DNA of 64,000 nt. It comes from a virus. The stretch lies in the IMG/VR virus record IMGVR_UViG_3300046002_004363, positions 1 to 64,000 of that record; one strand, given 5' to 3'. Under the pieces are notes generated by a model. That model had not been told where the DNA came from, did no database searches, and saw only the letters and a program-made list of their open reading frames with translations. Within the stretch, counting starts at the first letter, position 1. Every line of letters starts with the position of its first letter. The position numbers were made by a program, and so were the translations under genes. Below are positions 1 through 64,000 of this stretch, in pieces.

Positions 1-94
1 TTTTAATATTTCTTTAAAGAGGGTGGAAGAAAAAAGAAAAGAAAAAGAATTTAACGTAGTAACTTCATTCGGAGATGGAATGTAGTATTACTGC

Positions 95-220
95 TAACGT
101 TCCGCATATTAACGATGTGGCGTATTTAAACACATACGAAAACAAATAAACAACAAACAAAAAGTGAGCCGACACATTTCGGATTAACCAAAGCCAAGCC
201 ATATCGGTAATATGCTGTTA
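95..220. repeat. attC-like hairpin element 1 (TAAC...GTTA)
   Basis: TAAC-gttcc-GCATATTAACGATGTGGC pairs with GCCATATCGGTAATATGC-t-GTTA (18-bp stem, one G:T, one mismatch) around an A-rich loop. Confidence 0.8.
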
Positions 221-247
221 TATGATGGCTTTATATTCACAAATATT

Positions 248-514
248 ATGAAAAATTTTAAACAATTCAGAAGAAGTCAAATTGCAGAAATGAGAGAAGT
301 AACAGAAGTAGATATTAATGTGTTTAATAATCACGGATTTATTCATATATCTGAATACCCATTTGGTTATAATGTATCTATTTCTGATGCAGATAAAAAC
401 AACGGAAGTCCTAAAATTGGAGATATGATTTCAAGAAACCCTAAAAACCACTTTGACCAGTGGTTAGTTTCTGAACAATATTTCAAAGATAACTTTGAGC
501 AGTTAGTTGAGTAA
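248..514 (+). CDS. small cassette-borne phage protein (paralogue of 2569-2847); in-frame upstream ATG at 212
   Basis: ORF; ACAAATATTATG start context shared with 2569; C-terminal 35 aa identical to the paralogue. Confidence 0.8.
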   Translation: MKNFKQFRRSQIAEMREVTEVDINVFNNHGFIHISEYPFGYNVSISDADKNNGSPKIGDMISRNPKNHFDQWLVSEQYFKDNFEQLVE

Positions 515-530
515 GCTATTATATAACGTT
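407..530 (+). repeat. 124-bp exact direct repeat, copy 1 (copy 2 at 2740-2863)
   Basis: AGTCCTAAAATTGG...AAGCTATTATATAACGTT identical at offset 2333. Confidence 0.95.
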
Positions 531-653
531 TGCCCGCTATAATTTCAGCGTGGTGTGACACACAATAGCCTTTCGATTAAGCAAAAAGAAAACAAGAGTA
601 CAAAATGAACATTGAATTAAACCTTATGCCACAATTGAATAAACACGCTGTTG
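524..653. repeat. attC-like hairpin element 2 (degenerate)
   Basis: TAACG...TTCAGCGTGG / CCACAATTGAA...GCTGTTG; same length and ends as the others but weaker pairing. Confidence 0.6.
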
Positions 654-826
654 TGCGATGGTGCTTTTAAATATAAATTATGTTAGGACAAAGAGTATAT
701 TTTGATTATGGCTTTGGCTCACGAGGATTTGGAACTTATGTTTATTGTGCAAAAACTCACAAAGTATTAATGTTTTTTAAAGATGAAAATTAAAACCCGA
801 TTGAAAGGTAAAATGCTATAAATATT

Positions 827-1066
827 ATGGAATTAAAAAGAGAATTATCGTTAGGAGAAAAAAGATTGAGAATTAATTTTGATGACATCTTGACCAATGA
901 ATGTAGTGAGCATTTAAAGTTGAAATATGAACTTGCAAAAGTCATAAATAGAATTGATGCTCTTGAACAAAATGGAAGTGAACACGGAAGATTGAAATCA
1001 TTAGCAATGACAGATATTGAAAATGCTTCAATGTGGATTACAAAAGCTTTTACTCACAAGATTTAA
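827..1066 (+). CDS. Acb2/Tad1-like helical hairpin protein, putative anti-defence nucleotide sponge
   Basis: 79 aa; C-terminal RLKSLAMTDIENASMWITKA resembles the Acb2-type R..A.A.T..E...M...A helix. Confidence 0.55.
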   Translation: MELKRELSLGEKRLRINFDDILTNECSEHLKLKYELAKVINRIDALEQNGSEHGRLKSLAMTDIENASMWITKAFTHKI

Positions 1067-1151
1067 TTTGTTCTTTACAAATGGTTGGCGAATTATCAAA
1101 AATTCCGACTACAAAACAATTATTAGAAATCTTCAAAAAAGAAAAACAACT

Positions 1152-1385
1152 ATGAAACAAACAGCAATAGAATTTTTAATTAAACAATTAGAAATTCTTA
1201 ATTTAATAAAAGAGGGAGATATAGAAAACGAACTTTTTAGGCAAATTGAATTAGAAGCCAAAGAAATGGAAAAACAACAGATTATAGATTCAAATATTTC
1301 GGGTATGGAATTTATAGCAGTAGACCCAAACAAATACAATGAAGATGCTGAAAAATATTACAACGAAACTTTTAAAAACAGATAA
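1152..1385 (+). CDS. hypothetical protein, MKQTA...AKEME..QII family (paralogue of 63696-63923)
   Basis: Likely start MKQTAIEFL inside track ORF 1017-1385; termini shared with the paralogue. Confidence 0.7.
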   Translation: MKQTAIEFLIKQLEILNLIKEGDIENELFRQIELEAKEMEKQQIIDSNISGMEFIAVDPNKYNEDAEKYYNETFKNR

Positions 1386-1428
1386 TATTTATGGAATAGT
1401 GGTAATGGAAAAATATTAAATTAAAAAA

Positions 1429-1686
1429 ATGTCGCATAAAAAAATGTCAGAAAGAAAATTAGAATTAGATAATATAGTGGATATTTTATCCAAAATAAAA
1501 GATGATGATTTTTATTTTAAAGCTTATGCAAAAGATATAATTAATAGTTATATTAAGCAAGAATTTAAAAAAGCTTATAGTATTGAGGAAGTAATAGATA
1601 TTTTAGAAATATTTCGTTATGATATTGAACAAGGAAATGATTCGGAAAATATTCAAGAATGGTTTAAAAAATACATAAAACAATAA
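1429..1686 (+). CDS. hypothetical protein (YS.EEV family)
   Basis: ORF with YSIEEV...WFKK motif like 62136-62348. Confidence 0.65.
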   Translation: MSHKKMSERKLELDNIVDILSKIKDDDFYFKAYAKDIINSYIKQEFKKAYSIEEVIDILEIFRYDIEQGNDSENIQEWFKKYIKQ

Positions 1687-1691
1687 TAAAA

Positions 1692-1907
1692 ATGAAAGTA
1701 GTACACAGTCCAAGAACAAAAAAAGCCGACAAAGTAGTTAATTTACTTTTTTATGGAGATTTTAATTGCACAACTGGTTTCGGTAATGTATCGAAACAAC
1801 TTATTAATAGTTGGAGCAAAAATAAAAATTTCAATATCACAATATTGGCAATTAATGATTCATCTGAAAAACCATATAATTACAAAAACAATTTACAAAT
1901 TTTTTAA
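1692..1907 (+). pseudogene. N-terminal fragment of a GT-B (GT4-like) glycosyltransferase
   Basis: LLFYGDFNCTTGFGNVSKQL resembles the GT4 N-terminal strand-loop-helix; ORF stops after 71 aa at the junction repeat. Confidence 0.5.
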
Positions 1908-1920
1908 AAACAAATAAGAT

Positions 1921-2070
1921 ATGATAAAAGATTTTATAAAATTTGTAATACTACATCGTTGGAATAAAATAAATGAATCACACGTTAGATTTGCTGAATT
2001 AAGTGAATTTAAACCAAATGGATTACATTTAAGACTTTATAATTATATTAAAAAAATTAATAACATTTAA
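1921..2070 (+). CDS. small hypothetical protein (49 aa, not in ORF track)
   Basis: ATG to TAA between two TTTAAAAACAAATAAGATATG junctions. Confidence 0.55.
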   Translation: MIKDFIKFVILHRWNKINESHVRFAELSEFKPNGLHLRLYNYIKKINNI

Positions 2071-2083
2071 AAACAAATAAGAT

Positions 2084-2353
2084 ATGACAGCAATAGATAT
2101 TGAAAAGTTAAACCAACTTATATCAAGAACTGATATTAGTGGTAACGATAAGGTAAGGTGGCTTACAGACTTCATAGATGGTAGAGAATTTCAGCAACAA
2201 CAAGACAAGAAAATGTATAGCGAGGAAGAAGTAGATGTATTAGTAGATATGTTACAAAAATGCAAAGAATATTTTTTACTGAAAACTGATTCTAAAAGCG
2301 AAGAAAGAGCAGATGCAATAGGAGAAGTACTTAAACAATTTAAAAACAAATAA
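2084..2353 (+). CDS. hypothetical protein (QQDK..YSEEEV family)
   Basis: ORF; motif shared with 62136-62348. Confidence 0.7.
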   Translation: MTAIDIEKLNQLISRTDISGNDKVRWLTDFIDGREFQQQQDKKMYSEEEVDVLVDMLQKCKEYFLLKTDSKSEERADAIGEVLKQFKNK

Positions 2354-2356
2354 TAT

Positions 2357-2524
2357 ATGAAAAATTTAACAGAAACACCAAATCCAGCTGATTTTATGAT
2401 GTTGGGAGAAAAAGCATTTGAAGAAAATGTACATGAAAAATTAAGAGAAACATTATCTCCAACAGAAAAACAAATGTGGATAAGTGGATATTTGTTTGCT
2501 TTAACTCAACAAAATAAAAGATAA
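2357..2524 (+). CDS. small hypothetical protein (55 aa, not in ORF track)
   Basis: MKNLTETPNP... ORF directly after a junction repeat. Confidence 0.55.
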   Translation: MKNLTETPNPADFMMLGEKAFEENVHEKLRETLSPTEKQMWISGYLFALTQQNKR

Positions 2525-2568
2525 AACAAAACAAAAACCCGATTGCAAGGGTAAATGCTACAAATATT

Positions 2569-2847
2569 ATGGAATATTTTAAAAATTACAGAAGAACACA
2601 AATTGCAGAAATGAGAGAAGTAACAGAAAGCGATATTACAGACTTTCATAATATAGGTGCTATTGTAATACCATCTGATTTAGGAGATTGGAAACACCCA
2701 ATAAAAGTTAGTATTTCTGATGTAGATTTATTAAACGATAGTCCTAAAATTGGAGATATGATTTCAAGAAACCCTAAAAACCACTTTGACCAGTGGTTAG
2801 TTTCTGAACAATATTTCAAAGATAACTTTGAGCAGTTAGTTGAGTAA
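2569..2847 (+). CDS. small phage protein, paralogue of 248-514
   Basis: YRRTQIAEMREVTE...SPKIGDMISRNPKNHFDQWLVSEQYFKDNFE. Confidence 0.8.
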   Translation: MEYFKNYRRTQIAEMREVTESDITDFHNIGAIVIPSDLGDWKHPIKVSISDVDLLNDSPKIGDMISRNPKNHFDQWLVSEQYFKDNFEQLVE

Positions 2848-2863
2848 GCTATTATATAACGTT
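2740..2863 (+). repeat. 124-bp exact direct repeat, copy 2
   Basis: identical to 407-530. Confidence 0.95.
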
Positions 2864-2981
2864 AAAGCATATATTTCAGTAGCGTAATAGTAAACAATAA
2901 AGTAAAAATTAAACAATTAATAACCAAACAAACACTAACACAACGAAAGCATATAGTAGCTATTGAATATATGCAGTGTTA
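2857..2981. repeat. attC-like hairpin element 3
   Basis: TAAC-gttaaa-GCATATATTTCAGTAGC / GCTATTGAATATATGC-agt-GTTA, with one bulged T and one G:T. Confidence 0.85.
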
Positions 2982-3326
2982 GTAGCTGTTTTGAAATTCA
3001 CAAAAATTATGAATACAGATGAATTTATTTTACCGATTATTTTAGTTTCTGTTTTGCTAATTATGATAGTAATAGGAAATATTAAAAAACGTGCTTTTTT
3101 GAAAGGATATAAAAAAGCGGAATTTGATATAACATCAAGTATGTTAGATAATGCAACTTGGTTTGGTAGCAGACCGATATTTTACAATACACTTTATTTA
3201 TTTGCTGTTAAATACAGAAAATACGGTTATGTTTCAGCAAGTAGATTTCGTGATGATATTTTAAGTATTGACCAAGAAAAAAGAGTTACAGATTTACCTA
3301 AAGAAGAACTTGAACGTATTGTTTAG
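2976..3326 (+). CDS. cassette-borne membrane-anchored hypothetical protein
   Basis: hydrophobic FILPIILVSVLLIMIVIG; flanked by GTTAGTAGCT (2978) and AGCTACTAAC (3334-3343). Confidence 0.7.
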   Translation: MLVAVLKFTKIMNTDEFILPIILVSVLLIMIVIGNIKKRAFLKGYKKAEFDITSSMLDNATWFGSRPIFYNTLYLFAVKYRKYGYVSASRFRDDILSIDQEKRVTDLPKEELERIV

Positions 3327-3389
3327 GAAACATAGCTACTAACTACTTGATTGACGAAACAACACCACACTGTAACTAACTGATTTACA

Positions 3390-3623
3390 ATGAAAAACTT
3401 TGAGATAGTAAGTATAAATTACAAAGTATATTGGAGGTTTAAAGAACACCATAATTATAAAGTAACGCTATGCAAGAAGATAATAAATTGTCAACGTGGA
3501 ATCATAATAAAACAATCAGTTAAGGGTGGTAGTATAGGTTATTACATATCAGGTAAATTCATAAAGAGGAAAGACTTAAATAAATACATAGAAGTTATAC
3601 CTAAAGAAATATATCCTTTTTAA
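3390..3623 (+). CDS. hypothetical basic protein
   Basis: ORF only. Confidence 0.6.
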   Translation: MKNFEIVSINYKVYWRFKEHHNYKVTLCKKIINCQRGIIIKQSVKGGSIGYYISGKFIKRKDLNKYIEVIPKEIYPF

Positions 3624-3645
3624 TTAGTTATTTGAATTTTATATC

Positions 3646-3653
3646 TATATTTG
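3646..3653 (+). promoter_or_regulatory. Bacteroidota-type -7 promoter element TATATTTG (also + strand at 7163, 7490, 35542, 49821, 57979, 58207)
   Basis: matches the TAnnTTTG consensus, intergenic, upstream of + strand genes. Confidence 0.75.
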
Positions 3654-3724
3654 CATATCTGAATATCCGACACGGAGAAGCCGAACACCGAACATAGTAG
3701 GCAATACATTTTAAATTATATTAT

Positions 3725-4021
3725 ATGGCTCAATTAATTGCAGTTAGCGTTGATCTAACAAAAATTGACAAAACAAGAATCGTTGAAGGTAAAAATGGAG
3801 GTAAGTACATAAACCTTACCATCTCTGTAAACGATGAGGAGGACCAATACGGAAACAATGTTTCTCTATGGCAGTCGCAAACAAAGGAAGAGCGTGAGGC
3901 TAAGGAGAATAGATTGTTCTTAGGTAATGGAAAGTCATTATGGAGTGATAGTGATAAAGGTGCAAAGACATCTAAGACTTCTAAGAAAGAAGAGGCTCAC
4001 AATGATTTACCTTTTAACTAA
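3725..4021 (+). CDS. putative single-stranded DNA-binding protein
   Basis: beta-rich small protein with DLPF tail, adjacent to ERF. Confidence 0.55.
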   Translation: MAQLIAVSVDLTKIDKTRIVEGKNGGKYINLTISVNDEEDQYGNNVSLWQSQTKEEREAKENRLFLGNGKSLWSDSDKGAKTSKTSKKEEAHNDLPFN

Positions 4022-4114
4022 GGGTTTTCAGTAATCCCGAAATAAAAAAACTGATTAACACATTTGATTTAGAGGTTTTCGTTGAGAAATACTACTAAAT
4101 AACACAACTAACCT

Positions 4115-4147
4115 AAAGAGAGGTATCGTATGGTACTTCTCTTTTTT
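4115..4147 (+). terminator. intrinsic terminator
   Basis: AAAGAGAGGTATC-GTAT-GGTACTTCTCTTT plus T run. Confidence 0.75.
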
Positions 4148-4167
4148 AATACAAAACAAATTAAATT

Positions 4168-4752
4168 ATGGCAACAGCAAAAAAAACACAAGAAACATTA
4201 GAAGAGAAATTAAATCTTATTCAAACAACTCTTAATGCACCAAAGAATTTATACAACTCATTTGGTAAGTATTCTTATAGAAACCTAGAAGGTATATTAG
4301 CAGGTGTAAAACCACTATTAAAAGATACAGGTTGTACTTTTGTCTTATCTGATGATATGGTGGAAGTAGGAGGTAGGATATACGTTCGTTCTTGCGCATC
4401 AATTAGTTATGGAGGGGAAACAATAGAGTCTTATGGTTGGGCTAGGGAAGAAGAAAGTAAGAAAGGAATGGATGCATCGCAGTTAACTGGATCTACATCA
4501 TCTTATGCTCGTAAATATGCTGCAAATGGTTTATTCGCTATTGACGATACGATTGATGCAGATGGATATAACACTCACGGAAAAGATGAAGTTACAAAAC
4601 CTAATAACTCCACAGCGCCAACCCCTAAGAAACCAACAATAAGTGACTTATCAAAGGTTAAGGATGCCTTAAAGAAAGATAGGGAGGCGACACTGAAGAT
4701 GCTTGAGAAGTACGACATAACGCCAGAACAAAGAAAGGAGCTTGGTATTTAA
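4168..4752 (+). CDS. erf: ERF-family ssDNA annealing protein
   Basis: KN.YNSFGKYSYR, AREEESKKGMDASQLTGSTSSYARKYA..GLFAIDD. Confidence 0.9.
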   Translation: MATAKKTQETLEEKLNLIQTTLNAPKNLYNSFGKYSYRNLEGILAGVKPLLKDTGCTFVLSDDMVEVGGRIYVRSCASISYGGETIESYGWAREEESKKGMDASQLTGSTSSYARKYAANGLFAIDDTIDADGYNTHGKDEVTKPNNSTAPTPKKPTISDLSKVKDALKKDREATLKMLEKYDITPEQRKELGI

Positions 4753-4776
4753 CCAGGCTCTTAAATAAAGTAATAT

Positions 4777-5496
4777 ATGAATAAGATAATCCTCATAGAC
4801 GCTGACAGTTTTGCATACATAGGTAATAACTGCGAAGAAGTAGACCAAGCATACGACAAAGTAGACCAGGCAATATCAAATATTATAGTGACATCTGGAG
4901 CAAGTCATTACACATTATTTGTAGAGAAACCATTCAACAATAACTTCAGGAAAAAAATTGTAAAGAGTTATAAAGTTGGTCGTGCAAACAAAGAACTGCC
5001 TAAGTTCTACAATGAAATTAAGGAATACTTAATTGGCAGTTGGAACGCTTATGGTCTCGGAGGTTATGAAAGCGATGATGTACTAATCTCCTACCACAAG
5101 AAGTGCAAAGAAGAGTATCCATTTACAGAGGTGGTTATTGCATCAATGGACAAGGACCTCAAGCAATATCCGATAGTAATGTTTGACACCTACTACCAGA
5201 GATTTGGTCAGGTGTATAATATCACAGAAGAGGAGGCTAATTATAATTTATGGGTTCAGGTGATTATGGGCGACAGCACTGATTCAATTAGTGGTATTAA
5301 GGGCAAAGGTATCAAGTATGCAGAAAGTGTCTTAAAAGGCTCTAAGAATCACTTTATGACCACTTGTCGAGCATATCGTGATAACTACGGAAGTAGATGG
5401 CAGAAGAACTTTATAAAGAATTACGTTCAGGTTAAGTTATTAGATAATCTGAATGTTAAGATTGACTTAACTGAGGTAGATTTTAATCAAGAATAA
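4777..5496 (+). CDS. 5'-3' exonuclease (T7 gp6/FEN-like)
   Basis: LIDADS, ESDD, SMDKDLKQ, GDSTDSISGIKGKG motifs. Confidence 0.85.
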   Translation: MNKIILIDADSFAYIGNNCEEVDQAYDKVDQAISNIIVTSGASHYTLFVEKPFNNNFRKKIVKSYKVGRANKELPKFYNEIKEYLIGSWNAYGLGGYESDDVLISYHKKCKEEYPFTEVVIASMDKDLKQYPIVMFDTYYQRFGQVYNITEEEANYNLWVQVIMGDSTDSISGIKGKGIKYAESVLKGSKNHFMTTCRAYRDNYGSRWQKNFIKNYVQVKLLDNLNVKIDLTEVDFNQE

Positions 5497-5499
5497 ATT

Positions 5500-5808
5500 A
5501 TGGCAAAACAAAAGGTAGAAGCATTTTTCCCTAAGGAGGAAGAAATAGCAATGGTAGGGGTAATTAATAAGGAAGTCAAGGTGGCTTTCTCAGTAGAGAA
5601 GGCAGATTACGGATTCTATGTGGTTAGATATAACCTTAATGACAATTTAGAGGGTATTAAAGATACCATAAGTTATAAGAGGATTGACACGAATGAGAGT
5701 GATAGTAAGAGGAATAGGGTTGTGTTTAGCAATCAAAGTGATGCAGAGAGAGAGGTTATTCAGTCATACAATCAAGTGTTTAACTATATTCAAGAAAAAA
5801 GAAGGTAA
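5500..5808 (+). CDS. hypothetical protein
   Basis: ORF in operon. Confidence 0.65.
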   Translation: MAKQKVEAFFPKEEEIAMVGVINKEVKVAFSVEKADYGFYVVRYNLNDNLEGIKDTISYKRIDTNESDSKRNRVVFSNQSDAEREVIQSYNQVFNYIQEKRR

Positions 5809-5810
5809 CT

Positions 5811-6206
5811 ATGGGTATAGAAAGAGAGTTCATTCCATATGAACAAGCATTAGCTTTAAAAGAATTAGGATTTGATGAGCCTTGTTTTGGTTATTATACT
5901 GGAGATAAAAAACATCTTGTACTAAGACCAAATATGGGTAGGAGAAATGAAGATTTGAATGATATAGTTTGTACTGCGCCACTTTACCAACAAGCATTTA
6001 GATGGTTTAGAGAGAAGTATGAATTTGAATTTCATATTGGATGTTATAGACATACTTCTGTAAAATACTATCAGGTTTATTTAGATGACGTATTAGGTAA
6101 ACGTTCTTATAGTTTTGGAAAATCACTTACTTACGAAGAAGCAGAACTTGAATGTTTGAAGAAACTAATATCAATTATAAAAGAAAGTAAAAATGGAAAC
6201 AATTAA
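5811..6206 (+). CDS. hypothetical phage protein
   Basis: PYEQALALKELGFDEPC...APLYQQAFRWFREKY...TYEEAE. Confidence 0.7.
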   Translation: MGIEREFIPYEQALALKELGFDEPCFGYYTGDKKHLVLRPNMGRRNEDLNDIVCTAPLYQQAFRWFREKYEFEFHIGCYRHTSVKYYQVYLDDVLGKRSYSFGKSLTYEEAELECLKKLISIIKESKNGNN

Positions 6207-6444
6207 GGAGAAAATTATCAATAGAGTAAATGTAATATACAATACTCTAATCAATGCAAATAAAAAAGACTCTGTATCGGAGGATGTTAAGAGTATTAGA
6301 TTTGTGGTATTCAATGGTAAGACCACAGAAGAATCAATTAAGATTAAGAAAATGTTTGATGTAGTCTTCGAGAGAGAATTAAATAAGAGATTACAAGAAG
6401 CAAATAATGAATTAAGTATAATTAATAACCATATAAATAAATAA
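6193..6444 (+). CDS. hypothetical protein
   Basis: ORF overlapping the upstream stop. Confidence 0.6.
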   Translation: METIKEKIINRVNVIYNTLINANKKDSVSEDVKSIRFVVFNGKTTEESIKIKKMFDVVFERELNKRLQEANNELSIINNHINK

Positions 6445-6448
6445 GATT

Positions 6449-6931
6449 ATGTATTTAGACGAAGCAATTTATAACATTGTAGTAAAGGAATCGAAAGAAG
6501 TTAAGGGAGAAGAAACTAAATCATTTGTTGGTAGAAAACTTAAGTGTATGGAAGACAATGCAAACTACACATTAGCTGTGAAAGGAGAGGTAGTTGAAGT
6601 GGTAAATCAAGATGGTAGTGTATTAACCATAAGCAAACCAATAAATGGTATTGATGGTATGAAGATAACTTCTTGTATGATTGGTAAGGAATTTAAACTA
6701 CTAAAGAAGAAAGGCAAGAAAGATACCATAGTTGAAGCAATTGTAGATAAATTTAAGAGCAGGAGTGATGTTGGTATTAAGAAATACAACACCACATTAG
6801 ATAGGGATGACCTTACAACAGAGCAGTGGATTGATCACGCAATTGAGGAAGGAATGGATATGATTCTATATTTAGAGAGATTAAAGAGAGATATAACTAA
6901 TATTAAGAAAGCTGTAGGAGATGGAAAATAA
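6449..6931 (+). CDS. protein with C-terminal all-alpha NTP pyrophosphatase-like domain
   Basis: R...G.KKY.TTLDR....WIDHAIEE.MD..LY. Confidence 0.5.
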   Translation: MYLDEAIYNIVVKESKEVKGEETKSFVGRKLKCMEDNANYTLAVKGEVVEVVNQDGSVLTISKPINGIDGMKITSCMIGKEFKLLKKKGKKDTIVEAIVDKFKSRSDVGIKKYNTTLDRDDLTTEQWIDHAIEEGMDMILYLERLKRDITNIKKAVGDGK

Positions 6932-7151
6932 GACACTGCAAAGGGTAATCTTTGAACTATCTGGGCAAAAGAATAATAGGGAGTTTGCAAAGTACATCAG
7001 GAGATCAGAGAGTTACACATCAAATATGATAAACTCAGATAAGAACATAAGTGTTGAACTCGGAATTGATATGATGCAGAGAATGTATTTAGATAAGGAA
7101 TTAATTAAGGAGGTTATATTAAATTATATAGATGAAGCTTTCTTTATTTAG
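6921..7151 (+). CDS. putative XRE-type HTH protein
   Basis: NREFAKYIRRSESYTSNMIN. Confidence 0.5.
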   Translation: MENKTLQRVIFELSGQKNNREFAKYIRRSESYTSNMINSDKNISVELGIDMMQRMYLDKELIKEVILNYIDEAFFI

Positions 7152-7230
7152 AAGATAGTTCTTATATTTGCAAAGGTAAAATAGCTAAGCTGTGTAAAGC
7201 GTTCAAACTGATAATTGATTAGAAGCTAAA

Positions 7231-7306
7231 TCCAAAGTAGTGTAACTTGGTAACACAATCAATGGGCAACTGTTGATAAATGAAGTTTCGAATACTTCCT
7301 TTGGAG
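7231..7306 (+). ncRNA. tRNA-like RNA without a canonical anticodon loop
   Basis: acceptor TCCAAAG/CTTTGGA+G; D arm GTGT/ACAC; T arm GAAGT-TTCGAAT-ACTTC; anticodon arm ATCAATGG-GCAA-CTGTTGAT. Confidence 0.8.
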
Positions 7307-7313
7307 CATAGTA

Positions 7314-7451
7314 GTTTTCTTATGATAAAAATCTTTACAAATCCTGTAAGGTAGCTATTCCACTTGGTCGTTTCAACTGACAGTATAAGAAAACGGTTAA
7401 CTCATAATTGACTGTCAAAAGTGGATATGGATTGACTGATGGAAAGACATC
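7314..7451 (+). ncRNA. candidate pseudoknotted structured RNA
   Basis: GTTTTCTTAT/ATAAGAAAAC crosses TCCACTT/AAGTGGA and TGACAGT/ACTGTCA; ends in a hairpin and T run. Confidence 0.5.
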
Positions 7452-7506
7452 TTTTTTTTGTAATCACTTTTTTGTATTAAAATATTTTGTATATTTGCAG
7501 AGCAAT

Positions 7507-7607
7507 CCACTACTTGCAGAGAAAATTTATGCTAAATTAGCAATCCGACAAATCTCAATATAGTGTAGTGGCTGTATTGGGATTTTGTCTTTTTAAAAAC
7601 CACTACA
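7507..7607 (+). promoter_or_regulatory. structured leader of the replication initiator gene
   Basis: 17-bp stem 7547-7589 with loop TGTAGTGG complementary to CCACTAC at 7507 and 7600. Confidence 0.65.
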
Positions 7608-7608
7608 A

Positions 7609-8565
7609 ATGAAAGAACAACCAAACTACTACGCTATTCTTACAGCAGATGTAAGGTATAGTAAACAAATCAATGCAAACGAAAAACTTTTGTATGCAGA
7701 AATAACAGCTCTAACACACAAGGAAGGTTATTGTTGGGCATCTAATGACTACTTCGCTGAACTTTATTCTTGTACACCTCAAGCTATATCTAAATGGATT
7801 AAAAACCTAAAAGATAATGGGTTTATATCTTGCAATTACATATATAAAGAAGGTTCAAAAGAGATACAAAAAAGAGTGATAAGACTATCTTCAATAGGTA
7901 TAAATAATGGTTTAACAGGTATCAATAACGATACAATAGGTATCAACATAGAATTAAAGGGGTATCAACATACGATTAAAGATAATAATACAAGTTATAA
8001 TAATATAAATAATAATTCTCTTGTAGGGTCTTCTCAGACACCTACGAAAAAAGATTCTAAGAAAGATTTATTTAAAACCAAATTATCAGAAGTTGATGTT
8101 ACTACACTCGATAAGCAAGAACAAGTATATTTTAAAATAGCTATTGGTTTTAGAGATTTATTTATAAAGAACAAAAAGGCTTTAGGTGTTAATGATTTTA
8201 GAGACCAAGAAAACGCTACTTACAAAAACTATGTCGATCCAATAAGATTATCTTTTACGCAAGATAAAAAAACAGAGGAAGATTTTAGAAAGGTATATGC
8301 TTTTTTAATGAATGATGAATTCTGGATGAAGAATATAATGTCTACATCTAAGTTAAGAGAAAAAATGTCTGATTTACTTATAAGATCATCTTCTGTTCCG
8401 ACTAAAAAACAAGTACTACCATCAGACTTTTGGGTAAGGGAATTAAGTGATGAGCAAAAGAAACTACTAAGCGATAAAGATTTAGCTACTTGGGAAAGAC
8501 AGAAGACAGCAAGACTTATGGAGGGCGGTAGAATGTTACCTATAAAAATAGAATATGAAAAATAA
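7609..8565 (+). CDS. replication initiator with N-terminal winged HTH
   Basis: YAILTADVRY..EKLLYAEI..GYCWASN.YFAELY; upstream of primase-helicase; internal iterons. Confidence 0.8.
   Translation: MKEQPNYYAILTADVRYSKQINANEKLLYAEITALTHKEGYCWASNDYFAELYSCTPQAISKWIKNLKDNGFISCNYIYKEGSKEIQKRVIRLSSIGINNGLTGINNDTIGINIELKGYQHTIKDNNTSYNNINNNSLVGSSQTPTKKDSKKDLFKTKLSEVDVTTLDKQEQVYFKIAIGFRDLFIKNKKALGVNDFRDQENATYKNYVDPIRLSFTQDKKTEEDFRKVYAFLMNDEFWMKNIMSTSKLREKMSDLLIRSSSVPTKKQVLPSDFWVRELSDEQKKLLSDKDLATWERQKTARLMEGGRMLPIKIEYEK
7896..8020 (+). repeat. probable replication origin: four iterons plus AT-rich tract
   Basis: GGTAT(C/A)AA(C/T)A at 7897, 7918, 7939, 7961 (spacing 21/21/22), then an A/T tract. Confidence 0.65.
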
Positions 8566-10402
8566 AGATATGAAAGTAGCAGTATTTAATAACATTAACG
8601 ATACATCTGAACCAAGATATGTTGAGGTTAGTAAGATATTAAAGGCAATAAAAGATGGGGCTTTTAAAGATAAGGTAGAGGCTATTAGAAATGAGAACGA
8701 TAAGGGTAATCAAAGTAGATTAAAGTCGTCTTTGACATCAATACTATTCTCTTCATCTAAACAAGATGGTGTTGAATCAGGTAGAAACAATAAGGTTTCT
8801 TGGAGAACAGATAAGGGATTGGTAGAGCATAGTGGTCTTATGTGTCTTGATTTAGATAAGTTCAGTAATGAGTTCGAGATGATTTCTATTAAGGATGATT
8901 TAATGAATGATGACTATGTATTCTCTGTATTTGTATCTCCATCTGGTGAAGGTTTAAAGGTATTGGTTAAAGTTCCAACTAAAATTGAAAACCACAGGAA
9001 ATACTTTTATGGTCTTAAGGAACACTTTAATTCACCTAACTTTGATGATTCTTGTGTTAATGAGGCAAGGGTTTGTTATGTTTCTTACGATGAAGGCATT
9101 TATATAAATGAGGATTCTTTAGTATTCGATAAGATGCTTGAGCAAAAAACTCAAATCGTAGAGGTTAAGGAAGTAAAGGTTCAGGTTAAAGCTGATAATA
9201 ATAGAATTATAGATGGTCTTTATAAGTGGTGGTCAGATAGATATGGTCTTATAGACGGAGAGAGAAATAGGAATACCTACATCCTTGCTATGGCTTTCAA
9301 TGAATTTGGAATACCTGAGTTGCAAGCTAAGTCTTTTATGTCTCAGTTCGAACACACTGGTTTTGAAATTCAAGAGATTAATTCTTGTATCGAGAGTGCT
9401 TATAATAAGACACACGTATTTGGAACTAAGTCATTTACAGATGAAGATACCATAATAAAAGAATATCTGCCTAATGATGTATCTCCAAAACAAAGTATAT
9501 CCGTAAACCTTGAGAATATATACAAGGCTTCATTTGTTGATGTAACAAAGAAGATTGAGTATCCACCAGTAGCAGTATCAATTGGAACGCATAGAATGGG
9601 TAGTAAAGATTTTCCTATACCATTTGGTACTTATGGAAACTTTAGTTGTATTGTTGGAGCATCTAAGTCTAAGAAGACATTCTTAAAATCTTTGATTACA
9701 GCTTCTTTTATTGGAGGTCAAACATCTAACTATACATCGTCTATAAAAAGCCACAGAGATAGGGAATGCTTTATTATTGATTTGGATACTGAGCAATCAA
9801 GTTGGCATGCCCAGAATGTATTTAAGAGGGTCACAAGATTAGTTGGCGTTGAAAATTACGAGTTTTATAAGCCTTTTGCATTAAGACCATACGAGCCTAA
9901 AGAAAGACTTCAATTTATAGAGTGGTTGATTTACGAAAGCGAGATGAAGGATAATATTGGTTTTATAGCGATTGATGGTCTTGCTGATTTAGTTAACGAC
10001 TTTAATGATCTAAAAGAAAGTCAGGCTGTAATACAAAAAGTAATGAAGTGGACCGATGATAAGCAATTTCACTTAACAACTATCTTGCACTCTAACTTTG
10101 GAACTACTAAGGCTGTAGGGCATATAGGGTCTTCTATGTTAAAGAAGGCAGAGACTGTATGTCAGGTAACTCCAGAAGGTGATTGTGTTAAAGCTCACTT
10201 TAGCCACACAAGGGGATTTCCAATAGCAGATTTTTGTTATTCAGTTAATGAAGATGGTCTTCCTTACTTGTTGAACGAGAATGCAGAGCCTATAATTAGA
10301 AAGGTTGTAAAGGAGATTGATGAGTGTGATACTCCATTGCCAACACCTACACCAGACCAAGCGTTTGGACCAATAGATATTAATAACGCAATACCATTTT
10401 AA
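8555..10402 (+). CDS. primase-helicase (BT4734/VirE_N-like, PriCT-like, AAA ATPase)
   Basis: HSGLMCLDLD, FVSPSGEGLK, GERN, Walker A GASKSKKT, DTEQ, IDGLAD, GHIGS. Confidence 0.85.
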   Translation: MKNKDMKVAVFNNINDTSEPRYVEVSKILKAIKDGAFKDKVEAIRNENDKGNQSRLKSSLTSILFSSSKQDGVESGRNNKVSWRTDKGLVEHSGLMCLDLDKFSNEFEMISIKDDLMNDDYVFSVFVSPSGEGLKVLVKVPTKIENHRKYFYGLKEHFNSPNFDDSCVNEARVCYVSYDEGIYINEDSLVFDKMLEQKTQIVEVKEVKVQVKADNNRIIDGLYKWWSDRYGLIDGERNRNTYILAMAFNEFGIPELQAKSFMSQFEHTGFEIQEINSCIESAYNKTHVFGTKSFTDEDTIIKEYLPNDVSPKQSISVNLENIYKASFVDVTKKIEYPPVAVSIGTHRMGSKDFPIPFGTYGNFSCIVGASKSKKTFLKSLITASFIGGQTSNYTSSIKSHRDRECFIIDLDTEQSSWHAQNVFKRVTRLVGVENYEFYKPFALRPYEPKERLQFIEWLIYESEMKDNIGFIAIDGLADLVNDFNDLKESQAVIQKVMKWTDDKQFHLTTILHSNFGTTKAVGHIGSSMLKKAETVCQVTPEGDCVKAHFSHTRGFPIADFCYSVNEDGLPYLLNENAEPIIRKVVKEIDECDTPLPTPTPDQAFGPIDINNAIPF

Positions 10403-10405
10403 TAT

Positions 10406-10651
10406 ATGAAATTAGTAGATAAAATACAAGAGGCACGCAGTAATAAACTTAGCGATTACTCTATAATTTATACACCTACCGCTGAAGTTATTGAGGGGAT
10501 AGCAGATGAGTTTGCTATTGAGTTTGCGGAGTGGTTATATAAATGGGATAATACTAGGCTGCCTAATGGAAATTGGATTATTAAATTAGGACTTAAACCT
10601 TATACATCAGCAGAAGTATTAGAAATCTATAAAAAAGAAAAAGGACTATGA
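10406..10651 (+). CDS. hypothetical protein (FA..F.EW...LEIYKKE family)
   Basis: motifs shared with 12117-12311. Confidence 0.7.
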   Translation: MKLVDKIQEARSNKLSDYSIIYTPTAEVIEGIADEFAIEFAEWLYKWDNTRLPNGNWIIKLGLKPYTSAEVLEIYKKEKGL

Positions 10652-11025
10652 ATACATACACCGTAAAAGATATAGCTGAGTACTGCAATATAGATAAAAC
10701 AACTATAACGCATAGAATGAAGGTATTAGGCATAGTAAAGGATAATAGAAAGAGTGGTAAGGTGCTTTACTTTGATGAAGAAGAATTTGAGAGTATTATA
10801 AACTTTAAGAAGAGTCATTATAAGAGGTTGTATTCATCACTTATATATTCAAAGAAAAAGATATATATAATAGAGTATTTCTTGTCTAATAAAGATAACT
10901 CAAGTCCAGAGATTGCATCTTACTTCGATGTGCCTGAGAGTTTTGTAAATGCCACGCTTACAGAATATTTAGAAAATAATTCGACAATTTTAGTTAGTAG
11001 TAAAATTAATTTAGTAGATTTGTAA
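10648..11025 (+). CDS. HTH DNA-binding protein
   Basis: TVKDIAEYCNIDKTTI and SPEIASYFDVPESFV. Confidence 0.6.
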   Translation: MNTYTVKDIAEYCNIDKTTITHRMKVLGIVKDNRKSGKVLYFDEEEFESIINFKKSHYKRLYSSLIYSKKKIYIIEYFLSNKDNSSPEIASYFDVPESFVNATLTEYLENNSTILVSSKINLVDL

Positions 11026-11121
11026 AAAAAATAAAATATGCTTCTAATTATATCGTTACAATTAACACTTATAGGATACATTTTACATTCAATTTTAAAA
11101 GAAATAAAAAGAAAATAAGAT

Positions 11122-12311
11122 ATGGAATTACAACTTAAGTCATACGGAAAAACAATAACCTTTAAAACTGAACACGATGATGTTTCTTTAGAGGAATACT
11201 TTGAGGCTTTTGAAGGATTACTTGTTCAAGCTACATTTCATCAAAAAAGTATTAGGGAGTTTATTATAGAGTGGGGAAAAGAATTAGAGGATTTTAAAGA
11301 TAAGTAAGGTATGGAAATAAAATGTTATTGCGGTCATACAGATAGATGTGATTGCGATCCTGAGATAGAGGTTATAAAGAGTCAAGAGCTTTTATTTAAT
11401 GAGAATACAATAAAGATTAAATTCGAGGATTGGCATCATCAATGCGGTGATGGTTGTTGTGATAGCTACGGAACATACTTGTACTTGAATGGTAAGAAAT
11501 TAGAACACCCTAATCCTGAGATACACGATAATGGTTACTTAGGAGAAGATGTTCAGACTGCTTTAGAGGCTGTATTAAGGGAGTTAGGATATAAAGTTGA
11601 GTTTGATTATGGAGCATAATTATAGATTGGTTAGAGAAAGAGATGGTTTAACTAATAAATCTTTTGCAATTAAGTGGTTAGAATTTGATGAGAATGGAAG
11701 ATATAAAGCAGACTTTCAATCAGCAGCCGTAGGTAGAAGTTTAATTATGTCTCCGTTTAATATTTATTTTACCTGGCAAACAACACCAGTAACTGAAATA
11801 CTTGAAGATAAAGATGATTACATTAGATTTGCAACAGAGAATAGTATTTACGAATTATTTAGAGAATAAGATATGGGTAGAAATAGATACATAGACAATG
11901 TTTTAATTAGCCTAAAGAGGGAATATCAAAAAGATGAACTTGTGTCATATTTAATAAAGACCATTTCAAATTTAGAAATTGAAAACGGAAAATTAAAATC
12001 TTATATTGCTGAGTTAGAATTTAAAGAAGAATCAGTAAATAAATATAAGAAGGAAGTTGTAAGGCTTCATAAAGCCATAAGCACTATGCATTTACAAAAA
12101 AATTAAAGAATAAATTATGACAACACTACAATACGAAGATAGTAATTATAGACAAAAGCAATTACAAAAAGAAAAAGAAGATTTTGCTGTTAAATTTTCT
12201 GAATGGGTAGAAAGTTTAAGAAGTAGTGAAATTGACACTATTGACTACGATTTATACTTGAGATATAATACAGAAGAACTATTAGAAATTTATAAAAAAG
12301 AAATAAAATGA
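11122..12311 (+). CDS. five small hypothetical ORFs (11122-11307, 11311-11619 Cys-rich, 11597-11869, 11873-12106, 12117-12311)
   Basis: tightly packed co-oriented ORFs. Confidence 0.6.
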
Positions 12312-12991
12312 GCTTAAGAATACTTCACATCTCAGATACCCATACATATCACGATTTATTAAATATACCAAGCGGTATTAATATGATTATACATTCAGGT
12401 GATTGTAGTAATCCAAGAGATCCTTATAACAACGAACCAGAAGTTAGAGACTTCATTGATTGGTATAAAGAATTACCTATAAAATACAAGATTTATGTTG
12501 CAGGCAATCACGATACCTCAATTGAGAAAAAACTTGTAACAAAGAAAGATTTCGAAGATGCTGGTATTATTTATCTTGAAAATGAATCTGTAACAATTGA
12601 TGGGATTAAGATATTTGGATCACCACACACACCTAACTTTGGTAATTGGGCTTTTATGAAGGAAAGAACAAAGCTTGAGAGATTCTGGAGATTGGCAATT
12701 GATGAAGATGTAGATATTGTTGTAACTCACGGACCACCAAAAGGAATCTTAGATAAGTCTTATGATAAGAATAACTATATGGAATCTTGCGGAGATAAGT
12801 CTTTATTGAATAGGATATTAGAGGTGCAGCCTGCTTATTGTCTTTTTGGACATATCCATAACTGCAAGGATATTATCAATGCTGGTGTGCAAAAGTTAAG
12901 TATTTGCGATACTTGGTTTAGCAATGGCTCAGTTGTAACAGATGGTAGATTTGGTAAATTAAGTAGTAATGGAAATATAATAGAGATATGA
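12308..12991 (+). CDS. calcineurin-like metallophosphoesterase
   Basis: HISDTH, HSGD, AGNHD, THGPP, FGHIH. Confidence 0.9.
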   Translation: MSLRILHISDTHTYHDLLNIPSGINMIIHSGDCSNPRDPYNNEPEVRDFIDWYKELPIKYKIYVAGNHDTSIEKKLVTKKDFEDAGIIYLENESVTIDGIKIFGSPHTPNFGNWAFMKERTKLERFWRLAIDEDVDIVVTHGPPKGILDKSYDKNNYMESCGDKSLLNRILEVQPAYCLFGHIHNCKDIINAGVQKLSICDTWFSNGSVVTDGRFGKLSSNGNIIEI

Positions 12992-13242
12992 GTACAAAAT
13001 TTGGAATATTAACACAAAACATTGAACACGAAAAGTTAGTAGATGAAGATAATGATTTATTAGATTATATATCAAGAGATATATTTGAACCTGTATTTTT
13101 TAGGGGAACTTATAGTAAGTGGTTAATAAAGGTTGGAGAATATCTTCCAGACGATATGAGGGTTTATGCTTTAGATAATACCCAACAAGGTATTTATACA
13201 GTAGGTGATTGTAAAGAATTTTTAAAGAAGGAAAAAGAATGA
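12988..13242 (+). CDS. hypothetical protein
   Basis: ORF, ATGA overlap. Confidence 0.65.
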   Translation: MSTKFGILTQNIEHEKLVDEDNDLLDYISRDIFEPVFFRGTYSKWLIKVGEYLPDDMRVYALDNTQQGIYTVGDCKEFLKKEKE

Positions 13243-13714
13243 AAGAATTAGAATCAGTAAGGATGAAGCTTTGGTGTGATGTATATGTAGCTTATGTATC
13301 AGCGCCTAATGCCATTAAAAATGATGGAGCTTTTGTATGGGCTAATATCGCATTAAAAAGATTTGATGAAACATTTAAAGAAGAGTAAAATGAATAAAGA
13401 AAAACAATACCTTGAGTTAATAAAGGTTCAGGAACAAATAATAAAAGATTTAAAGGCAAGTAATTATATGACACTACTCTTAGGAGGTATAGCTGGATTT
13501 ACACTTTCGCACTTAATATTAACCTTAATAAAATAAATTATGTCTTGCACATCGCACCAAATCGAGTTGGAAAGACTTCATAAGGAGTTAGAGGAGGTAA
13601 AAAATGCCATTCAATTCCACTATCTACAGGGTCATAATGACGAAGCTTTAAATAGGAGATACCACGAATTGTTATCAGAGATTAATCAAACTAAATTAAG
13701 TAAATTTTAAAGAC

Positions 13715-14212
13715 ATGAAGGAAACAATAAACTTTTTAAAGGATAATAAAGGAAAGTACCTTAACTTTAAAGACATAAATAAAACCTACTACACTGATTC
13801 ATTTGTAAACGCAACACCAATACCAAACATTAAGGATGCAATTAAATTAGCTGAACACTTTAAGTTAGAGGTTAAGAGTGTTGATGTTGAGGTATTTAAG
13901 ACAGAATACTCTAAGATAGTATCAAAGATATTAGTTGTTGGTGAGTTATTATACAGAGAATTGAATAGGTATAATGATGACATACCAGTTATTCCAGGAT
14001 TAAACAAGCACGTTAGAAATGCTGTTCGTAATGCTTCAGATAAGTTAAAGGCTTTTCATAAACTATCCGATTCTATTGTAGCAACTGGTAAAGATGAGTT
14101 ATTCTTTGAGGCTTCAGGAGACTTTGAGGAGTTAATGAATTGCATAGTTGATGGTCTTGAGAAAGATACTATGAAAGATTTGGTAAAAAAACTTAAGAAA
14201 AATACTAAATAG
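13715..14212 (+). CDS. hypothetical protein
   Basis: ORF. Confidence 0.65.
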   Translation: MKETINFLKDNKGKYLNFKDINKTYYTDSFVNATPIPNIKDAIKLAEHFKLEVKSVDVEVFKTEYSKIVSKILVVGELLYRELNRYNDDIPVIPGLNKHVRNAVRNASDKLKAFHKLSDSIVATGKDELFFEASGDFEELMNCIVDGLEKDTMKDLVKKLKKNTK

Positions 14213-14215
14213 ATT

Positions 14216-14677
14216 ATGAAGAACATTCATATAAACAACGATGATAACTACGCAACTCCTCCAGAATTTTATGAAGAGTTAAATAGTCGTTTCAACTTTG
14301 ATTTCGATCCTTGTCCTTATAACGAAGGAGAAATAGTAAATGATGGACTACAAATTGAATGGGGTTACTCTAACTTTGTAAATCCACCTTACTCTCAAAA
14401 ACTAAAAGAAGCATTTATAAAGAAGGGTATTGAAGAAATGAATAAAGGAAAGGTTTGTGTATTCTTAATACCAGTATCTACATCTACTAAGTTGTTTCAC
14501 GAATCAATAAAACCAAATGCAATTTCAATTGAATTTATAAAAGGGAGAATAAAGTTTGGTAAAATAGATAGTAATGGTAATTTTTATCTTCCACTTAATT
14601 CCAAAGGAAAGACTCAAAGCGGAACAAAAGATAGTATGATTGTCGTTTTTGATGGTAGATTTAAAAAAAACTCATAA
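14216..14677 (+). CDS. phage DNA N6-adenine methyltransferase
   Basis: YATP.EFY.EL...F.FDFDPC, FVNPPYS, FIKGRIKF. Confidence 0.85.
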   Translation: MKNIHINNDDNYATPPEFYEELNSRFNFDFDPCPYNEGEIVNDGLQIEWGYSNFVNPPYSQKLKEAFIKKGIEEMNKGKVCVFLIPVSTSTKLFHESIKPNAISIEFIKGRIKFGKIDSNGNFYLPLNSKGKTQSGTKDSMIVVFDGRFKKNS

Positions 14678-14737
14678 AAAATACTAAATAATCAATTTTT
14701 TTTATATAACTTTGACATCAAATAAGAAATTATTATA

Positions 14738-15181
14738 GTGAAGTATGATAGAAGATTAATAAAATCGAAGAAGATTACCATTGATGGTATTAACTTCTCG
14801 TCTCGTTTAGAAGGTACAATGTACAAACTTCTTAAGGAAAACAATATAAACTTTAAATACGAGTCAGAGAGCTATACACTTTCTGACTCTTTCATTTTCA
14901 ATAATAACTACCACGCAAGGTTATCATCTGGTAAAGGTGATTATATCAATCGTGGTTTTAAGAAGGTAAATGATATGTCTTATAAACCTGACTTTGTGAT
15001 TAGACATAATGACTATTATGCAATCATAGAGACCAAAGGTTTGCCAACAGAACCTTACAATATGCGAATGAAGCTATTTAAGGGTATGTTAAATCGACAG
15101 AATATTAAATGTGACATATATGTTCCGCAAACAAATTTAGAGTGCGTAGAAACGATTAAATTAATCCTTGAAAGAATATAA
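14738..15181 (+). CDS. PD-(D/E)XK endonuclease (DUF1064-like)
   Basis: DGI.F.S.LE, YKPDF, IETKG. Confidence 0.75.
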   Translation: MKYDRRLIKSKKITIDGINFSSRLEGTMYKLLKENNINFKYESESYTLSDSFIFNNNYHARLSSGKGDYINRGFKKVNDMSYKPDFVIRHNDYYAIIETKGLPTEPYNMRMKLFKGMLNRQNIKCDIYVPQTNLECVETIKLILERI

Positions 15182-15416
15182 AGAAATGGAAACTAAACAC
15201 CCAAGACACCAAGTTAATAAGGCACTCCTTGAAAGCGAGAGAATTGTATTAATCAATCGAATGATGAAAAAAATTAATCAAGCAACTGATTTCTTGTACG
15301 AGAGTATGGTAGACCACGAAAGAGCCTATACATTCTCTGCAATAGATAAGATACAATCTTACTGCGAGGAAATCAAGAATGACTTTGATAAATACCTGAA
15401 AAAAGATGGACAATAA
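15168..15416 (+). CDS. hypothetical protein
   Basis: ORF. Confidence 0.6.
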   Translation: MKEYKEMETKHPRHQVNKALLESERIVLINRMMKKINQATDFLYESMVDHERAYTFSAIDKIQSYCEEIKNDFDKYLKKDGQ

Positions 15417-16689
15417 TCTTAAAGAAAAATTATTAAATAGAGTTAGCGAACTTTATTTAGAGAGTCAAAATATAACTCAGTCTTGTATCACTGCTTGTCG
15501 TGAGAGTGATGTTGAGTATAATGATAGTTTACGGAGGTCGTTTTCAAAGAAGTTAAAAGACTTAGGTCTTACAAATGACTCTGAATCAGATAGTAATAAT
15601 TACTCAAACGATAAAGAAAAGAAGCCTAAAGGATTTACAGCAATAGGTCCTGATGGTCAGTTAATGTCTATTGAGAAGTATTGCGAGTTTTATGGTTTAG
15701 ATTGTAGTAAGATTAGGAGTTATAAATTAATATCTCACTCAGGAATACCATTTTATAATGTTGTATTTTATTCTTCGGAAGATGATGTTATGTTTAACCT
15801 TGAAGATAGCTTTGAAGAAATAGTAAAGAAACATATAAAACCAGTTGTCTTTGAAGATCTAAAGACATTAGATAATAATGATTGGTTTGATAGACTTGTT
15901 TATACTGACACCCATATAGCTATGAATGTAAATGGTAAAGATGGAGATTCTTTATATGAAGGTAAGTGGGATAAAGAAGAGGTGTTGAATAGGTTGCATA
16001 AGATGATTAGTCACGTCAAGAAATTCTCTACTTGTAATACATTGATTATAGATGATTTAGGTGATTTTATGGATGGTCTTGGAGGTAATACAACAAGAAA
16101 AGGTCACGAACTTCCTCAGAATATGAATGACAAAGAGGCTTTTGATTTAGCCTTAGAGTTTAAGATTTACTTAGTAGATGCCTTGATTGATAATTATGAT
16201 ACAATAGTTTGTAATAACATAACCAATGACAATCACTCAGGAGTATTTTCTTACTTTGTTTCTCAAGCCGTAAAGAATATTTTAGAAGCTAAATACCCTA
16301 ATAAAGTTTATGTTAACTCTATAAAGAGATTTATACACCATTACTCTGTAGGTAATCATACATTTGTGATATCTCACGGAAAAGATATTGGTGAGCAGAA
16401 GTTTGGATTTAAACCAAAGTTAGATGCTATTCAGGCTGAAAAGATAGATCAATATTGTAAGGAACATAGATTGTATAATGGTAATTACATAGAATTTAGT
16501 AAAGGAGATTCTCATCAAGCTATATATGACGACACTACAAGTAATGATTTCAGTTACTATAACTACCCAGCATTCTCTCCTCCAAGTAATTGGGTTAAGA
16601 CAAATTTTAAGAATAGCAAGTCTGGATTTAACTTTTTTAACATAGATAAAGAAAATAATACAAAAATATCAATACCTTACTGGTTTTAA
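15406..16689 (+). CDS. protein with C-terminal metallophosphoesterase domain
   Basis: TDTH, LGDFMDG, NDNH, SHG, GDSH. Confidence 0.75.
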   Translation: MDNNLKEKLLNRVSELYLESQNITQSCITACRESDVEYNDSLRRSFSKKLKDLGLTNDSESDSNNYSNDKEKKPKGFTAIGPDGQLMSIEKYCEFYGLDCSKIRSYKLISHSGIPFYNVVFYSSEDDVMFNLEDSFEEIVKKHIKPVVFEDLKTLDNNDWFDRLVYTDTHIAMNVNGKDGDSLYEGKWDKEEVLNRLHKMISHVKKFSTCNTLIIDDLGDFMDGLGGNTTRKGHELPQNMNDKEAFDLALEFKIYLVDALIDNYDTIVCNNITNDNHSGVFSYFVSQAVKNILEAKYPNKVYVNSIKRFIHHYSVGNHTFVISHGKDIGEQKFGFKPKLDAIQAEKIDQYCKEHRLYNGNYIEFSKGDSHQAIYDDTTSNDFSYYNYPAFSPPSNWVKTNFKNSKSGFNFFNIDKENNTKISIPYWF

Positions 16690-16706
16690 AATAAAGTAAC
16701 AACCTT

Positions 16707-17090
16707 ATGGAAATAAATAAAGCAATAGAAATGGTATCACACTTTATGATAGCTTGTGACCAAGAAGTAAAAGGAAGACCATCTAATGTAGAAGATAAAG
16801 TAGCTTCACTTAGATATAACCTTATGTCTGAAGAGAATAGAGAGTATTTTGTGGCTTGCTTACAGAATAATAAAGTAGAAATACTTGATGCCTTAATTGA
16901 TATGGCGTATGTATTATTTGGTACAGTCGCTGCACACGGAATGACTGAAGAGTTTATCAAGGGATTTACTTTGGTCCACGAGAACAATATGACTAAGGTT
17001 CAAGATGACGGAAAGGTGTTGAAGAATCCTGATGGTAAGATTTTAAAGCCTATGGGATATACATCTGTAAATCTAAGTGCGTTACTATAA
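16707..17090 (+). CDS. MazG-like NTP pyrophosphohydrolase
   Basis: EE..EY, EILDALID..YV, VHENNMTK, DGKILKP. Confidence 0.85.
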   Translation: MEINKAIEMVSHFMIACDQEVKGRPSNVEDKVASLRYNLMSEENREYFVACLQNNKVEILDALIDMAYVLFGTVAAHGMTEEFIKGFTLVHENNMTKVQDDGKVLKNPDGKILKPMGYTSVNLSALL

Positions 17091-17093
17091 AAT

Positions 17094-17129
17094 AAAAAAG
17101 GAGGGGAATTTAACCCCTCCAATTTTTTT
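17094..17129. terminator. bidirectional terminator between the convergent arms
   Basis: A run, GGAGGGG/CCCCTCC, T run. Confidence 0.85.
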
Positions 17130-20100
17130 ACTTATTATTTTGTTTCTTCCTTAGTATTTCAAAGTATTCATCGCTAGTATCTTCATCGAAATCATCTCCC
17201 ATCATTTCAATATATTTAATATTATCTCCTTCCATTAAATCACCTACATTATCGTAAATATACTTAGCTCTATCCCTACCTTTACTCACTTTATCTAATT
17301 TCTTTATAGCTGGAATAACAAACTTTTCACTTATCTTTTCGTTAGCTTTCTTTATAGCTTCCTTTAATATGCTTAAAGATGTTTCTTCTGATATATTCTC
17401 TTCTTTAGCAAACTCATCTAACTTGTCAGTTAACTCTTCTACTGTCATTAAATTCTCTCCACTATAATACTTATTCTCAAGTAACTTAAATGCGTCTTCA
17501 GATAGCTCTTCTTTTATCTTAGACTCCCTTACTTTATAGTAGCCTTTAGTCTTATCCATACCGCCTAACTTCTTAAGGAATTCAACCTGCTCTACTACAC
17601 TCTTGCGCATTAAATTAAGTCTTATATTCTCAATGTACTCTGCTTTTTGTTCAAAGCCCATCTTAGACAACTCGTTCATTTGCTTCTCATTTAAGAATGA
17701 TGTATTTAACGTCTTATTAGGTGTTAATCTAGGATATACAGCCTTATCTAAAGTTTCTCTAAATGTATTTAACTCTTTTTCGTACTGCTTGAATTCATCT
17801 TGAGTTACCTTACCTGTTACTAAAGACCAATAATCTTTGTAGTCATAACTTTCACTTCCAACCGCTACAACGTAGTCTATATTCTTTTTAAGTTTAGCTC
17901 CAGCAAATCCAGTTCCAGTCTCTAAAGCAAATAAGAATTGGTCTGTATTTGTGTATATCTCTTTCTTATCAATTACATTATCAATACCCCTCATTGTTAT
18001 AGATATGTTTGGTGAAGCTCCTTTTAATGCTTGCATAACCACATCTTGAGATTTAAGATCGGAAGGATTTACATCCATCTCCATAACGTCAGGACTATAT
18101 TTAATTAAAGCAGCATTCTTAATTGAAGATGTTAACGTTCCAGCAAACCCCATACTCTCAAGTATAGAATCTATAATTTTATTTCCAAACTGCAATATAG
18201 ATGTCTTCTTATCTGCTTTACTTTCCTCATCTTCATCATCACTGCCTCTAAGAGCCTCTTTTATCATTACAGGAAGTATTAGTCCAAAAGACGACATAGC
18301 TATAATCCTCTTCATCTTAGAAGCATAATCTCCATCTTTTCTTAACATTGAATTTATATCAGAACTCATCATCTCCATAATCTGTCTTGGAGATTGCAAA
18401 TATCCTCCTAAACCTAAAGCTAAAGCCCATTTCTGATAAAACGCAGTACCAGTATAGAATGGAGCATTTGATTGCAATGTCTTATTAACTTCCTCTGCAA
18501 AGAACTCATCTACATTTTCAGTAGTTGTAGTTTGCGAGTCTACTTGGTATTTACCTTTATATAGTGGTGTTAAAGCTATAACTGATATTTGGTCGAATAC
18601 TGTTGTGAATATAAGTAAGTCAGATATTAATGCTCCAGAAACCCTGTAACCTAAGTTATCATTTATACTTTGAATAGCAGCAACCTCAGCATTATCTTTC
18701 CTCTTATTTGTTCTCTCAATGTAGTTCTTCGAATTAACTATTGCGTTATAAGCTTCTTTTAATTCATTAAACTCTTTATTTCTAGTTTCTTTTTTAGCTA
18801 AATTCTTTAATGTATCTTTTAGGTATTTAAGGTTTCCTTTCTTAGCATAAGCAATTGGAATACCAGTTAACTGAGATATAGCTGAAAATGCATTTAAAGC
18901 TAACTGAGCCGCTCTAAGTGTTGATCTACTTGCTACCCAAAATCTTGATGCAGACCCTACTAAGTCTTTAGACCCCATAGATGTATTATAAGCATCGTCT
19001 CTAACTATGTTTAATATCTTTGTCTTAAACTTATCATTCCAACTTTTTCCAAATGCACTAATCATAGCCACATTGTTTCCTTCATTAGCATATAAATTCC
19101 TAACATCAGATACAATATCAGACCCTTGAACTAATGTGATAGCTTCTTTTGCTATATTGTCAAATGAACGTGTTACAGATAAATCATTAAGGTTTAAATT
19201 ACCTCCAGATGTTCTTGTAAATAAAGAAGGGAATAATAGACTATAATCAGCATTAGGATTCTCAGAATCTTCAAAGAACTCTAAAACATTGCCTTCATTT
19301 GTACCAGATAATGATTCAGCCGATAATGGATAGTATGGTATCTTTTCAGGAAGACCATTAGGGTAAACCATATCTAAAATCTCATACAAATCTCTAGTTG
19401 ACTTATCATCTTTAATTTTTAACGCATCCTCTTTACTAACATATTTTGCCTCACCTAAAGTATCATATCCTAATTTATCTAATGTAGGATTTACATAATC
19501 TCTTATATTTTCAAACAATTTAGCAGACTTATCAGCAACCTCTCTAATTCCAGGATTCTCATTTACATAAGATATAATAGCCTTAGCGTCATCAATTGAA
19601 TATGAATTTAAGAATTTATTCAATCCTTCAGGTTGTCTAAGCATATTAAATAATGCTGCAACACCTTCATTCTTCATTTTATCGAAAGGAATATATCTAC
19701 TTACAAATTGGTCTTTAAATTTCTTTATAGAAGGGTCTTTCTTAATCATTAAATCTAATTCGTCAATAATACCAAGATAGTCTCCTTCAACTTTCTTTCC
19801 ATTAACATCTATGCTAAATTGAATTTCATTTCTACCAACAAAAGACCAAAGAGGACTACTCTTATCACCACCCTTAAATATAGCAACAGCAGTCTTAATT
19901 ACATCGTATGTATTAGACTTTAAGATTCTATTATTGTTTAAGAAATTATCTTTACCAATAACATCCTTAATAAAGTTATCACGAACATCTCTAAATTCAC
20001 TTACTTTTCTACCAAGCTTCTCAGAGTAAACCTTCAGTCTATTTATCCAATTTTTATCAAGGAATTCTTTAGCTCCTTCAACTGAAAATAAAGGCTCAAA

Positions 20101-23100
20101 AAATTTATCAGCACTGAATGTTGCGGTACTATATCTTCTTCTAATGTCATTAAAAGCCGTTTTAAAGCCCTTTCTATTAGTTTCCGCACTACTAGCTACA
20201 TTTGATGTAGATATTGGATTAAAAGACACCCTACTTAGTCCTTCAGTATCTGTGATAAAGTTAGATTTACCTGATTTTGTATTCAAATATATCTTACCAT
20301 TAAAGATAACTCCACCTGAGAATTTATCGAAAATCTTATCTATTGTAGTTGACTCTAGTTTAACTGTTTTCTTAGGCTCAATACTCTTATTCTTATTTAA
20401 AGAAATTATAGCTAATCTATTTGCATTCTCTCTTGATTTAGAATCTCTTGCTTCATTTATAGCTTTTCTTGCCTTAATACCATCTTTTAATAGTTTATTA
20501 ACCTCCAAATAAAATACAGTCTTATCAGCTATTGTAGGGTTGTTTATTTTAGAGAACTTCTTCTTAGCCTCTTCAATCTTCTTCTTAAATTCATCAGTTA
20601 CTTTAGTTTTGGTAACTTTTCCAGAAGTTTTATCCTTGTAAAAAGTATCTTTAGAAGCTTCCTTGATTTTCTTGTCAAGTATAGCCTCGTCTCTTAACTC
20701 TCTTCTAAGATATAAGTCATCTATAATATCATTAATCTTTTCTGCTTGCCCCTCAAAGTTTGCATCAGTAGTATTTTGAACTAATGACGTTATTTTCTGA
20801 TAAGCAGACTTCATAATATCAGAAGCATCAAGACCAACTAAATTAGACTTTACAAATTGATTTAAGTCTTTCTTTAACTTATCAATTTCTTTAGCTCTAT
20901 TTTTCGTTATAGATATAGCTTCTTTAGCTGCACTAAATAGCTCTTGTAGTTGACTCTTAACTTCTTTTAGTGGTTTTACTTTTTCTTCACCTTGCTCGGT
21001 AGACTCTTCAGGTTTTGCTTCGGGTTCTCCTTGCTCCACTTCTTCGCTAACTGCGGTTTCTGGCTGTACAGGAATTTCACTTGTTGTTTGCTCTTGAATG
21101 GCATCTTTGTCTTCTTTTTTAGTTGATAATTGTTTTAATGCGTATTCCTTTAAATCAAAATCAGAAACAGATATATAGCCCATATCTCTAACTAGTTTTA
21201 TACCATCATTTATAGCTTCCGCAAGAGTTTTACCTGCTTTATAAGAAACCTTAATTCCTTGTAAGAACTTTTTAGCAGCGTAAGCTGGTAAGGCTATTGA
21301 AGCATCAAAAGCACCCTTACCTTTTAAATCTAAAGCACTTATAGCTTTATCTAATAGTTTCTCAATTCTATCTCTTTCATCTTTCTTAAAGCTTTCTATT
21401 AAGTTTTGAGCCTCTTGTAAATCTTTTTTATCTGCCTTTGTTTTTTTAGCTTTAAATACGCCAATAGCTTTATTTCTTGTAGCCTCATCTCTAATACCAA
21501 CAAGTTTACCTTCAGGATTTACTTGTGATACGGCAAATGTTCCATCTTGTTTTTTGGTTACTTGAAATACTCTTTGACCTACCTTAACTAAATCTTTGTT
21601 CTTAGATTTCTTAACTAATTCATCTAATATTTCTTCTTCTATTTTAGCTAATAATTCTTCTGATTTCTTTTCTTCTTCTTTAAGTTCGTTAAGTGTTTTA
21701 GATTGAAACTCTTCTCTTCTCTTTCTTCTTTCTTCAGAATTTCTTTTCTTCTCTTCTGCTTTTATTTCTTTATCTGTTTTTCCAACAACTTCTTTACCAG
21801 CCACTTGTAAATTAAGTTTTGTCTCTTTTTTGTCAGATTGCAATGAAACATCTTTTAAAATTCTCTCTGCTTTTTCTCCAGATATTCTTCTTACAAGACC
21901 AGTTTCTTTTTCTTTTAATTTAACAACAGCTTTTCCTTTTTTGTCTCTCGCTCTACTTACAAATTCATATTCTTTACCATCTATTTTTACTACTGGTATT
22001 GATTTACCTTGCTTAGCTTCCGTTCTTACTCCTTCTTGAGGGAATTTAGAAATACCAAAAGACGCTATCGGTCTGTTAGAATCTTCATTAACCTTTCCTA
22101 ACTCTATTATTTCATTATTTGTTTCAAATACAATAGTGTTTCGATTGGTATCATCTATCTTAATCATACCTTCTTTTGATCCAATATATCCTTTTTGACC
22201 GATATTATCAGATAAACTACCCTCTATTCTTTGTTCAGTAACTTCTTGTCTTAAAGCCTCTATCTCGTCTTCTGGAATAGTTATTACCTCATCTTCTTGT
22301 ATTTCTAAATCTTCATCTTTAGGCGTTACTATTTCTTCTTGTGTTTTAATGTTTTTTTTGTTAATTTCTTGTTTTTGACTGTCTGTTAAATCATTTTCAG
22401 ATATTTCAACTATGCCTGCATCTATAGCAAAAATATTTCCGTTATCATCTTTTATAAAATTGTCAGACGTATCTGATATTCTTAAAAACTTACCATCTAC
22501 ATTTACAACAAAGTTATCATTTCCTATATTTAAAAAACCTTTAGACTCTAAATAAGAAGAAACCTCTGATTGAGAAGCGGTCTCTCCTTTTAAATAATTT
22601 TGTTTATATATAGGGTTTTTAACTCCATTTTGCTCATAATAACCTATAACCTCAAGACTGCCATCTCCAATTAAATTACTTATTGAAATTGCATCCTTTA
22701 CTCTTGGCATAAACCCCTCATTACTTCCGTAAGGCTCTCCTATCTTTATAACAGTTTTTCCATCTTTACTTATATAAACAGAATGCTCACTTCCTTCAGC
22801 TAAGAATTCATAGTCATTTAAAAAATCACCAATAAAACCTTGTCTAGATAGAGAGATTTCTATTTTATCTAAGTTATTATTATTAAAATCTAACTCTACA
22901 GAATTTATTTTTTCTTGCAACCCGACATTACCTTCTTGCTGTGTTGTGCTAACGGTTTGTTCTTCGGCTGTGGTTGTAGGCTTTTCTTCACTGGTGATTT
23001 GCCCATCAGTTTGCTTTCTTTTTGCATCTTCTTCTATTTTTTGGTTATATAATTCTTTTGCTTTGTTGTTTATTGATTCTGCATTTATATTTATTAAAGT

Positions 23101-25848
23101 TTCTTCTTCTCCTTTATCAATCAATGCTTGTTTTAATATACTTTTTGCTTCATCTTTGAATTTAGTCTGAACTTCTTCAGGTAATAAATCAAATGATGTT
23201 TTACTTCCATCTATTAACGCATCTCTGTTAGAAATCAACGAAGTGTATAATTCTTTTTGAGCATCTAATAATACCTTCTTTTCTTCTTTAGATAATTCTT
23301 TGTTCTCATTTATCTTATTAGCCTCTTGAAGCATATTATCTATTTCTGTATTTAAAGATTCAATAGCACTTACTCCTCCAGCATCTTTCTTAACCTTATC
23401 TATTATAGATAAATTGGTCTTATCTATATTTGATTGTATCTTAGAAATTCTATCGGAATATATAGCTTTAGTTTCTTCACTAACATTTTCACCAAGTTTT
23501 CCTTTCCAATAATACAACTCTTTTTCAAGTTCAGAAATCTTATTCTTGTCAGAAGTAGATGCAATTCTATTTATAACACCTCTACCCATAAGTGGGAATA
23601 TTTTAGATATTAATGTAAATGTTGTAGTATCTTTTATTACATCATCAATAGATTGACCTATATTCACGCCATCTTCATTAAGCACAAATACTCTTGATAA
23701 GTCCTGGAATATTTCAGCTAAAGACTCTTCCGTGTTCTCTTTTAATAAATCAGTACCAAGTTCTTTTGCCTCATCTAATCCTTTTTTGGTCCAGCTTTTC
23801 CAAAATATATTAGCAGTCTCTGGTTTTGAAAGTAGCGAGTTAAATGATTTGGATAACCTTAAGGCTGTTGGCAAATTACCTAATATATCAGCTCCTCCAG
23901 TAATACCTCCGTGAATCAACTTCTCAGCAAACGTATGTACTTTACCTATCTCTCCAGGCTCAACTAAACCTCTTTTAAACCTCTCTTCAAATTCTTCAGA
24001 TTCACCAACACCTCTACCAAAACCTGATGAAAAATAAACGGCAGATTGTCTTAATAAAGGCATAGCTACTTTTCCATATCCAGCAAGCATAGGTAAAGCC
24101 ATTTGACCTGTTTGAGTAGCTGTTACATCTGATACATAGTTTAGTAAACTACTTGCGTTAGTTACTTCCTTTACATCTTCTCTTACAAGTTCTTTTTGTT
24201 TCTCTAACTCTTTAGAAAAGTCGTAGTAATTATAATCTTTAAATACTTTATTGAATAGGTATGAGTCAGCTCCTTGTAAAGGAAGACCTATTTTACCTTT
24301 AAGTTTGTCTGATAATTCAGCTAATGTTTGAATTGTCTTAATAGTTCCATTCACTGTCTCTGCTGCCGATAAATAAACCTTATCTCCAAAAACACCATCG
24401 TAACTTCTTCTTGAGTTATCGAAGTCGTCATAAGCATCTTCTTTTCCAGTGAATGATTTATCAAATTTCTCTATGTAGTTAAGTTGAGTATCTAATGCAG
24501 AATTAAAGTCGTCTGCTTTAGATTTAATTTCTTCCTCTAACTTACTAACTATTTGCTTTAAATTAGGATTTATAGGGCTAGATGCAGCTTTATCTTTATT
24601 AGTTTCGTAGTAAGATATAAAATCTAAATCATCTTGATTCTTATCTTCTTTATTTAAAAGACCATTGTATATATCTGTAGCGTAATCAAAGTTACCAAAT
24701 ATTATCTGGTGGTTTAATACATTCTTAGTTTGCTTTAAGTCATTATAAAAACCATCTACCTTCTCTTTATTTAATTTTAATAGGTTTGAGTATTTTACAG
24801 ACTCTTTATTTAGTGTATTGTATTTTTCAAAATCATTTATTCTTAATGCATCTTGAATTTTAATAACTTCACCAGATTTAGGGTCTACATATTCTTCATT
24901 TTTTATTTCGTTTAAGAATTCAGCGTCTTGATTCTCAATATAATTATCCTTAGCTTCCTTTAATTTTATCTCTTTTGCTCTTTCTTTTAATCTCTCAGGA
25001 GTTACGCTTTTACCTTCTTTTTCAAACTCTTGCTTTGCTTTATTAAAGTATTTATCTACAGATGTTTTATCAGCTACAACTCCAGTGCTTCCTATTACTT
25101 CACTTGCTTTCTCCCCAATACCAAATGGCAAATTAGAAGCTAAGGCTAAGGCTGTATTCCAAGAGCCTCTTGCAAAATTTTCTACATTATTAAGAAATCC
25201 TTTACCAGCTAAAGCATCTTCGAAATCTATGCTTTCTTTGGTTAAGTAATTATCAAGACCTTCTTGTTGAGACGCTTTTCTTTGCTTTTGTTTTTCAGAC
25301 ACCACTACGCTTAATGGGGATACTGGAGCAACTTTAAAATCATTATCAACTTGAGCAGATACAGCTTCCGTAAATGTATTTGGTTTTACATTGAACTGAG
25401 AAGTTATATCTACTACAGGTTTTTTATCAATTACAGTAATTTCTTTCTTCTTCGCTTCTTTAAATTCTTTTGACTTTTGCTCTGTAAAAGACTGAACAGG
25501 TGCGCCAAATAAGGCTTTATTTTTCCCAACAGAAGATGCCGAAGCCCCAGTTTGAAGAGGTTTTCCTCCAACCGAAAAAGACTTTGCTTTCGTTTGTTGT
25601 ACAGGAGATACCGAAGGAGCTTCTTCTGAAGTACCAGTCGATTCTACTTTTTTTTTTGACGTTACGCTTGAGTATTTCTGTAAGAACGAGTCTTTATCTT
25701 TAGAGTAAAGACCATCTCTTTTTACAACCTCATAAACCTTGTCTTTATAAGGCTCATCATTAGACCATTTATTTTGAAATTCATCAAAGGATTTTGTGTA
25801 TTTCCCCTCTCTTACTAATACTTCGTATAATTTTTTTAATTCGTCCAT
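17128..25848 (-). CDS. giant internal virion/ejection (polyvalent) protein with kinase-like domain
   Basis: 2906 aa, last gene of the structural operon; LAEGSEHSVY..VIK...D..DNF..D.NGNIFAID at about aa 1013-1146. Confidence 0.7.
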   Translation of the reverse strand: MDELKKLYEVLVREGKYTKSFDEFQNKWSNDEPYKDKVYEVVKRDGLYSKDKDSFLQKYSSVTSKKKVESTGTSEEAPSVSPVQQTKAKSFSVGGKPLQTGASASSVGKNKALFGAPVQSFTEQKSKEFKEAKKKEITVIDKKPVVDITSQFNVKPNTFTEAVSAQVDNDFKVAPVSPLSVVVSEKQKQRKASQQEGLDNYLTKESIDFEDALAGKGFLNNVENFARGSWNTALALASNLPFGIGEKASEVIGSTGVVADKTSVDKYFNKAKQEFEKEGKSVTPERLKERAKEIKLKEAKDNYIENQDAEFLNEIKNEEYVDPKSGEVIKIQDALRINDFEKYNTLNKESVKYSNLLKLNKEKVDGFYNDLKQTKNVLNHQIIFGNFDYATDIYNGLLNKEDKNQDDLDFISYYETNKDKAASSPINPNLKQIVSKLEEEIKSKADDFNSALDTQLNYIEKFDKSFTGKEDAYDDFDNSRRSYDGVFGDKVYLSAAETVNGTIKTIQTLAELSDKLKGKIGLPLQGADSYLFNKVFKDYNYYDFSKELEKQKELVREDVKEVTNASSLLNYVSDVTATQTGQMALPMLAGYGKVAMPLLRQSAVYFSSGFGRGVGESEEFEERFKRGLVEPGEIGKVHTFAEKLIHGGITGGADILGNLPTALRLSKSFNSLLSKPETANIFWKSWTKKGLDEAKELGTDLLKENTEESLAEIFQDLSRVFVLNEDGVNIGQSIDDVIKDTTTFTLISKIFPLMGRGVINRIASTSDKNKISELEKELYYWKGKLGENVSEETKAIYSDRISKIQSNIDKTNLSIIDKVKKDAGGVSAIESLNTEIDNMLQEANKINENKELSKEEKKVLLDAQKELYTSLISNRDALIDGSKTSFDLLPEEVQTKFKDEAKSILKQALIDKGEEETLININAESINNKAKELYNQKIEEDAKRKQTDGQITSEEKPTTTAEEQTVSTTQQEGNVGLQEKINSVELDFNNNNLDKIEISLSRQGFIGDFLNDYEFLAEGSEHSVYISKDGKTVIKIGEPYGSNEGFMPRVKDAISISNLIGDGSLEVIGYYEQNGVKNPIYKQNYLKGETASQSEVSSYLESKGFLNIGNDNFVVNVDGKFLRISDTSDNFIKDDNGNIFAIDAGIVEISENDLTDSQKQEINKKNIKTQEEIVTPKDEDLEIQEDEVITIPEDEIEALRQEVTEQRIEGSLSDNIGQKGYIGSKEGMIKIDDTNRNTIVFETNNEIIELGKVNEDSNRPIASFGISKFPQEGVRTEAKQGKSIPVVKIDGKEYEFVSRARDKKGKAVVKLKEKETGLVRRISGEKAERILKDVSLQSDKKETKLNLQVAGKEVVGKTDKEIKAEEKKRNSEERRKRREEFQSKTLNELKEEEKKSEELLAKIEEEILDELVKKSKNKDLVKVGQRVFQVTKKQDGTFAVSQVNPEGKLVGIRDEATRNKAIGVFKAKKTKADKKDLQEAQNLIESFKKDERDRIEKLLDKAISALDLKGKGAFDASIALPAYAAKKFLQGIKVSYKAGKTLAEAINDGIKLVRDMGYISVSDFDLKEYALKQLSTKKEDKDAIQEQTTSEIPVQPETAVSEEVEQGEPEAKPEESTEQGEEKVKPLKEVKSQLQELFSAAKEAISITKNRAKEIDKLKKDLNQFVKSNLVGLDASDIMKSAYQKITSLVQNTTDANFEGQAEKINDIIDDLYLRRELRDEAILDKKIKEASKDTFYKDKTSGKVTKTKVTDEFKKKIEEAKKKFSKINNPTIADKTVFYLEVNKLLKDGIKARKAINEARDSKSRENANRLAIISLNKNKSIEPKKTVKLESTTIDKIFDKFSGGVIFNGKIYLNTKSGKSNFITDTEGLSRVSFNPISTSNVASSAETNRKGFKTAFNDIRRRYSTATFSADKFFEPLFSVEGAKEFLDKNWINRLKVYSEKLGRKVSEFRDVRDNFIKDVIGKDNFLNNNRILKSNTYDVIKTAVAIFKGGDKSSPLWSFVGRNEIQFSIDVNGKKVEGDYLGIIDELDLMIKKDPSIKKFKDQFVSRYIPFDKMKNEGVAALFNMLRQPEGLNKFLNSYSIDDAKAIISYVNENPGIREVADKSAKLFENIRDYVNPTLDKLGYDTLGEAKYVSKEDALKIKDDKSTRDLYEILDMVYPNGLPEKIPYYPLSAESLSGTNEGNVLEFFEDSENPNADYSLLFPSLFTRTSGGNLNLNDLSVTRSFDNIAKEAITLVQGSDIVSDVRNLYANEGNNVAMISAFGKSWNDKFKTKILNIVRDDAYNTSMGSKDLVGSASRFWVASRSTLRAAQLALNAFSAISQLTGIPIAYAKKGNLKYLKDTLKNLAKKETRNKEFNELKEAYNAIVNSKNYIERTNKRKDNAEVAAIQSINDNLGYRVSGALISDLLIFTTVFDQISVIALTPLYKGKYQVDSQTTTTENVDEFFAEEVNKTLQSNAPFYTGTAFYQKWALALGLGGYLQSPRQIMEMMSSDINSMLRKDGDYASKMKRIIAMSSFGLILPVMIKEALRGSDDEDEESKADKKTSILQFGNKIIDSILESMGFAGTLTSSIKNAALIKYSPDVMEMDVNPSDLKSQDVVMQALKGASPNISITMRGIDNVIDKKEIYTNTDQFLFALETGTGFAGAKLKKNIDYVVAVGSESYDYKDYWSLVTGKVTQDEFKQYEKELNTFRETLDKAVYPRLTPNKTLNTSFLNEKQMNELSKMGFEQKAEYIENIRLNLMRKSVVEQVEFLKKLGGMDKTKGYYKVRESKIKEELSEDAFKLLENKYYSGENLMTVEELTDKLDEFAKEENISEETSLSILKEAIKKANEKISEKFVIPAIKKLDKVSKGRDRAKYIYDNVGDLMEGDNIKYIEMMGDDFDEDTSDEYFEILRKKQNNK

Positions 25849-25864
25849 TTTTATGTGTAAATTA

Positions 25865-27334
25865 TTAATCTAATTCAGCCTTCTTATTAAACCCAGCTAA
25901 CTCTCTGTATTTATCAAATAACTCATCGGTAGAACTTAATCCTAATGCATTTGCTACGTTACCAGCTTGGTCATCTGCTTCTCTAGGTATAACTAATTCG
26001 TTTCTGTTAGTGGTCTTTATTCCAGACAAACTTCTTTTAGCTAATTCAAGTTCATTCTTCTTTTCGTTATAAGCGTCTGTATTACTTCTTAATGAAGCAA
26101 GTTGTTTTTCTATGTCACTAACGTCTTCTTTTGTATATGTTTGACTTTCTGTACCAGTAGGCTCTGAATACTTAACTTTTATGAATTCTTTACCTTGTGC
26201 ATTCTTAACCATATATACGTTAAGTAATACAAGATTATCTACTACCTTAGTACCAACAGGTTTTCCTTTTTCATTATAAACATTCACCTTCAAAGAAGAT
26301 ACTCTAGGGTTTTTAGCCCCAGAGGCATCCCAAGCGTGTCCTTTACCTCCTCCAGGTAATCTAAAGTCAGTAGGTTTAATTATTTCCTTCTCGTCACCTT
26401 TACCTCCTCCATTATTACTAGGTGGCGCTCCATAACCTCTCTCAACTTCTTTACCGTATGATTTAGCCATATTATCATAAAAGTACTTAGATGCCGCTTT
26501 CTTTTCGTCATCAGTCCAATTACTTGTTTTTCTTACTTTAGTCGTAGGCTTTATTTCAGATTGATACCACTTTGTCATCGCTGCATTATCTCCAGCTAAT
26601 GCGTCTGCCGCTAATTGTATAGCTTCTCTTTGAGGTTGAGCCTCTGGAGAATTTATATCTCTAACCTTAACATTGCTATAATAACTACCACTTTCTTTTA
26701 ATGGAGCTGTAACTCTATCTACAACTTTTTTATATTCATCATTTAATTCAATATCCCCTACAAGATTTAGATTGTCTTTTACAAACCCACCTATATATTG
26801 AGGCTCTCTCTCTGTGCCATCTTGGTCATACAATTGAACAAATCCTCTACCATCTTTAAATATGTACTTAGCCTTACCATCTCTAAGTTGTTGTAAATCA
26901 GACATTACTTCATCGTAATTATCTTTATTTAACTTACCAGATTTAGCCAAGTCTTCAGCTGTCTTAAAGTAATCTGCCAAACCTTTGGCTTCATTTGTTA
27001 TGGTATTCATTTCGTTTACAGTCTTATCGTATTCGTATAGATACCTAGAATCTCCTGTTTTTTCGTATAGCTTTTTATTCTCTATTGCACTATTGTAAAA
27101 GTCTTTATATAATTTAGACATAGATTCATCATATCCAGCTAGACCAGAAGCTGAATAAGCATTAGGGTCTTTTCTATCTTTTAATTCATCTGCCTTTGCT
27201 TTCGCTATAGCTGCTGCCTTAGTTTTTTTAGCTAAGTCTATCTTATCAAATTCAGCCTTAACCATTCCTCCAAAGTCAGGACCTTGAATCGGTTGTACTT
27301 GAGCGTATGTTCCTACATTACCTACTACTGCCAT
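25865..27334 (-). CDS. putative internal virion protein
   Basis: position and composition. Confidence 0.55.
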   Translation of the reverse strand: MAVVGNVGTYAQVQPIQGPDFGGMVKAEFDKIDLAKKTKAAAIAKAKADELKDRKDPNAYSASGLAGYDESMSKLYKDFYNSAIENKKLYEKTGDSRYLYEYDKTVNEMNTITNEAKGLADYFKTAEDLAKSGKLNKDNYDEVMSDLQQLRDGKAKYIFKDGRGFVQLYDQDGTEREPQYIGGFVKDNLNLVGDIELNDEYKKVVDRVTAPLKESGSYYSNVKVRDINSPEAQPQREAIQLAADALAGDNAAMTKWYQSEIKPTTKVRKTSNWTDDEKKAASKYFYDNMAKSYGKEVERGYGAPPSNNGGGKGDEKEIIKPTDFRLPGGGKGHAWDASGAKNPRVSSLKVNVYNEKGKPVGTKVVDNLVLLNVYMVKNAQGKEFIKVKYSEPTGTESQTYTKEDVSDIEKQLASLRSNTDAYNEKKNELELAKRSLSGIKTTNRNELVIPREADDQAGNVANALGLSSTDELFDKYRELAGFNKKAELD

Positions 27335-27340
27335 TTCTTT

Positions 27341-28132
27341 TTATTCAAAAATTAAATTACCACTATACGGATCAACAGAATAACCTCTTAAGTTATTACT
27401 TATATTTGCTTTTCTTTGAACAGGTGTTGTTAAAGAAGGTATATTGTAATTGCCAAATAAAGGTTGATTTTCTAAATAATTCATAGCTCCTAAACCACTT
27501 CCTCCTGTTCTAGTTAAAGTATTGTTTAAACCACTGAAAGCTTCATTCATTTTATTTGAGGAAGTATCTAATGCCTTTGTAGCTTGTTCGGCTGTTTTAG
27601 TTAATCCTTTAGTAGCTTCATTAGACTTACCTAAAGCCCCAAGACCAGCTATTCCTGTTTGAGCTATCCCTCCAATACCTTGCCACATCTGTTGATTACC
27701 AGCATTGTATTGTGAAGACAATCCTGATATATCTTGCATCTCTCTTTGCTCTTGCATATTTCTAATGTTAGCTTCGTCTTGAGCATACATTTGGTCTATC
27801 TGTTTTTGTTGCGCATCTAATTCAGCACCAATTTGTCTATTAAGCATTTGATTACCTGCCTCAACTCTACCAAGACCACCAAGTACACCTCTAACGCCAG
27901 CTCCTTGTAAAGCGCCAACTTGTGTAGCAGCTAATCTTGCCTGCTCCTCTCTTTGTAGGTCTGCACCTAAAGTAGAAACTTGCATACCTTCTGCAACATT
28001 ATTAAACTCTTGTCTTTGATAATTATCTAGGGCATTTTTTGCGTCTCTCGCATCTTTTGCTCCCTTTATAGCTTGGTATCCAGAACCTAATAGTCCTACA
28101 CCTGCCATTGCAATACTCGTAGCTGCGGCCAT
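27341..28132 (-). CDS. putative ejection/pilot protein
   Basis: Gly/Ala/Gln-rich with hydrophobic N-terminus. Confidence 0.6.
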   Translation of the reverse strand: MAAATSIAMAGVGLLGSGYQAIKGAKDARDAKNALDNYQRQEFNNVAEGMQVSTLGADLQREEQARLAATQVGALQGAGVRGVLGGLGRVEAGNQMLNRQIGAELDAQQKQIDQMYAQDEANIRNMQEQREMQDISGLSSQYNAGNQQMWQGIGGIAQTGIAGLGALGKSNEATKGLTKTAEQATKALDTSSNKMNEAFSGLNNTLTRTGGSGLGAMNYLENQPLFGNYNIPSLTTPVQRKANISNNLRGYSVDPYSGNLIFE

Positions 28133-28144
28133 CTTATATATTTT

Positions 28145-28552
28145 TTATAGTATTTTTATTAATTCAGTTGTTCCTCTTGTTCCTATAGAGAACCCGTTCT
28201 CTACATATTTATTAATTAAATTCTCGTTCTTAATAGACGAAAACACAATTGAATAACCTAACTCTTTAGCTGAGAAAGATAACTCCTCTAACACGCTTAA
28301 AATAGCCTTATTTCTTTCTTCTGATGTGGTCTTAGGATTTGTAACCATAAACTCTATCCACACCATATTGGAATTAGTGGTGTACATAAAACCACAAGCT
28401 AAATCTTTACCTCCTTCTGAAGCTATAACTCCATTGAATTTACCTAAATCATATTGCGGTAATGCCTTGATTGATGGGGCTGGAAATCTCCAAAAACCCC
28501 ACCACTCTGTTAGCATTTTATAATCAGTATGTTCAGCAATTCTTATATCCAT
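28145..28552 (-). CDS. GNAT-like protein (position analogous to T7 gp13)
   Basis: 135 aa acetyltransferase-like pattern between tail and ejection genes. Confidence 0.55.
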   Translation of the reverse strand: MDIRIAEHTDYKMLTEWWGFWRFPAPSIKALPQYDLGKFNGVIASEGGKDLACGFMYTTNSNMVWIEFMVTNPKTTSEERNKAILSVLEELSFSAKELGYSIVFSSIKNENLINKYVENGFSIGTRGTTELIKIL

Positions 28553-28556
28553 ATTG

Positions 28557-28564
28557 CAAAGATA
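28557..28564 (-). promoter_or_regulatory. TAnnTTTG -7 element on - strand (also 34635, 35485, 38759, 39725, 45614, 49797, 56255, 57343)
   Basis: CAAAnnTA on the + strand just upstream of - strand genes. Confidence 0.7.
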
Positions 28565-28570
28565 AAGTAT

Positions 28571-31500
28571 TTATTCAAAAGATTTTGCGACTTCTGAATT
28601 TATAGCGTACACCTCAGCATAACCTGTGGTTTGTAAATTAAATCGTGTATTCATATAATACCCTCTAATACCAGACGTTTCAATTGAGCTAGGTTTTGAA
28701 GATAATATAAAGTCTCCTATATTTACTATGAATGTAATAAATGGTTCAGGTGTTATACTTATGTAGTCAGGTCCTATTCCAGAAACTGTTCCAAATAAAT
28801 TTCTATTTGTGTTATATATCTTATCTCCAACACTAACTGAACTTGGTACTTCGCTAAGGAAGTAGTCAGATCCAATTATATTCTGGATAACGCCCAATCC
28901 TGTTACAGATAATGTCTTTAAATCTAAAGAATCTAATCCTCTTATGTATGAGTAATAAACATTTTCTTTATTAAGAAAGTCAGAAGAATATGCGTATCCA
29001 TTCTGCATATCTGTACTAACTTCTACATTCCAAGCTGAATTACCTTCTATAGATATATTCTTAAATATCTTTCTTGTTGAAGGCTCTTCATTAAAGTTAA
29101 ATGCAAATGTAGATTGACCTAATGTTCCGTAAAAGTTATTATAAGACCCCACATTGTGCTTGTAAACATCTGCTCCTTTGAATGATAGGAATTCATTGTT
29201 CACTCTCAACATACTATCAGGGTCAAACGATTGTCTACCTAAAAATCCATTTACCTCTGGAGAGTAAGACCAAGTAACATAATCATACTTAACTGGTAAA
29301 GATGTATAATCTTTCCCCTTAATTTTGTACTTGATATTCATAATGTATATGTCAAAGAATGCATCATACTGACCAATTACATTTACAATTTCATTATCTC
29401 TAAATAAGGTTTTAAAGTAATCCCTCATTCCTGAATTACTTATCTCACTAAGACCATTAGAGTTATTCATACCTAATACAACACCTCTCTTGTCATCAGT
29501 ACAGAAAGCATTTGTTCCGTAGTCATCATAAGACTCAGGGTGTGATGATATTCCGTATTCTCCAGCATATAAAACTTGTTGACCTAATACATCTTCAATT
29601 CTTGATAGGTTAGTTGTTGCGTCTGTGTTATATAATAAATCCTTACCATACAATACCTTACTCCATTTATCCTCTTGAATTACAAGTAAATCAGTTTGGT
29701 CTGAATCAAGTCTTATAATACTTCCGTATTTCTTAACTAAATCATCCTTATAATTAGCTAAAGATAAATTGAATTCATTAAGTTTATTAACTCCAGTGCT
29801 TTCCTGATAAACACCAGAATATGTTAAATCAGCATATCTATTTACTTGTCTATATATGTCTTCCGTTATAGATGTTGGATTTGAGTTTATATAAAATCTT
29901 TTTCCATTAAACGAATCCTTAATAGTGTTACTTTCGCAACCATTTCCAAAAGTGAAACAGTTAAATGTTTTCTTTAATATATGTACATTTGGAGCTAATG
30001 CATTTCCAGAAAAATGATTTCCACCAACGACATTATATGTTTCTACACTTTCAAAATAAGGTGCATTTAATTGCTCTTCTTTGTAGTTTTCAAATATTAA
30101 AGTTCCAGATGAAAATTTAACATCAAATACCACATTTAAACGAACATTACTTCTTGCTGTACCGTCTCTATTAGACGCAACATAAAATCTTTTATTTTCA
30201 TCCCAGCCAAAATCCTGAAGTCTATCTTCTGCAAAGTTTAACCAAGCTTGATTATCAGCTATTTCAGCTTCCCACCATTCTCTAATAGAATCGTAATCAT
30301 CTTCTGCGAATTTTATTATCTCTACTTGTTGGTCGAAAGCTCCATTCTTAAACATATACATCCTAACAAAGAATCTTATTTGACTGCCATTCTTAACTGG
30401 AGTAGGAATAAAAACAGGAACTGTCGAATCATCAAACTCACCAAACAAAGGAGCAGTATAAACTTCATCTCCCCTCATATATCTTTGACTTCTAAATCCT
30501 TCGTACGTTACAAATGTGTCTCCATCTATATTTATATCGAAAGCTCCTTGTTTTATCTTAAAGTAAAGACCACTTGACTCAAGAATAGGATCTCCTCCAG
30601 ATGTTTCGTTGTCTGGCAAAAAGTCTTTTAGTTGGGTAGCTACCTCCAACACTTTTATCTGTATTGGTATTTCTGTAGGTCCTGAGTAATCTGATTTTAA
30701 TTCTAGTACATCACCTTCTTTTATTTTATTTTTGTTTTCACCAACTAATTGTATCCATCTATAAATACCATCTTCATAAACAACATTTCCATATATTGTG
30801 TCATACTCTCTCTTTGTTTCCTTTATAGCAAATTTATAATACTTAGCCCAAGAAGGTGGATTACTTGCCGTAGTAACTCTTATCGAATTAACTCTTTCGC
30901 TTTCTGATGCAGGAATATAAACAGATGTTTCTCCACCACTTATAACTGTGGTTTTTCTTCCTTTGTCATCTAAATATATTACATCACAAGTATAGTTTCT
31001 ATTTGAGTGCATACTTGCAAAAGCATCTTCACTATAAAGACCAAAGTTTAATGAGTTTATTAAATAAAAATCATCTTTATTTTCTTGCCAAGTGCTTTCT
31101 TCTGTAACAAAATACTTTACATAAGGCATTGTTATTGTCAATATGTCTCCAGAAACACTTGTAACAAATGGCTGAACACTAACTATATCTCCAGCATTAC
31201 TTGCCTTAGAATTCGGATTTAAAGGGTCGTAAAACGCAGATGAAAATGTACCTTCGAAATCAAGTACAAATCCAGAGTTTGTCATAAAATCATTTAAGTC
31301 GGTATAAGAATCTGTTAGGTTATAGAAATATGTAAATGCAGGTTGAACTTCATATACCAAAGAAGATTGTAATTCAAAATCAAAACGCATTTGTATTCCA
31401 GAAACAAATTCAAAATCAGTAAAATCAAATGATGCTGAATAATCTATAATTGTATCTCCCGCTAATGTTGAATCGTATCCTCCATCTTTAGGATAACACA

Positions 31501-33031
31501 ATTGGTCGTATGCATAGTATTTGTATTTTGACACATATATTTTAGGACCTACAACATAATAAGCATTATATTCTAAATCTAAATCATAAATCATACCATC
31601 ATCAGAAACAACATAAAGCTTTAAGTTATATATTGTTGCTAAAGAAATAGGCATAGTATATGTTATATTTTCTTCTCCAGAAACATCTATTGTAGAAAAC
31701 AATGTAGTACTTCCATCTTTTACATATACTGAGTATGTTGAACCGAAATAAACTCCTTTTGGAGATACCTTTAAAATTAAATCTATATTTGTTGCAGATG
31801 GAAAATCAGTTGTTCTGTCTACAATAATTGTATTTGTTTCATAATCTATTTCATCTACAGGAGCAGAGCCACCTTCTGGCGTTCCAAATTCAAAGTCTAC
31901 TACATTTGAGTATGTCGTGCTTTTAACAACATCAGATACAATTCCTTCCTTTTCATCTATAACCAATGATGATGAGAAATAATCTACATTTAATTTCACA
32001 GGTTCTGGTATGTCTCTTCCTTCTGTAATATTACCATAGACTAATCTATTACCAATTGCAGATTGTGCTTTTGCTTTTAATGGAACATTATCAAAATTTC
32101 TAAAGTATTGAGATTCCTCTAATACACCATATATTTTATTTCCATAGAAGTTGTATGTAATTGATTGATTAGGTATGTTCCATCCTTCTTCACTCTTTAT
32201 AAACTTATCTATTATATATACGGTAGAACTTTCACTTTCCTTAAATAATAAATCAATACCTATAACGTGTCTATTCCCGCAATTAAAGCTTATATTAACT
32301 GTATTTGCTAAATTAACCATACCTAAGTTTTCATAGGTTTGATAATCTAATGCAAATGAAGAAGGTAAAAATGCAACTTGACTCCAGGAAGATATTGCTG
32401 AATAATACCCATCTTCATATTTATATCTATAAGCAAATTGTAAAAATTTATCTTCTAAGAAATTAGTTAATTCTGTGGTAACTGTTGATTGAAGAGTTAT
32501 TATAGGAGCGTATATCGGAGAAGGTTTCATTACAGATACCTCATCTTCCGTAAAACCATCAATACCATAAGTCTTAGCTCTCTCTATATTAATTATTCTT
32601 GGAGGGTTTAGACCATCAGTCCAAGACAATAAATCATAACCTTCTACACTTACAAATAAGTCAGAATGCGATATGCGATATTCATTATCAAAATTCAATA
32701 CACCTGTTCCGTGAGTTGACTGAAGTACTATCTCTGTGGTATTATCAATTATATTATATTGAATAACATAGTCATAAGAAGGAGATGCTACAAAATAGAA
32801 AGCCCTATTCTTTGCATCATCCTCTATACTCCCAATTGTTTCAGAATTAGCTATATTTAAAGACGTAACTTTTAAATTACCCTTTACATTCTTTAGCACA
32901 CCAACACCTCCATTATCTTCAGAAATAACCATTACATTCTCTGCATCAGTCATCTGACCATTAGGCGTCAATCTTTCATCAAAATCTTTATTAACCGTTG
33001 CCTTAAGAAAATTATTTTTTATTTTAGCCAT
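28571..33031 (-). CDS. tail nozzle/stabilisation protein
   Basis: 1486 aa, NKDFDERL.PNG...DAEN start, beta-rich, follows ring proteins. Confidence 0.7.
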   Translation of the reverse strand: MAKIKNNFLKATVNKDFDERLTPNGQMTDAENVMVISEDNGGVGVLKNVKGNLKVTSLNIANSETIGSIEDDAKNRAFYFVASPSYDYVIQYNIIDNTTEIVLQSTHGTGVLNFDNEYRISHSDLFVSVEGYDLLSWTDGLNPPRIINIERAKTYGIDGFTEDEVSVMKPSPIYAPIITLQSTVTTELTNFLEDKFLQFAYRYKYEDGYYSAISSWSQVAFLPSSFALDYQTYENLGMVNLANTVNISFNCGNRHVIGIDLLFKESESSTVYIIDKFIKSEEGWNIPNQSITYNFYGNKIYGVLEESQYFRNFDNVPLKAKAQSAIGNRLVYGNITEGRDIPEPVKLNVDYFSSSLVIDEKEGIVSDVVKSTTYSNVVDFEFGTPEGGSAPVDEIDYETNTIIVDRTTDFPSATNIDLILKVSPKGVYFGSTYSVYVKDGSTTLFSTIDVSGEENITYTMPISLATIYNLKLYVVSDDGMIYDLDLEYNAYYVVGPKIYVSKYKYYAYDQLCYPKDGGYDSTLAGDTIIDYSASFDFTDFEFVSGIQMRFDFELQSSLVYEVQPAFTYFYNLTDSYTDLNDFMTNSGFVLDFEGTFSSAFYDPLNPNSKASNAGDIVSVQPFVTSVSGDILTITMPYVKYFVTEESTWQENKDDFYLINSLNFGLYSEDAFASMHSNRNYTCDVIYLDDKGRKTTVISGGETSVYIPASESERVNSIRVTTASNPPSWAKYYKFAIKETKREYDTIYGNVVYEDGIYRWIQLVGENKNKIKEGDVLELKSDYSGPTEIPIQIKVLEVATQLKDFLPDNETSGGDPILESSGLYFKIKQGAFDINIDGDTFVTYEGFRSQRYMRGDEVYTAPLFGEFDDSTVPVFIPTPVKNGSQIRFFVRMYMFKNGAFDQQVEIIKFAEDDYDSIREWWEAEIADNQAWLNFAEDRLQDFGWDENKRFYVASNRDGTARSNVRLNVVFDVKFSSGTLIFENYKEEQLNAPYFESVETYNVVGGNHFSGNALAPNVHILKKTFNCFTFGNGCESNTIKDSFNGKRFYINSNPTSITEDIYRQVNRYADLTYSGVYQESTGVNKLNEFNLSLANYKDDLVKKYGSIIRLDSDQTDLLVIQEDKWSKVLYGKDLLYNTDATTNLSRIEDVLGQQVLYAGEYGISSHPESYDDYGTNAFCTDDKRGVVLGMNNSNGLSEISNSGMRDYFKTLFRDNEIVNVIGQYDAFFDIYIMNIKYKIKGKDYTSLPVKYDYVTWSYSPEVNGFLGRQSFDPDSMLRVNNEFLSFKGADVYKHNVGSYNNFYGTLGQSTFAFNFNEEPSTRKIFKNISIEGNSAWNVEVSTDMQNGYAYSSDFLNKENVYYSYIRGLDSLDLKTLSVTGLGVIQNIIGSDYFLSEVPSSVSVGDKIYNTNRNLFGTVSGIGPDYISITPEPFITFIVNIGDFILSSKPSSIETSGIRGYYMNTRFNLQTTGYAEVYAINSEVAKSFE

Positions 33032-33879
33032 TTCTTTCTACCATTAAATAATATGAATAATTCACCGCCTCTTAAATCTAACATTCTGATATTAGCATTT
33101 TGTAGGTCTCTATAGTAGTCTTTCTTAGCTCTATTAATTATGTATTCCTGAACACCATACTTATTATTTAAGATAGCATACTTCACATAACTATATAAGG
33201 CTTGCTCAGCTAATTTATGTACCATCACTTCGTCTCCGTTATTATATTCAAGACCATCAGATACATACTCTAATACAATTACTCTACCACCAATATTAGA
33301 AGAGAATGACATCACACCTTTTCTCTTGTCTATACTAAAGTATCCATTTGCATTAAGTGAAGGATTAATCCCATAGTTAGGACCAGTTAGGTCGTGATCA
33401 CAATAACTATTATCTCTACTAACTACTCTTTCGTTATATTTCTTAAATGTTTCTGTTTCATTAGCCTCTAAAGGATATCCGTTTTCATCAAACAATATAT
33501 TGAATTCGTGGTCTTGTAAATAAGCTGTACCAATTAATGTTCTTGAATCTTTAGACAATGTTCTTAATAATCCATCATTTCCTAATACAGAAACCCTAAC
33601 ATACGAAACAAAGTCGTGAGGGAGTGTAAGTAATAAAGAATCACTTAACTCTAACTCTACAACCTTTACTTCCTTTAATGTATCATAATTAAATTCCTGA
33701 ATACCTCTCTTAAAGTGTTGTAATACATTATATCTCTTTACATTAGATAGTAACCTATCGTCTCCAATTTGTTCTAACATAAAATTATTAACCAATTGAG
33801 ATAGAGATACATACTGATAACTACCCCAATTATCCTCGTTATTATAGTAATTTATTGGTGGTAAAATTTGGTGTGCCAT
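33019..33879 (-). CDS. tail ring/adaptor protein
   Basis: position; LP.DFV.YVRVS. Confidence 0.6.
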   Translation of the reverse strand: MAHQILPPINYYNNEDNWGSYQYVSLSQLVNNFMLEQIGDDRLLSNVKRYNVLQHFKRGIQEFNYDTLKEVKVVELELSDSLLLTLPHDFVSYVRVSVLGNDGLLRTLSKDSRTLIGTAYLQDHEFNILFDENGYPLEANETETFKKYNERVVSRDNSYCDHDLTGPNYGINPSLNANGYFSIDKRKGVMSFSSNIGGRVIVLEYVSDGLEYNNGDEVMVHKLAEQALYSYVKYAILNNKYGVQEYIINRAKKDYYRDLQNANIRMLDLRGGELFILFNGRKKWLK

Positions 33880-33889
33880 CTATTATATT

Positions 33890-34615
33890 TTATAATTGTT
33901 CGTTATTTGTACTTGCGGTTTCCATTGCTTGTGCTATCTGTACCACATCATTCTCTCTGATTTCAATACCACAATACCCTAATATCTTTATAACTAAATC
34001 TGAAAAGAATTGTTCTGGCAATTCAAAATCTTGATAGTCTGTTGCAGACGCATTAAACAAAGGGTTTCCTCCAACACTTAAGTAAGTCCATTTCGGTGCT
34101 TTAGGCTTTCTGATATAAGTACCTATGATTGTAGCTCCACTAACTATTGGGAATATTCTATATTTACCATCAATACCAACATAAACAGGATACTCTGTTG
34201 TAGGAGATATTAAATTATTATTAAGTAATTTAGTTATCTCTAACTTACTAACTTCTTCGACTTCTATTCTTCCAGAAAATTGATTTGCTCCAGTTGGTAA
34301 TCTTTCTATCTTAACACCCTTGTAAAAATCAGTTGCAGTATATTGATGTAAGCCACTTTCAGTTATTAAGGATAAATTAGCCTCAGAAATAAATACGTCA
34401 AATGCTTCTCTAATATGCTTTGGTATATCTGAAAATTCAGAGTGATACATTCTTGCATTCTGCTTAGATATAGCCTTAGAGTATTTATGAAATAACTCTT
34501 CGAATATAGCCATTTGCGCTAATTCAGAATATAAATTAAATTCCAAAGGACTAACATAGCCTCTATTGTCTTTATTTAATATAGCTAATACCGTAGTATA
34601 TACTTGATTTATCAT
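33890..34615 (-). CDS. head-tail adaptor/ring protein
   Basis: NKDNRGY.SP.EFN, YIRKP..PKW, DFELP. Confidence 0.65.
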   Translation of the reverse strand: MINQVYTTVLAILNKDNRGYVSPLEFNLYSELAQMAIFEELFHKYSKAISKQNARMYHSEFSDIPKHIREAFDVFISEANLSLITESGLHQYTATDFYKGVKIERLPTGANQFSGRIEVEEVSKLEITKLLNNNLISPTTEYPVYVGIDGKYRIFPIVSGATIIGTYIRKPKAPKWTYLSVGGNPLFNASATDYQDFELPEQFFSDLVIKILGYCGIEIRENDVVQIAQAMETASTNNEQL

Positions 34616-34648
34616 TTGTAAGTAAATTTATTTGCAAAGATACAAAAT

Positions 34649-34679
34649 AAAAAAAAGCCCCTAATCAATAGAGGCTTTT
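34649..34679 (-). terminator. intrinsic terminator
   Basis: AAAAGCC...GGCTTTT with A run. Confidence 0.6.
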
Positions 34680-34709
34680 GCATTTCACATAAAACGAAAT
34701 GGGTGCGTA

Positions 34710-35459
34710 TTATTTAATCTTACTTTGAACGTACTTGTTAAAGGCTTTTCCTTCGTCTGTATCATTCATCCATCTTGCAAGTGTATTAAACTTGTCTGTC
34801 TCGTCAAATGGAACTTTACATAATAATGTTTCACCATTATAGAATGCATTTCCTTTGTATTGAGCAAGATTTAATTCTGTAGCCCTTACAGCTAATCCCT
34901 TCAACTTAGTTAGATCATCTGAAGCTAACTTCATAAAACTTTCTGGGTTTGATTTAGCATATAAGAATACATCTCTCTTAACCTCTGCTGTTTTCTTAGA
35001 TAATACTGAACTACCATATAATGATAATGCAATACTTTCAATTTCAGGTAAAGTTAATGCCATAGCTGTTTGTAATGATTCCATTTCGACCTCTAATGAA
35101 CTTAACTCTTTCTCAGCAATTTCATCTGGTTTAAATTCTTCAAATACAATACCATTGTCAGGTGTAATCTCTAAGAATTTTTGTAATTGTGGATTTGTTC
35201 TTGGAACAGTAAGTTTACCATTCTGAAAGATAATTGAGCCTAAGATAACGTCTCCGCTTTGTTCATCTTCAAATACAGATTTTTGATTTGTTCCATAACA
35301 CAAACTCTTTAATGTTCCTTCTTCTTCATCAAAGAATTGTAATGGAGACCCTTTCTTATGTCTATTTCTTAAGAATAGTTGCATAGGTGGATTCTTTGTA
35401 AGTAAGACGTATGTCTTGTCTTTGACTGCTTCTTCAGTCTTTTTAGCTTTTACTGCCAT
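34710..35459 (-). CDS. structural-module hypothetical protein
   Basis: ORF downstream of MCP. Confidence 0.6.
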   Translation of the reverse strand: MAVKAKKTEEAVKDKTYVLLTKNPPMQLFLRNRHKKGSPLQFFDEEEGTLKSLCYGTNQKSVFEDEQSGDVILGSIIFQNGKLTVPRTNPQLQKFLEITPDNGIVFEEFKPDEIAEKELSSLEVEMESLQTAMALTLPEIESIALSLYGSSVLSKKTAEVKRDVFLYAKSNPESFMKLASDDLTKLKGLAVRATELNLAQYKGNAFYNGETLLCKVPFDETDKFNTLARWMNDTDEGKAFNKYVQSKIK

Positions 35460-35563
35460 ATTAAATTAAATTAGAATTATTCTGCAAAGATACGAAATAA
35501 AATAAGTTGTAATTTTAACTTTTCGTTTAGAAGTAATTATATATATTTGTAAAAAAAATAAGT

Positions 35564-36253
35564 ATGGCATACGTTTATAGACATATACGAAAAGATACAA
35601 ATCAAGTGTTTTATATTGGCATAGGAACAAGGTCAGGGCTTCATAGAGCAAAAAGCAAATCTTGTAGAAATAAAATATGGAATAGTATTGTGTCTAAAAC
35701 AGAATATGAAGTAGAAATACTTTTTGAAGACGTTTCTTGGGATTTTGCTGTTGAAAAAGAAATTGAATTTATAAAACTATATGGCAAGATTATAGATAAA
35801 AACGGAACATTATCTAATTTAACTGATGGAGGAGAAGGATGCGCAGGTTTTAGTCATTCAGAAGAAACTAAAATAAGATTAAGTAAAAGTAAAAAAGGAG
35901 AAAAAAATCCAATGTATGGTACAGTATCGCCAAATAAAGGGAAAAAAACTTCAGAAGAAGTAAGAGAAAAAATAAGATTATCAAATACAGGTAAATTTAA
36001 AGGAGAAAAAAATCCTTACTATGGCAAAAAACACTCTGATGAGATTAGAAAAAAAATGTCAGATATACAGAAAACAATATCTAAAAAAGGAGAAGATAAT
36101 CCTATGAGTAGAAAAATAATAAACTCAAACAATGGCAAGGTATATGACTGCATAAGAGAAGCCGCTGAAGATTTTGGATTTACATACTCAAAAGTAAAAT
36201 GCCTATTAAATGGGAAAACAAAGGTAAACAACACAGGTCTTGAGTATCTATAA
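35564..36253 (+). mobile_element. free-standing GIY-YIG homing endonuclease with NUMOD3 repeats
   Basis: YVY...FYIG, NLTDGGEG, repeated HSEETK/KNPMYG; antisense to the operon with own promoter. Confidence 0.85.
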
Positions 36254-36282
36254 AAAAAAGAGAGGCATTACACCTCTCTTTT
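36252..36282. terminator. bidirectional terminator
   Basis: AAAAGAGAGG/CCTCTCTTTT. Confidence 0.8.
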
Positions 36283-36315
36283 ATTATTTATAACTTATTG
36301 ATTTTCAAATAGTTA

Positions 36316-37674
36316 CTAACCTTTAACAAGTACGAAATTATTACGACCCATCGTACATAAGGCTCTTTCTGTCAACATGTGTAGTTGGTTAGCATCTAAG
36401 TCTGAATTACTTACATTTCCAGCTCCACCAACGCTCCACACTTTATAACGTCTGTCTTCAGTAGCAGACTTACGGTATTTAACGTGTAAGAATGGCAAAG
36501 TAGCATTAGCTCCTAAAACTTCATCTCTAACTGTTTTTGTTCCAGAAGGACATAGAACAGAGTTGATTGCAGAGTTACCAGAGAACAAACCACGAGCAGT
36601 TGGATCATCTAAGTATTTCCATTGAGATTTGTAGATTTCGTAACCAGCAACTTTGAAACCTGAGAAACCTAAGTTTAAAGCTGTATCTTCGCTGTTATTG
36701 AAAGCTCCGTAAGAAGTACCTCCAACACCATAAGAATTTTGAGCAGCTAACAAGTAATCAATAGCTCTGTCTTGTTCGAAATCATTCATCATCATATATT
36801 CAGAAATAGCACCTTGTTTGTTTAAACGAGATAAGATTTCATCTACATCATCCATAGTAGAGATTACACCAGAGAATACGTTACCTTGAGCAACAGCTTC
36901 GAAGAAACCTTCAGTACCTGTGTACCCAGCAGTAGCAGCAGCAGAACCACTTTCGAAAGAAACACCCTCTACCATACCCATCTCGATATAGTCATCAAAT
37001 CTTTGACGAGATTGCGCTCTTGATTTTAAGTACCATAAGTACCCATTACCACCTTCACCTTCAACTTCAATCCAACCAACTTGAGCCATATCAGAACCAT
37101 TAACTTCATCTAATTCCTTGATGATGATTGGTTTGTTATCAAAGATGTCTGGAGTAGCCTCTAAAGATTCAGCTCTACCATTAGTTCCTTTTCTATACTC
37201 ATTAGAGTAAGTGAATACGTTGATTCCTGAAGCAGCTAAAGCACCAGTATTACCAGCAGTACCGAAACCAGCAGATGTAGAAGCAGCAACTGTAAATGTA
37301 TTTGCGTCTTCCGCTGTTACAATACCTTTCATTTCAACTGTACCATCATTTAAGATTACAGTATCATTTAAACGGAAAGAATGTCCATTCAAAGTAAATA
37401 CAGCTCCTGAACGAGTTACACCTGTACCAACTGGTCTTAAACGACCTTCTTCAGACCATTTAATTAAGTCAGATTGGATAGCCATCTCTTGACCCATTTT
37501 CTCTAAGAAACCTTTTAACGATTGGTTTCCGTAACGAGCGAATTCTTTTTCATACAATTCAGGTAAGAATTGATTTGTGAAGTCGAAATCAGAAGCATCT
37601 AAGTAGTTGCTATTTAAGATTTCTTTTGTTGCAGTAGGAGTTAATTTTACTCCTGGACTTGAATTTAATGCCAT
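36316..37674 (-). CDS. major capsid protein
   Basis: 452 aa after scaffold; WSEEGRL, WYLKS, LTER.LC. Confidence 0.8.
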   Translation of the reverse strand: MALNSSPGVKLTPTATKEILNSNYLDASDFDFTNQFLPELYEKEFARYGNQSLKGFLEKMGQEMAIQSDLIKWSEEGRLRPVGTGVTRSGAVFTLNGHSFRLNDTVILNDGTVEMKGIVTAEDANTFTVAASTSAGFGTAGNTGALAASGINVFTYSNEYRKGTNGRAESLEATPDIFDNKPIIIKELDEVNGSDMAQVGWIEVEGEGGNGYLWYLKSRAQSRQRFDDYIEMGMVEGVSFESGSAAATAGYTGTEGFFEAVAQGNVFSGVISTMDDVDEILSRLNKQGAISEYMMMNDFEQDRAIDYLLAAQNSYGVGGTSYGAFNNSEDTALNLGFSGFKVAGYEIYKSQWKYLDDPTARGLFSGNSAINSVLCPSGTKTVRDEVLGANATLPFLHVKYRKSATEDRRYKVWSVGGAGNVSNSDLDANQLHMLTERALCTMGRNNFVLVKG

Positions 37675-37709
37675 TTGTGTGTGTTTTTGTTTTTTTTATT
37701 ATTTCTTTT

Positions 37710-38729
37710 TTATACTAATTTAAACTTTGTGCCAGTAGATATGCTCTCTGGCGCTCTACGCATTCCCATATCTATGTTCTTACTATTTCTAACCTCATCC
37801 TCTATAGCCTTAGCCTTAGCTGTTTCATATACGTTTGATAAGATTGATTCGTAGTTCATAGCTACATACAATGCTTTGTGGTATCCTTCAGGGTCTTTGA
37901 TAAAACCATTCTCATCTAAGAACTTTCCTAAAAAATTCATCACGTTTGATTGTGTCTCTTTCGTAGATTGAATATTTGAAGGTTTGTGATTAATAACTTC
38001 TTCACCAACTTTAAATTCAAAACCTTTGAATTCATTGCTAAATAAATTATCAGTCTCCTTCAAGAATATTTCATTCTGTTTTTGAGATAATTCCTCTTGC
38101 CCTTTAATAGAATCTACAAACTCCTTAGCACTTTTATATTCAGCTGGAATTTCTGTATCACTAGACCCTAATGGTACAGCATATTTTTCCTTTTGTTTAT
38201 TAAAGTATTCTAAGGCATCTGCGTGAGCCTTCTTAAATGCACGAGTCTTTTTTCTTATATCCTTGTCATCATCAAGGTCTTCATCATAAGCGTATGCATC
38301 TAAAAATTCATCTTGAATATCTTCATTGTCGAATTCAGGATTCATTTCTCGCATATACTTCTTAACAATATCTTGTTCGTCTAATTCAGAAAAGTCTTTT
38401 TGGTATTCTAAAAAATCATTATACCCCCTACCTGTTTCCTCTTTAAACTCTAAGTACTTCTTAACATCTTCTGGTAATTCCTTGCTTTCGCTTTTAGGAG
38501 CTACCTTAGATAATAATTCTTCCTTAGTCTTAAGGTATTCTAATACGTCATCGTCATTATTAAATGTAAGAACTTGTTTGTCTTCTATAATCTCATCAGG
38601 TGTATCATTTGTTGTTGTAACCGAATCTGTAATTTGGTCGTTCACTTCAGACACTCCTTCATTGTCAATGATCACATCATTATTTTGAACATCAGAGTAC
38701 TCAGACCCTTCTAATTTCATTTTAAACAT
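37710..38729 (-). CDS. capsid scaffolding protein
   Basis: acidic protein between portal and MCP. Confidence 0.65.
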   Translation of the reverse strand: MFKMKLEGSEYSDVQNNDVIIDNEGVSEVNDQITDSVTTTNDTPDEIIEDKQVLTFNNDDDVLEYLKTKEELLSKVAPKSESKELPEDVKKYLEFKEETGRGYNDFLEYQKDFSELDEQDIVKKYMREMNPEFDNEDIQDEFLDAYAYDEDLDDDKDIRKKTRAFKKAHADALEYFNKQKEKYAVPLGSSDTEIPAEYKSAKEFVDSIKGQEELSQKQNEIFLKETDNLFSNEFKGFEFKVGEEVINHKPSNIQSTKETQSNVMNFLGKFLDENGFIKDPEGYHKALYVAMNYESILSNVYETAKAKAIEDEVRNSKNIDMGMRRAPESISTGTKFKLV

Positions 38730-38809
38730 ATAGTATTTGATTTAATTAAATTTCTCTGCAAAATTACAAAATAATAGTTTTTATTTATCGTGGTTAAAAT
38801 TCTGATAAT

Positions 38810-39712
38810 TTAAACATATATTAGACTTGTTTTATTTGGTCTATTTCCACTTAAGTAATTATTCAGTGTAGATATATTTATATTTCTAGCCACAGCAGCT
38901 TCTCTTACGCAATAATAATATATTCCACTATCTAAATCTAAGACTAATTTTGATTTGTAATTATTTTCCCCAGATATACTTTTGCTTCTTTTTTCTAAGC
39001 ACTCTTTTGATAACACCCTTCCTTTTAATGCGTTGGATATTTTCTCCCTTCTTTCTTTTGAAAATACAGTTCCTTTATTGCTTTCTGATATTTTCTTTCT
39101 AGTTTCAATAGATACTTTTCTACCTACTAATCCTTTTGATATTTTTATTTTACTTTCTTCTGTATGCTTAAATCCTTTAAGTGAATTAGATATTTTCTCT
39201 TTAGATTCGTCTGAATGATTTTTGCCAAGCATATTTTTATTGCCTTTTTTTGATTCAGATATTTTATCTTTAGTTTCTTCAGTATGATTTTTACCATACA
39301 TTGGATGTTTTTCCCCAGAAAATTTACCCTTCATTACAATAGACATATTCTCTATTTGCTCTGCGCTTCTTTTTTTACCTTTATTAGAAAATCCTATTTT
39401 TGACTTTGTTTCTTCTGAATGCTTACCACTAAGAGAATCTGTTTCTGTAAGTTTACAATTCAATCCTTCATTTCCTGTGGAGTTATAATGATCTTGCCAA
39501 AACCTTTCCTTTTCGTTTAATTCGTTTATAAAGCACTCTTCAATAATATCAAAACTATGATTTTTAAATCCATAACTTAAGATAGAATTATACAATCTAA
39601 CTTGATTTTTACAGTTGTTATTTCTGTATTTTCTTATTCTGCTGTTTATATTTGTACTTTGACCTATATATATTTTCCCAGACGGAGAAGTTATCTTGTA
39701 TATTCCTATCAT
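38810..39712 (-). mobile_element. free-standing GIY-YIG homing endonuclease with NUMOD3 repeats
   Basis: MIGIYKITSPSGKIYIGQS plus multiple H(S/T)EE(T/S)K.KIS. Confidence 0.9.
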
Positions 39713-39740
39713 ATTTTTTTATTGCAAATATAACTATTTT

Positions 39741-42182
39741 TTATCTAGGGTCAAAAGAACTTAAGTCAAACCCATTAAGACTATCTTCATTACTCTCGAA
39801 TGACACCGCAGGTAAATCTTTTTTACGTTGCTCTATCATCTTAGATTGCTGTGTAGCTTGTAATTTTGTTCTCTCGTCTTTTCTATCCTCCTTCATTTGT
39901 TCTTTGGTCTTCATACCATCAACCTCAATCCCCTTAAGTTGCATTTGGTATCCAAACTCTTTCTCCATAAGCATAAGCTTCATTTCAACTTCAGCCTTCA
40001 TCTTCTCTATCTCGGCAGCTACTCTTGCTTGCTCTACCATCGCTTTACTTTGACCTTCTAATTGAATTAACTGAGCCTTGCCTTCTGAAGCAGCTTGAGC
40101 AGATTGCATATTACCTTGAGTTTGAGCATTAATTTCTTGCATTTTTTGCTCTTGTCTCTCCTTCATTCTCTTCTCCTTCTTAATTGAAAGGTATTTAGAT
40201 GCTAAGGATAAATTCTTAATACCAAGAATAGCATACTTATCTTCTACACCAAGATTTCCTTGTTGAATTTCAAATGTAATATCCCCTTCTAATTTAGCTC
40301 TTTCTTCTTCGTCAGGTGTTAATTCGATGTTTATAGCAAAGTCGTGGATATACATATTCTTAATCTTATCCAACGCAGTAACATTGTTAGCTGATATTTT
40401 ATTTATCAAGTCTTGTTTGGTCTCAGAGAATTGTAATACGTCTGCAATACGAATTGTAATGCATTTAGCTAACTCTCTTGTAACAAACATACTGCCTGCT
40501 AATATGTGTCTTGTCGCTACATTTGAAGAATACGCTGCCATCTTTTGAATACCAACTAAACTATTCTTATCAGGATTACTTGCATCAATAGCTTGATTAA
40601 TTCCTGTTACAGATGCAATCATATCCATAGATATTTGAATTGAATCCCATAATGAACTAATCTTATCTTGACCTGATGAATGTCTAATCTCTTGAATAGG
40701 CACTTTAGCATTGTTAAATTCACCGCCTACATTAGAACTTCTACCGATAACAGAACCTGTTTGGAAGTACATATTCATAGCGTCTTCTACGGTGTATTTA
40801 TTTCCACCACCAAGATTAATACCTACTAGCCCATCAACATCAATGTATTGACCATCAGGAACAACTCTTTGTTTTATTTGTTGTAGCTTTAACCAAGACA
40901 TCTGAATGTCATCTGCAAATGGTATCATTCTGTTCACAGTTGAGTCTATATGTCCTTTATACATTTTAGGAGCAATACCAATGTAGTTAGGCTGTACTTT
41001 GTTTAAGTTTGATTTCTCCTTAACCATATTCTTACAAACCTCCCACTTTAATAAGATATTTGTTCCTAGTACTAAAATACCTTCGAACCACACCTCTTCA
41101 ATCTTAGTTAATTTCTCAAAGTCGGCATCACCTGTTCCTTTATATACAAAGTCATTATCTTTTGCGATAACTTTTAATCCACCCTTTGAATTCTTCTTCT
41201 TCTTCCAAACTTTCTCTCTTGAGGTTTTGTAATTAAAGTACAATAAGCCTAATTTACCATCTAATACATCTTGAGATTGACCATTAAGGTTCAATTCATA
41301 ATAGTTATTCCAAGATGAAGATATGCTTTGTAGTCTTTGTTTTTGCTCATCAGTTAGATTTGGAAATTCCTTATAAACTTCTGATAAATTTGTATTCTTG
41401 TATTCTCCGTAGTAGAAGCAATCTTGAAAGTAAGGGTCTTCTGTGTACGACCAAATTAAGTTTGCAGGGTCAACATATTCAATCTTAATTCCGTCTCCAG
41501 GAACGAATCTATGTTTTCCAAAACCAACACCAATCTCGATTATATCCTTCTCTATTTTTCTTCTTGTAATTTCGTTGTAGTTATTCTCTTTAAATACCGT
41601 TTCAACAGCTATCTCTACAGCTTGTTCAATTGGTGGCTTAAATTCAAACTCCATCTTAATATCTATCTCATCTTCACTTTCTGGTATTTGATCTAAAGGA
41701 ACAGAAGTTACTTCAATCCCAACATCATTCTTTATTTTTTGAGCTAACTCCTTCCCAATCATATCTGTCTTAAGATTCTCTCTCTTCTTTGATTTTTCTT
41801 CAACAGATGTAGGGTCTACTGCAATAGCATTAATAGAGAATTCTCTCTGAGCCATTCCATTAGCAATTATATCTACATACTTAGGGATAACTGGTATAAC
41901 CTTCCAATCTAAATTCAAATAAGACATATCTCCATTAACAGCGAAGTACTCCTTATATCTTGCAACACTCTGCAATCCATTAGCATACATTCTTCTCTTG
42001 TGAAATTCATCTCTTTGTTGATAATACTTACAGGTAGAGCTTTCTCTTTTAAACCATTCTGCTTGAATACTTTCGCCAACTTGTAATCCATAATCTTTTC
42101 CCTTTTGAACCTCAAATGGTACATTTTGATTTGGAAAACTTCTGTAAGGAATGGAAATACCTTCCGCTTTCTTCTTTATCAT
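39741..42182 (-). CDS. portal protein
   Basis: 813 aa after terminase; PVIPKYVDI, TGIN.A.D, Gln-rich C-terminus. Confidence 0.85.
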   Translation of the reverse strand: MIKKKAEGISIPYRSFPNQNVPFEVQKGKDYGLQVGESIQAEWFKRESSTCKYYQQRDEFHKRRMYANGLQSVARYKEYFAVNGDMSYLNLDWKVIPVIPKYVDIIANGMAQREFSINAIAVDPTSVEEKSKKRENLKTDMIGKELAQKIKNDVGIEVTSVPLDQIPESEDEIDIKMEFEFKPPIEQAVEIAVETVFKENNYNEITRRKIEKDIIEIGVGFGKHRFVPGDGIKIEYVDPANLIWSYTEDPYFQDCFYYGEYKNTNLSEVYKEFPNLTDEQKQRLQSISSSWNNYYELNLNGQSQDVLDGKLGLLYFNYKTSREKVWKKKKNSKGGLKVIAKDNDFVYKGTGDADFEKLTKIEEVWFEGILVLGTNILLKWEVCKNMVKEKSNLNKVQPNYIGIAPKMYKGHIDSTVNRMIPFADDIQMSWLKLQQIKQRVVPDGQYIDVDGLVGINLGGGNKYTVEDAMNMYFQTGSVIGRSSNVGGEFNNAKVPIQEIRHSSGQDKISSLWDSIQISMDMIASVTGINQAIDASNPDKNSLVGIQKMAAYSSNVATRHILAGSMFVTRELAKCITIRIADVLQFSETKQDLINKISANNVTALDKIKNMYIHDFAINIELTPDEEERAKLEGDITFEIQQGNLGVEDKYAILGIKNLSLASKYLSIKKEKRMKERQEQKMQEINAQTQGNMQSAQAASEGKAQLIQLEGQSKAMVEQARVAAEIEKMKAEVEMKLMLMEKEFGYQMQLKGIEVDGMKTKEQMKEDRKDERTKLQATQQSKMIEQRKKDLPAVSFESNEDSLNGFDLSSFDPR

Positions 42183-42190
42183 TTTTTACT

Positions 42191-44821
42191 TTATTTATTA
42201 TAAGTCTTAAAATTTATAACTATATCCTCAGTCACCTTCTGTGCTGGAGCATACATTTTTCTATTTACTGCCATTATAGCTAAACCAGAACTAATAGAGG
42301 CATCAAACTTTGTTCTATTATTAATATCAAACTTAATCCAATCCTTTAGTGTGTCATTAAACACTATATTCTGAGGCACTTCATCGTCATCTGCATTACT
42401 ACCAACGTATTTCTCTATGTAAGATTCAATAGCTGTTGCGTGCATTTGCTTAACATCTTCAGAGGAGTTAGGCATACCTCCTAATTCTTTCTCTGTTGGT
42501 GAAAGCCTATTTTCAGCCTTATCAAAACGAGTTATACTAAAACCTCTATACCCTCTATTCTTAAAGTGATATAATAAACGTGGCTTATTATTCTCTGCTA
42601 ATATAGGCATACCATAAAATACACACGCCATTAATACATCTTCAAAGAATATCTCTGCGGTTTTTGGTCTTGCTACATACTCTAAAAAGAACGTATGATT
42701 AGGTGCATTAGAAAAACTAAATCCCGTTAGTCCGTGTAAAGCTCCCTTTGAAGCTCTATTGGTATCTTCATCGTAAGAACCATCTTTTCTAACACCTTCT
42801 ACTGTTCCTGATATATCGTATGTATCACAACCGAAAGCCCCTATATCTCCATTTAATGGGTATTTTGAGTGTCCTCCTGGACCACTTTTTGTCTCAAATT
42901 TATTCCTCATCTCCTCTGGAGGTATCCAAGATAGCTTAAATCTTCCTTTCTCATTAGGGTGGAAATCAACTATTGTATCTTTAATACCATCTCTCCATTG
43001 GAAATTACCAACCGCAATTTTGCTATCAGCATCGTGGTCTTCATTTATCTTTATTTGGTCTATTATCTTTTCTATGTTAAAGGTAGATTGCAACAACTCA
43101 TCTCTAAATGCTTCATCTATAGTCATAGGGAATGCTCTTAATTCCTCATTATAAGAAATGTCGCTTTCCTTTCTCTTACTACTTCTCTTCGCCTCTAAGA
43201 ATTGAACACTACCAATAGTCTTCTTATCACCATACACATTGTAGTAAAAACTACCCTTCTCTATAACTTCGTGGCAAACACCATATTTATCTGTGAATTC
43301 CTCCATATTCTTATGAGCTGGAAGAAAGTACGAGTACAACCCTGATGGTGTTCTACCTGTAATCTTATTTCTCTTCTTAATACTTGATGACTTGTATAGT
43401 TTGAAGAATTCTTCTCCACCCTTATTCATCGCATTAACGGTTGAGCCTATAAATGCCTTCCCTACAATTTTACCACCTGTATCGAATGTTGGTGATACTT
43501 GACCCCAATGCTTCTCGAAGTTAGCAGGCTTTTCCCACTTAGATGCCTCATCTCCAAGATATCTAAACATCTTTTGACCATCATAAGCTGAATCCTTTGT
43601 TGGTAAGAAGTCTACTAACGTATTTAAGTAATCATCTGTATTTGTATCTCTATTCTTCTTAGATAACTTACTCTTGTCTTGCGGTCTTGCAAAATCTAAG
43701 GCTTTCTTTGAATCTTCAATACCCCTTACAATAGGTTTAAAGAAGAATGGTAAATTAAGGAATGCATAACTAAACTTAGAGAATGCCTTTGCAGCATCAT
43801 CATTAGTTTTTGATGTCATACCTATTCTTGCATTTGAAGTTGAGGTTGCATCATTAAGTAGTTGACATATAATTTGATAGGTATAACCTGTACGTCTTGA
43901 TTTTACAAATAACTCACCTAAACATCGAGGGTCTACAATACAAGCCTCTGTGAAATAAAACATATCTCTTTGGGCTGTCCTGAAGTCCATATATCCACCT
44001 GAATCTTCCATCTTTACCCATTGAAGTGCAAAGTAATGACTACCAGTTAGATACTGAGGTTTTCCATTATTCATAAACCAGATACCCTCTCTTCTTCTCC
44101 TAAATTCCTCTATAATGTATTCAGTGTATGCTTCTGCGTTTTCTTGAGATAAACCACTTGGCACATCTAATCTTCTCCAATATTGATCTTCCTTCTTCTT
44201 ATCCCAGAATAATATATCTTTTCTGTAAGGTACTTTTGGTAGAGTTATATTTAAACCACTAAGGTTTATTACCTCACCCCTTGTACCATTAGGGTCTAAT
44301 ATGATTGAATCATTTTCTTCATCATACCATTCTTTATAATAGTTCTTTCTTGGTAAAAACTCTCCACAAGCAAACTTCTCAGGATACCCTCTCTTAAACT
44401 CATTCTCCTTAAGATTAATTTTATCAGCATCTATTTGAAGTCTTAATTCAATAAGTGATGAATCAATTTCTACAATCGCTTGATGAATTGATGGTTTAAC
44501 TGAAATAGCTAAGTGGTGTTTTGAAGGATCTAAATCATCGTAGTCAATCTTTGAACGTAAAGCGTCTCTAAGGACTCCTAAGGCAATATCTCCAGCCTTA
44601 ACAAGTCTTACTACATATTTCTTAAATTTATCCTCAGAAGGAGCGTTTGTGCTGTTTTGCCATCTAAGTAGTAATTCCTTACCATACTTAAATGAATCAA
44701 CCTTAGCCTTTACAATAGTCTTTACCTTGTCAGGTTCAATTAAAGACATATCAGTGCTATACTCTAATCCTTCGATTACAGTTTCAACAGCTATCTCTAT
44801 ATCTTTACTTAATCCTATCAT
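42191..44821 (-). CDS. terL: terminase large subunit with N-terminal extension
   Basis: KSRRTGYT Walker A, DEASKW, GST, GCDTYD, ENNKP, FDASISSGLA. Confidence 0.9.
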   Translation of the reverse strand: MIGLSKDIEIAVETVIEGLEYSTDMSLIEPDKVKTIVKAKVDSFKYGKELLLRWQNSTNAPSEDKFKKYVVRLVKAGDIALGVLRDALRSKIDYDDLDPSKHHLAISVKPSIHQAIVEIDSSLIELRLQIDADKINLKENEFKRGYPEKFACGEFLPRKNYYKEWYDEENDSIILDPNGTRGEVINLSGLNITLPKVPYRKDILFWDKKKEDQYWRRLDVPSGLSQENAEAYTEYIIEEFRRRREGIWFMNNGKPQYLTGSHYFALQWVKMEDSGGYMDFRTAQRDMFYFTEACIVDPRCLGELFVKSRRTGYTYQIICQLLNDATSTSNARIGMTSKTNDDAAKAFSKFSYAFLNLPFFFKPIVRGIEDSKKALDFARPQDKSKLSKKNRDTNTDDYLNTLVDFLPTKDSAYDGQKMFRYLGDEASKWEKPANFEKHWGQVSPTFDTGGKIVGKAFIGSTVNAMNKGGEEFFKLYKSSSIKKRNKITGRTPSGLYSYFLPAHKNMEEFTDKYGVCHEVIEKGSFYYNVYGDKKTIGSVQFLEAKRSSKRKESDISYNEELRAFPMTIDEAFRDELLQSTFNIEKIIDQIKINEDHDADSKIAVGNFQWRDGIKDTIVDFHPNEKGRFKLSWIPPEEMRNKFETKSGPGGHSKYPLNGDIGAFGCDTYDISGTVEGVRKDGSYDEDTNRASKGALHGLTGFSFSNAPNHTFFLEYVARPKTAEIFFEDVLMACVFYGMPILAENNKPRLLYHFKNRGYRGFSITRFDKAENRLSPTEKELGGMPNSSEDVKQMHATAIESYIEKYVGSNADDDEVPQNIVFNDTLKDWIKFDINNRTKFDASISSGLAIMAVNRKMYAPAQKVTEDIVINFKTYNK

Positions 44822-45360
44822 AAATGCAATATAATTCTATTTTGATTAATCATATATAACTTCTCGTCAAATATCTTGAACTCGTATTCTGAATCTTTCT
44901 TAACGCCAATCAACGAACCTTCGTTTAGATTAGTCATATCTTTATTCTTATACTTTAAGATACATATTTGTTCATTCTCTTTATGTCCTTCATACTTATC
45001 ATTGATAGTTGTAGGCTCTATAAAACAAAATGGAGGTAATGCAATTTTATCATCACCCTTTATAACCATATAAGCTAATTCCTTCTCAACATAAAATAAG
45101 TCATCTTTAATATGATATTTACTCTCCAAAGGAAACCCTTGATTATTATATTGAATCCTAAATGTATTGTGATGTACAACTATTGTATCTCCAATTTCTA
45201 CATCCCCTTCATAACCAATAGGTGTTGATACTACTTCTGCTAATCTTTGTGTGAAGTTGTGGTCCTCAACAGATATATTTAAAATTAATCCATTAGATGA
45301 ATTATTAGAATACCTCTCTTTATTGAAAGGTCTAACTATAAAATAATGTGGACTTCTCAT
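44818..45360 (-). CDS. GroES-like fold protein (possibly tandem domains)
   Basis: FIVRP...AEVVSTP...VEIGDTIVVH and a similar second half. Confidence 0.5.
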   Translation of the reverse strand: MRSPHYFIVRPFNKERYSNNSSNGLILNISVEDHNFTQRLAEVVSTPIGYEGDVEIGDTIVVHHNTFRIQYNNQGFPLESKYHIKDDLFYVEKELAYMVIKGDDKIALPPFCFIEPTTINDKYEGHKENEQICILKYKNKDMTNLNEGSLIGVKKDSEYEFKIFDEKLYMINQNRIILHL

Positions 45361-45364
45361 AAGA

Positions 45365-45589
45365 CTATAATTGCGTATAGTATTCGATATGAATTACATT
45401 GCTTAAATTAAAAGACTTCCATATAGCTTTTACATCGCTATCTATTTCCTTTACATAGATGTCAAAGAACATATCTTCCTTTATTATATCTGAAACTACT
45501 CCAGAGCCACCAAATACATTACTGTTCACTTGGTAGTGCATAATATTGTTATTATCCATTTTAACGGATATCTTTCTTACTAAATTCAT
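45365..45589 (-). CDS. hypothetical protein
   Basis: ORF. Confidence 0.65.
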   Translation of the reverse strand: MNLVRKISVKMDNNNIMHYQVNSNVFGGSGVVSDIIKEDMFFDIYVKEIDSDVKAIWKSFNLSNVIHIEYYTQL

Positions 45590-45622
45590 ATTAAATTAAA
45601 TTAAAAATATATGCAAAGATAA

Positions 45623-46183
45623 TTAAAATATAGGGATACCGATTCCTAATGAAATATAAGGCTTTAACGTTTGTGTTTCATATCCAACACCTCCCTTTAA
45701 TAATATCTTATTCTTTATGTTCCAATCAATTCCTAAATTCAATTGATTGTTTGTATTGTACGATGCCGAAACAAAAGCCTTACTCCTATCTCTGTATTTT
45801 GTAATTGTGGTTTCTCTTATTGTATCGTTAACTTCTACCTCTGAACAGAAATCTAACAATTCCCCAGTTGTTGTGATATGGGCAATACCTTTAACTCTCT
45901 TGCCTTCTATCGGTTGGTTGTATACTTTTGCTGTAATTGACGTTGTGTCTGGTTTATCTAAATACACTAAAGACGTATCAGTTTTTCTTATATACACAGT
46001 CTTGTACTTAGTAACAATATTATTGTCTTTTACCCTTAAAGTATCTGTTATCTTTATTATTTTATCTTTGTATGTTATTGTTTCAGAGACACCTCTATAT
46101 TCACAGAAATGCAATACAGAAAAAGCCATTACAACCCCAATAGCTATAAATATAACTCGATTTAATATTTTAGAATAAATCAT
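45623..46183 (-). CDS. membrane-anchored protein, possible spanin
   Basis: N-terminal TM segment near the lysis genes. Confidence 0.45.
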   Translation of the reverse strand: MIYSKILNRVIFIAIGVVMAFSVLHFCEYRGVSETITYKDKIIKITDTLRVKDNNIVTKYKTVYIRKTDTSLVYLDKPDTTSITAKVYNQPIEGKRVKGIAHITTTGELLDFCSEVEVNDTIRETTITKYRDRSKAFVSASYNTNNQLNLGIDWNIKNKILLKGGVGYETQTLKPYISLGIGIPIF

Positions 46184-47378
46184 CGTTTAAAAAATTTGAT
46201 ATTGATTCAGATATTGTTCCATCACATAATTCTACTCCATTTGTAATTACGTCTGGATATAGAGTAACTTTTACATCTATAGGTCTTTCCCCAATAGTAG
46301 TGCTAAGAGAAGAAAAATTAAATGGAAACGTAATATAGTTACTAGTTAATGAAACATTTGTATTATATATATCTGTTCTTGTTTTCTTAATTTCAGCACC
46401 TGATTCAAACTCAATAAATACCGAAGCAACCTTAACATTGCTTGTTGTATTCTTGAATATAGGATCATTAAACTTTACTCTTATAGAGTTTATTGGACTT
46501 GTAACATCATATACATAGTTTTGACCGTCTGAAAAATAAGTGGTATTTGTTAATGAATCTCTAAGCTCAATATGATTTGCATACGGTCTATTGTAGTATT
46601 GCGAGTTAATTGTATATACACCATCGCTTGATTCAATAGATATGTTATCTCCATCTGCTAATTCTTGAATTTCAATAGTAGGTATGTCTGATAAATAAGC
46701 AATCGTACCAGATGCATTTTGGAATGTAGCTGTTCTTGCAGTTGTTAGACCTGCTGGTTTTTGAATTGAGAATTTATCGTTTGTAGAGTTATTGTTTCTT
46801 AATGTAATGTATCCACTTCCAGCTTCAAGTATATTATTTAGTTGACGGTTTTGAAATATGAAAGTGTCTTTATCTGTAAATATCTTACCGTAACTAGTAT
46901 TTGTTTCATCATACAAGAATAAAGAACCTATTTTTGCGTCTTCCTGAGATACATTTCCTTGATTCAATACGTTATCTAAATCTTGTAGATTTGCATTAAT
47001 TATAGATGTAATATCTATTTCTGTAAAATCACCTGATACAACTTGAGTTTCATCAACGCCATAAGTATCGTTATTTTTTCTAAATATAAATGTTCTTCCA
47101 TTTAAAATTAAGAATACAATCTCATAATGTAATACAATAATTGGAGTTTCTGAATTGTTGAAATAATCCTCAGGAGTTGTTTCCTCTGAATCATTATCTA
47201 CAATTGTAGTTATCTTTAGATTACCTCCAGTCTCTGGATCTAACCCACTTACTATGTATTGTCTTAATGCTGATACTTGATAATTCTTTGTTTGGTCAAA
47301 GTTATCGTTATCACTTCCAATTATAATATCGTTATCTGATATTAAGTTATCTATTGTGTATGTCTTTATTCTTGCCAT
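46170..47378 (-). CDS. putative fibre/structural protein
   Basis: MARI.TY..D...IGSD start; LQDLDNVLNQGN; SGTIAYLSDI. Confidence 0.55.
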   Translation of the reverse strand: MARIKTYTIDNLISDNDIIIGSDNDNFDQTKNYQVSALRQYIVSGLDPETGGNLKITTIVDNDSEETTPEDYFNNSETPIIVLHYEIVFLILNGRTFIFRKNNDTYGVDETQVVSGDFTEIDITSIINANLQDLDNVLNQGNVSQEDAKIGSLFLYDETNTSYGKIFTDKDTFIFQNRQLNNILEAGSGYITLRNNNSTNDKFSIQKPAGLTTARTATFQNASGTIAYLSDIPTIEIQELADGDNISIESSDGVYTINSQYYNRPYANHIELRDSLTNTTYFSDGQNYVYDVTSPINSIRVKFNDPIFKNTTSNVKVASVFIEFESGAEIKKTRTDIYNTNVSLTSNYITFPFNFSSLSTTIGERPIDVKVTLYPDVITNGVELCDGTISESISNFLNDDLF

Positions 47379-47385
47379 AGTTACT

Positions 47386-47850
47386 TTATTCTTTTATTTC
47401 AAAATGCATCCAATCGTAATTCTTCTCTCTACCTAACGATATAAATCCGTGTTTATAAAATATATCAATCATAGGTTTATATTCTGGTCTAGCAAATCTT
47501 GCTGTTTTTGACGTTTCTTTTAATTGGTTTCTACCAGGATCTAAATCAATCGAAATTCCCCAAGAATGAGTACTCCAGTCATCACCACCTCTCATCTTTC
47601 TAAAGTTAAAACAACCTCCAAATAAATCAATACCAAGATCAACTATTTTATTATAGCCATAAACTCTATGTATTTCATTAAATACAGCAAGGAATCTAGC
47701 GCCAACTAATTTATGGCATCTCATTTTAGTAACCTTTGTATCTGTATCCCAAGCTAATCGCATAGGGTACGGAAGATTAATAGTCATAAGATAACCTTCA
47801 CCAGTTACATTAGGTTTTCCGTATTTAGAAATTATCTCCTTTGTTGTCAT
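47386..47850 (-). CDS. endolysin, peptidase M15 family
   Basis: R...STHSWGISIDLD...DWMHFE. Confidence 0.85.
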   Translation of the reverse strand: MTTKEIISKYGKPNVTGEGYLMTINLPYPMRLAWDTDTKVTKMRCHKLVGARFLAVFNEIHRVYGYNKIVDLGIDLFGGCFNFRKMRGGDDWSTHSWGISIDLDPGRNQLKETSKTARFARPEYKPMIDIFYKHGFISLGREKNYDWMHFEIKE

Positions 47851-48004
47851 TCTTTTTATTCTTTAATAATTCTATGGTCTTCAATATGGTATAAATAATA
47901 GATACGCATAAAAGGAATATCTTTAATGTAGCTTCTACATTAGAAAAACTTACAGCCATAGCAAGCGAATTTAGTCCGTATATCTTCAAATCGTTAAGTG
48001 ACAT
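47825..48004 (-). CDS. holin-like protein (59 aa, not in ORF track)
   Basis: MSLNDLKIYGLNSLAMAVSFSNVEATLKIFLLCVSIIYTILKTIELLKNKK..., hydrophobic with basic tail, adjacent to the endolysin. Confidence 0.6.
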   Translation of the reverse strand: MSLNDLKIYGLNSLAMAVSFSNVEATLKIFLLCVSIIYTILKTIELLKNKKNDNKGDNF

Positions 48005-48200
48005 TATTGTTCTTTGCTTTAATTAAACGTTCTGCTATATTTGTAGCGCCTTCTACAGCTATATACATTGTAGCTACTATAGTCCAATTATCTGAATCAA
48101 CCTTACTAAAGAATAATGCAATTGAAGCAACAATAAATACTGTTAACTTTCTGCTTATCCATTTATTTAAGTAAAGGTCTATTTTTTCTTTTCTACTCAT
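47994..48200 (-). CDS. holin-like membrane protein
   Basis: two hydrophobic segments, SRKL motif. Confidence 0.55.
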   Translation of the reverse strand: MSRKEKIDLYLNKWISRKLTVFIVASIALFFSKVDSDNWTIVATMYIAVEGATNIAERLIKAKNNNVT

Positions 48201-48396
48201 CTATACAAGGCGTATATTCAATCCTTTCTAACTCATTTAATTGGTCGTGAATTGGCTGAAATGGTTCGTATGTAAGTGCGTCAAGACCTATAAACCATTT
48301 ATCTGCCCCATCTTTTATAAACTCTAACCTGCAAACACCATTTGTGTAACCATTTAAAGCATTGTATTGTTCTGTATTTGGATGTAAAACTATCAT
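48193..48396 (-). CDS. hypothetical protein
   Basis: ORF. Confidence 0.6.
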   Translation of the reverse strand: MIVLHPNTEQYNALNGYTNGVCRLEFIKDGADKWFIGLDALTYEPFQPIHDQLNELERIEYTPCIDE

Positions 48397-48397
48397 A

Positions 48398-49198
48398 TTA
48401 AACTAAATTTGTCATATAAGTATTAATTGCATTGTATAAATTTGTGTTCAAAGTTGCATCACCTCCAGAAGTGACTAAAGAAGCTCCCATTCCATAAACG
48501 GAAATTGTGTGAGTTCCGTAAGTTGTTAATGACCTAAAAACTAATTGAGGTGTTGTAGTTAATGCTGAACTATTACTAGTTCCACTTACACTTAAATTTG
48601 TATTTTGAAAGACTCTTATTTGATTACTTGCAGGTCTGTTAATTGATTTCAAACCCGTTCCTGATAAAGCACCAATAGCATTACTTGTTGTTCCATTGTT
48701 GATGTTTTGAGGTAAAACTGCATCAAAAGTAAATCTATTCGATAAACTACCGCTCACACCATCGATAGTTCCTGTACCAGCAGTGTGTACCCAAGCAAAT
48801 CTACTCGCATCACTTAGTTTATATTCTACCCCATTAGTTGAAGGAATAAAGTTTGTTGAAATAGAACCAGTGCTAGTATTAGTAAATCCATTATTTGTAG
48901 CAAAAGTTAATGGATTGTTTAATGTAGATTGATATAATGTGGGAGTTTTCCAATTCAATGAAGCAAACGCATTTGTAGCACCCGTCCCAGTCGCAAAAAC
49001 ATAAAACACATCAAGTTTATCCCAAATGCCTCCTGCTTTTAAATCTAAAACTAACTGATTTTGTACAATTTGTTGTGCAGATGAAGGTATTGGATATCCA
49101 AGACTAGTAGCTCTATCTAATACAGCTTTGTAAGATGTGTCGTATTTAATACCAGAAGACCTATTAGCTCCTATTGCATTTGCTATTGCTATAAACAT
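48398..49198 (-). CDS. putative head fibre/spike protein
   Basis: short hydrophobic MFIAIANAIG N-terminus after the spike-base gene; Ser/Thr/Gly-rich. Confidence 0.5.
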   Translation of the reverse strand: MFIAIANAIGANRSSGIKYDTSYKAVLDRATSLGYPIPSSAQQIVQNQLVLDLKAGGIWDKLDVFYVFATGTGATNAFASLNWKTPTLYQSTLNNPLTFATNNGFTNTSTGSISTNFIPSTNGVEYKLSDASRFAWVHTAGTGTIDGVSGSLSNRFTFDAVLPQNINNGTTSNAIGALSGTGLKSINRPASNQIRVFQNTNLSVSGTSNSSALTTTPQLVFRSLTTYGTHTISVYGMGASLVTSGGDATLNTNLYNAINTYMTNLV

Positions 49199-49199
49199 A

Positions 49200-49466
49200 T
49201 TACCAAAGAGCTATGATGTTAGATGCTGTTGTTCCTGTTGAATAAACCCTAACTACCTGCACTGGTAAGAAACTACCATCTTGGAAGTTTGTAAAAGTTA
49301 CTTCATCTCCTCCGACAGTCAATACTTTTAAATTACCTTTCGTACCAACGTAAAGCACACAGCCTCTATTCGGTGTTCCTGCTTCTGAAGATAATGATGG
49401 AATATTAGCTGTATTACTTGGTGTTACAGCAGCAGCTCTATTTGCTTGTAATTTTTGATATGACAT
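49200..49466 (-). CDS. head spike base protein (Rcc01079-like)
   Basis: AAAVTPS, LYVG..GNLKV, VTF, G.FLPVQVVRV..TGTTA..I.AL. Confidence 0.7.
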   Translation of the reverse strand: MSYQKLQANRAAAVTPSNTANIPSLSSEAGTPNRGCVLYVGTKGNLKVLTVGGDEVTFTNFQDGSFLPVQVVRVYSTGTTASNIIALW

Positions 49467-49492
49467 TTTATTTTATATTTTTAAGTTATTAT

Positions 49493-49765
49493 TTACCATT
49501 TTTCTTTGTCAGCCCAATATGCAGCAGACATTTTTCCTTTCGCTATATTCTTTCCGTGTCTTGCTTTAAATGAAGCTCTTTTCTTCTTCATCTTATCGCT
49601 TTCTCCTGCTTTAGGTTTTCCTGCTGTCTTAGCTCCTTGCTCTCCAAATCTAATTATCTTCTCTTTCCCTCCTTCGCAAGCCTTTACTATATGACTTTTC
49701 TTAGGGTGAGATGGTGTACGTTTTGCAACATTACATTTCATCTCAGACTTATTTACCTTTAGCAT
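49493..49765 (-). CDS. basic hypothetical phage protein
   Basis: IRFGEQG, R.SFKARH, SAAYWA. Confidence 0.65.
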   Translation of the reverse strand: MLKVNKSEMKCNVAKRTPSHPKKSHIVKACEGGKEKIIRFGEQGAKTAGKPKAGESDKMKKKRASFKARHGKNIAKGKMSAAYWADKEKW

Positions 49766-49851
49766 AGTTAATTATAATATTTTTAATAAATCTCTGCAAA
49801 GATACGAAATAAAAAAAGTGTATATTTGCAATATAAAAAATCAAATTTATT

Positions 49852-51414
49852 ATGGTTATAAAAGAAGTTAAATTTAATCAAGAAGCAAAAGAGCCTTTAA
49901 TTAAAGGTATCTCAACAGTTTGTGATGCAGTTGCTACAACTATGGGATATAGAGGTAGAACAGTATTAATTGAGAGTCCAGGAGGGCTTCCAATCGTAAC
50001 AAAGGATGGTGTATCGGTAGCGGAAAGTATTTTCCTTGAAGATGCAACAGAAAGTTTAGGTTGTGAGTTTGTAAAGCAAGCTTGTAGAAAAACAGTTAAT
50101 GAAGCAGGTGATGGTACAACTGGCACAGCCGTACTTACAAAGGCTATTATAGACAATAGTCAGAAGTATTTAAAGAAGGGTGAGTCGGCAATTGATTTAA
50201 AGAATGGTATTGACTTTGCTGTAAAGGAAGTTGTTGAGTACATCAAGAGTACATCTAAAGAAGTTGACGATTCGTACTTGTTTGATGTGGCAAGAATATC
50301 AGCAAACAATGATTCTGAATTAGGGGAGATAATTGCAAAAGCCTTTATATCTGCTGGAAAGAATGGTGTTGTATCTTACGAGCAATCAGAAAGTTCAGAA
50401 ACCTATTTAGACTTTATTGATGGTATGCCAATCGCAAGAGGGTATGAATTTGAGGGGTTTGTAAATAAACCAGAAAATAGATCAATCGAATTCAATAATA
50501 ACCCCCTTATCTTACTATCAAACAGAAGATTTCAGAACATTACAGAATTACTACCTGTTATAGAGTTTTGTCACCACGCAAAGAAAGAGCTACTTATCAT
50601 CTCTGAAATGGAGTTTGAGGTTATGAAGGTTTTGTATGCTAATAAAAAGAATGGTCTTAAGGTAGCTACTATTATACCGCCAAGTATAGGAGAGAAGCGT
50701 AGAGATTATTTAACAGATATTTCTTTAGCAACAGGTGGTTTAATTATTGATTTAGACACCTCTACAAATATTGAAGGGTATGATATGAATGAACTACTTG
50801 GTAAATGTAGTCGATTGACTGTAACTAAAGATGACACTGTATTATTCTTTAATGAAAAACCTAATGCAGATAGGGTTCAATCAAAGATTGAAGAGTTAAA
50901 TAAAGTAATCAAGAACTCAAACAATAATTTAGAAAAGGAATACCTGAGAGACCGTATATCAAAATTAGCTTGTGGTGTTTCTGTAATTAAGGTTGGAGGA
51001 ACAACTGAGGTAGAGATTAAGGAGAAGATTGATAGGGTTGACGATGCAATTAATGCAGTTAAGAGTGCAATAGCTGAAGGTGTGGTTGTAGGAGGTGGTT
51101 TAGCGCTATATAACGCCTCTTTAAAGCTTGTTCCTGTATCGAAAGGATATAAGTGTCTTCTTGAGTCAATTCAAGCTCCTATTCGCACTATTTTAAGTAA
51201 TGCAGGTATTAAGTTAGATTCAATTGAAATGAACTTACTAACATATCAAGATAACTATGGATACGATGTTAAGGATTACGAAATTGTAGATATGTTTGAG
51301 AAAGGAATTATAGATCCTTCAAAGGTAATTAGATTAGCCTTAGAGAATGCTGCAAGTGTAGCTACAACAGTTTTATTAACCAATACGACAATAACACATA
51401 AAAGAAGTAACTAA
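49852..51414 (+). CDS. groEL: phage chaperonin GroEL
   Basis: TKDGVSVA, AGDGTT, ISANND, KVGG.TEVE.KEK.DR.DDA, GIIDP.KV. Confidence 0.95.
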   Translation: MVIKEVKFNQEAKEPLIKGISTVCDAVATTMGYRGRTVLIESPGGLPIVTKDGVSVAESIFLEDATESLGCEFVKQACRKTVNEAGDGTTGTAVLTKAIIDNSQKYLKKGESAIDLKNGIDFAVKEVVEYIKSTSKEVDDSYLFDVARISANNDSELGEIIAKAFISAGKNGVVSYEQSESSETYLDFIDGMPIARGYEFEGFVNKPENRSIEFNNNPLILLSNRRFQNITELLPVIEFCHHAKKELLIISEMEFEVMKVLYANKKNGLKVATIIPPSIGEKRRDYLTDISLATGGLIIDLDTSTNIEGYDMNELLGKCSRLTVTKDDTVLFFNEKPNADRVQSKIEELNKVIKNSNNNLEKEYLRDRISKLACGVSVIKVGGTTEVEIKEKIDRVDDAINAVKSAIAEGVVVGGGLALYNASLKLVPVSKGYKCLLESIQAPIRTILSNAGIKLDSIEMNLLTYQDNYGYDVKDYEIVDMFEKGIIDPSKVIRLALENAASVATTVLLTNTTITHKRSN

Positions 51415-51665
51415 TGAAGGTAGTATTAAGTAACATTTTAGTTAAGGAGATTAAGGAAGACGTGAAGACAAGTAGCGGTCTTTATTTAGGAGATGGTCAA
51501 GACATTAAGTTTCACAGAGGTGAAGTAATTGAGATTGGAGAGAATGTAGATAAGGTCAATGTTGGAGAGACCATTTGGTTTGATAGACACAGAACATACC
51601 CAATTAACTATCAAGGAATCGAGTACTTGGTTATGGGATATGAGAATGTAGTGATTGTAGAATAG
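51414..51665 (+). CDS. groES: co-chaperonin GroES
   Basis: KTSSGLYL mobile loop, GEVIEIG..V..VGE. Confidence 0.85.
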   Translation: MKVVLSNILVKEIKEDVKTSSGLYLGDGQDIKFHRGEVIEIGENVDKVNVGETIWFDRHRTYPINYQGIEYLVMGYENVVIVE

Positions 51666-51701
51666 GTATAGGCGCAACAACTTCCATTTTCAATAGAACG
51701 C

Positions 51702-51732
51702 AAAAAAAGAGAGGGTTTAATCACCCTCTCTT
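51702..51732. terminator. terminator between convergent genes
   Basis: AAGAGAGGGT/ACCCTCTCTT. Confidence 0.7.
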
Positions 51733-52409
51733 ATTATTTCATCCTCTAAGTGATTTCCTAAACCACCATTTAAAATTTCATTCCTCTTCTTATTATACTC
51801 AACCATAAGTTTTGCAATCCTCTTATCCTTGTAGCTTGTCTCGTAGCTATTAAAGAATTTATTACTTGAAGAGTATTCGCTAATTTCTTCTTGCATAGTT
51901 AGTTTCTTGTATATACTAGAAACCCTTCTATTTGCCTTTATGGTTAATCTATATAATCTGTTTCCTGCAACCTTAATCATTGTATTACCAGGAAGAGCCT
52001 CTATCAATCCTAAATCAATAAATCTCTTTATGCTCTTATTTTTTTGAAGCATTGCAGAGTTATATACATCAAACTCCTTCTTTGAGAATAGTGGTTCTGA
52101 GTAAAAGTACATAAGCATCTCTATTTCATCAATGGTTAAATCATACATTACAGAAGCCCATCTCTTTACAATACCATAAAACTTCATAAAGTCAAACTCC
52201 CTATTACAAGAAATAACCTTTATAACCTTCTTCTTGAGTGGTCTTTTCTTTGACCTCTCATACTTCCGCTTCATTGGTCTATACTTCTTTGCTTTATGTA
52301 TAGTACTATCTGCAATTGGTTTTATTAAGAAACTATTGATTTCAGACAAGACTTTCTCTTCCTTGAGTGTTTTTTCATTCTGCTCTAAAAAGTCCTTAAA
52401 ATCGCTCAT
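51717..52409 (-). CDS. hypothetical protein
   Basis: ORF. Confidence 0.65.
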   Translation of the reverse strand: MSDFKDFLEQNEKTLKEEKVLSEINSFLIKPIADSTIHKAKKYRPMKRKYERSKKRPLKKKVIKVISCNREFDFMKFYGIVKRWASVMYDLTIDEIEMLMYFYSEPLFSKKEFDVYNSAMLQKNKSIKRFIDLGLIEALPGNTMIKVAGNRLYRLTIKANRRVSSIYKKLTMQEEISEYSSSNKFFNSYETSYKDKRIAKLMVEYNKKRNEILNGGLGNHLEDEIIREGD

Positions 52410-52412
52410 AAA

Positions 52413-52691
52413 TTATTTCTTTTTGCCTCTTGCTCGGACATCGCCTGGTGCATCTTTTTTACTTCCCCTATTAACTGATTGTGGTTTTAATACCATACCA
52501 TTCTTTGTGTGGCTTTGGTCTTTTCCATCACCAACACTACTTGTTCCGTTTTTATGGCTCTTTCTATTTGCTTTATTCAATTCAACCCTCTTCTTAACCT
52601 GTTCAGGTTTTTTATTGTACTCTTTTTGGTACTCATCCTTTTTTGCTTTAGCCTTAGGATTGTCTTTATAATACTTAGCAGTTTCTTTCAT
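52413..52691 (-). CDS. basic protein, weakly HNH-like
   Basis: GDGKD.SH...NRG. Confidence 0.4.
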   Translation of the reverse strand: MKETAKYYKDNPKAKAKKDEYQKEYNKKPEQVKKRVELNKANRKSHKNGTSSVGDGKDQSHTKNGMVLKPQSVNRGSKKDAPGDVRARGKKK

Positions 52692-53070
52692 ATTTCTTCA
52701 TTTCGTTTAATAATTCGTATCTTTCTCTTGTAATTAATTCATCTTCAATCAGTTGCTCCGCTTCATCAAGTCTGCCTTCGTATACTAGATCATCTAACTC
52801 ATCAGAGAATACAATTGAGTTTGATTCTAATAGCACATCACCTCTCCTGTCGTATATAATATCCTCTTCTTGATTACACACAATAGAGGCTATAATTGAT
52901 ATTGGTATTGAAGTTGACATATAGTCGTCTTTATCTACGTCATATAATTGGTCTATTGAATCGTAAATCATTCTAGCTAATTCATAGTTGTTATCTTCGT
53001 CTATAAAGTTATCTACTCGATTAAACAATTCTACATTTATTGCAGTAAATTCTGGGCTGTTGCTTTCCAT
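52675..53070 (-). CDS. acidic hypothetical protein
   Basis: ORF. Confidence 0.6.
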   Translation of the reverse strand: MESNSPEFTAINVELFNRVDNFIDEDNNYELARMIYDSIDQLYDVDKDDYMSTSIPISIIASIVCNQEEDIIYDRRGDVLLESNSIVFSDELDDLVYEGRLDEAEQLIEDELITRERYELLNEMKKYERNC

Positions 53071-53390
53071 TGATTGTCTGTTACGTTAATTACTTCTGTA
53101 TATGTGCTTCTACTTATTTCTCTTAATTCTGTTTCATCATTATCAAAGTGTATATCTACTCCTTCCATATAATGTTGCTTCTTGTCTCCATCAGTGTAAA
53201 TCACTTTGTTTATACCGAGTTTATCAGTTACCTTTATTAAGTCTTGATTAAGATACTTACTATGTCTTGTTGTTGTTACAATTACGTTGTATTCACCTTC
53301 AATTAATTCCTTAGCATATTCTTGTACTGATGGTAATGATAATGTTGCGTCAAAATCAAAACTTACTGTTATATTACTATTCTCTACCAT
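53037..53390 (-). CDS. HAD-superfamily protein
   Basis: SFDFDATL, TTR, K, HFDND. Confidence 0.7.
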   Translation of the reverse strand: MVENSNITVSFDFDATLSLPSVQEYAKELIEGEYNVIVTTTRHSKYLNQDLIKVTDKLGINKVIYTDGDKKQHYMEGVDIHFDNDETELREISRSTYTEVINVTDNQWKATAQNLLQ

Positions 53391-53392
53391 AT

Positions 53393-53719
53393 CTAGTTCA
53401 CATCATTAAAGTACATTTCATCATCATTCTCTTCGTACACAAAAGACCATTTAGTGTAATGATAGAACTTTGCATTTTGCAATAGACTTAATCTATCTAA
53501 AATTGCGTAATCATCAACATTAATTATATTGTCATCTATTTTGCCGAACATATCGTAGAAATCAGTACCTATCAAGACCACTACATCAGGCATAGAATCG
53601 TCAGATTGAAAATTAACCAATATTTCCCCCTTGAATTTATTTGCTAGTAGTAATGAGAATAAAAATACATTTGGTCTCTTTATCTGTGAGTTAAAATCCT
53701 CTATAAATTTTTCAATCAT
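53393..53719 (-). CDS. hypothetical protein
   Basis: ORF. Confidence 0.6.
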   Translation of the reverse strand: MIEKFIEDFNSQIKRPNVFLFSLLLANKFKGEILVNFQSDDSMPDVVVLIGTDFYDMFGKIDDNIINVDDYAILDRLSLLQNAKFYHYTKWSFVYEENDDEMYFNDVN

Positions 53720-53804
53720 AAGTTAAATCTTTTCACAAAAGTAATAAAAAAAGACCAAACAAAATGAATGGTCTTTTAATTGTAATCTGATTAAGTAATT
53801 TAAT

Positions 53805-54119
53805 CTACGATACCGCAGTTACACTGTAGCTTATCCAAGCTGTACTTGATATTCTTAAATATAATAAACCACCAGCTGTGATACTTCTGCAAACAACCTT
53901 AGTTCCTACTGGGAAAGTAGCTACTGGGTACGTTGAATTTAAAGTAGCTAATGATAATGCAGATGTAGTAGTGTTATTTACCGTAAAATCAACACCATCA
54001 ATTAAATCCTCTATCGTATAAGGTTCTGTTAAGCTATTTTGTTGAGCTGCTTTTCTCTCTGTTAGATCTGCATCAGTTGAAATACCGATAAATCTTGTTC
54101 CTGCTGGAATTGTTGCCAT
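53805..54119 (-). CDS. short fibre-like protein with shared N-terminal module
   Basis: MATIPAGTRFIG...DLTERK...YTIEDL. Confidence 0.55.
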   Translation of the reverse strand: MATIPAGTRFIGISTDADLTERKAAQQNSLTEPYTIEDLIDGVDFTVNNTTTSALSLATLNSTYPVATFPVGTKVVCRSITAGGLLYLRISSTAWISYSVTAVS

Positions 54120-54136
54120 AGTTTTTGTTTTATATA

Positions 54137-54892
54137 TTAATTGTAAAGTCTTAATTCAAAGTTTATTCTTCCACCATAAGACCAACCCACAGCAGGCGTT
54201 CCACTTACCTTATAACTAGCTAGTTCGATTGTATCAAAACCTAATAATGAAGGTGTAATTACGTGATATATACTGTTTTGAAGATAATTTGATGCGCTTA
54301 GATATGGATTTGTTAGTGTAATTAATTCAGATCCTAACACGATATTTATTTTTCCTGACACCCAGCTAACTGTTACAGTTGTGCCTAAAGTGTTCTCTAA
54401 AACATTTGTAGTTACAACAGATATAGATTCTGGGATTATTTGAGCAACATAAGACTTATAAGCTAATGCTTCTCCAGAAGCTCCTTGCGGTCCTGTTGGT
54501 CCTTGCGCACCTTGTGGTCCTGTAGCTCCTTGAGAGGCTAGTAAAGCCCATTTAGTTGTAGCCACCTCTGGATTAGAGTTACCTGTACCTGTGACTGCTG
54601 AAATACAAAACCAAGATGAACCATTAAAACCTACGGCATCATCTATTGCGTATGATGTATTTGTATTCCAAGCTCCTCTCCATTCTAATCCTGCTGGTCC
54701 TACTGGTCCTGGAGGTCCTGCTGGTCCTTGAACTCCTTGAGGTCCTTGAGATCCTGCTCCGATTGTTGCTGTAATATCCTCTAATGTAAAGTACTCTGAC
54801 TTTCTATCTACCTTAGTACCTTTCTTTTCGGTTAGGTCTGTAAACGCAGGGTCTACACCTAAAAACTTTGTTCCGCTTGGAATTGTTGCCAT
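54137..54892 (-). CDS. collagen-repeat fibre protein
   Basis: GPQ/GPA repeats, WRGAW...Y...DAV, shared N-terminal module. Confidence 0.75.
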   Translation of the reverse strand: MATIPSGTKFLGVDPAFTDLTEKKGTKVDRKSEYFTLEDITATIGAGSQGPQGVQGPAGPPGPVGPAGLEWRGAWNTNTSYAIDDAVGFNGSSWFCISAVTGTGNSNPEVATTKWALLASQGATGPQGAQGPTGPQGASGEALAYKSYVAQIIPESISVVTTNVLENTLGTTVTVSWVSGKINIVLGSELITLTNPYLSASNYLQNSIYHVITPSLLGFDTIELASYKVSGTPAVGWSYGGRINFELRLYN

Positions 54893-54908
54893 ATTTTATG
54901 TTTTCTTA

Positions 54909-55436
54909 TTAATTTGCTATTCTTATTTTGTTCAAATCTTTAAGCGCTTTCAGGTCTTTTGCTGTAAGTGTTTTTTTATTCCCAGTATTAACTTTAACAA
55001 AGTTTAAATTATTACTAGCTCTATTGGCGTAATCTGTACTGTCTCTTACAAATTGTTTTCTAAACTCAGGATTAAATTTTTCTCCAGGCTTAGTTGTTGT
55101 TTTAGCCTCGCTAACTACCTTTCCTTTTGAGTCAAAAACTCTGTCTTTTTGACCAGACTTTCCGTATTCGTACTTCTTAGGGTATTGTTTTACTTCAGCT
55201 TTACCTCCAGAGTATTTAACTCCGCTTGACTCGAATTTACCTTCTTTTACGTTTTTATCAATTTTTTTTGCGCTTTCAGTAAATTTCTTTGTGTATTCAA
55301 TGTTAGGCGTAGTTGGTGTAGTAACTGTTTTCTTAGTAGTTACAATTGTCTTCTTCTCGTCTTTCTTAACCGCTGGGGTTTTAGCAGGAGTTGTTTTAGT
55401 TACCTCTTTTTTCTTTTCTTTTAAAGCTATAGCCAT
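54909..55436 (-). CDS. Lys-rich hypothetical protein
   Basis: ORF. Confidence 0.6.
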   Translation of the reverse strand: MAIALKEKKKEVTKTTPAKTPAVKKDEKKTIVTTKKTVTTPTTPNIEYTKKFTESAKKIDKNVKEGKFESSGVKYSGGKAEVKQYPKKYEYGKSGQKDRVFDSKGKVVSEAKTTTKPGEKFNPEFRKQFVRDSTDYANRASNNLNFVKVNTGNKKTLTAKDLKALKDLNKIRIAN

Positions 55437-55455
55437 ATCTTTATTATTTTATTTG

Positions 55456-56088
55456 TTAAAATGTTTTGCTTAATGTAAATATCTCTGAATAAATTGAATC
55501 TTCTGCATTAGCTGAACCCCATTTAGCGGTTACGTCTAGCGTGTTATTTATTGTTGTATTGAATGTATTTATAGTACTAAAGTTAGTTCCCTCAAATGCC
55601 AATCCAGCATTTCTATTATATGAGAATATACCGCCAGACGCTACAGATCCATTACTACCAACACTTCTGACTGTAAAGTATATGTTTAGCTCCCAGTGTC
55701 TATTACTTATTGTGTCTAAATCAATTATTCCTGTATCAGCAAGTATTACAGATCCTGCCTTAATATTTAATCTTAAGGTTGCAGCTGAGTTGCAAGATAT
55801 ATGACCAATTAACTTTGCGTGATATGAATCCCCAACCTTAAATGCATTTGCAGGAACAGATAATGATCCAACACCACTACCAATTAAACTACTTTCTGTA
55901 GCTGTGTTTGCTATTGGAGTGCTACTTGTTGTTTGAGCGAATAGACCTACTAGTGGATTTATATAACCATAAATATCTTGTAGCGAGTAGTATTCGGTTT
56001 TTGAATCATTAAGAGACCCTTTCTTCTCGCTTAAATCAACCTTAGAAGAATCTACACCTAAGAATCTTGTATTGGTATCTATAGACAT
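55456..56088 (-). CDS. fibre-like protein with shared N-terminal module
   Basis: TRFLGVD...DLSEKK...YYSLQDI. Confidence 0.55.
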   Translation of the reverse strand: MSIDTNTRFLGVDSSKVDLSEKKGSLNDSKTEYYSLQDIYGYINPLVGLFAQTTSSTPIANTATESSLIGSGVGSLSVPANAFKVGDSYHAKLIGHISCNSAATLRLNIKAGSVILADTGIIDLDTISNRHWELNIYFTVRSVGSNGSVASGGIFSYNRNAGLAFEGTNFSTINTFNTTINNTLDVTAKWGSANAEDSIYSEIFTLSKTF

Positions 56089-56266
56089 AATCTATTTCTT
56101 CTTAAAAGCCGTACCCATCTTCTCTTTCTTCTCAAAAGCCTTACCTTCTTTTTTCTCGTGCTTAGCCTTAGCTGTTTTAGAAGTGTATTTTTCTTTTCCT
56201 CCGTATTCTTTAATCATTTTTTTCATATCGTAGAATGTTTTTATTTTTGATTTGCAAAGATACAAA

Positions 56267-56485
56267 TTATTCAACCACCTTTATAAAGTTTCCATTCTTA
56301 TCGTGTAGTGTAGTTAACTCAAACTTTTTATCTAAACCACTAAGTACCACTTCATTTAATTGAAATACCATTTGAAATACATTGAAGTCAACTGAACCTC
56401 CGTTCTCTTTGTAGTATCTGTAAAACCAACCTATATCGAATTGATTGGTATTTCTCATTTGTATATATTGTTCTCTATATTTCAT
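56267..56485 (-). CDS. hypothetical protein
   Basis: ORF. Confidence 0.6.
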   Translation of the reverse strand: MKYREQYIQMRNTNQFDIGWFYRYYKENGGSVDFNVFQMVFQLNEVVLSGLDKKFELTTLHDKNGNFIKVVE

Positions 56486-56488
56486 AAT

Positions 56489-57388
56489 TTATTTATTTAA
56501 TTTATCCCAATGTTTAGTTACAGTTATTCTTGACACACCTGATTTTTCTGAAACAGAATTTTTATTTATCTTTTCGTTATTCAATTTCATTTCATTTATA
56601 ACGGATTGTATTTCATTTATCTTTTCTTGCTTATTTAATTCATTTTTATTTACAACCAAGTCATAACCTTCAAGTCTTATGTTTTTAGATACATATTCTT
56701 CGTAATGTCTTTTAACTGTATTGAATGATATTTTTGTTCTATCTACTATCTCGTTTATATAGCATTTATCTAAACCATCTTTTTCTTCATTTATTATCTT
56801 GATAGTCTCAATTATTAAATCTCTTTTATTCATACTTTTTACTTTATTTAAAAATGTTAATGCTTCTTTTTGTTTTTTCTTTGCTTTAAAATCAGAATAA
56901 TATTTATCTTTTTTATAACCATCAAGTGAATTATACATATCTAATTCTTCTTTAGTCATAACAAATAATTCATCTAAATTTGTTTTCCACATTATTTTTT
57001 TGTCTTCATAAATCATATTCAACATTTCTTGACTAAATTCTTTGTTAAAACATTCTTCTGCTATCGAATATATATCATACTCTGAAACATATATCCCCTT
57101 TATCTTTTTTGTTTTCCTTATTAAAGATATACCCTCATCTACCAACATACCAATATTAACATCATCATTCAAATACATTAGTTTATAGAAAAAAGACTCA
57201 ACATTCCTCATTGCAGATGCTCTTGTATAATTAATACCAACATATCTTGCATCAACACAAGTATATCCATCTGGATAATACCAAAAGTATTTATGCTCAA
57301 TAGCTGTGGTTTTATTTATAGTTCTATAGTAAATCATATATGCAAATATACGAAAAATATGTATATAAATTACGCTATCAATATACAA
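56489..57388 (-). CDS. protein with C-terminal HTH motifs (true start probably near 57337)
   Basis: INEIVDRTKISFNTVKRH and KNSVSEKSGVSRITVTKH; promoter at 57343. Confidence 0.6.
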   Translation of the reverse strand: MYIDSVIYIHIFRIFAYMIYYRTINKTTAIEHKYFWYYPDGYTCVDARYVGINYTRASAMRNVESFFYKLMYLNDDVNIGMLVDEGISLIRKTKKIKGIYVSEYDIYSIAEECFNKEFSQEMLNMIYEDKKIMWKTNLDELFVMTKEELDMYNSLDGYKKDKYYSDFKAKKKQKEALTFLNKVKSMNKRDLIIETIKIINEEKDGLDKCYINEIVDRTKISFNTVKRHYEEYVSKNIRLEGYDLVVNKNELNKQEKINEIQSVINEMKLNNEKINKNSVSEKSGVSRITVTKHWDKLNK

Positions 57389-58392
57389 TTATTAACTTAT
57401 ATTAAAAATGTATATACCTATTCAAACCATCCTTTTATAATATACGGACATTAATGGTGTATACACTTTTATCAATAATTTGTTATATATTCTATGTTAG
57501 ATAAGTCTGTTGTAGTTAGTATGGTCTGTTGTTGTGATTATAACCCCACCCTACGATCACCACCCTCCCCACCAAAACCATCCACCAAAGCCTACGGGGG
57601 TAACCTTTCAAAATGTTTCTCCAAAAGTTTTTACCTTTTTAGCCTGGATTGATGTCGTGGTACATTACAGCCTACTTATTTAACGGCACAATATTGTAGT
57701 TAATCCATTCAACGTTTTAGGTAATCAACTTTTAAAACCAAAATACAAAGGTTTTATTTTTTTGTGGTGTGAAGTGGCTTTTGTCGGTGCAACTAATCCC
57801 AAAACCTAAAGCAATTTTAACCTAAAATAACTACATTCTAAAAGTTAAGTTCTTAAATTATAATAATATCATAAAATTGTATAAAATGTAACTACTTGAA
57901 AATCAAAGGCTTTAATAATAATCAAGTTAAAAAGTGTTAAAGTTTTGTTAAAGGTATTGTTATCTAAAATTAAATACCTATATTTGTAGTGTAATAATGA
58001 AACAAAGTTCTTTTATATACATTATGTAATACACGATAAGGCTAAACCACAGGTATACTATAAAATAAGTAAATGTGAAATAGGCAAACATCCGAGTATT
58101 GTAAGTTAGTTGGTCACACGTTACGCAAAGCAGTATGGTACACAAGGCGATAAGATAGCAAATGTTAAAAAAGTGTTAAAGTTTTTGTATATTAAATAAC
58201 TTGTTATATATTTGCAGTGTTAAGTAGAGACAAACTACTTCAAAATAAATCAGCTGATACCACAGGCTTACGATGTGGAGGTAGTCATAAAAGACTATAA
58301 AATAGGGTGTGGTCACTCAGGAATAAGCGGTAAAAAGTAATCCGTGAAGTCCGAGACTACGATACTGCCAACTACATAGGTATAAGGTCGTT

Positions 58393-58447
58393 AAGCGTAT
58401 AAGGATGTGTTATCCTTACTGAAGAGAGGCAGAACCTCGAAACGCTT
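58393..58447 (+). ncRNA. hammerhead ribozyme, type III
   Basis: AAGC-GTA^-TAAGGAT(GTGTT)ATCCTTA-CTGAAGA-GAGG(CAGAA)CCTC-GAAA-CGCTT: full core and three stems. Confidence 0.9.
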
Positions 58448-58707
58448 TTTAAAATTATACACTATGAAGAATAAACTTAAGGTTATAGCGCTACTAATTG
58501 TGGCGCTATTTCTATTAGCAGTAGCAGAAAAACATTGTGAAACCAAAAATAAATACTATGAAGGGCAGAAGTAATTCAAGTAGCAGAAGGTTAGCCTTAA
58601 CCATCAGCACAAGCAGTACAATGAATGATTTTATTAACAAAAAATTAGGAGTAACTAAAGAAAACAAACGACCAATTTTAATCAAACCAACTAAAAAATA
58701 ATATATT

Positions 58708-58896
58708 ATGGACAAATCTTATTCAATTTTTTGCATCGCAAGTCAGTTATTAAAAGATAACGAAAGAGAGTTAGATATAGTTTGGCAAAATGCAACCGAA
58801 CTATACAACGAATTTTTAAATAGTAGTTTCGATAATGTTAACGAATCGGAGTTGGACTGCATAAATGATTTTTTAAATTATAAAAATCTAATATAA
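58708..58896 (+). CDS. early hypothetical protein
   Basis: ORF. Confidence 0.6.
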   Translation: MDKSYSIFCIASQLLKDNERELDIVWQNATELYNEFLNSSFDNVNESELDCINDFLNYKNLI

Positions 58897-59237
58897 TGAA
58901 AACACTACAAATTAATTTGGGATTAAATAATAATCCAATGGATCGTGATCAGGTAGCTAACTACTTTTATGCACTATCTGAGTATAGACTAATGGCTTAT
59001 ATCATCAAGGATAAGACCTTTAATGGTGAAGTAGAGCCTACTTTTGTAGCCTTATTAGAGCATAAGTACACACGTGACAGCAAAATACTATCTGATGCTG
59101 AAAATTGGTGTAGCCTATTCACTCAGGAGTCAATTGCAGTAGTGACTGATAAAATGGAGGTGCTTGCATTCAATACGAAGTACGAAGGAGATACCTACAA
59201 ATTTGATTCTAGTCTATTTGAATACATTAAAATATAA
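58896..59237 (+). CDS. early hypothetical protein
   Basis: ORF, TAATG overlap. Confidence 0.7.
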   Translation: MKTLQINLGLNNNPMDRDQVANYFYALSEYRLMAYIIKDKTFNGEVEPTFVALLEHKYTRDSKILSDAENWCSLFTQESIAVVTDKMEVLAFNTKYEGDTYKFDSSLFEYIKI

Positions 59238-59306
59238 CCTTATGAGAGCAATTATAAAATTTTTAGAAGAGTTAGCTAAGAATTGTCCGAGCGAGACAAA
59301 ATGGTA

Positions 59307-59364
59307 GGCAAACTGATGAGGTTTTAATAACCGAAACTTGGATCTTCGGATCTGAGTCTTTGTC
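59307..59364 (+). ncRNA. hammerhead ribozyme, type I
   Basis: GGCAAA-CTGATGA-GGTT(TTAAT)AACC-GAAA-CTTGGATC(TTCG)GATCTGAG-TC^-TTTGTC, GUC cleavage triplet. Confidence 0.92.
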
Positions 59365-59386
59365 AAACTTTAAAAACAATACTAAT

Positions 59387-62300
59387 ATGAGAACAAAACA
59401 AGTTTTAGAATACATAGAAAACACACTAAATCAAACACCTAGACACAATTGTACAGCACTAGCTAAGGCTATAACCCAAGCTAGTAAAAAATTCAAGCAG
59501 GACCAATTCGATATGATGATGTTACTACTGGAAAATAAACCAATAGGAGGTCACACTCATAGCTATGGTTTCCACACGTCATACGGAAGAGATCTAATAG
59601 ACACAATGTCAAACTATTACTATAAATTTAATAACTAAAACCAAGCATATTATGAGTAATTATAAAACATTTTACGAAAATACAATTGTAGACAATATAG
59701 ATTTAGAGTCTTATGGTTTATCTAATGACGTATACCTATACGATAAAATTAAAACAACGTACAACATATTCAAACAAGAGTATGGTTTTATGATTGATAG
59801 AGTAGGCGAAGTAAACGCATTTAAAGAATGGTTAATGGGATTACCAAGTGTCTTAAGTGTTCCGTTTATGAATAGCGAAATATTGTCTTTAGCAAAAGAT
59901 AATGGATTCCTTAACGTGCAATGCATAACAAACCATATAGATGGTAGTAAAACAACTGAATATGTTTATGCAGAAGGCAGAATGTTAGAACGTATAGAAG
60001 ATAGATTTTTAAATAACTATTGGACTAACTTAGCCTTAGCTTTTTTTAACTTAAAAGATAACCTTTAAAATTATATAACTATGGAATTTACAAACGAATT
60101 TAAGAGTACAAGAAGTGGTTTTAATCACACGTCTAAACTATGGAGTAGCAAAGGAGAGTTATTAGCCGTAGCGGTCTGCAGATACTTAAATAGAACATGG
60201 GAAAGTTATGCATTTCAATCATCAATGAAGTCTGCGGTTTATCAGGCTATAGAAAATCAAGTGCAAAAAGAAAAACAACTGCAAAGGATAACAAGACTAA
60301 CCAAGAGTAAGAGACTAGAGATAGAAAATTACTCATCAATTATAAATGAATTAAAGGAACTATATAAGACATTGTAATGAATATAAAAGACCAATTCAAT
60401 AAAAGCAAAGGACTCCCTTTATATGAGATAGAAGTAACTAATCTAATTAGTAATAAAGATGACTTCATTATCTTCGATATAACGGCATATAAAAATTATT
60501 TCAAGGTAACACATCAGCCACTTACTGAAGAGCAAGAAAATAGCTGTAAAATAGCCTCATTCTTTATGCCTATAGATAATGAGGTTTCTTTAGAAGAACA
60601 CCTTAATGAGTTATACCAAAAATGTTGTGAAGAAATAACAAGTAGTGATTATTATATTTTAAATGATTAAAGATATGAGACCGAGAATTAATAGACGTGT
60701 GAATGTTCAGCAAGTGATTGAACACCTAGAGAACAAACGTAGAGTGTATTCAGAAGCTATTACAGACCTTATGAATGAAGAAGGTATATCTTATACCAAA
60801 GCAAAAGAATTGTTAAATAAAAGGCTATACGATAAGGTGGTCTTTAAATTTTAAGGTATGGTAATAGTAAACCAAATTGATAATGAATTTTGGCAAATGA
60901 GATTGTTTGAACCGAGTAATAATATTTGGTTTGAACTTCTCTGCCTTGATTTAGAATCATTAACGCTACAAGCGAGTGTAATATATAACGTAGATTTAAA
61001 CGAAGTCTTAAACTAATGAGAGTGAGAGACGCTAAATAATTCTAAGATATGACAGAAACTGCACAAATACACGGAAGTCAATTACATTTAGGAGAATTTA
61101 TCTATGTAATAAATAGATACGGAAGATTCCTTAGGAAGATTACTTGGCTAAATACATACTACTTTGAATGGAATTCAGGTTATAGTAGTATAAACGAATT
61201 AGAATTAAATACAGATCAAAAAAGTAAAGTTAAATTTTTATTAAAAGAAGAATAAATTATGGAAGAGTATAGTAATTGCTGTGGTGCAGGTAGACACCAC
61301 ATATATAACGAACTTTGTGCTGACTGTTTAGAGCATTGTGAGTTTGAAGAAGATGAAGACTTTGAATATGATGCGGACATCGAGGATTTACAAAGTTAGA
61401 TGTACATTGAATGTACGAAACCAAATAATTAAGGGTATTATAACAAGAGGTAAGGCATACGATGTTATATGGAGTAATGAGTACGGCTTTACCTTCCTTA
61501 ATGATAAGGGTAAATTGTCTTTAGGTAGATTTAAAAATTGTCATATAATAAATGGCGATTGGGAAGTAATTTAAGAAACAAAATATAAAAATATAAAATG
61601 GAAGTAAAGAAATTCACATTATTTGAGGTGGCTAAGATATTAAGAAATCAACACCTAAACAAACTAAACTACAAAGACTACAATAAATTTACTCAAGATG
61701 ATTTTGAAGGTGTTGAGTATGTAAGGGTTAATAACAAGACAAGACCAAAAGATTTAGTAGGTAAGAGTGGTAGGGTATCTAAGATGATCACCGCAATATC
61801 ACCTAAGGGTAAGGAGATTGTATTCGATGGTGTTACAGATATTTGCGAGGCCTTAGATATTAAGGCTAAGAACTACTGGAGAAAGATGGCAGAGAATCAA
61901 GGGTACACTATTGTAAGTGTAGAAGAAGTAGCTAAATTAATTTAAAGAAAAATAAGATGAAAAAAATACTTAAAAAATTAGAGAAATTAAATAAAATAAG
62001 TGGTGATACCAATATGATACAGATATTCTCAGATGGCAGTGGCTTTGTATTGTATGAAACAGAAGATATTAGATTTGAATTTCTGAGTATTAAGCAATTA
62101 AAGAAATACCTTAAAACAATTTAAAAAGAAATAAGATGGAAAATAAAGAAATACTTGAAGAAGTTGCTGAACAATTTGAATATACTAATGGTATATATGG
62201 ATTTAAACAAGGTGCTAAATGGCAACAAGAACAAGACAAGAATAAGTATAGTGAAGAAGAAGTAATTCAACTACTAATAAAATTCAATCAAGAAATTCAA

Positions 62301-62708
62301 GAAGTGGAAAATGTTAGAGGTTGGTTTGAAGAATTTAAAAAGAAATAAGATATGGAACACTTTAAATACAGATGGAAAATAGTTAATGTATACTACGAAA
62401 CTATAGATGATGATCCAGAGTTAAGACCAGATATAGTACTTGATGCCGTTTATTATAATGGTATAGACATATTGCCAATAATGAATGAAGTAGATTGTAT
62501 TGAGTTAAAAGAAGAAATGTATAATCAATTATTTTAAAATATGAATAAGGTAGAAATTATTGCAGAATTAGATAAACTAATGTATATTGCAGAACAATTA
62601 GAGAATACTTTTTTAGTTGGTAGACTTGAGGCAATAAAGCAATCACTTATAAAGGATTGGAATGAGAGTGATGCTTACTATAAAATTATAAGTAATCAAT
62701 TGAAATAA
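59387..62708 (+). CDS. run of small early hypothetical ORFs (59387-59638, 59652-60068, 60081-60377, 60377-60670, 60663-60854, 61049-61255, 61259-61399 Cys-rich, 61598-61945, 62136-62348, 62352-62537, 62541-62708)
   Basis: co-oriented, tightly packed ORFs; 61259 and 62541 read manually. Confidence 0.6.
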
Positions 62709-62821
62709 CGGTTCTCGGCTTGGCGAAGTTGCAGAATGTTGAAATTAAACACTAAATATTACAGATTATGACTAAACATTCAGAAAATACCAAAAGTAGC
62801 AATAGCACAAAACCTGTGTTA
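62706..62821. repeat. attC-like hairpin element 4 (array boundary)
   Basis: TAACGGTTCTC-GGCTTGGCGAAGTTGC / GCAATAGCACAAAACC-TGT-GTTA, imperfect. Confidence 0.65.
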
Positions 62822-63040
62822 CAATCAGTTTTTTTTGACTTTGATTATTGGAATAAATGCAATGCTTTATGGAATGTTTCTCCGCATCATTCTTTTGAAA
62901 ATTTAGTAGTCATTGAATATGTTGGAACAAGTAAAATGAGAATTTCTATTTGTGTTGAAAAAAATGAATTTGAATTAGGTTTAAATAGATTTTGGAGTGA
63001 GTTCAAACGTCAAAGTGAAAATAATGCGTTACGTAATTAA
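62768..63040 (+). CDS. cassette-borne hypothetical protein starting inside the hairpin
   Basis: flanked by GTTACAATCAGTTTT (62818) and AAAATTGATTGTAAC (63039-63053). Confidence 0.7.
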   Translation: MTKHSENTKSSNSTKPVLQSVFFDFDYWNKCNALWNVSPHHSFENLVVIEYVGTSKMRISICVEKNEFELGLNRFWSEFKRQSENNALRN

Positions 63041-63049
63041 AATTGATTG

Positions 63050-63175
63050 TAACGTATGTGGCTTTAAGCAGTTGCCAATAAAACTGCCTTAACTTTTGAT
63101 TTAAAACTAATGATTACAGATACAAAACAACCTTTAAATTTAGCCGAAAGTGGCAATTGCTTAAAGCCGCTGTTA
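63050..63175. repeat. attC-like hairpin element 5
   Basis: TAAC-gtat-GTGGCTTTAAGCAGTTGCCA / TGGCAATTGCTTAAAGCCGC-t-GTTA, 20-bp stem. Confidence 0.9.
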
Positions 63176-63562
63176 CAAGCAGTGTTTTTAGTTCCTTATG
63201 TTCCGTATTATTTACGAATATTTGAACCAATTTACAACGAAAAATATACACTTGTTGGAATTATTGAAAATGAACTTTATTGCAAAGAAACTGAAATAGA
63301 TGATTGTTTCTCTTTTGAAATAGACGAAAATACATTTCCAATATTAAGACCGTTGTCTGATTTTTACGATATAAATGCACCCGCATTTATTGATACAAAT
63401 TTTGATATTCCAACACAATTAGTTTTGGTTGATTTATGCTCTAAAAAACAACATTATTCAAGCGTAAGATATTCAGATATGCAAGAGTTTTTACGTGAAC
63501 ATATTGACATTTTCAATCTTATTGAACAAGATTTAGCCGTTTCAATCCACGATGTTGTGTAA
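63110..63562 (+). CDS. cassette-borne hypothetical protein starting inside the hairpin
   Basis: PILRPLSD, HIDIFNLIE; flanked by GTTACAAGCAGTGTT (63172) and AACATTGCTTATAAC (63561-63575). Confidence 0.75.
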   Translation: MITDTKQPLNLAESGNCLKPLLQAVFLVPYVPYYLRIFEPIYNEKYTLVGIIENELYCKETEIDDCFSFEIDENTFPILRPLSDFYDINAPAFIDTNFDIPTQLVLVDLCSKKQHYSSVRYSDMQEFLREHIDIFNLIEQDLAVSIHDVV

Positions 63563-63571
63563 CATTGCTTA

Positions 63572-63681
63572 TAACGTTCCCACGCTTGGCATCAGTTGCC
63601 TAACGGAATAATCAAATGAATTAATAAAAAACAATAATGTCAAACGAAACACTAATAGGCGATTGTGCCAAACGTGTGTTA
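63572..63681. repeat. attC-like hairpin element 6
   Basis: TAAC-gttcc-CACGCTTGGCATCAGTTGCCTA / TAGGCGATTGTGCCAAACGTG-t-GTTA with one bulged T. Confidence 0.85.
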
Positions 63682-63695
63682 AAAAACGTATTAAA

Positions 63696-63923
63696 ATGAA
63701 ACAACAAACAGCAGTAGAATGGTTAGAAGAACAATTATTTGGTTCATTAGGAATTGAATTAACAGAACATCAATCAAAAATGGCTAATGAAATATTCTTT
63801 AAACAAGCCAAAGAAATGTTTGAAAGTCAAATTATTAATGCACATACATCAGGGCAATTAGAAAATGATTTACTACCAAACGAAAAAGCACAACAATATT
63901 ATAAGCAAACTTTTAAAAAATAA
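63696..63923 (+). CDS. hypothetical protein, MKQ.TA...AKEM family
   Basis: paralogue of 1152-1385. Confidence 0.7.
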   Translation: MKQQTAVEWLEEQLFGSLGIELTEHQSKMANEIFFKQAKEMFESQIINAHTSGQLENDLLPNEKAQQYYKQTFKK

Positions 63924-64000
63924 AAATTATGATTTTTAAATTAATTTTTGAGGACAAACAAGAATATGCACAAGCTAAATCACAACTTCATTTATTACAA

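Follow-up and report, generated by a model that had tools for sequence, protein, structure and literature searches.

A probable integron cassette cluster without an integrase in an Elemovirus-like Flavobacterium phage

Results

The cassette array at the start of the contig

The stretch of DNA analysed here (the window, 64,000 nucleotides) comprises bases 1-64000 of a contig of 99,577 bases, and its carrier is an Elemovirus-like Flavobacterium phage. Positions 1-3343 consist of four cassettes of one kind (Table 1), and every sequence feature that a preliminary description had reported for their arms and bodies was recovered. Each unit combines an imperfect hairpin site of 110-130 nt, which starts with TAAC and ends with GTTA, with an opening arm, a body and a closing arm. 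Within the site, TAAC is followed by an unpaired linker of 4-5 nt, a stem of 17-20 bp, an A-rich loop, the return stem, about 1 nt and GTTA, and the body is bracketed by two mutually pairing arms of 12-15 nt. The conserved backbone starts at 3672, with genes for an Erf-like protein and a 5'-3' exonuclease at 4168-5496, just downstream of the array.

Table 1. Features of the array and of its counterpart in the second genome copy. R1 is the covariance model trained on phage sites; A0, A1 and A2 are among its training sequences.
Feature	Position	Strand	Remarks
DNA methyltransferase cassette, 3' end only (truncated at the contig start)	1-98	+	Closing arm 82-98
attC-type site A0, of cassette 1	95-220	+	R1 85.9 bits (training member)
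Cassette 1 body	217-527	+	Opening arm 217-231, gene 248-514, closing arm 513-527
attC-type site A1, of the 650 cassette	524-653	+	Right termini and length; R1 67.6 bits (training member)
"Interrupted" cassette 2	650-2860	+	Opening arm 650-663, ~1.9 kb of early genes, paralog 2569-2847, closing arm 2847-2860
Nested cargo, eight small early-style ORFs	680-2524	+	Starts at 680, 827, 1152, 1429, 1692, 1921, 2084 and 2357
48-nt direct repeat, copy 1, bounding the insert; leader or promoter-like	786-833	+	88% identical to 2528-2575 (family D15)
48-nt direct repeat, copy 2, in place of an opening arm before the paralog	2528-2575	+	Family D15
attC-type site A2, of cassette 3	2857-2981	+	R1 55.7 bits (training member)
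Cassette 3 body	2978-3343	+	Opening arm 2978-2989, gene 3009-3326, closing arm 3332-3343
Flank after the last cassette, including ORF 3390-3623	3344-3672	+	Side that faces the integrase and attI in bacterial arrays
Counterpart array, second genome copy	62706-64000, running on to contig 64736	+	R1 sites, backbone position
R1 sites of the second array	62706-62821, 63050-63175, 63572-63681, contig 64217-64346	+	Model R1

The truncated first cassette has a close relative in phage mymlan6-1: window positions 1-102 are 97% identical to its bases 2818-2919, the end of an N6_N4 methyltransferase gene, and the homology ends just past TAAC. The arms of cassette 1 pair over 15 consecutive positions, with G-T counted. 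Its 88-aa product belongs to a protein family of at least 329 members, in which no Pfam domain was found and whose fold gave no confident match. Homology to the relatives of cassette 1 in independent viral contigs extends from 183 or 216 to 528-531, with a site on both sides; the contigs L136 and L137 are among those in which it stops at 528-531. In cassette 3, 12 consecutive arm positions are paired (13 of 14 overall), and the product of 105 aa has a hydrophobic N-terminus; searches for a Pfam family and for a relative in viral contigs returned none. The last TAAC of the array is followed by TA and not by a hairpin. The same TA is found at the ends of the second array and of siphophage arrays, as well as on the integrase side of two arrays in Flavobacterium chromosomes.

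A comparison of arms from 30 distinct cassettes of this contig and seven phages gave, beyond the fixed tetranucleotides, a mean of 9.5 paired positions out of 10 for cognate arms and 5.3 for non-cognate ones. Only 0.5% of the non-cognate pairs reach 10/10, and 8.7% reach 8/10 or better. As cognate pairing is so far above the non-cognate level, chance is excluded for the bracketing arms as a class. The non-Watson-Crick positions of the arms comprise 36 G-T and 3 A-C pairs, which points to the + strand as the folding strand. This strand also folds better than the - strand in two sites of the second array and in A0 (-14.7 vs -9.7 kcal/mol), whose stem columns covary across 24 sites. In these 24 distinct sites, 86% of the stem cells are paired, compared with 67.5% in shuffled sequences (none of 500 shuffles reached 86%) and 31-48% when the partner strand is slid, and double changes, i.e. 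covariation, occur in 9 of the 10 stem pairs.

The termini are common to 40 distinct sites with lengths of 61-194 nt, the mean column identity being 59%. Site A1 is identical in the independent contig L135, and F. psychrophilum phage 2A matches part of it at 82% identity; the fold of A1 as DNA is no better than that of shuffles (z = -0.1). Site A2 has a long-range stem when folded as RNA and a weak DNA fold. The sites lie close together, with three of them in 95-2981, four in 62706-64346 and every one on the + strand. In the phage, the ORFs occupy the folding (+, coding) strand rather than on the opposite one, the latter being the orientation that is typical of integrons without defining them, and start codons and N-termini are located inside the sites.

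Two genome versions in one contig

The contig threads about 1.55 turns of a genome of ~61-64 kb via two diverged versions, and window positions 3672-34882 are collinear with contig 65010-99574 at 77-96% identity. The array at 62706-64736 occupies the same locus relative to the backbone in the second, diverged genome copy. Since the contig contains this collinear second copy, the latter array is the counterpart of the one at 1-3343 and not its continuation. The earlier proposal that the window ends are joined via a missing piece of a circularly permuted genome thus fails, as the window is simply the first 64 kb of a two-version contig. Two partner arms had also been predicted for the missing segment, one of which exists in the continuing contig. 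The closing arm of the cassette opened near 63680 is located at contig 64209-64220, 209 nt past the window end. For the closing arm 82-98, the 99.6-kb contig contains no partner, as its first base already falls within that cassette. Phage mymlan6-1, whose methyltransferase cassette is 97% identical, has the matching opening arm.

The interrupted cassette

No perfect partner was found for the arm at 650-663. It pairs with 2847-2860 at 12 of 14 positions, or at 8 of 10 beyond the tetranucleotides, which is weak alone. The 2847-2860 arm is an exact copy of 514-527, the closing arm of cassette 1, and there are further similarities: arm and leader 650-683 align with 217-251 (24 of 37 columns), the paralog is 50-88% identical to the cassette 1 gene in its 5' part, and the 124 nt at 2740-2863 are 100% identical to 407-530. 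The unit looks like a copy of cassette 1 into which ordinary early genes were inserted close to the start codon.

Model R1 found no site inside the nested cargo, and the gene junctions there bear a repeat typical of the early region (family D5). The product of ORF 827-1066 contains the Acb2/Tad1 hairpin domain PF24729 (36 bits vs a cut-off of 27, E = 7.9e-9) and is likely an Acb2/Tad1-like nucleotide sponge, which would make this an anti-defence gene; it is distantly related to the single gene at this locus in elemoA_2-5C. The ORFs that start at 1152 and 2084 are related to a gene within a cassette of the second array and to 62136-62348, respectively. Both copies of the 48-nt repeat are closed by a shared translation-start leader.

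The preliminary description had suggested that a second recombination process overwrote the cassette structure here, and the cassette-1-type ends, the early-gene body, the 48-nt repeat and the 124-nt identical tract support this. We infer the order of events in this third unit of the array: it would have acquired the early genes through recombination at the common 48-nt leader, either homologous or based on short homology, and gene conversion has probably given its last 124 nt the sequence of cassette 1.

A different explanation, which we regard as less likely, is that both the interrupted cassette and the tandem paralogs are artificial products of the assembly, in which the 124-nt identical tract was walked twice and the arrays of different strains were stitched together. 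The identity of the 407-530 and 2740-2863 tracts would invite such an error, the whole contig passes 1.55 times round the genome in two diverged versions, and related contigs often end within arrays. Moreover, L135, an independent contig, has site A1 and the 650 arm behind the paralog where the window has A2, and neither the junction 2863/2864 nor the stretch 1143-1903 was confirmed by any other contig. However, L135 bears the arm-less paralog behind ordinary genes, matching window positions 1903-2863 at 100%, and in it ORF 680 and the Acb2-like gene likewise come after the 650 arm. Because of this agreement, the lost cassette structure is genuine in one or more other genomes, whether or not the window shows a chimeric order. 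The layout of 1-3343 rests on a two-strain contig, and details such as the tandem paralogs are to be read with caution.

Related arrays in phages and bacteria

The same architecture is found in Flavobacterium siphophages and in Polaribacter phage P12002L. In seven siphophage arrays of 8-15 cassettes, a given site type keeps its downstream body while its upstream neighbour changes, so that one site type is preceded by five different cassettes and always followed by the same one. The unit of rearrangement is the cassette, i.e. the site plus its body, and homology breaks at TAAC. Cassettes have been exchanged between unrelated phage genera and with at least one host chromosome. A search for tyrosine recombinases (PF00589, E <= 1) gave no match in the 99.6-kb contig, and none was found with PF00589 in five array-bearing phages.

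A pattern scan of 596 Gb of genomes returned at least 120 matches, nearly all from Bacteroidota, each ~126 nt long and often several per locus. In one Flavobacterium chromosome (G001:C12, 263617-283114), R1 located at least 24 sites within 20 kb. This array ends 640 nt from a tyrosine recombinase, which passes the NF040815 model ("tyrosine recombinase/integron integrase") with 228 bits against a cut-off of 220. Two further loci, G004:C2 (61869-76590) and G002:C4, have the same layout, the array ending at a tyrosine recombinase. The bacterial recombinases scored 202 and 209 bits, each in two stretches, with the integron-integrase model TIGR02249, whose cut-off of 265 we take to imply an IntI-specific extra segment. 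As they fall below this cut-off, we call them IntI/Xer-like, and they are perhaps Xer-like rather than classical IntI. Since R1 finds Flavobacterium arrays that end at such a recombinase, the phage sites are Bacteroidota-type attC sites. Bacterial cassettes have bracketing arms of 15-18 bp, as in the phage. In the bacterial arrays examined, the ORFs are opposite to the folding strand and the sites are antisense to the genes; one bacterial cassette, which carries a relative of cassette 1 (L134), has the phage-type orientation.

Discussion

With this anatomy, the covariation of the stems, the kinship to integrase-linked bacterial arrays, the cassette-wise reshuffling between phages and the absent integrase, positions 1-3343 are most probably one end of a cluster of integron cassettes without an integrase (CALIN) in an Elemovirus-like Flavobacterium phage. 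Several observations count against this. Sites A1 and A2 fold poorly as DNA, and the coding strand of the ORFs coincides with the folding strand, unlike in the bacterial arrays that were inspected. Of the non-cognate pairs, 8.7% equal or surpass the pairing of the 650 arm. In addition, P12002L_attC1, the only closely similar site with experimental data, failed with IntI1, and the bacterial recombinases score below the TIGR02249 cut-off.

Alternatively, the sites could be REP or MITE-like palindromic elements of Bacteroidota, between which homologous recombination shuffles the genes with no site-specific integrase. The phage encodes its own Erf-type annealing protein and exonuclease just downstream, the array phages lack an integrase, and a similar site failed with IntI1. 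The sites are also very abundant and dispersed, being present in 76 of the 101 Flavobacterium species sampled, on both strands and far apart. We nevertheless consider this explanation improbable, as homologous exchange within sites would neither produce complementary arms that are cassette-specific and lie at a constant distance nor tie a site strictly to its downstream body, the sites are too diverse for efficient homologous exchange given their mean column identity, and in three or more genomes a tyrosine recombinase is found at the array end. Less probable still is that the hairpins and bracketing stems act in RNA, in early-mRNA processing or translation control, and that the cassette look is a by-product: the folding strand of the phage is its coding strand, the wobble pairs are of the G-U type and start codons and N-termini lie inside the phage sites, but the bacterial copies are antisense to genes and adjoin a tyrosine recombinase, the units of rearrangement between phages end at site termini, and the arms are left unexplained by an RNA role, which could be an added layer in phages.

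If the array is an integrase-less integron cassette cluster, its arms have a simple origin. The folded single strand, here the coding + strand, would be cut at one fixed point, after the second A of the 5' TAAC and before its C (G|TT on the complement), and each cassette would keep the outer part of the basal stem of its own site at its two ends. Integron recombination leaves just such a pattern. The recombinase would be a host enzyme, the IntI/Xer-like tyrosine recombinase located at the end of Flavobacterium arrays of the same sites; we infer that this host integrase acts on phage DNA.

More tentatively, Flavobacterium phages may possess a cassette pool of their own, which would be expressed from the early operon thanks to ORFs placed on the folding strand and often starting inside the recombination site, and would be shuffled by the host integron recombinase during infection. 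It could serve as a counter-defence "biobank" of methyltransferases and Acb2-like genes that uses a class of Bacteroidota attC sites largely missed by standard finders. If true, the phage biobank mirrors the defence cassettes of host integrons. The recognisable cargo, DNA methyltransferases and the Acb2/Tad1-like gene, would counter host defence. Only a few short predicted clusters of integron cassettes were previously reported in virulent phages, to which long, uniformly built arrays are added at this locus and in siphophage relatives. Furthermore, a widespread and little-described Flavobacterium site family is tied to a concrete, testable recombinase.

Comparison with known systems

Qi et al. 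(2023, Front Microbiol, PMC9892861) described the array of P12002L as a CALIN in a phage, with methyltransferases among its genes. Its attC1 site was described as TAAC, a 6-nt linker, stem, loop, stem, 2-3 nt and GTTA, and was the only one of six sites that was not integrated by the class 1 integrase IntI1 (PMC9892861). The present array resembles it in being carried by a Flavobacteriaceae phage, in the missing integrase, in the DNA methyltransferase cassettes, in the attC1 layout and in the arm-bracketed cassettes. However, P12002L has two predicted sites "with divergent directions" (PMC9892861), whereas the arrays here and in Flavobacterium siphophages are long, uniformly oriented and reshuffled cassette by cassette, with up to 15 cassettes. 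Most sites are ~126 nt here, compared with ~57 nt in P12002L.

In the promoter-stem-loop cassettes of T4-type phages, the repeated elements are promoters with stem-loops, and they work via homologous recombination. As here, repeated structured elements flank small early phage genes in hyperplastic regions; the T4-type cassettes are not known to have cassette-specific arms or a link to an integrase-associated site family.

In the classical model of sedentary chromosomal integrons, Vibrio arrays contain attC sites of ~120-130 nt. The likeness to these lies in long same-strand arrays, in the conservation of structure and not of sequence, in the AAC/GTT terminal triplets, in a unit made of one site and one body, in the folding of one strand and, for Flavobacterium, in a tyrosine recombinase at one end. 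The basal stem is longer here (12-18 bp vs 7 in the classical description), as is the asymmetric internal loop (4-5 nt vs ~1 nt), and the recombinases of the Flavobacterium arrays score below the threshold for classical IntI. Surveys with IntegronFinder report almost no integrons in Bacteroidetes (PMC9024848), and the standard model may therefore miss these sites. The Flavobacterium chromosomal arrays share the site family (as defined by the covariance model), the arms and the TA at the recombinase end with the phage array. They differ in that their ORFs lie opposite to the folding strand, while the phage ORFs are on the folding strand and many of them start inside a site.

Arms and candidate recombination sites

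All of the arms noted in the preliminary description are present, namely the leftmost closing arm, both arms of cassettes 1 and 3 and the opening arm of the interrupted cassette, as is the repeat of the cassette 1 closing arm (Table). The prediction that the full contig would supply the missing partner arms held at one end only. The cassette opened near 63680 has its partner arm 209 bases past the window end, whereas the closing arm at 82-98 has none anywhere in the contig because the contig start falls inside that cassette. Positions 1-102 match the last part of a DNA methyltransferase gene in siphophage mymlan6-1 at 97% identity; the homology ends right after TAAC, and that phage has the corresponding opening arm.

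Table. Features of the two array regions (window coordinates unless marked as contig)
Feature	Position	Length	Remarks
Leftmost closing arm	82-98
Inter-cassette elements A0, A1, A2	95-220, 524-653, 2857-2981	110-130 nt	TAAC start, GTTA end, imperfect hairpin inside
Cassette 1	217-527		arms at 217-231 and 513-527
Interrupted cassette	650-2860		opening arm at 650
Direct repeat, copy one	786-833	48 nt
Acb2-like ORF	827-1066
Paralog of the cassette 1 gene	2569-2847
Repeat of cassette 1 closing arm	2847-2860
Cassette 3	2978-3343
Second array	62706-64736 (contig)
Partner arm of the cassette opened near 63680	64209-64220 (contig)
Last cassette of second array	64293-64721 (contig)		L001 2293-2721
66-residue gene	64788-64988 (contig)		L001 2788-2988

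In a set of 30 different cassettes, an average of 9.5 of the 10 variable positions pair between cognate arms, compared with 5.3 between non-cognate arms. The non-Watson-Crick positions are 36 G-T and 3 A-C, and this excess of G-T identifies the plus strand as the folding strand. A0 and two second-array sites likewise have a lower folding energy on the plus strand. When 24 distinct long sites were aligned, their termini proved invariant and their stem covarying: 86% of cells are paired, against 67.5% after shuffling (none of 500 shuffles reached the observed value) and 31-48% with the partner shifted along, and double changes occur in 9 of the 10 stem pairs. A covariance model of the sites (R1), trained on phage sites only, found no further sites in 665-2568 or elsewhere in the window. 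A generic scan for TAAC...GTTA folds was too noisy for use, and an inverted-repeat finder at default settings did not pick out the arms.

Arm types are reused by different genes. In snusmum9-1 an unrelated gene (L006 2038-2353, minus strand) is bracketed by arms nearly identical to those of cassette 1; two bases differ in each arm, and the changes compensate each other.

Cargo genes

The product of the ORF at 827-1066 scores above threshold against the Acb2/Tad1 hairpin domain (PF24729, 36 bits) and may act as a sponge that counters cyclic-nucleotide defence signalling. The cassette 1 gene belongs to a family of at least 329 proteins, 83-106 residues long, to which no Pfam or PHROG family or known domain corresponds. 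Its protein model, a confident one (pLDDT 83), gave no significant structural match, the best PDB entry (E = 0.29) having only a weak small-barrel resemblance. The 105-residue product of cassette 3 has a hydrophobic N-terminus; it falls in no family, and viral contigs gave no relatives of it. A YopX-domain protein (PF09643, 54 bits) is the product of the last cassette in the second array, and its first 17 residues are encoded within the recombination site.

Two versions of one locus

The preliminary description had taken the genome to be circularly permuted, with a piece missing between 64000 and 1. A joining of the window ends in this form is ruled out, as the contig, 99,577 bases in total with the window as its first 64,000, goes on for another 35.6 kb, and no terminal repeat joining its ends was found in the whole 99.6 kb. 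From 3674 on, the backbone shares 89-91% identity with podophages of Flavobacterium in the genus Elemovirus, whose genomes are about 60 kb long. When the contig was compared with itself, window 3672-34882 and contig 65010-99574 proved collinear, with 77-96% identity. The contig therefore makes about 1.55 turns round a genome of some 61-64 kb in two diverged versions, and it probably threads two co-occurring strains. Features that rest on long-range order within it should be read with care. Both array regions (1-3343 and 62706-64736) lie directly upstream of a conserved gene, found at 3725 and, in its second copy, at contig 65063. Given two collinear diverged copies, these regions are the same locus in two genome versions, and the left-hand region does not continue the right-hand one round a circle.

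The moving unit

No cassette matches and no such array were found in the 68 Elemovirus isolates of the phage collection. In one of them, elemoA_2-5C, a single Acb2-like gene occupies the array locus (L003 8615-8896), and the ORF at 827-1066 is distantly related to it. Chains of 8-15 cassettes of the same kind are present in seven Flavobacterium siphophages (Muminvirus, Lillamyvirus and Hattifnattvirus), where many encode DNA methyltransferases. In independent viral contigs the homology to cassette 1 runs from 183 or 216 to 528-531, with a site on each side.

When cassettes and sites from nine arrays were clustered, each site type kept its downstream body while its upstream neighbour varied; one site type has five different cassettes before it and invariably the same one after it. 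Hence, the moving unit is a site plus the body after it, with the break at the 5' TAAC of the site, which is the boundary expected of integron recombination read on the folding ("bottom") strand. On this reading the arms are the outer basal-stem segments of each site, divided between the two ends of its cassette because the break at the 5' TAAC splits that stem.

A gene of 66 residues directly follows the last cassette in the second genome copy and in the siphophage arrays (for example, L004 1787-1984). Together with its preceding flank it is about 90% identical between that copy and all siphophage arrays. It seems that this gene moves along with the end of the array.

The interrupted cassette

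The preliminary description had proposed that a second recombination process overwrote the cassette structure, and this is supported by the presence of ordinary early genes and a 48-nt repeat inside a cassette-1-type unit. Positions 650-683, which hold the arm and leader, can be aligned with 217-251 of cassette 1. At the other end, the paralog is 50-88% identical to the cassette 1 gene in its 5' part and 100% identical over the last 124 nt, a tract that takes in the closing arm and runs three bases beyond it. The second copy of the direct repeat precedes the paralog and replaces its opening arm. Between the two copies lie eight small ORFs in ordinary early-region style, with no site detected by R1.

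No perfect partner of the 650 arm exists in the window or the contig. The simplest reading is that a cassette-1-type unit was opened beside its start codon through recombination at the shared leader, and that gene conversion would then have made its 3' end match cassette 1. The pairing of the 650 arm with 2847-2860 at 12 of 14 positions, weak on its own, is compatible with such an opened unit.

The tandem order in the window could instead be an assembly walk through the identical 124-nt tract, which we consider less likely than not. The contig probably threads two strains. Moreover, in L135, an independent 10.5-kb viral contig, a stretch 100% identical to window 1903-2863 runs straight into window 531-1143, with site A1, the 650 arm, ORF 680 and the Acb2-like gene, so that the paralog is joined there to A1 and not to A2, and the 2863/2864 junction was found in no other contig. 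However, the same match means that the arm-less paralog behind ordinary genes and the open-ended 650 cassette exist in another genome. In L135, too, the 650 arm has only weak partner candidates, with no site after them.

R1 did not report the copies of A1 in L135 (about 1806-1936) and in another locus, L143 (about 2790-2920), despite their identity to window 524-653 by alignment. A1 of the window scores 67.6 bits, and the omission is apparently an oddity of the tool or its filter.

Relation to chromosomal arrays and known integrons

A degenerate site pattern scanned over one genome per prokaryotic species matched at least 120 stretches, nearly all in Bacteroidota, each about 126 nt long and often several per locus, against a chance expectation of about 59 matches spread over all phyla. 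Site matches occurred in 76 of 101 sampled Flavobacterium species genomes. On a Flavobacterium sedimenticola scaffold R1 detected at least 24 sites in 20 kb, with the array end 640 nt from a tyrosine recombinase gene, and two further genomes share this layout. The array-adjacent recombinase passes the NCBIfam model "tyrosine recombinase/integron integrase" and falls under the classical integron-integrase threshold. The bacterial cassettes are bracketed by arms of 15-18 bp, and TA after the last TAAC is common to the recombinase end of bacterial arrays, window 3344 and other phage array ends.

The sites of about 126 nt are abundant in Flavobacterium chromosomes, where they form long arrays beside an IntI/Xer-like recombinase (scaffolds G001:C12 263617-283114 and G004:C2 61869-76590) and also occur as dispersed copies. 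The recombinase of G004:C2 (L133 1548-3326) has 592 residues, including an N-terminal extension of about 300 without a family match. Another array-adjacent Flavobacterium recombinase is encoded at L132 3754-4791.

Neither the contig nor five array-bearing phages contain a tyrosine recombinase. Combined with the recombinase-linked bacterial arrays, this leads us to infer that the phage arrays are integron cassette clusters dependent on a host enzyme. In the bacterial arrays examined, the ORFs and the folding hairpins are on different strands, as is usual in integrons, whereas in the phage arrays the ORFs lie on the folding strand and many begin inside a site. One bacterial array holds a site-flanked relative of the cassette 1 gene in the phage-type orientation, which hints that phage and host arrays exchange material.

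Almost no integrons have been reported from Bacteroidetes in IntegronFinder surveys (PMC9024848), and hence the standard integron model may miss this class of sites. Cassettes of the same architecture are present in Polaribacter phage P12002L, whose array is described in the literature as an integrase-free cluster of attC sites (PMC9892861); the attC1 reported there is laid out like the sites in the window. The array in the window belongs to a known kind, the phage-borne integron cassette clusters. Within that kind it is well developed, its genes are in reversed orientation, and it is clearly tied to the chromosomal arrays of the host.

What the first reader, a model, noticed from the sequence alone, without database searches (positions are those of the whole stretch)
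7231..7306. tRNA mimic with the anticodon loop replaced by a GNRA tetraloop
Seen: well-formed acceptor, D and T arms (TTCGAAT loop, U1-A72, G73), but the anticodon arm is an 8-bp stem capped by GCAA, so it should not decode. All stems are intact, which argues against decay, and a promoter lies at 7163. Inference: a decoy or structural mimic, for example for tRNA-targeting defence nucleases, synthetases or RNase P/Z processing of the adjacent RNA.
Basis: partly seen in the sequence, partly recalled or inferred. Interest (0 to 1): 0.75.

Follow-up and report, generated by a model that had tools for sequence, protein, structure and literature searches.

The report
Anticodon-less tRNA look-alike in phage
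A Flavobacterium phage encodes a tRNA-shaped RNA whose codon-reading loop is sealed shut; it sits directly in front of a conserved structured RNA, in a slot that related phages fill with a normal tRNA or other sealed look-alikes, so it is probably a cutting signal for tRNA-processing enzymes, not a decoder.

Summary
Window 7231-7306 (+) is a complete cloverleaf (Rfam tRNA 47.3 bits). Its anticodon arm is an 8-bp stem capped by GCAA, and no canonical 7-nt loop can be drawn. It is not a sequencing error: the same sealed arm occurs in two cultured Elemovirus isolates, two IMG/VR contigs and contigs from several public runs. All four substitutions among the copies keep base pairs.

It lies in a promoter-to-terminator non-coding operon made of a leader, a tRNA-shaped element, a ~130-nt structured RNA (16 of 31 pairs covary) and a terminator. 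In 64 of 68 cultured relatives the same slot holds a canonical tRNA(CAU). More distant relatives hold four other tRNA-shaped elements without a usable anticodon loop (triloops, GUAA or GAAA caps, large hairpin inserts). These always flank conserved structured RNAs.

Best reading (about 0.45): an interchangeable dummy tRNA that serves as an RNase P/RNase Z processing handle. A decoy for a host tRNA-binding factor is not excluded. A decoy for anticodon nucleases is unlikely. No cleavage, CCA addition or charging has been shown.

This scan has noted sealed-anticodon mimics before in other phages, beside Pth2 genes. This record has no Pth2, so the context differs. I found no published description.

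The parts
7163..7170 (+). Bacteroidota-type -7 promoter box (TAnnTTTG) of the non-coding operon
   Evidence: Read. Conserved in all relatives. The 10-mer around it is over-represented in the window. Its promoter role is inferred from the known Bacteroidota consensus, not shown.
7176..7230 (+). 5' leader of about 54 nt that travels with the look-alike
   Evidence: Identical in five loci with different backgrounds. In the record's second copy it also precedes the 177-nt look-alike. Its fold is not better than shuffles.
7231..7306 (+). tRNA-shaped RNA with a sealed anticodon arm (the finding; 'type B')
   Evidence: ARAGORN, Rfam tRNA 47.3 bits, fold, pair counts 100% paired.
7258..7277 (+). Sealed anticodon arm: 8 bp (7258-7265 with 7270-7277) capped by GCAA at 7266-7269
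   Evidence: Invariant in all copies.
7307..7437 (+). Conserved structured RNA ('RNA X') that starts one base after the discriminator
   Evidence: RNAalifold: 9 of 25 pairs compensatory among close relatives, and 16 of 31 when distant loci are added. No Rfam family.
7438..7459 (+). Terminator hairpin (loop conserved, stem covaries) followed by a T run
   Evidence: columns 134-148 covary.

Best explanation
The element is a decoding-dead 'dummy tRNA'. It keeps exactly the parts that RNase P, RNase Z and the CCA-adding enzyme recognise: the acceptor stem, the T arm and the D/T elbow. Its anticodon loop is closed into a stable hairpin. It acts as a punctuation mark in a phage non-coding RNA operon. 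Cleavage at its 5' end would release the leader. Cleavage just after its discriminator would create the 5' end of the conserved structured RNA X. Sealing the loop keeps the by-product out of translation.

Shown: the anatomy, the conservation, the operon layout and the interchangeability of tRNA-shaped elements. Inferred: transcription as one unit, the two cleavages, CCA addition, and the reason for sealing.
For: 1. The slot between the promoter and RNA X holds a tRNA-shaped gene in every Elemovirus record listed: 64 carry tRNA(CAU) and 4 carry this look-alike. The replaced segment ends exactly at the discriminator, and the next 8 bases are the same for the real tRNA, this look-alike and the 177-nt one.
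2. None of these genes encodes CCA. The real tRNA(CAU) must therefore be cut at that junction to function, so the same cut is expected for the look-alikes (inference).
3. RNA X is a real structured RNA with 16 of 31 pairs compensatory. In different phages it is directly preceded by types A, A', B, C or E.
4. A second conserved RNA ('RNA Y', with two compensatory doubles) is preceded by type C in L035 but by type D in L037, and is followed by A' or A.
5. Across the look-alikes the acceptor, T arm and GG-containing D arm are kept, while the anticodon arm varies freely: 8 bp + GCAA, 5 bp + triloop, 6 bp + triloop, 6 bp + GUAA, a GAAA stub, and long hairpins.
6. All four substitutions among the type B copies keep pairs, and one is a double change in the T stem.
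Against: No RNA ends have been seen. The RNA-library data available are assembled contigs, which cannot show cleavage or even prove transcription. RNase P and RNase Z need only the acceptor/T minihelix plus the elbow, so a full D arm and a long, neat anticodon helix are more than this role requires. The look-alike travels with its own invariant 54-nt leader and moves between phage backgrounds like accessory cargo, which hints at a function of its own. Covariation within type B rests on only three distinct sequences and is not significant by the shuffle control (165 of 500). The sealed stem itself never varies.
Confidence: 0.45

Rival explanations
1. The look-alike is itself an effector: a decoy or sponge that ties up a host protein recognising the tRNA body (acceptor end, elbow). 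Candidates are an acceptor-stem or T-loop tRNase, a nucleotidyltransferase toxin, or a tRNA-sensing defence factor. The flanking RNAs are separate matters.
For: It is phage-encoded and patchily distributed: 2 of about 64 cultured isolates, spanning two species. It is exchanged as a cassette with its own invariant leader. All tertiary-contact nucleotides of a real tRNA are kept. Both look-alikes in this record share U1-A72 and G73. Related phages carry several different look-alikes in a row.
Against: No partner gene or target is identifiable. The shared U1-A72/G73 may only be part of the flank homology used in cassette exchange. Other types have A1-U72/A73, G1.U72/G73 or C73, so no common acceptor identity is selected. 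An anticodon-nuclease decoy would need the anticodon loop, which is the one part that is lost.
Confidence: 0.22
2. The element is not cut off. It stays fused to RNA X as a folded 5' cap or scaffold that protects RNA X from 5' decay, or helps it fold, like an engineered tRNA scaffold.
For: It is directly adjacent to RNA X in every phage. The anticodon arms are hairpin-capped and stable. In L039 the operon is only promoter, 69-nt look-alike, RNA X and terminator.
Against: In most relatives the same position is held by a real tRNA(CAU) that must be released to work. The CCA-less junction is identical for that tRNA and for the look-alike.
Confidence: 0.12
3. It is a decaying tRNA gene (a neutral relic), or a decoding or aminoacyl-carrier tRNA with an unusual 10-nt loop.
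For: ARAGORN and GenBank annotators call it tRNA-Ala. Its body resembles tRNA-Gln: U1-A72 and G73, and the only exact match to its D-arm 20-mer in 185,579 species genomes is a tRNA-Gln(CUG).
Against: All stems are intact and every substitution preserves pairing. The sealed form is identical in isolates from the Baltic Sea and in lake, freshwater and wastewater runs. It has no U33 and no 7-nt register. ARAGORN's register pairs only 3 of 5 stem positions (by inspection). There is no G3:U70, so alanine identity is not met. Sealing arose repeatedly in related elements.
Confidence: 0.08

Closest known systems
Canonical bacterial or phage tRNA (Rfam RF00005)
   Same: It has a 7-bp acceptor stem, a 4-bp D stem with GG in the loop, a 5-bp T stem with a UUCGAAU loop, a 4-nt variable region and a discriminator. 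It scores above the family's gathering score.
   Different: The anticodon arm is 8 bp + GCAA (20 nt instead of 17). It has no U33, no anticodon, and no identity set that I can match.
tRNA-like processing handles: mascRNA at the 3' end of MALAT1, vtRNAs of murine gammaherpesvirus 68 TMERs, plant dicistronic tRNA-snoRNA genes, mitochondrial tRNA punctuation, and the engineered polycistronic tRNA-gRNA design (all from my own knowledge)
   Same: A tRNA-shaped, non-decoding element lies directly next to another non-coding RNA in one transcript. It keeps the features read by RNase P and RNase Z.
   Different: Those cases are eukaryotic, organellar, herpesviral or engineered. This one is a bacteriophage operon with interchangeable real and dummy tRNAs. 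Cleavage is not shown here.
Sealed-anticodon tRNA mimics noted earlier by this scan in other phages, beside Pth2-like genes (e1-5361260, e1-5361997, e1-5820437, e1-4035431; AI notes)
   Same: tRNA body with the anticodon loop closed by a tetraloop. Phage-encoded and conserved.
   Different: This record has no PTH2-family gene, and none is annotated in the sister phage. Here the context is a non-coding operon in the replication module. I found no sequence relationship to those cases.
YrlA / bacterial Y RNAs with a tRNA-like module (from my own knowledge)
   Same: Non-decoding tRNA mimicry in bacteria and phages.
   Different: In YrlA the RNA ends form the Ro-binding helix and the acceptor-like stem is closed. 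Here the ends form a normal acceptor stem with a discriminator. No rsr gene is annotated.
Engineered tRNA scaffolds, with the anticodon arm replaced by a cargo hairpin (from my own knowledge)
   Same: Same design principle. The 177-nt sister element in this record carries hairpins in the D loop and the anticodon arm.
   Different: This is natural, and the 76-nt form carries essentially no cargo (3 bp plus a tetraloop).
Phage T4 tRNA cluster with its two stable RNAs of unknown function, and spacer-derived RNAs of bacterial tRNA operons such as 3'ETS-leuZ (from my own knowledge)
   Same: Non-tRNA stable RNAs are co-transcribed with tRNAs and matured by tRNA-processing enzymes.
   Different: In those cases the tRNAs are functional decoders. 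Here the tRNA-shaped partner can be a sealed dummy.

Membership tests
tRNA (RF00005) | Cloverleaf with acceptor, D and T arms, scoring above the gathering score | tested here: met
   47.3 bits against a gathering score of 29. ARAGORN also calls it.
tRNA (RF00005) | 7-nt anticodon loop with U33 and a purine at position 37 | tested here: not met
   There are 10 nt between the stem halves, which fold to 3 more pairs plus GCAA. No register gives a 7-nt loop closed by a sound stem (inspection).
tRNA (RF00005) | Aminoacylation and use on the ribosome | not testable with these tools
   No G3:U70. U1-A72 and G73 are Gln/Asn-like, but this is only a lead.
tRNA-like processing handle (mascRNA / TMER / tRNA-snoRNA type) | Non-decoding tRNA-shaped fold that keeps the acceptor, T arm and elbow | tested here: met
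tRNA-like processing handle (mascRNA / TMER / tRNA-snoRNA type) | Directly abuts another functional non-coding RNA within one transcription unit | tested here: met
   RNA X starts at 7307 and covaries. There is one promoter box and one terminator. That it is a single transcript is inferred.
tRNA-like processing handle (mascRNA / TMER / tRNA-snoRNA type) | Cleavage by RNase P and RNase Z, then CCA addition | not testable with these tools
   Only assembled contigs of RNA libraries were available.
Anticodon-nuclease decoy | Presents the anticodon loop of the targeted tRNA | tested here: not met
   The loop is replaced by GCAA. Arm length and cap are not conserved among the sister look-alikes.
tmRNA | G3:U70 alanine identity and a tag reading frame | tested here: not met
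   Positions 3 and 70 form C3-G70. The element is 76 nt. ARAGORN reports no tmRNA here.
YrlA / Y RNA | The RNA ends form a Ro-binding helix and the acceptor-like stem is closed by a loop | tested here: not met
   The ends form an open 7-bp acceptor stem with a discriminator.
Pth2-linked sealed tRNA mimic cassette (earlier scan notes) | Lies directly behind a PTH2-like gene | tested here: not met
   No PF01981 match in the 99.6-kb record. The neighbours are small unknown ORFs and replication genes.

The most novel reading that the evidence does not exclude
The sealed tRNA look-alikes are swappable counter-defence cargo. They would be stable, CCA-tailed but untranslatable tRNA bodies that soak up a host factor which senses or attacks tRNAs through the acceptor end or elbow. 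Each design (types B to E) would then match a different host factor. The tRNA-processing junctions would be merely the way these RNAs are matured.
Probability: 0.2. Interest if true: 0.85.

Novelty: new variant of a known kind. Interest (0 to 1): 0.62.

Why it matters
If the reading holds, a group of cultured phages with an available host uses tRNA punctuation to mature non-coding RNAs. These phages replace real tRNAs with purpose-built dummies whose anticodon is sealed. That would be a bacterial-virus counterpart of mitochondrial punctuation, MALAT1/mascRNA and herpesviral TMERs, and a natural precedent for engineered tRNA-gRNA arrays and tRNA scaffolds.

There are practical consequences as well. 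Such genes are currently annotated as ordinary tRNAs: this one is labelled 'tRNA-Ala' in GenBank. That inflates phage tRNA counts and distorts codon-usage arguments.

The system can be tested directly. Isolates with the look-alike (elemoA_7-9A, elemoC_14-1A) and near-isogenic isolates with tRNA(CAU) infect the same strain.

Tried and rejected
- **Rfam, whole window, gathering thresholds.** It reported nothing, not even this element. The local scan scores it at 47 bits. The whole-window negative is therefore a filter effect and not evidence.
- **E. coli-type promoter scan.** It does not cover Bacteroidota promoters.
- **Search for a relative with a normal loop, or with a different cap on the same body.**
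  - A pattern scan of IMG/VR gave 16 hits, of which only L018 and L019 are real.
  - A scan of JGI metagenome contigs found only the contig already seen as L019.
  - A scan of GTDB genomes found none.
  - blastn against 50,697 phage records found only the two cultured isolates.
  - There is therefore no covariation test for the three extra pairs or the GNRA cap.
- **RNA-library runs X9, X10 and X12 (one sample).** Their contigs span 6400-7573 with no differences. Contigs cannot show ends, strand, level or even transcription, so I draw nothing on processing from them. Uncovered stretches beyond 7800 say nothing.
- **Shuffle control on three sequences.** Not significant.
- **Leader fold and RNA Y fold.** Neither is better than shuffles.
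- **Literature.** Seven full-text searches and two papers read found no description of sealed-anticodon phage tRNA mimics, and no primary Elemovirus paper in the library. This check is not exhaustive.
- **Considered and rejected.**
  - tmRNA, YrlA and an attP copy of a host tRNA: no genome match to the body.
  - A +1 or quadruplet decoder: the loop would be 10 nt with no U33.
  - A Pth2 cassette.
- **My acceptor+T-arm script.** It has a chance background of about 2 hits per 64 kb at long spacings, so I count only tRNA-sized or D-arm-bearing hits inside the slot.

Full report
**What the window is**

The window is a Flavobacterium phage of the genus Elemovirus. The region matches 68 records of vB_FspP_elemo phages (host Flavobacterium sp. 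BAL314, Baltic Sea mesocosms) and nothing else in 50,697 phage records. It is the first 64 kb of a 99.6-kb IMG/VR record that runs on into a second, diverged copy of the genome.

**The observation**

Bases 7231-7306 (+) form a complete cloverleaf:
- a 7-bp acceptor stem with U1-A72 and discriminator G;
- a 4-bp D stem with GG in the loop;
- a 5-bp T stem with a UUCGAAU loop;
- a 4-nt variable region.

ARAGORN calls it 'tRNA-Ala (ggc)'. The Rfam tRNA model gives 47.3 bits with 10 nt between the anticodon-stem halves. Those 10 nt fold into three more pairs and a GCAA tetraloop, which gives an 8-bp arm. ARAGORN's register pairs only three of five stem positions, there is no U33, and no other register gives a 7-nt loop.

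The whole-window Rfam run at gathering thresholds missed the element. That result is a filter effect and not evidence against it.

**It is not an error or a one-off**

The same 76 nt occur in several independent sources:
- two cultured isolates of two species, elemoA_7-9A and elemoC_14-1A, at 96% identity;
- two IMG/VR contigs from other samples, L018 and L019;
- contigs of several public runs from lake, freshwater and wastewater studies. The four runs that I laid on the window show no difference inside the element.

There are three distinct sequences. They differ at four positions, and all four changes preserve pairing: A-U to G.U in the acceptor stem, G-C to G.U in the D stem, and U-A to G-C in the T stem. 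With three sequences this is suggestive but not significant (165 of 500 shuffles). The sealed arm itself never varies, so its pairing is not tested by covariation. No relative with the same body and a normal loop was found in IMG/VR, JGI metagenomes or GTDB genomes.

**The surroundings change the picture**

The element lies in a short non-coding operon:
- a Bacteroidota-type -7 box at 7163-7170;
- a 54-nt leader;
- the look-alike;
- a ~130-nt RNA (RNA X, 7307-7437) that starts one base after the discriminator;
- a hairpin with a T run at 7438-7459.

No ORF of 40 aa or more covers 7152-7407. RNA X is a real structured RNA. Nine of 25 predicted pairs show compensatory changes among close relatives, and 16 of 31 do when distant loci are added. 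It matches no Rfam family.

In 64 of 68 cultured relatives the position of the look-alike is held by a canonical 74-nt tRNA with anticodon CAU and a different leader. The exchanged segment runs from just after the promoter to exactly the discriminator. The next eight bases are identical for the real tRNA and the look-alike. None of these genes encodes CCA, so the real tRNA must be cut at that junction to be usable. The same cut is then expected for the look-alike. This last step is inference.

**More look-alikes in the same slot**

The second genome copy in the same record carries both leaders and then a 177-nt element. That element has U1-A72, G73, a normal T arm and a Leu-type D arm. It has a ~48-nt hairpin inserted in the D loop and a long irregular hairpin in place of the anticodon arm.

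Using the neighbouring 76-aa ORF, I fetched six more distant loci (68-72% protein identity). I listed every acceptor-plus-T-arm module in the slot and folded them. Besides the canonical tRNA(CAU) (type A) and the finding (type B), the slot holds four other types:

| Type | Size | Anticodon region |
|---|---|---|
| A' | 76 nt | tRNA(CAU) body; arm folds to 6 bp plus a triloop; the T and D loops are also altered |
| C | 105-177 nt | class-II-like; one version has a 6-bp stem capped by GUAA |
| D | 73 nt | 5 bp plus a triloop |
| E | 69 nt | stub arm with a GAAA cap |

A covariance model built from type B finds types D and E (29 and 26 bits) but not the canonical tRNA.

In L036-L038 the operon reads: promoter, leader, type C, spacer, type D, a 140-nt RNA (RNA Y), tRNA(CAU), RNA X. 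In L035, RNA Y is preceded by type C instead and followed by type A'. RNA Y is 96% identical between these loci, with two compensatory double changes. In L039 and L040 the operon is only promoter, type E, RNA X and terminator.

The invariants are therefore the structured RNAs and the presence of some tRNA-shaped element at their borders. The type of element, and above all its anticodon arm, is free to vary.

**Mechanism**

The conserved parts are the acceptor stem, the T arm and the D/T elbow. From established knowledge, these are what RNase P, RNase Z and the CCA-adding enzyme read. The decoding part is lost in several different ways.

My best explanation (confidence about 0.45) is a dummy tRNA that punctuates a non-coding operon, so that host tRNA-processing enzymes release the leader and create the 5' end of RNA X. 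Sealing the loop would keep the by-product away from synthetases that read the anticodon and from the ribosome. The architecture and interchangeability are shown. Transcription as one unit, both cleavages, CCA addition and the benefit of sealing are inferred.

**Rivals**

- *A decoy or sponge for a host factor that binds the tRNA body (about 0.22).* It would explain the cassette-like mobility, the private invariant leader, the full set of tertiary nucleotides and the multiplicity of designs. It has no identifiable partner. A decoy for anticodon nucleases specifically is unlikely, because the loop is what is missing.
- *An uncut 5' cap or scaffold for RNA X (about 0.12).* This fits less well with the real tRNA occupying the same place in most relatives.
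- *A neutral relic or an odd decoder (about 0.08).* This is contradicted by the intact stems, the pair-preserving changes, the wide recurrence and the missing U33.

**Ancestry**

U1-A72 with G73 is the acceptor end of bacterial tRNA-Gln and tRNA-Asn (from my own knowledge). The only exact match to the D-arm 20-mer among 185,579 species genomes is a tRNA-Gln(CUG) that also has U1-A72 and G73. This is a weak lead that the body derives from a tRNA-Gln. It says nothing about charging.

**Comparison with what is known**

The element passes the sequence-and-structure test for tRNA but fails the defining anticodon-loop feature, so I do not file it as a tRNA. It works most like tRNA-like processing handles: mascRNA/MALAT1, MHV68 TMERs, plant tRNA-snoRNA genes, mitochondrial punctuation and engineered tRNA-gRNA arrays. 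Cleavage, which is the defining feature of that class, is untested. It is not a tmRNA or a YrlA.

This scan has noted sealed-anticodon mimics before in other phages, there behind Pth2-like genes. The present record has no PTH2-family gene, and none is annotated in the sister phage. The context here is therefore different, although the design is the same.

Full-text searches found no published description. A 2023 catalogue of candidate viral RNAs mentions tRNA-like candidates only in general terms. GenBank labels this element tRNA-Ala.

**Verdict**

A non-decoding mimic is supported, processing of the adjacent RNA is favoured, and an anticodon-nuclease decoy is disfavoured.
- Novelty: a new variant of a known kind.
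- Interest is about 0.6. The design and its repeated, varied use in one phage group would surprise a specialist. The system has cultured phages and a host, so it is testable. The function remains inferred.

Noticed in passing
window 7307-7437: Conserved ~130-nt structured RNA (RNA X) with strong covariation (16 of 31 pairs) and no Rfam family. It is present in every Elemovirus-like locus examined, always just after a tRNA-shaped element. Function unknown.
   Followed up: partly
window 7176-7230: The 54-nt leader is 100% identical in five loci whose flanks differ. It precedes either the 76-nt or the 177-nt look-alike. Its fold is no better than shuffles. It is either recently spread or strongly constrained.
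   Followed up: partly
window 7490-7608: A second TAnnTTTG box is followed by a ~100-nt leader of the replication-initiator gene. Close relatives carry at least three unrelated versions of it, each ending in a long hairpin. A DNA-run contig switches version exactly at 7498.
   Followed up: no
L023 1559-1735 (same record, about 69.7 kb, outside the window): A 177-nt tRNA look-alike with a Leu-type D arm, a ~48-nt hairpin in the D loop and a long hairpin in place of the anticodon arm. Here both kinds of leader stand in tandem before it. The 99.6-kb record appears to join two different strains head to tail.
   Followed up: partly
L036 1910-2409; L037 and L038 2353-2852; L035 2012-2332; L039 and L040 2260-2328: Distant relatives carry up to three tRNA-shaped elements in one non-coding operon. 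These are a class-II-like type, a triloop type and a canonical tRNA(CAU), separated by conserved RNAs. L039/L040 instead carry a single 69-nt stub-arm type.
   Followed up: partly
L037 2779-2853, L036 2336-2410: The reverse strand of the canonical phage tRNA(CAU) matches Rfam Plastid-ycf2 5'UTR at 51-57 bits, below the gathering score. To my knowledge that model is antisense to plastid trnI-CAU. This is a lead that the phage tRNA is a lysidine-type tRNA-Ile and not tRNA-Met.
   Followed up: no
MT497017.1 10495-10570 (L001 1632-1707): GenBank annotates the sealed look-alike as 'tRNA-Ala'. That is an artefact of a forced ARAGORN call.
   Followed up: yes
A local Rfam scan at E up to 0.1 finds no family match. 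I did not inspect the motifs by eye.
   Followed up: partly
window, 33 sites such as 3646, 7163, 7490, 39723, 49821, 57341, 58207: The 10-mer around the -7 box is over-represented (33 matches against 13.8 expected). This fits a phage- or host-type promoter motif.
   Followed up: partly
L017 7115-7515 (IMGVR_UViG_3300000976_000002, unrelated contig): ARAGORN reports a permuted tmRNA immediately followed by a tRNA(CAU) in a 60-kb viral contig that a chance pattern hit fetched.
   Followed up: no

What the first reader, a model, noticed from the sequence alone, without database searches (positions are those of the whole stretch)
62706..64000. Integron-like gene-cassette array in a phage, with mirror-image attC-like hairpins (continues at 1-3343)
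Seen: six elements (95-220, 524-653, 2857-2981, 62706-62821, 63050-63175, 63572-63681) of 110-130 bp differ in sequence but share one architecture. Each has TAAC, a 4-8 nt unpaired linker, a 16-22 bp stem (twice with one bulged T), an A-rich loop, 1-3 nt and GTT. The DNA between elements is itself closed by its own inverted repeat: GTTACAATCAGTTTT/AAAATTGATTGTAAC, GTTACAAGCAGTGTT/AACATTGCTTATAAC, GTTATATGATGGCTT/AAGCTATTATATAAC, GTTAGTAGCT/AGCTACTAAC. The gene stop codon sits at or just before the closing arm. Known: integron attC sites conserve only AAC/GTT, fold as ssDNA with an unpaired spacer and extrahelical bases, and a cassette's two ends are complementary because it moves as a circle. 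Inference: these are circularisable mobile cassettes. They differ from classical ones in longer end-complementarity (10-15 bp versus about 7), hairpin upstream of the gene, and no integrase in the window.
Basis: partly seen in the sequence, partly recalled or inferred. Interest (0 to 1): 0.95.

Follow-up and report, generated by a model that had tools for sequence, protein, structure and literature searches.

The report
Integron-like gene cassettes in a phage
This Flavobacterium phage keeps small accessory genes, including a DNA methylase, as swappable cassettes, each headed by a folded-DNA recombination hairpin. The hairpins belong to an integron-like gene-capture system shared by Bacteroidota bacteria and their viruses, but here the genes face the opposite way and the phage has no recombinase of its own.

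Summary
Four of the six elements (95-220, 2857-2981, 63050-63175, 63572-63681) are clear members of one hairpin family. Two (62706-62821, 524-653) are degenerate.

The window is bases 1-64000 of a 99.6-kb contig that runs about 1.55 times round a 61.3-kb genome. So 1-3343 and 62706-64739 are two strain versions of one locus, not one continuous array.

A covariance model built from other phages finds the window's elements and nothing else in 64 kb. It also finds hundreds of sites in viral contigs and arrays in Bacteroidia genomes. Stems covary (97% paired against 71% in shuffles). In 288 distinct cassettes the two ends pair over 15 nt, with a fixed G-T at position 11.

Homology with other phages breaks at the TAAC and GTTA junctions. 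The mobile unit is the hairpin plus the gene downstream of it.

Related phage arrays end at a short (267-284 aa) IntI/Xer-like tyrosine recombinase. Chromosomal arrays have the same enzyme family, but their genes lie on the opposite strand. This contig encodes no tyrosine recombinase.

Verdict: a recombinase-less, flipped, integron-type cassette array. Earlier reports of this scan found the same system on other DNA. Recombination itself is inferred, not shown.

The parts
1..98 (+). 3' end of a DNA methyltransferase cassette, cut by the contig start. Stop codon TAG at 83-85. Closing arm and TAAC at 84-98.
   Evidence: 97% identical to the Muminvirus mymlan6-1 methyltransferase gp007. The identity stops at TAACGTTC. 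The stretch is also 95-97% identical in two other loci.
95..220 (+). Hairpin element A1: TAAC 95-98, arms 104-121 and 198-215, loop of 76 nt, GTTA 217-220.
   Evidence: Model R1 scores 34.2 bits, E 1e-4.
217..527 (+). Cassette a: opening arm 217-231, ORF 248-514 (88 aa, no family), closing arm 513-527.
   Evidence: Arms complementary in 11 of 12 positions. The block 216-531 is 88.6% identical to IMG/VR locus L044, where it follows a different hairpin. No Pfam or PHROG hit.
524..653 (+). Degenerate element A2: TAAC 524-527, only a 7-bp stem (546-552 with 643-649), ends GTTG.
   Evidence: Fold. No R1 hit at E<=1.
654..2568 (+). Block of nine small ORFs with no hairpin sites. It lies between cassette a and its paralogue, and has the intergenic style of the phage's ordinary early genes.
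   Evidence: ORF list. No R1 hits. No counterpart in the second pass of the contig.
2569..2860 (+). Paralogue a' of cassette gene a (ORF 2569-2847), with the same closing arm and TAAC (2846-2860).
   Evidence: 239-530 matches 2560-2863 at 82%. The identity ends right after TAACGTT.
2857..2981 (+). Hairpin element A3: TAAC 2857-2860, arms 2867-2883 and 2959-2974 with one bulge, GTTA 2978-2981.
   Evidence: R1 scores 24.5 bits, E 0.02.
2978..3343 (+). Last cassette of array A: opening arm 2978-2987, ORF 3009-3326 (105 aa, hydrophobic N-terminus), closing arm 3334-3343. It is followed by TAC, the array end.
   Evidence: The array end TAAC|TAC resembles the ends that lie next to a recombinase in other arrays.
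62541..62708 (+). Conserved phage gene that flanks array B. Its stop codon TAA is the first three bases of the first TAAC.
   Evidence: Homology to 68 elemo phage records (92-93%) ends exactly at 62708. elemoA reads TAAA there and has no array.
62706..62821 (+). Element B1, a hybrid and degenerate site: TAAC 62706-62709, GTTA 62818-62821. The loop and 3' arm are of the 64217-64346 type. The 5' arm is not complementary to the 3' arm.
   Evidence: No R1 hit.
62818..63053 (+). Cassette B1: opening arm 62818-62832, ORF 62768-63040 (which starts inside the B1 loop), closing arm 63039-63053.
   Evidence: Inverted repeat of 15 nt, 93% complementary. The block 62810-63055 is shared with L025 and L104 at 81-84%.
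63050..63175 (+). Hairpin element B2: TAAC 63050-63053, 20-bp stem 63058-63077 with 63151-63170, loop of 73 nt holding the ATG at 63110, GTTA 63172-63175.
   Evidence: R1 scores 51.4 bits, E 9e-9. Fold z = -4.3.
63172..63575 (+). Cassette B2: opening arm 63172-63186, ORF 63110-63562 (150 aa, phrog_10841, function unknown), closing arm 63561-63575.
63572..63681 (+). Hairpin element B3: TAAC 63572-63575, arms 63581-63602 and 63656-63676 with a bulge and a mismatch, GTTA 63678-63681.
   Evidence: R1 scores 49.5 bits. The element alone is 86-90% identical in L015, L034 and L048.
63678..64000 (+). Cassette B3, which runs on to 64220 outside the window: opening arm 63678-63694, ORF 63696-63923, and the start of a second ORF at 63929.
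   Evidence: The closing arm 64203-64219 is complementary in 16 of 17 positions, plus one G-T. A fourth element (64217-64346, R1 46 bits) and a YopX cassette follow, and the array ends at 64739.

Best explanation
What it is. The two window ends hold two strain versions of one hypervariable locus of an elemo-like Flavobacterium podophage. Each version is an array of integron-type mobile gene cassettes.

The unit, read on the gene strand, is: G, a 4-6 nt spacer, a stem of 17-22 bp round a variable A-rich loop, T, GTTA with about 11 further bases (the opening arm), the gene(s), then the complementary closing arm ending in TAAC.

How it most likely works (inferred). A tyrosine recombinase of the short IntI/Xer-like kind recognises the site as a folded single strand. 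The folded strand is the gene strand in phages. The enzyme exchanges strands at TAAC|G. Two neighbouring sites release a circle. In that circle the two arms of the cassette come together around the hairpin and form a 15-bp outer stem with a fixed G-T pair. The circle re-enters at the array end TAAC|TAC...

How this phage differs from chromosomal arrays of the same site family. Every gene is flipped, so the hairpin lies upstream of its gene. In about 40% of phage cassettes the hairpin supplies the start codon and the first 15-20 codons.

This contig has no recombinase. Turnover must therefore rely on an enzyme supplied by the host chromosome or by a co-infecting phage, or it happened in ancestors.

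The cargo is small early genes and DNA methyltransferases. The methyltransferases are likely to protect the phage against restriction, which would let phages swap them.
For: Shown:
1. Model R1, built from 11 elements of Muminvirus and Polaribacter phages, finds four window elements and one just outside the window. All are on the gene strand, and there is no other hit in 64 kb.
2. On 141 aligned sites, 97.4% of cells pair, against 71.3% in shuffles and 31-50% when partners are slid. Thirteen of 14 stem pairs show compensatory changes. Two G-T pairs are invariant.
3. In 288 distinct cassettes the ends are complementary over positions 1-15. Position 11 is G-T in 240. Own ends pair at 9.6 of 12 positions, other cassettes' ends at 6.1, and ends that face each other across one hairpin at 6.2.
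4. Breakpoints: elemo homology ends at 62708; mymlan homology ends at 102; blocks shared with other phages start and end at TAAC or GTTA. Of 15 gene segments seen in two or more contexts, 10 keep the upstream hairpin and change the downstream one, 1 does the reverse, and 4 change both.
5. Modelled circle junctions fold 6.9 kcal/mol better than the same hairpin in its array context (93% of 304). The gene strand folds better than its complement in 97%.
6. In seven loci a 267-284 aa tyrosine recombinase directly follows the last cassette on the same strand: five IMG/VR viral contigs (L031, L038, L050, L086, L091) and two contigs from metagenome bins that carry phage-type arrays (L148, L149). The family hits were run on the five viral ones: NF040815 at 160-188 bits and TIGR02249 in two stretches, both below the curated cut-offs.
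7. Bacteroidia genomes hold arrays of the same sites next to a homologous recombinase (39% identity, no large gaps), with genes on the other strand. Eighteen of 19 model-positive genomes have the recombinase, against 61 of 132 model-negative ones.
8. The array-end motif TAAC|TA.TATATA is shared by phage and chromosomal arrays. The window's ends (TAAC|TAC...) resemble it in part.
Against: - No recombinase is found in this 99.6-kb record or annotated in Muminvirus mymlan6-1. Activity in these phages is therefore unproven.
- The published IntI1 assay did not recombine P12002L_attC1, a site that has this family's architecture (PMC9892861).
- Hairpins and gene segments sometimes have separate histories. 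Cassette a shares only its gene part with L044. B1 is a hybrid hairpin. Many hairpin clusters sit in front of several different genes. So homologous exchange inside or between hairpins also happens.
- Two of the six elements are degenerate.
- Alignment A2 was fitted to the model, which inflates the pairing percentage somewhat.
- The genome-level association with the recombinase is not corrected for shared ancestry.
Confidence: 0.78

Rival explanations
1. Modular shuffling by homologous or microhomology recombination, with no dedicated site-specific enzyme. Hairpin modules that are 85-95% identical between unrelated phages would act as portable homology patches, like the promoter-stem-loop units of T4-type phages. 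The phage's own ERF and exonuclease genes lie just downstream of the array (window 4168-5496).
For: - Hairpin modules alone are shared at 86-95% identity with many phages, for example 64217-64346 and 63572-63681.
- B1 is a hybrid of two hairpins.
- One hairpin cluster often precedes several different genes.
- ERF-like and 5'-3' exonuclease genes sit next to the array.
- This phage has no recombinase.
Against: - It does not explain why each cassette's two ends covary over 15 nt with a fixed G-T.
- It does not explain why stems covary while their sequence changes.
- It does not explain why breakpoints fall at the 4-7 nt junctions rather than inside the long homologous hairpins.
- It does not explain why arrays end at a tyrosine recombinase elsewhere.
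Confidence: 0.1
2. The hairpins are mainly RNA elements of the early transcript, serving as RNase III-type processing sites or as start-codon presentation. The pairing of the gene ends would then serve mRNA stability, and mobility would be secondary.
For: - In phages the structure lies on the transcribed strand.
- It holds G-T (G-U in RNA) pairs.
- About 40% of the loops carry the start codon in an A-rich unpaired loop.
Against: - In Bacteroidia chromosomal arrays the same structure, with the same strand asymmetry, lies on the strand opposite to the genes. It cannot be an mRNA element there.
- No Rfam family matches.
- Terminator and promoter scans are at chance level.
- The idea does not explain the cassette-level breakpoints.
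Confidence: 0.06
3. Non-autonomous transposable elements (MITE-like, or IS200/IS605-type hairpin-guided single-strand transposition) that happen to flank genes.
For: - The elements are short, have inverted repeats, occur in many copies and are shared between Flavobacterium phages and hosts.
- A survey reports many MITEs shared by Flavobacterium genomes and viruses (PMC11602168). I did not check whether those are the same elements.
Against: - No HUH or other transposase was noticed in the loci whose ORFs I read, though I ran no family search for one; the recurrent neighbour of arrays is a tyrosine recombinase.
- The elements occur only in ordered, single-strand arrays, one per gene, not scattered.
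- The inverted repeats that matter flank the gene, differ for every cassette, and covary.
Confidence: 0.03

Closest known systems
Classical integrons: IntI, attI and attC cassette arrays, for example class 1 integrons and the Vibrio cholerae chromosomal integron with VchIntIA (PDB 2a3v)
   Same: - Cassettes are bounded by imperfect hairpin sites that conserve only AAC and GTT cores.
- There is an unpaired spacer between an outer and an inner helix.
- The loop is variable.
- A cassette's two ends are complementary, as expected for units that pass through a circle.
- Folding is biased to one strand.
- Related arrays end at a tyrosine recombinase that matches the integron-integrase models in part.
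   Different: - The related recombinases are 267-310 aa. They match TIGR02249 only in two stretches either side of the IntI-specific insertion, and score below the cut-off.
- End complementarity is 15 bp with a fixed G-T, against about 7 bp.
- In phages the genes are flipped, so the hairpin is upstream and often encodes the N-terminus.
- This phage has no recombinase.
- IntI1 did not recombine a site with this family's architecture in the published assay (PMC9892861).
CALINs (clusters of attC sites lacking an integron integrase) in phage genomes, Qi et al. 2023 (PMC9892861)
   Same: - A recombinase-less cluster of attC-type sites in a virulent phage, with DNA methyltransferase cargo.
- Their P12002L_attC1 (Polaribacter phage) has this family's architecture: TAAC, G-spacer, stem, T, GTTA.
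- My model and scan find further members in that phage.
   Different: - That study reports 17 CALINs among 10,705 phage genomes and does not mention Flavobacterium phages.
- In the parts I read or searched (section 3.4, term searches of the main text and the one supplement held) it does not describe the flipped gene orientation, start codons inside the hairpin, the 15-bp end pairing or a cognate short recombinase.
- P12002L_attC1 was the one site of six that IntI1 did not integrate.
rAID-1 recombinase-associated gene arrays of gut Bacteroidales, Ross et al. 2019 (bioRxiv 10.1101/471110)
   Same: A XerD-family tyrosine recombinase is followed by co-directional genes separated by repetitive intergenic sequences that the authors call 'reminiscent of integrons'. 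This is the layout I see in the Bacteroidia chromosomal arrays.
   Different: - Those arrays are chromosomal, carry immunity genes and lie in gut Bacteroidales.
- I did not test whether their repeats belong to the same site family.
- No phage arrays and no site anatomy appear in the passages I retrieved by term search; I did not read the whole paper.
PeSL (promoter-early stem-loop) mobile regulatory cassettes of T4-type phages. Recalled from memory (Arbiol et al. 2010), not checked here.
   Same: Hyperplastic early regions of phages, in which small ORFs are each preceded by a stem-loop with expression signals and are shuffled between phages.
   Different: - PeSL shuffling is ascribed to homologous recombination between conserved sequences.
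- Here the sequence varies while the structure and the end pairing covary, and a tyrosine recombinase accompanies related arrays.

Membership tests
Integron (classical definition) | An integron integrase (IntI) with the IntI-specific insertion in the catalytic domain, next to the array | tested here: not met
   No PF00589 match in the 99.6-kb record. Recombinases beside related phage and chromosomal arrays score 94-215 bits on TIGR02249 (cut-off 265). They match in two stretches that skip roughly profile positions 180-247. The alignment to VchIntIA (2a3v) stops at residue 180.
Integron (classical definition) | attC-type sites: an imperfect hairpin with AAC and GTT cores, an unpaired central spacer, a variable loop, and structure conserved more than sequence | tested here: met
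   Consensus structure with TAAC paired to GTTA, a spacer of 4-6 nt against 0-1 nt, a covarying stem, and loops of 5-79 nt. Four of the six window elements fit.
Integron (classical definition) | The cassette's two ends are complementary, so the site is completed in the circular form | tested here: met
   Own ends pair at 9.6 of 12 positions against 6.1 for other cassettes' ends, over 288 cassettes. All complete window cassettes fit. Modelled circle junctions are 6.9 kcal/mol more stable. Circles themselves were not observed.
Integron (classical definition) | Promoterless genes pointing away from intI, each followed by its attC | tested here: not met
   In the window and in all phage arrays examined the hairpin precedes its gene, and the genes point towards the recombinase end. 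The chromosomal arrays do have the gene-then-site order.
Integron (classical definition) | Recombination by an integron integrase at G|TT of the site | not testable with these tools
   The only published assay on a site with this family's architecture (P12002L_attC1 with IntI1) gave no verified junction (PMC9892861).
CALIN (cluster of attC sites lacking an integron integrase) | Two or more attC sites close together, with no integron integrase nearby | tested here: inconclusive
   Met for sites as defined by my model R1 and for the absence of a recombinase. IntegronFinder and HattCI, whose attC models define a CALIN in practice, could not be run here. HattCI did call P12002L_attC1, which has this family's architecture (PMC9892861).
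Bacteroidota recombinase-associated arrays (rAID-1-like) | A XerD-like tyrosine recombinase at the head of co-directional genes separated by repeated intergenic sites | tested here: not met
   The window's arrays have no recombinase. Arrays with this layout and the same site family do exist in Bacteroidia genomes G141, G071, G045 and G046. Identity with the published rAID-1 repeats was not tested.

The most novel reading that the evidence does not exclude
Bacteroidota and their phages share a second lineage of integron-like gene capture. It is run by a short IntI/Xer-like recombinase that lacks the insertion held to be essential for folded-site recognition. Its sites carry a 15-bp outer helix that forms only in the excised circle, and fixed G-T pairs that mark the active strand. 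Virulent phages use a flipped version in which the recombination hairpin doubles as the translation-start module. This lets unrelated podoviruses and siphoviruses, and perhaps their hosts, trade methyltransferases and other early genes as ready-to-express cassettes.
Probability: 0.55. Interest if true: 0.85.

Novelty: new variant of a known kind. Interest (0 to 1): 0.8.

Why it matters
If the mechanism holds, three things follow.
- It gives a concrete molecular route for the gene-by-gene mosaicism of early regions in marine and freshwater Flavobacteriia phages. That includes rapid swapping of DNA methyltransferases, which the isolators of the Muminvirus phages linked to host range (PMC7077304).
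- It offers a natural test of how a tyrosine recombinase without the IntI insertion reads a folded single strand.
- Integron surveys keyed on the IntI-specific domain and on canonical attC models would miss a large pool of cassettes.

A practical point: GenBank records of these phages annotate some hairpins as small hypothetical proteins.

Tried and rejected
- Folding energy as evidence. Only one of the six elements beats its shuffles, because the long loops are penalised, so I relied on comparison with other sequences instead.
- A phage-encoded recombinase shared by the two phage groups. A tblastn of all mymlan ORFs against the contig finds only the 66-aa array-end gene, the methyltransferase end, hairpin-encoded stretches and a few short weak matches. 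Pfam finds nothing for mymlan gp001-gp004 or for the 66-aa protein.
- The 66-aa gene as a recombination factor. It occurs in only 13 viral loci, while arrays occur in more than 120. A ribbon-helix-helix fold is only a weak Atlas lead at 0.89. I dropped the idea.
- Close relatives of the phage recombinase in the genome collection. Bacteroidota chromosomal hits at 37-42% identity (L150, L152, L153) have no R1 sites nearby. The chromosomal arrays were found by searching with the site model instead.
- Rfam, promoter and terminator scans gave nothing above chance.
- My hand-written stem scanner gives one AT-rich false hit in the contig (57485-57394, minus strand). The same low-complexity false hit recurs at the ends of the Muminvirus records. 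I excluded these.
- Literature searches for a description of this phage system found none beyond those cited.
Full report
**What the DNA is.** The window is bases 1-64000 of a single 99,577-base viral contig. A self-comparison shows that 65010-99574 repeats 3672-34882 at 87-96% identity, with a period of 61,338 bases. The contig therefore runs about 1.55 times round the genome of a podophage related to the Baltic 'elemo' Flavobacterium phages, which are 59.7-61.7 kb, and it switches between two strain variants on the way. As a result, 1-3343 (array A, cut at its left end by the contig start) and 62706-64739 (array B) are the same locus in two variants. They are not one array wrapped around a circle. 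Downstream the two passes realign, with 3672-3997 matching 65010-65335 at 96%.

**Check of the observation.** I read both ends.
- Four elements have the stated anatomy:
  - 95-220: an 18-bp stem;
  - 2857-2981: 16-17 bp with a bulge;
  - 63050-63175: 20 bp;
  - 63572-63681: about 20 bp with a bulge and a mismatch.
- Element 62706-62821 does not fold as described. Its loop and 3' arm are 85% identical to the element at 64217-64346, while its 5' arm belongs to another type, so it is a hybrid.
- Element 524-653 has only a 7-bp stem and ends GTTG.
- By energy alone only 63050-63175 beats its shuffles (z = -4.3).
- The gene-flanking inverted repeats are all present. A fifth pair, outside the window, closes the third cassette of array B (63678-63694 with 64203-64219). 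A fourth element (64217-64346) and a YopX-domain cassette then follow, before the array ends at 64739.

**More than chance.**
- I built covariance model R1 from 11 short elements taken only from Muminvirus phages and Polaribacter phage P12002L.
- In the window R1 hits 63038-63188 (51.4 bits), 63560-63694 (49.5), 83-233 (34.2) and 2845-2994 (24.5). It also hits 64205-64359 just outside the window (46.1). All hits are on the gene strand, and nothing else in the window reaches E<=1.
- On 141 aligned hits from 28 sources, 97.4% of cells form standard pairs. The figure is 71.3% in shuffles and 31-50% when partners are slid. Thirteen of 14 stem pairs show compensatory changes.
- That alignment was fitted to the model, which favours the structure. 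The margin is nevertheless large, and the independent MAFFT alignment already showed 12 of 20 pairs with compensatory changes.

**Mobility.**
- Homology to 68 elemo records stops exactly at 62708, the TAA of the first TAAC. elemoA reads TAAA there, has one unrelated gene instead of the array, and realigns at 64956.
- Window 1-102, the end of a DNA methyltransferase gene, is 97% identical to the siphovirus Muminvirus mymlan6-1, and the identity stops at TAACGTTC. Apart from the cassette and hairpin stretches and the 66-aa array-end gene, the two phages share only a few short, weak protein matches.
- Other shared blocks start and end at the junctions: 216-531, 62816-63055, 63050-63189, 63572-63688 and 64217-64346.
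- Ten Muminvirus-group genomes carry 8-13 such elements each, with the same cassettes in different orders. The 657-bp methyltransferase with its hairpin, for example, sits in several positions.
- I scanned all fetched loci and found 546 elements. Fifteen gene segments occur in two or more contexts. Of these, 10 keep the upstream hairpin and change the downstream one, 1 does the reverse, and 4 change both. The usual mobile unit is therefore the hairpin plus the gene downstream of it, with exchange at TAAC|G.
- Exceptions exist. Cassette a at 217-527 shares only its gene part with L044, and 62706-62821 is a hybrid hairpin. So some exchange also occurs at GTTA or inside hairpins.

**Cassette ends.**
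- Over 288 distinct cassettes the opening arm (GTTA plus 11 bases) and the closing arm (11 bases plus TAAC) are complementary across positions 1-15 and not beyond.
- Position 11 is a G-T pair in 240 of 288 cassettes, with G in the opening arm and T in the closing arm.
- Own ends pair at 9.6 of 12 variable positions. Ends of different cassettes pair at 6.1, and the two arms that face each other across one hairpin in the array pair at 6.2.
- This is the classical argument for circular cassettes, in a longer and more regular form.
- I joined each cassette's closing arm, its upstream hairpin and its opening arm in silico. The resulting structure is 6.9 kcal/mol more stable than the same hairpin in its array context (93% of 304 cases). 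The gene strand folds better than its complement in 97%. The fixed G-T pairs after TAAC, inside the stem and at position 11 explain this asymmetry.

**The enzyme.**
- The contig has no PF00589 match, and mymlan6-1 has no annotated integrase.
R1 finds 223 sites in 83 of those loci.
- In five viral loci, and in two contigs from metagenome bins that carry phage-type arrays, a 267-284 aa tyrosine recombinase follows the last cassette on the same strand, 35-45 nt after a conserved end motif TAAC|TA.TATATA.
- For the five viral recombinases the best family is NF040815 ('site-specific tyrosine recombinase/integron integrase'), at 160-188 bits against a cut-off of 220. TIGR02249 (integron integrase) matches in two stretches, below its cut-off.
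- The closest solved structure is an archaeal XerA-type recombinase (4a8e), matched over the full length. VchIntIA (2a3v) aligns only to residue 180. These enzymes therefore lack the IntI-specific insertion.

**Hosts.**
- In 151 sampled Bacteroidia genomes, 19 have R1 hits at E<=0.001.
- Multi-site arrays in G141, G071 and G046, and a single site in G045, lie next to a homologous recombinase. That enzyme is 39% identical to the phage one over its full length and has the same family profile.
- In these arrays every gene is on the strand opposite to the R1 orientation, so each gene is followed by its site, as in ordinary integrons. The recombinase is co-directional with the genes.
- Read in the R1 orientation, the junction next to the recombinase has the same TAAC|TA.T.TATA motif as in phages.
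- Eighteen of 19 R1-positive genomes have the recombinase at E<=1e-40, against 61 of 132 R1-negative ones. This is not corrected for shared ancestry.
- G097 is an unpublished genome. It enters only these two tallies.
- This strand geometry argues against a purely RNA role for the hairpin. No Rfam family matches, and terminator and promoter scans are at chance level.

**Consequences of the flipped layout.**
- In 153 of 384 distinct phage elements an ATG inside the element opens an ORF that runs at least 40 codons past GTTA.
- In the window this holds for 62768-63040 and 63110-63562.
- In the YopX cassette the Pfam domain begins at residue 25, and there is no in-frame ATG between GTTA and the start of the domain.

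**What is known.**
- Qi et al. 2023 (PMC9892861) reported integrase-less attC clusters in phages with methyltransferase cargo. Their P12002L_attC1 has exactly this architecture, and it was the one site of six that IntI1 did not integrate. My scan and model find further members in that phage.
- Ross et al. 2019 described XerD-like recombinase-associated arrays in Bacteroidales with integron-like intergenic repeats.
- The isolators of the Muminvirus phages noted differing methyltransferase sets, but no cassettes, hairpins or integrase.
- I found no paper that describes the flipped phage arrays, the start codons inside hairpins, the 15-bp end pairing with its fixed G-T, or the short recombinase beside phage arrays.
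- Earlier reports of this scan describe the same system on at least ten other genomes. I used them as leads and re-tested their main claims here.

**Verdict.** This is a real, recombinase-less array of integron-type cassettes, in a flipped variant. It is a member of a widespread and little-described Bacteroidota and phage system. The site structure, the covariation, the junction breakpoints, the end pairing and the association with a recombinase elsewhere are shown. Folded single-strand recombination at TAAC|G, the circular intermediates and a recombinase supplied from outside the phage are inferred.

Noticed in passing
whole contig; window 3672-34882 against contig 65010-99574: The 99.6-kb record is about 1.55 genome lengths of two strain variants (87-96% identical) joined head to tail, with a period of 61,338 bases. 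It is probably an assembly of a circularly permuted or terminally redundant genome from a mixed population. IMG/VR rates it 'linear, 100% complete'.
   Followed up: partly
contig 64788-64988 (L003:2788-2988), just outside the window: A 66-aa gene directly after array B is 89% identical in protein to the gene that follows the array in 46 siphovirus records of the Muminvirus group. Apart from the cassette material, the two phage groups share only a few short, weak protein matches. elemoA keeps only the last 35 or so bases of this gene. No Pfam or PHROG family matches, and ribbon-helix-helix is only a weak Atlas lead. Array A is followed by a different 77-aa ORF (3390-3623).
   Followed up: partly
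window 654-2568: Nine small ORFs without hairpin sites lie between cassette gene a (248-514) and its 82%-identical paralogue (2569-2847). A 48-nt upstream segment is also repeated (786-833 and 2528-2575). The layout suggests that duplication or homologous exchange between cassette copies trapped ordinary early genes inside the array.
   Followed up: no
window 62706-62821: The first site of array B is a hybrid. It has the 5' arm of one hairpin type joined to the loop and 3' arm of the type seen at 64217-64346. This points to exchange inside hairpins as well as at their junctions.
   Followed up: partly
L001 (MN812227) 543-650, 2184-2300, 3075-3209, and the matching small CDS in other Muminvirus records: Small 'hypothetical protein' CDS of 100-135 nt in the GenBank records coincide with the hairpin elements. 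They are probably not genes.
   Followed up: partly
window 1-102; L181 (G030:C12) 1565-1667; L100 8531-8628: The methyltransferase cassette end is 95-97% identical in a 9.4-kb contig of a Bacteroidia genome assembly that consists almost wholly of an array in the phage-type orientation. That contig may be phage DNA within the assembly.
   Followed up: no
all phage elements; window 62815-62821, 63169-63175 and contig 64340-64346: ORFs that start in the loop cross the junction mostly in two of the three reading frames (76, 63 and 14 cases). The window's cassettes read ..TG TTA.., so hairpin modules can be swapped onto different genes while staying in frame.
   Followed up: partly
stem of the elements (alignment A1 column 28; for example GGCTTTG opposite CAAAACC at 63060-63066 and 63162-63168): A conserved unpaired position (C opposite A) lies near the base of the inner stem in many elements. 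It may be the counterpart of the extrahelical bases of attC sites.
   Followed up: no

What the first reader, a model, noticed from the sequence alone, without database searches (positions are those of the whole stretch)
62768..63699. The hairpins supply translation starts in a fixed reading frame
Seen: in 5 of 6 elements the TTA of GTTA is read as a Leu codon of an ORF beginning inside the hairpin: MLLYDGF (212), VLVAV (2976), ...KPVLQSVF (62768), ...KPLLQAVF (63110), and a 20-aa leader MSNETLIGDCAKRVLKNVLK (63637-63699) whose TGA overlaps the next ATG. Element 2 encodes a short leader (605-670) in another frame. Inference: the putative recombination site doubles as a portable translation-initiation module, giving unrelated cargo proteins similar N-terminal tails.
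Basis: partly seen in the sequence, partly recalled or inferred. Interest (0 to 1): 0.7.

Follow-up and report, generated by a model that had tools for sequence, protein, structure and literature searches.

The report
Phage cassette hairpins carrying gene starts
In this Flavobacterium phage, 110-130-base recombination hairpins sit in front of small mobile genes; in about a third to two fifths of such hairpins the gene's start codon lies inside the hairpin, but the reading frame is not fixed and each hairpin moves with its own downstream gene.

Summary

The six elements belong to a large, strongly covarying hairpin family (TAACGTT...stem...A-rich loop...stem...TGTTA). I found 110 distinct copies in 11 other phage contigs, and more in cultured Flavobacterium siphophages and in 21 of 151 sampled Bacteroidia genomes.

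- **Starts inside the hairpin:** in 36-45 of the 110 copies (by cut-off) the downstream gene's first ATG lies in the loop and the ORF reads through the 3' arm. E4 and E5 in the window, and E7 just outside it, are of this kind.
- **Frame:** it is not fixed. About 20 use TTA as a codon, about 22 use GTT, and 2 use the third frame. Related methyltransferases use all three.
- **Starts outside the hairpin:** about half of the copies, including E1 and E3, start 15-52 nt downstream of GTTA.
- **E2 and E6:** these only carry short leader ORFs.

Five natural rearrangements between near-identical phage isolates all cross over in the 5' TAAC(GTT). The mobile unit is therefore hairpin plus downstream gene, the reverse of the integron order of gene then attC. 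A Xer-like recombinase that lacks the integron-integrase insertion sits at the array end in relatives, but not in this genome.

Earlier notes of this scan had already called the array integron-type.

The parts
95..220 (+). Hairpin E1 (TAAC 95-98 ... GTTA 217-220); no ATG in the loop
   Evidence: 18-nt arms 89% complementary; model R1 82 bits
248..514 (+). Cargo of E1. The likely true start is ATG 248, 30 nt after TTA. ATG 212 is an in-frame upstream extension.
   Evidence: The paralogue at 2569-2847 starts at the equivalent of 248. 'aaatattATG' is the family's start context.
524..653 (+). Hairpin E2, a degenerate member ending in GTTG
   Evidence: Not in the training set; found by R1 at 26.7 bits, E=0.003; weak fold
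605..670 (+). 21-aa leader ORF in the E2 loop, in the GTT frame. It stops 8 nt before the cargo ATG at 679.
   Evidence: Function not shown.
679..792 (+). First small gene after E2. It opens a 2.2-kb multi-gene unit that runs to the TAAC of E3.
   Evidence: start 29 nt after GTT
2857..2981 (+). Hairpin E3
   Evidence: R1 91 bits; fold
3009..3326 (+). Cargo of E3. The likely true start is ATG 3009. GTG 2976 is an in-frame upstream extension.
   Evidence: Start context 'cacaaaaattATG'
3327..3343 (+). End of the last unit of this copy of the array: 13 nt complementary to the bases after the GTTA of E3, then the terminal TAAC (3340-3343)
   Evidence: Read directly; 10 of 12 match, with the usual G/A difference at position 7
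62706..62821 (+). Hairpin E4. Its TAA (62706-62708) is also the stop codon of the upstream gene 62541-62708.
   Evidence: R1 105 bits. Its loop and 3' arm are 84-89% identical to elements in other phages.
62768..63040 (+). Cargo of E4, 90 aa. The ATG lies in the loop 51 nt before TTA, and the first 18 codons are encoded by the hairpin.
   Evidence: The same leader, in frame, heads 10 unrelated cargos
63050..63175 (+). Hairpin E5
   Evidence: 18-nt arms 94% complementary; R1 99 bits
63110..63562 (+). Cargo of E5, 150 aa. The ATG lies in the loop 63 nt before TTA. CTG-TTA rules out a start at the hairpin foot.
   Evidence: The only other Met is near the C-terminus. Homologues come with and without the 20-aa leader.
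63572..63681 (+). Hairpin E6
   Evidence: R1 93.5 bits; fold
63637..63699 (+). 20-aa leader ORF that starts in the E6 loop. Its TGA overlaps the cargo ATG (ATGA).
   Evidence: The closest relative of E6 (L066:1449-1568) has no in-frame ATG here, so the leader is not conserved.
63696..63923 (+). Cargo of E6, 75 aa, with its own ATG 17 nt after TTA, in the GTT frame

Best explanation
The elements are attC-like recombination hairpins that head mobile gene cassettes in the early, variable region of Flavobacterium phages. A unit runs from just after one TAAC to the next TAAC. It holds the hairpin, GTTA, about 12 nt that pair with the unit's own tail, the gene or genes, that tail, and the closing TAAC. 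Recombination crosses over in TAAC(GTT) at the 5' foot of the hairpin, so the hairpin travels with the gene downstream of it and serves as that gene's 5' leader.

The loop is long, A-rich and unpaired, which suits start-codon selection in these phages. In 36-45 of the 110 cassettes (by cut-off) the start codon and the usual upstream context lie inside the loop, and the first 16-25 codons are read through the 3' arm and GTTA. Each gene is fused to its own hairpin, so any frame that stays open will do. In practice that means the TTA frame or the GTT frame, and rarely the third.

In the window, E4 and E5 are of this kind. E1 and E3 have starts about 30 nt downstream. E2 and E6 carry short loop ORFs that end at or near the true start and may help ribosomes through the stem.

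Shown here: the structure, the unit boundaries, the crossover position and the open frames. Inferred: that loop ATGs are used by ribosomes, that the folded gene-sense DNA strand is the substrate, and that a Xer-like recombinase does the work.
For: **Family and structure.** R1 finds 7 copies in this record and 110 distinct copies in 11 phage contigs, in arrays of up to 25. Covariation is strong.

**Unit boundaries.** The 12 nt after GTTA(n) match the reverse complement of the 12 nt before TAAC(n+1) at a mean of 8.7/12 (n=86). The same hairpin's two flanks give 4.3, and random pairs give 4.0 (p about 1e-26).

**Crossover.**
- lillamy9-1 versus 9-7 shows a 439-bp hairpin+gene unit cut out between two ATAAC sites and re-inserted at a third.
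- One deletion and one replacement between lillamy isolates also have their junctions in TAAC(GTT).
- mumin6-1 versus 6-3 shows a 506-bp deletion with the same kind of junction.

**Loop starts.**
- Frames with a long ORF running on from GTTA are open over the preceding 48 nt in 70% of cases, against 33% for other frames (p=2e-7). Of those, 36 of 42 hold an in-frame loop ATG.
- Loop ATGs share the 'tttaaa..aaa..attATG' context of ordinary starts.
- The YopX profile begins at residue 25 of the E7 ORF, with no Met between the hairpin and the domain.
- Methyltransferase cargos have no alternative start.
- The 36 loop-start cargos fall into 32 unrelated groups.

**Recombinase.** A 275-277-aa Xer-like gene lies at the downstream end of arrays in G002 and G005 and in 5 of the 6 MAG contigs that hold a relative at 49-68% identity. 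In all 8 of these loci a conserved 'TAAC nnn ATATGTA' site lies about 60-70 nt before its ATG.
Against: - There is no direct evidence of translation: no ribosome profiling or proteomics was available.
- In many TTA-frame cases a GTG, TTG or ATG directly precedes TTA, and 8 of 21 GTT-frame cases have GTT-ATG. Some starts may therefore lie at the hairpin foot rather than in the loop.
- The null rate of open 48-nt stretches is high (33%).
- The crossover position rests on five events in two phage genera, not in this phage.
- Nearly identical hairpin cores sit in front of unrelated cargos, with similarity ending exactly at GTTA. Crossover at TAAC alone does not explain this.
- This genome has no tyrosine recombinase.
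Confidence: 0.7

Rival explanations
1. First reader's model. These are canonical integron cassettes, with the gene followed by its attC. The hairpin belongs to the upstream gene and offers a start codon, in one fixed frame, to whatever cassette is inserted behind it.
For: - The site looks like an attC, with AAC/GTT ends, an imperfect palindrome and same-direction arrays.
- Near-identical hairpins precede unrelated cargos, with similarity ending at GTTA.
- In the window 5 of 6 share the TTA frame.
- A short site in Polaribacter phage P12002L, likely the attC2 that class 1 integrase recombined at G|TT in a published assay, is matched weakly by the model (PMC9892861).
Against: - All junctions of the five natural rearrangements lie in the 5' TAAC, and the hairpin stays with the downstream gene.
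- Frames are split among all three, even among homologous methyltransferases.
- Half of the starts lie downstream of GTTA.
Confidence: 0.08
2. The in-hairpin ORFs are annotation artefacts. Translation always begins at or after the foot of the hairpin (NTG-TTA, GTT-ATG or later), and the loops are merely free of stops.
For: - 65 of 110 elements have ATG, GTG or TTG directly before TTA.
- One third of random 48-nt stretches here are stop-free.
- E1 and E3 are clear cases of spurious extension.
Against: - E5 has CTG-TTA, with no ATG until near its C-terminus and only a GTG a few codons after TTA.
- Frame-1 methyltransferases have no other start.
- 36 of 42 open frames carry an ATG with the family's start context at 40-75 nt upstream.
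- Leader lengths differ only by whole codons.
Confidence: 0.12
3. The hairpins act mainly in RNA, as processing sites, terminators, stabilisers or translation controls. Gene shuffling happens by ordinary homologous recombination between these conserved intergenic modules, as with the PeSL promoter/stem-loop cassettes of T4-type phages.
For: - The elements lie on the sense strand in front of genes.
- One stem pair is G.U in 111 of 113 sequences.
- A second G.T sits 7 nt from GTTA in 70 of 86 units.
- PeSLs likewise flank variable ORFs and give mini-circles (PMC2839356).
Against: - Junction identities are only 5-7 nt, and one insertion went into a bare TTATAAC site with no hairpin.
- A dedicated tyrosine recombinase gene with a conserved terminal site is linked to arrays.
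- The host-type promoter motif TAnnTTTG is not enriched: 6 found against 4.6 expected.
Confidence: 0.1

Closest known systems
Integron attC sites, and clusters of attC sites without an integrase (CALINs) in virulent phages (Qi et al. 2023, PMC9892861)
   Same: - Imperfect palindromes of 60-140 nt with conserved ..AAC and GTT.. ends.
- Same-direction arrays separated by one or a few small genes.
- Each cassette's two ends complement each other, so that a circle would rebuild the full site.
- Methyltransferases are a frequent cargo.
- No integrase in most phages.
   Different: - The crossover is at the 5' TAAC, so the site precedes its gene. The gene-sense strand corresponds to the integron 'bottom' strand.
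- The internal loop is lopsided, 5-7 nt against 1-3 nt.
- Two positions are kept as G.T rather than as bulged bases.
- The linked recombinase is Xer-like and lacks the integron-integrase insertion.
ORF-11, ORF-17 and ORF-18 in attI1, and short ORFs inside attC (reviewed in PMC8876359)
   Same: - Small ORFs span a recombination site and end at or near the next start.
- They are thought to carry ribosomes through the stem and couple translation.
- The E6 leader (ATGA overlap) and the E2 leader have this layout, and about 10 of 51 downstream-start elements do too.
   Different: In about a third to two fifths of this family the loop ORF is the gene itself, fused in frame rather than acting as a separate helper ORF. 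There is no Shine-Dalgarno signal; instead an A/T-rich 'TTTAAA' context lies 10-25 nt upstream.
PeSL (promoter-early stem-loop) cassettes of T4-type phages (Arbiol et al. 2010, PMC2839356)
   Same: - Conserved structured modules in front of variable small genes in hyperplastic regions of lytic phages.
- The module moves with its downstream ORF.
- A circular intermediate is proposed here as well, though none was observed.
   Different: PeSLs are defined by a sigma-70 promoter plus a terminator stem-loop and recombine by homology. Here no host promoter motif is found, the junctions share only 5-7 nt, and a tyrosine recombinase is linked.
Vibrio cholerae repeats (attC sites of sedentary chromosomal integrons); from general knowledge, not tested here
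   Same: About 125-nt sites that are nearly identical to each other while flanking unrelated genes.
   Different: The gene-site order and the recombinase type differ.

Membership tests
Integron (attC cassettes plus IntI) | Imperfect inverted repeat with ..AAC at the 5' end and GTT.. at the 3' end, supported by covariation | tested here: met
   TAAC in 107 of 110 and TGTTA in 105 of 110; 96.9% of stem cells paired and 470 compensatory cells
Integron (attC cassettes plus IntI) | A cassette's two ends complement each other (circular permutation signature) | tested here: met
   8.7/12 against 4.0-4.3/12, p about 1e-26
Integron (attC cassettes plus IntI) | The gene precedes its attC, and the crossover is at G|TT on the side far from that gene | tested here: not met
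   The junctions of five natural events lie in the 5' TAAC(GTT); the hairpin stays with the downstream gene
Integron (attC cassettes plus IntI) | Integron integrase carrying the IntI-specific extra domain | tested here: not met
   No PF00589 match in this genome. The array-linked recombinase of relatives scores below the cut-offs of TIGR02249 and NF011946. It has 20 residues where VchIntIA has 62, between aligned blocks 13-175 and 196-272.
Integron (attC cassettes plus IntI) | Recognised by the attC models of IntegronFinder or HattCI | not testable with these tools
   Those models are not on hand. Rfam has no match in the window.
PeSL-type regulatory cassette | A host-type promoter inside the module | tested here: not met
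   TAnnTTTG found 6 times against 4.6 expected in the 110 nt upstream of 92 starts. Phage-specific promoters could not be tested.
PeSL-type regulatory cassette | The module travels with the downstream ORF in variable regions | tested here: met
Translational-coupling leader ORF (ORF-11-like) | A short ORF through the recombination site that ends at or within a few nt of the next start | tested here: inconclusive
   E6 has an ATGA overlap, and E2 stops 8 nt before its ATG. About 10 of 51 downstream-start elements have such ORFs. The leader is not conserved in the nearest relative of E6, and its function was not tested.

The most novel reading that the evidence does not exclude
Phages of Bacteroidota carry an integron-like gene-shuffling system built the other way round.
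- The folded recombination site heads each cassette instead of trailing it.
- The site doubles as the gene's 5' leader and often as its first 16-25 codons.
- It is serviced by a Xer-like recombinase without the integron-integrase insertion, acting at a conserved array-end site.
- It is active enough to move cassettes between isolates that are 98-100% identical.
Probability: 0.55. Interest if true: 0.8.

Novelty: new variant of a known kind. Interest (0 to 1): 0.62.

Why it matters
Integron cassettes are usually described as promoterless genes followed by their recombination site. How genes acquire such sites, and how they are expressed far from the common promoter, remain open questions.

Here the site sits in front of the gene and overlaps its translation start. 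Every cassette therefore brings its own initiation region, and many unrelated phage proteins carry the same hairpin-encoded tail.

- **Annotation:** thousands of 'hypothetical proteins' in Bacteroidota phages begin with recombination-site sequence, and this shared tail can create false similarity.
- **Phage evolution:** cassettes can be seen moving between near-identical isolates.
- **Origin of integrons:** this is a Xer-like enzyme working with attC-like folded sites.

The strict claim of a fixed frame is wrong and should not be carried forward.

Tried and rejected
- Rfam at gathering thresholds found nothing in the window.
- The sigma-70 promoter scan was not run, because Bacteroidota promoters differ. 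The Bacteroidota -7 motif was tested and is not enriched.
- I tried to fetch the DNA context of the short, leaderless homologues of the E5 cargo:
  - The search for related loci in viral contigs confirmed nothing.
  - tblastn against cultured phages found nothing.
  - So I cannot say whether the short forms sit behind hairpins.
- A single-sequence scan of bacterial genomes for the recombinase found nothing. The alignment-based scan worked.
- I compared upstream and downstream hairpin similarity for homologous cargos, to test which hairpin travels with the gene. The test was underpowered, with only 6 usable pairs.
- Considered and rejected:
  - MITE or transposon: no target duplication, and insertion at a TAAC site.
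  - IS200/IS605-type ends: here the repeat is a long-range inverted repeat, not two separate end hairpins.
  - T7-like RNase III sites as the sole explanation: the DNA junctions argue against it.
  - N4-type hairpin promoters: the elements also occur in small siphophages.
- No structure prediction was run, as it would not bear on the question.

Full report
**What the window is.**
The window is the first 64 kb of a 99.6-kb IMG/VR virus record. A self-comparison shows that the record holds about 1.6 genome lengths of two related phages, with a period of about 61.3 kb. Position 3672 matches 65010, and the match continues at 78-98% identity. The structural genes are 92% identical to Flavobacterium podophages of the genus Elemovirus. 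The two ends of the window (1-3343 and 62706-64000) are therefore two different versions of the same variable early region. They share almost nothing with each other.

**The elements.**
Each folds into a long imperfect hairpin around an A-rich loop of about 50-80 nt. A seventh element, E7, lies at 64217-64346, just beyond the window.

An alignment of five window elements, E7 and five relatives gave a consensus stem in which 10 of 15 pairs have compensatory changes. I built a covariance model, R1, from that alignment.
- In the 99.6-kb record, R1 finds exactly these seven elements below E=0.01 (one weak extra match at E=0.24), all on the gene strand. E2 was not used in training and scores E=0.003.
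- In 11 other viral contigs, R1 finds 119 hits, of which 110 are distinct and complete. They form arrays of up to 25 copies spaced about 300-900 bp apart.
- On these sequences 96.9% of stem cells pair, against 70.7% in shuffles and 33-46% when partners are slid. There are 470 compensatory cells against 116 in shuffles. The alignment was fitted to the model, which favours the structure.
- One stem pair is G.T in 111 of 113 sequences.
- The family also occurs in about 46 cultured Flavobacterium siphophages, once in Polaribacter phage P12002L together with one weak short match (E=0.79), and in 21 of 151 sampled Bacteroidia genomes.

**Checking the observation.**
All the quoted ORFs exist at the stated places. 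On reading frame, the larger set gives a clear answer.

| Where the cargo's first ATG lies | Number of elements | Frame |
|---|---|---|
| In the loop, 43-71 nt before TTA | about 45 | about 20 in the TTA frame, about 22 in the GTT frame, 2 in the third frame |
| 15-52 nt after GTTA | about 55 | all three frames |

- The third frame is usually closed, because GTTA followed by A or G makes TAA or TAG.
- Five related DNA methyltransferases are joined to their hairpins in frames 0, 1 and 2.
- The frame is therefore not a property of the site.

**Are the loop starts real?**
Several lines of evidence say yes for a subset.
1. Frames in which a long ORF runs on from GTTA are stop-free over the preceding 48 nt in 70% of cases. 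Other frames are stop-free in 33% (Fisher p=2e-7). Of the open ones, 36 of 42 hold an in-frame ATG 40-75 nt upstream.
2. Loop ATGs sit in the same context as ordinary downstream starts, 'tttaaa ... aaa ... attATG' followed by an A-rich second codon. A TTTAAA motif peaks 10-25 nt before the start.
3. Leader lengths within a frame class differ only by whole codons: 45, 51, 54 and 63 nt, or 43, 46, 52, 61 and 70 nt.
4. The cargo behind E7 is a YopX protein. The Pfam profile begins at its position 2 at residue 25 of the loop-ATG ORF, and TTA is residue 18. The next Met would cut off the conserved KFRAW motif. A YopX gene in another array starts MREIKFRA directly.
5. The E5 ORF has CTG before TTA and no internal Met until near the C-terminus.
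6. Homologues of the E5 cargo fall into two forms:
   - a long form with a variable hydrophilic leader ending in KP(L/V)L..VFL;
   - a short form of 130-136 aa that begins MK.FLLLQ, eight residues before the conserved PYL motif.
7. The 36 loop-start cargos fall into 32 unrelated similarity groups. Ten of them carry almost the same 18-aa tail.
8. GenBank annotation already uses such a loop ATG: lillamy9-1 gp024 starts at 8404, 51 nt before TTA.

**Element-by-element reading in the window.**
- **E4 and E5:** supported as hairpin-internal starts by the evidence above.
- **E1 and E3:** ATG 212 and GTG 2976 lack the start context. ATG 248 and ATG 3009 have it. The paralogue of the E1 cargo at 2569 begins at the position equivalent to 248. 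These two 'starts' are best read as upstream extensions.
- **E6 and E2:** these carry short loop ORFs that end at (ATGA) or 8 nt before the real start. About 10 of 51 downstream-start elements have such ORFs. The nearest relative of E6 has no in-frame ATG there, so the feature is occasional rather than conserved.

**What moves.**
The 12 nt after GTTA of element n match the reverse complement of the 12 nt before TAAC of element n+1. The mean is 8.7/12 and the mode is 10 (n=86). The two flanks of one hairpin give 4.3, and random pairs give 4.0 (p about 1e-26). In the window the values are E4 to E5 10/12, E5 to E6 9/12 and E6 to E7 11/12. By direct reading E1 to E2 gives 9/12.

The mismatch is systematic. 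Position +7 is G opposite T in 70 of 86 units and is almost never a Watson-Crick pair. The upstream gene's stop codon sits at -12 in 42 of about 108 elements. This is the circular-permutation signature of a cassette, but it does not say on which side the crossover lies.

Natural variants do say.
- **lillamy9-1 versus 9-7 (98-100% identical), translocation.** A 439-bp unit made of hairpin X plus gp015 was removed between ACATAAC|G and TTATAAC|G. It was re-inserted at a bare TTATAAC|T site at the end of the array.
- **lillamy9-7, deletion.** A 469-bp deletion has its junction in TAACGTT.
- **lillamy9-6, replacement.** A cassette replacement has both junctions in TAACGTT.
- **mumin6-1 versus 6-3, deletion.** A 506-bp hairpin+gene deletion has the same kind of junction.

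In every case the hairpin goes with the gene downstream of it. The gene-sense strand therefore corresponds to the integron 'bottom' strand, which is cut in ..AA|C at its 5' end. The order is site then gene.

This explains why the frame can differ from cassette to cassette and still always fit: hairpin and gene are one unit. It does not explain why nearly identical hairpin cores precede unrelated cargos with similarity ending exactly at GTTA. Rarer exchange at the other foot, or homogenisation of hairpins, must be assumed.

**The enzyme.**
This genome has no tyrosine recombinase. Two of the 11 related contigs do. Each carries a 275-277-aa protein immediately after the last cassette, on the same strand.
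- It scores below the curated cut-offs of the XerA, XerC, XerD and integron-integrase models.
- It has 20 residues where Vibrio IntIA has the 62 that include the integron-specific insertion.
- Relatives at 49-68% identity occur in six MAG contigs, plus a truncated seventh. In five of the six, R1 hairpins lie upstream on the same strand.
- In eight loci a terminal TAAC, followed by a conserved ..ATATGTA.., lies about 60-70 nt before the recombinase ATG. This is an attI-like position.
- The array ends in this record and in lillamy share a similar terminal sequence, TAAC|TACAAyATTACAT.ATAAAAAATATTATTTTCT.

**Comparison with what is known.**
- CALINs in virulent phages, including a Polaribacter phage, have been reported, and some of their sites recombine with class 1 integrase (PMC9892861).
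- The paper that described the siphophages mentions no hairpins, repeats or cassettes (PMC7077304).
- Short ORFs across attI1, and inside attC sites, that aid translation of the next cassette are known (PMC8876359).
- PeSL modules of T4-type phages travel with downstream ORFs (PMC2839356).
- I found no paper describing the site-before-gene order, in-frame fusion of genes to the site, or the Xer-like partner.
- Earlier notes of this scan already called the array integron-type and CALIN-like.

**Verdict.**
The claim of a fixed frame is refuted. The claim that hairpins supply starts holds for roughly a third to two fifths of the family, and for two of the six window elements. The mechanism differs from the one proposed: the hairpin is the leader of its own cassette.

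Noticed in passing
window 1-64000 and G000 64001-99577: The virus record is not one genome. It is about 1.6 genome lengths of two related strains joined head to tail, with a period of about 61.3 kb and 78-98% identity. Window 1-3343 and 62706-64000 are two alleles of the same variable region.
   Followed up: yes
L075 (lillamy9-1) 5637-6091 versus L077 (lillamy9-7) 2037-2491: A hairpin+gene unit has moved from the middle of the array to its end between isolates that are 98-100% identical. The junctions lie in ATAAC. Further cassette deletions and replacements occur in lillamy9-6, lillamy9-7 and mumin6-3.
   Followed up: yes
L073:1198-2031 (+), L074:1450-2277 (-), L079-L085: A Xer-like tyrosine recombinase of 275-277 aa, without the integron-integrase insertion, is linked to the downstream end of the arrays. 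A conserved 'TAAC nnn ATATGTA' site lies about 60-70 nt before its start. It is absent from this genome.
   Followed up: partly
alignment A2, columns 34/281; also +7 after GTTA against -7 before the next TAAC: Two stem positions are kept as G.T on the gene-sense strand (111 of 113 and 70 of 86) and almost never as Watson-Crick pairs. This may be a strand-choice signal or an RNA feature.
   Followed up: partly
window 83-85, 512-514, 2845-2847, 63038-63040, 63560-63562; also 62706-62708: The stop codon of the upstream gene lies exactly 12 nt before TAAC in five of the six window elements, and in E7 just outside the window. In E4 it is the TAA of TAAC itself. Across the family, TAA or TAG occupies -12 in 42 of about 108 elements.
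   Followed up: partly
92 cassette starts in L002-L072: A TTTAAA motif peaks 10-25 nt upstream of start codons, whether these lie in the loop or after the hairpin. It could be a translation or a phage-promoter signal. The host -7 promoter motif is not enriched.
   Followed up: partly
G017-G163 (21 of 151 sampled Bacteroidia genomes), e.g. G025:C12:208066-226574: Hairpins of the same family occur in bacterial genomes, with up to 5 in 18 kb. I did not examine whether these lie in prophages or in chromosomal arrays.
   Followed up: no
window 653-2857: The unit between E2 and E3 is 2.2 kb and holds about nine small genes. One of them (2569-2847) is a paralogue of the E1 cargo, and its tail and following TAACGTT duplicate those of E2.
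   Followed up: partly
L075, L102, L078, L073 arrays: DNA methyltransferases are a recurrent cargo: two to four per siphophage array, and two beside the short site in Polaribacter phage P12002L. This fits an anti-restriction role for the cassettes.
   Followed up: no
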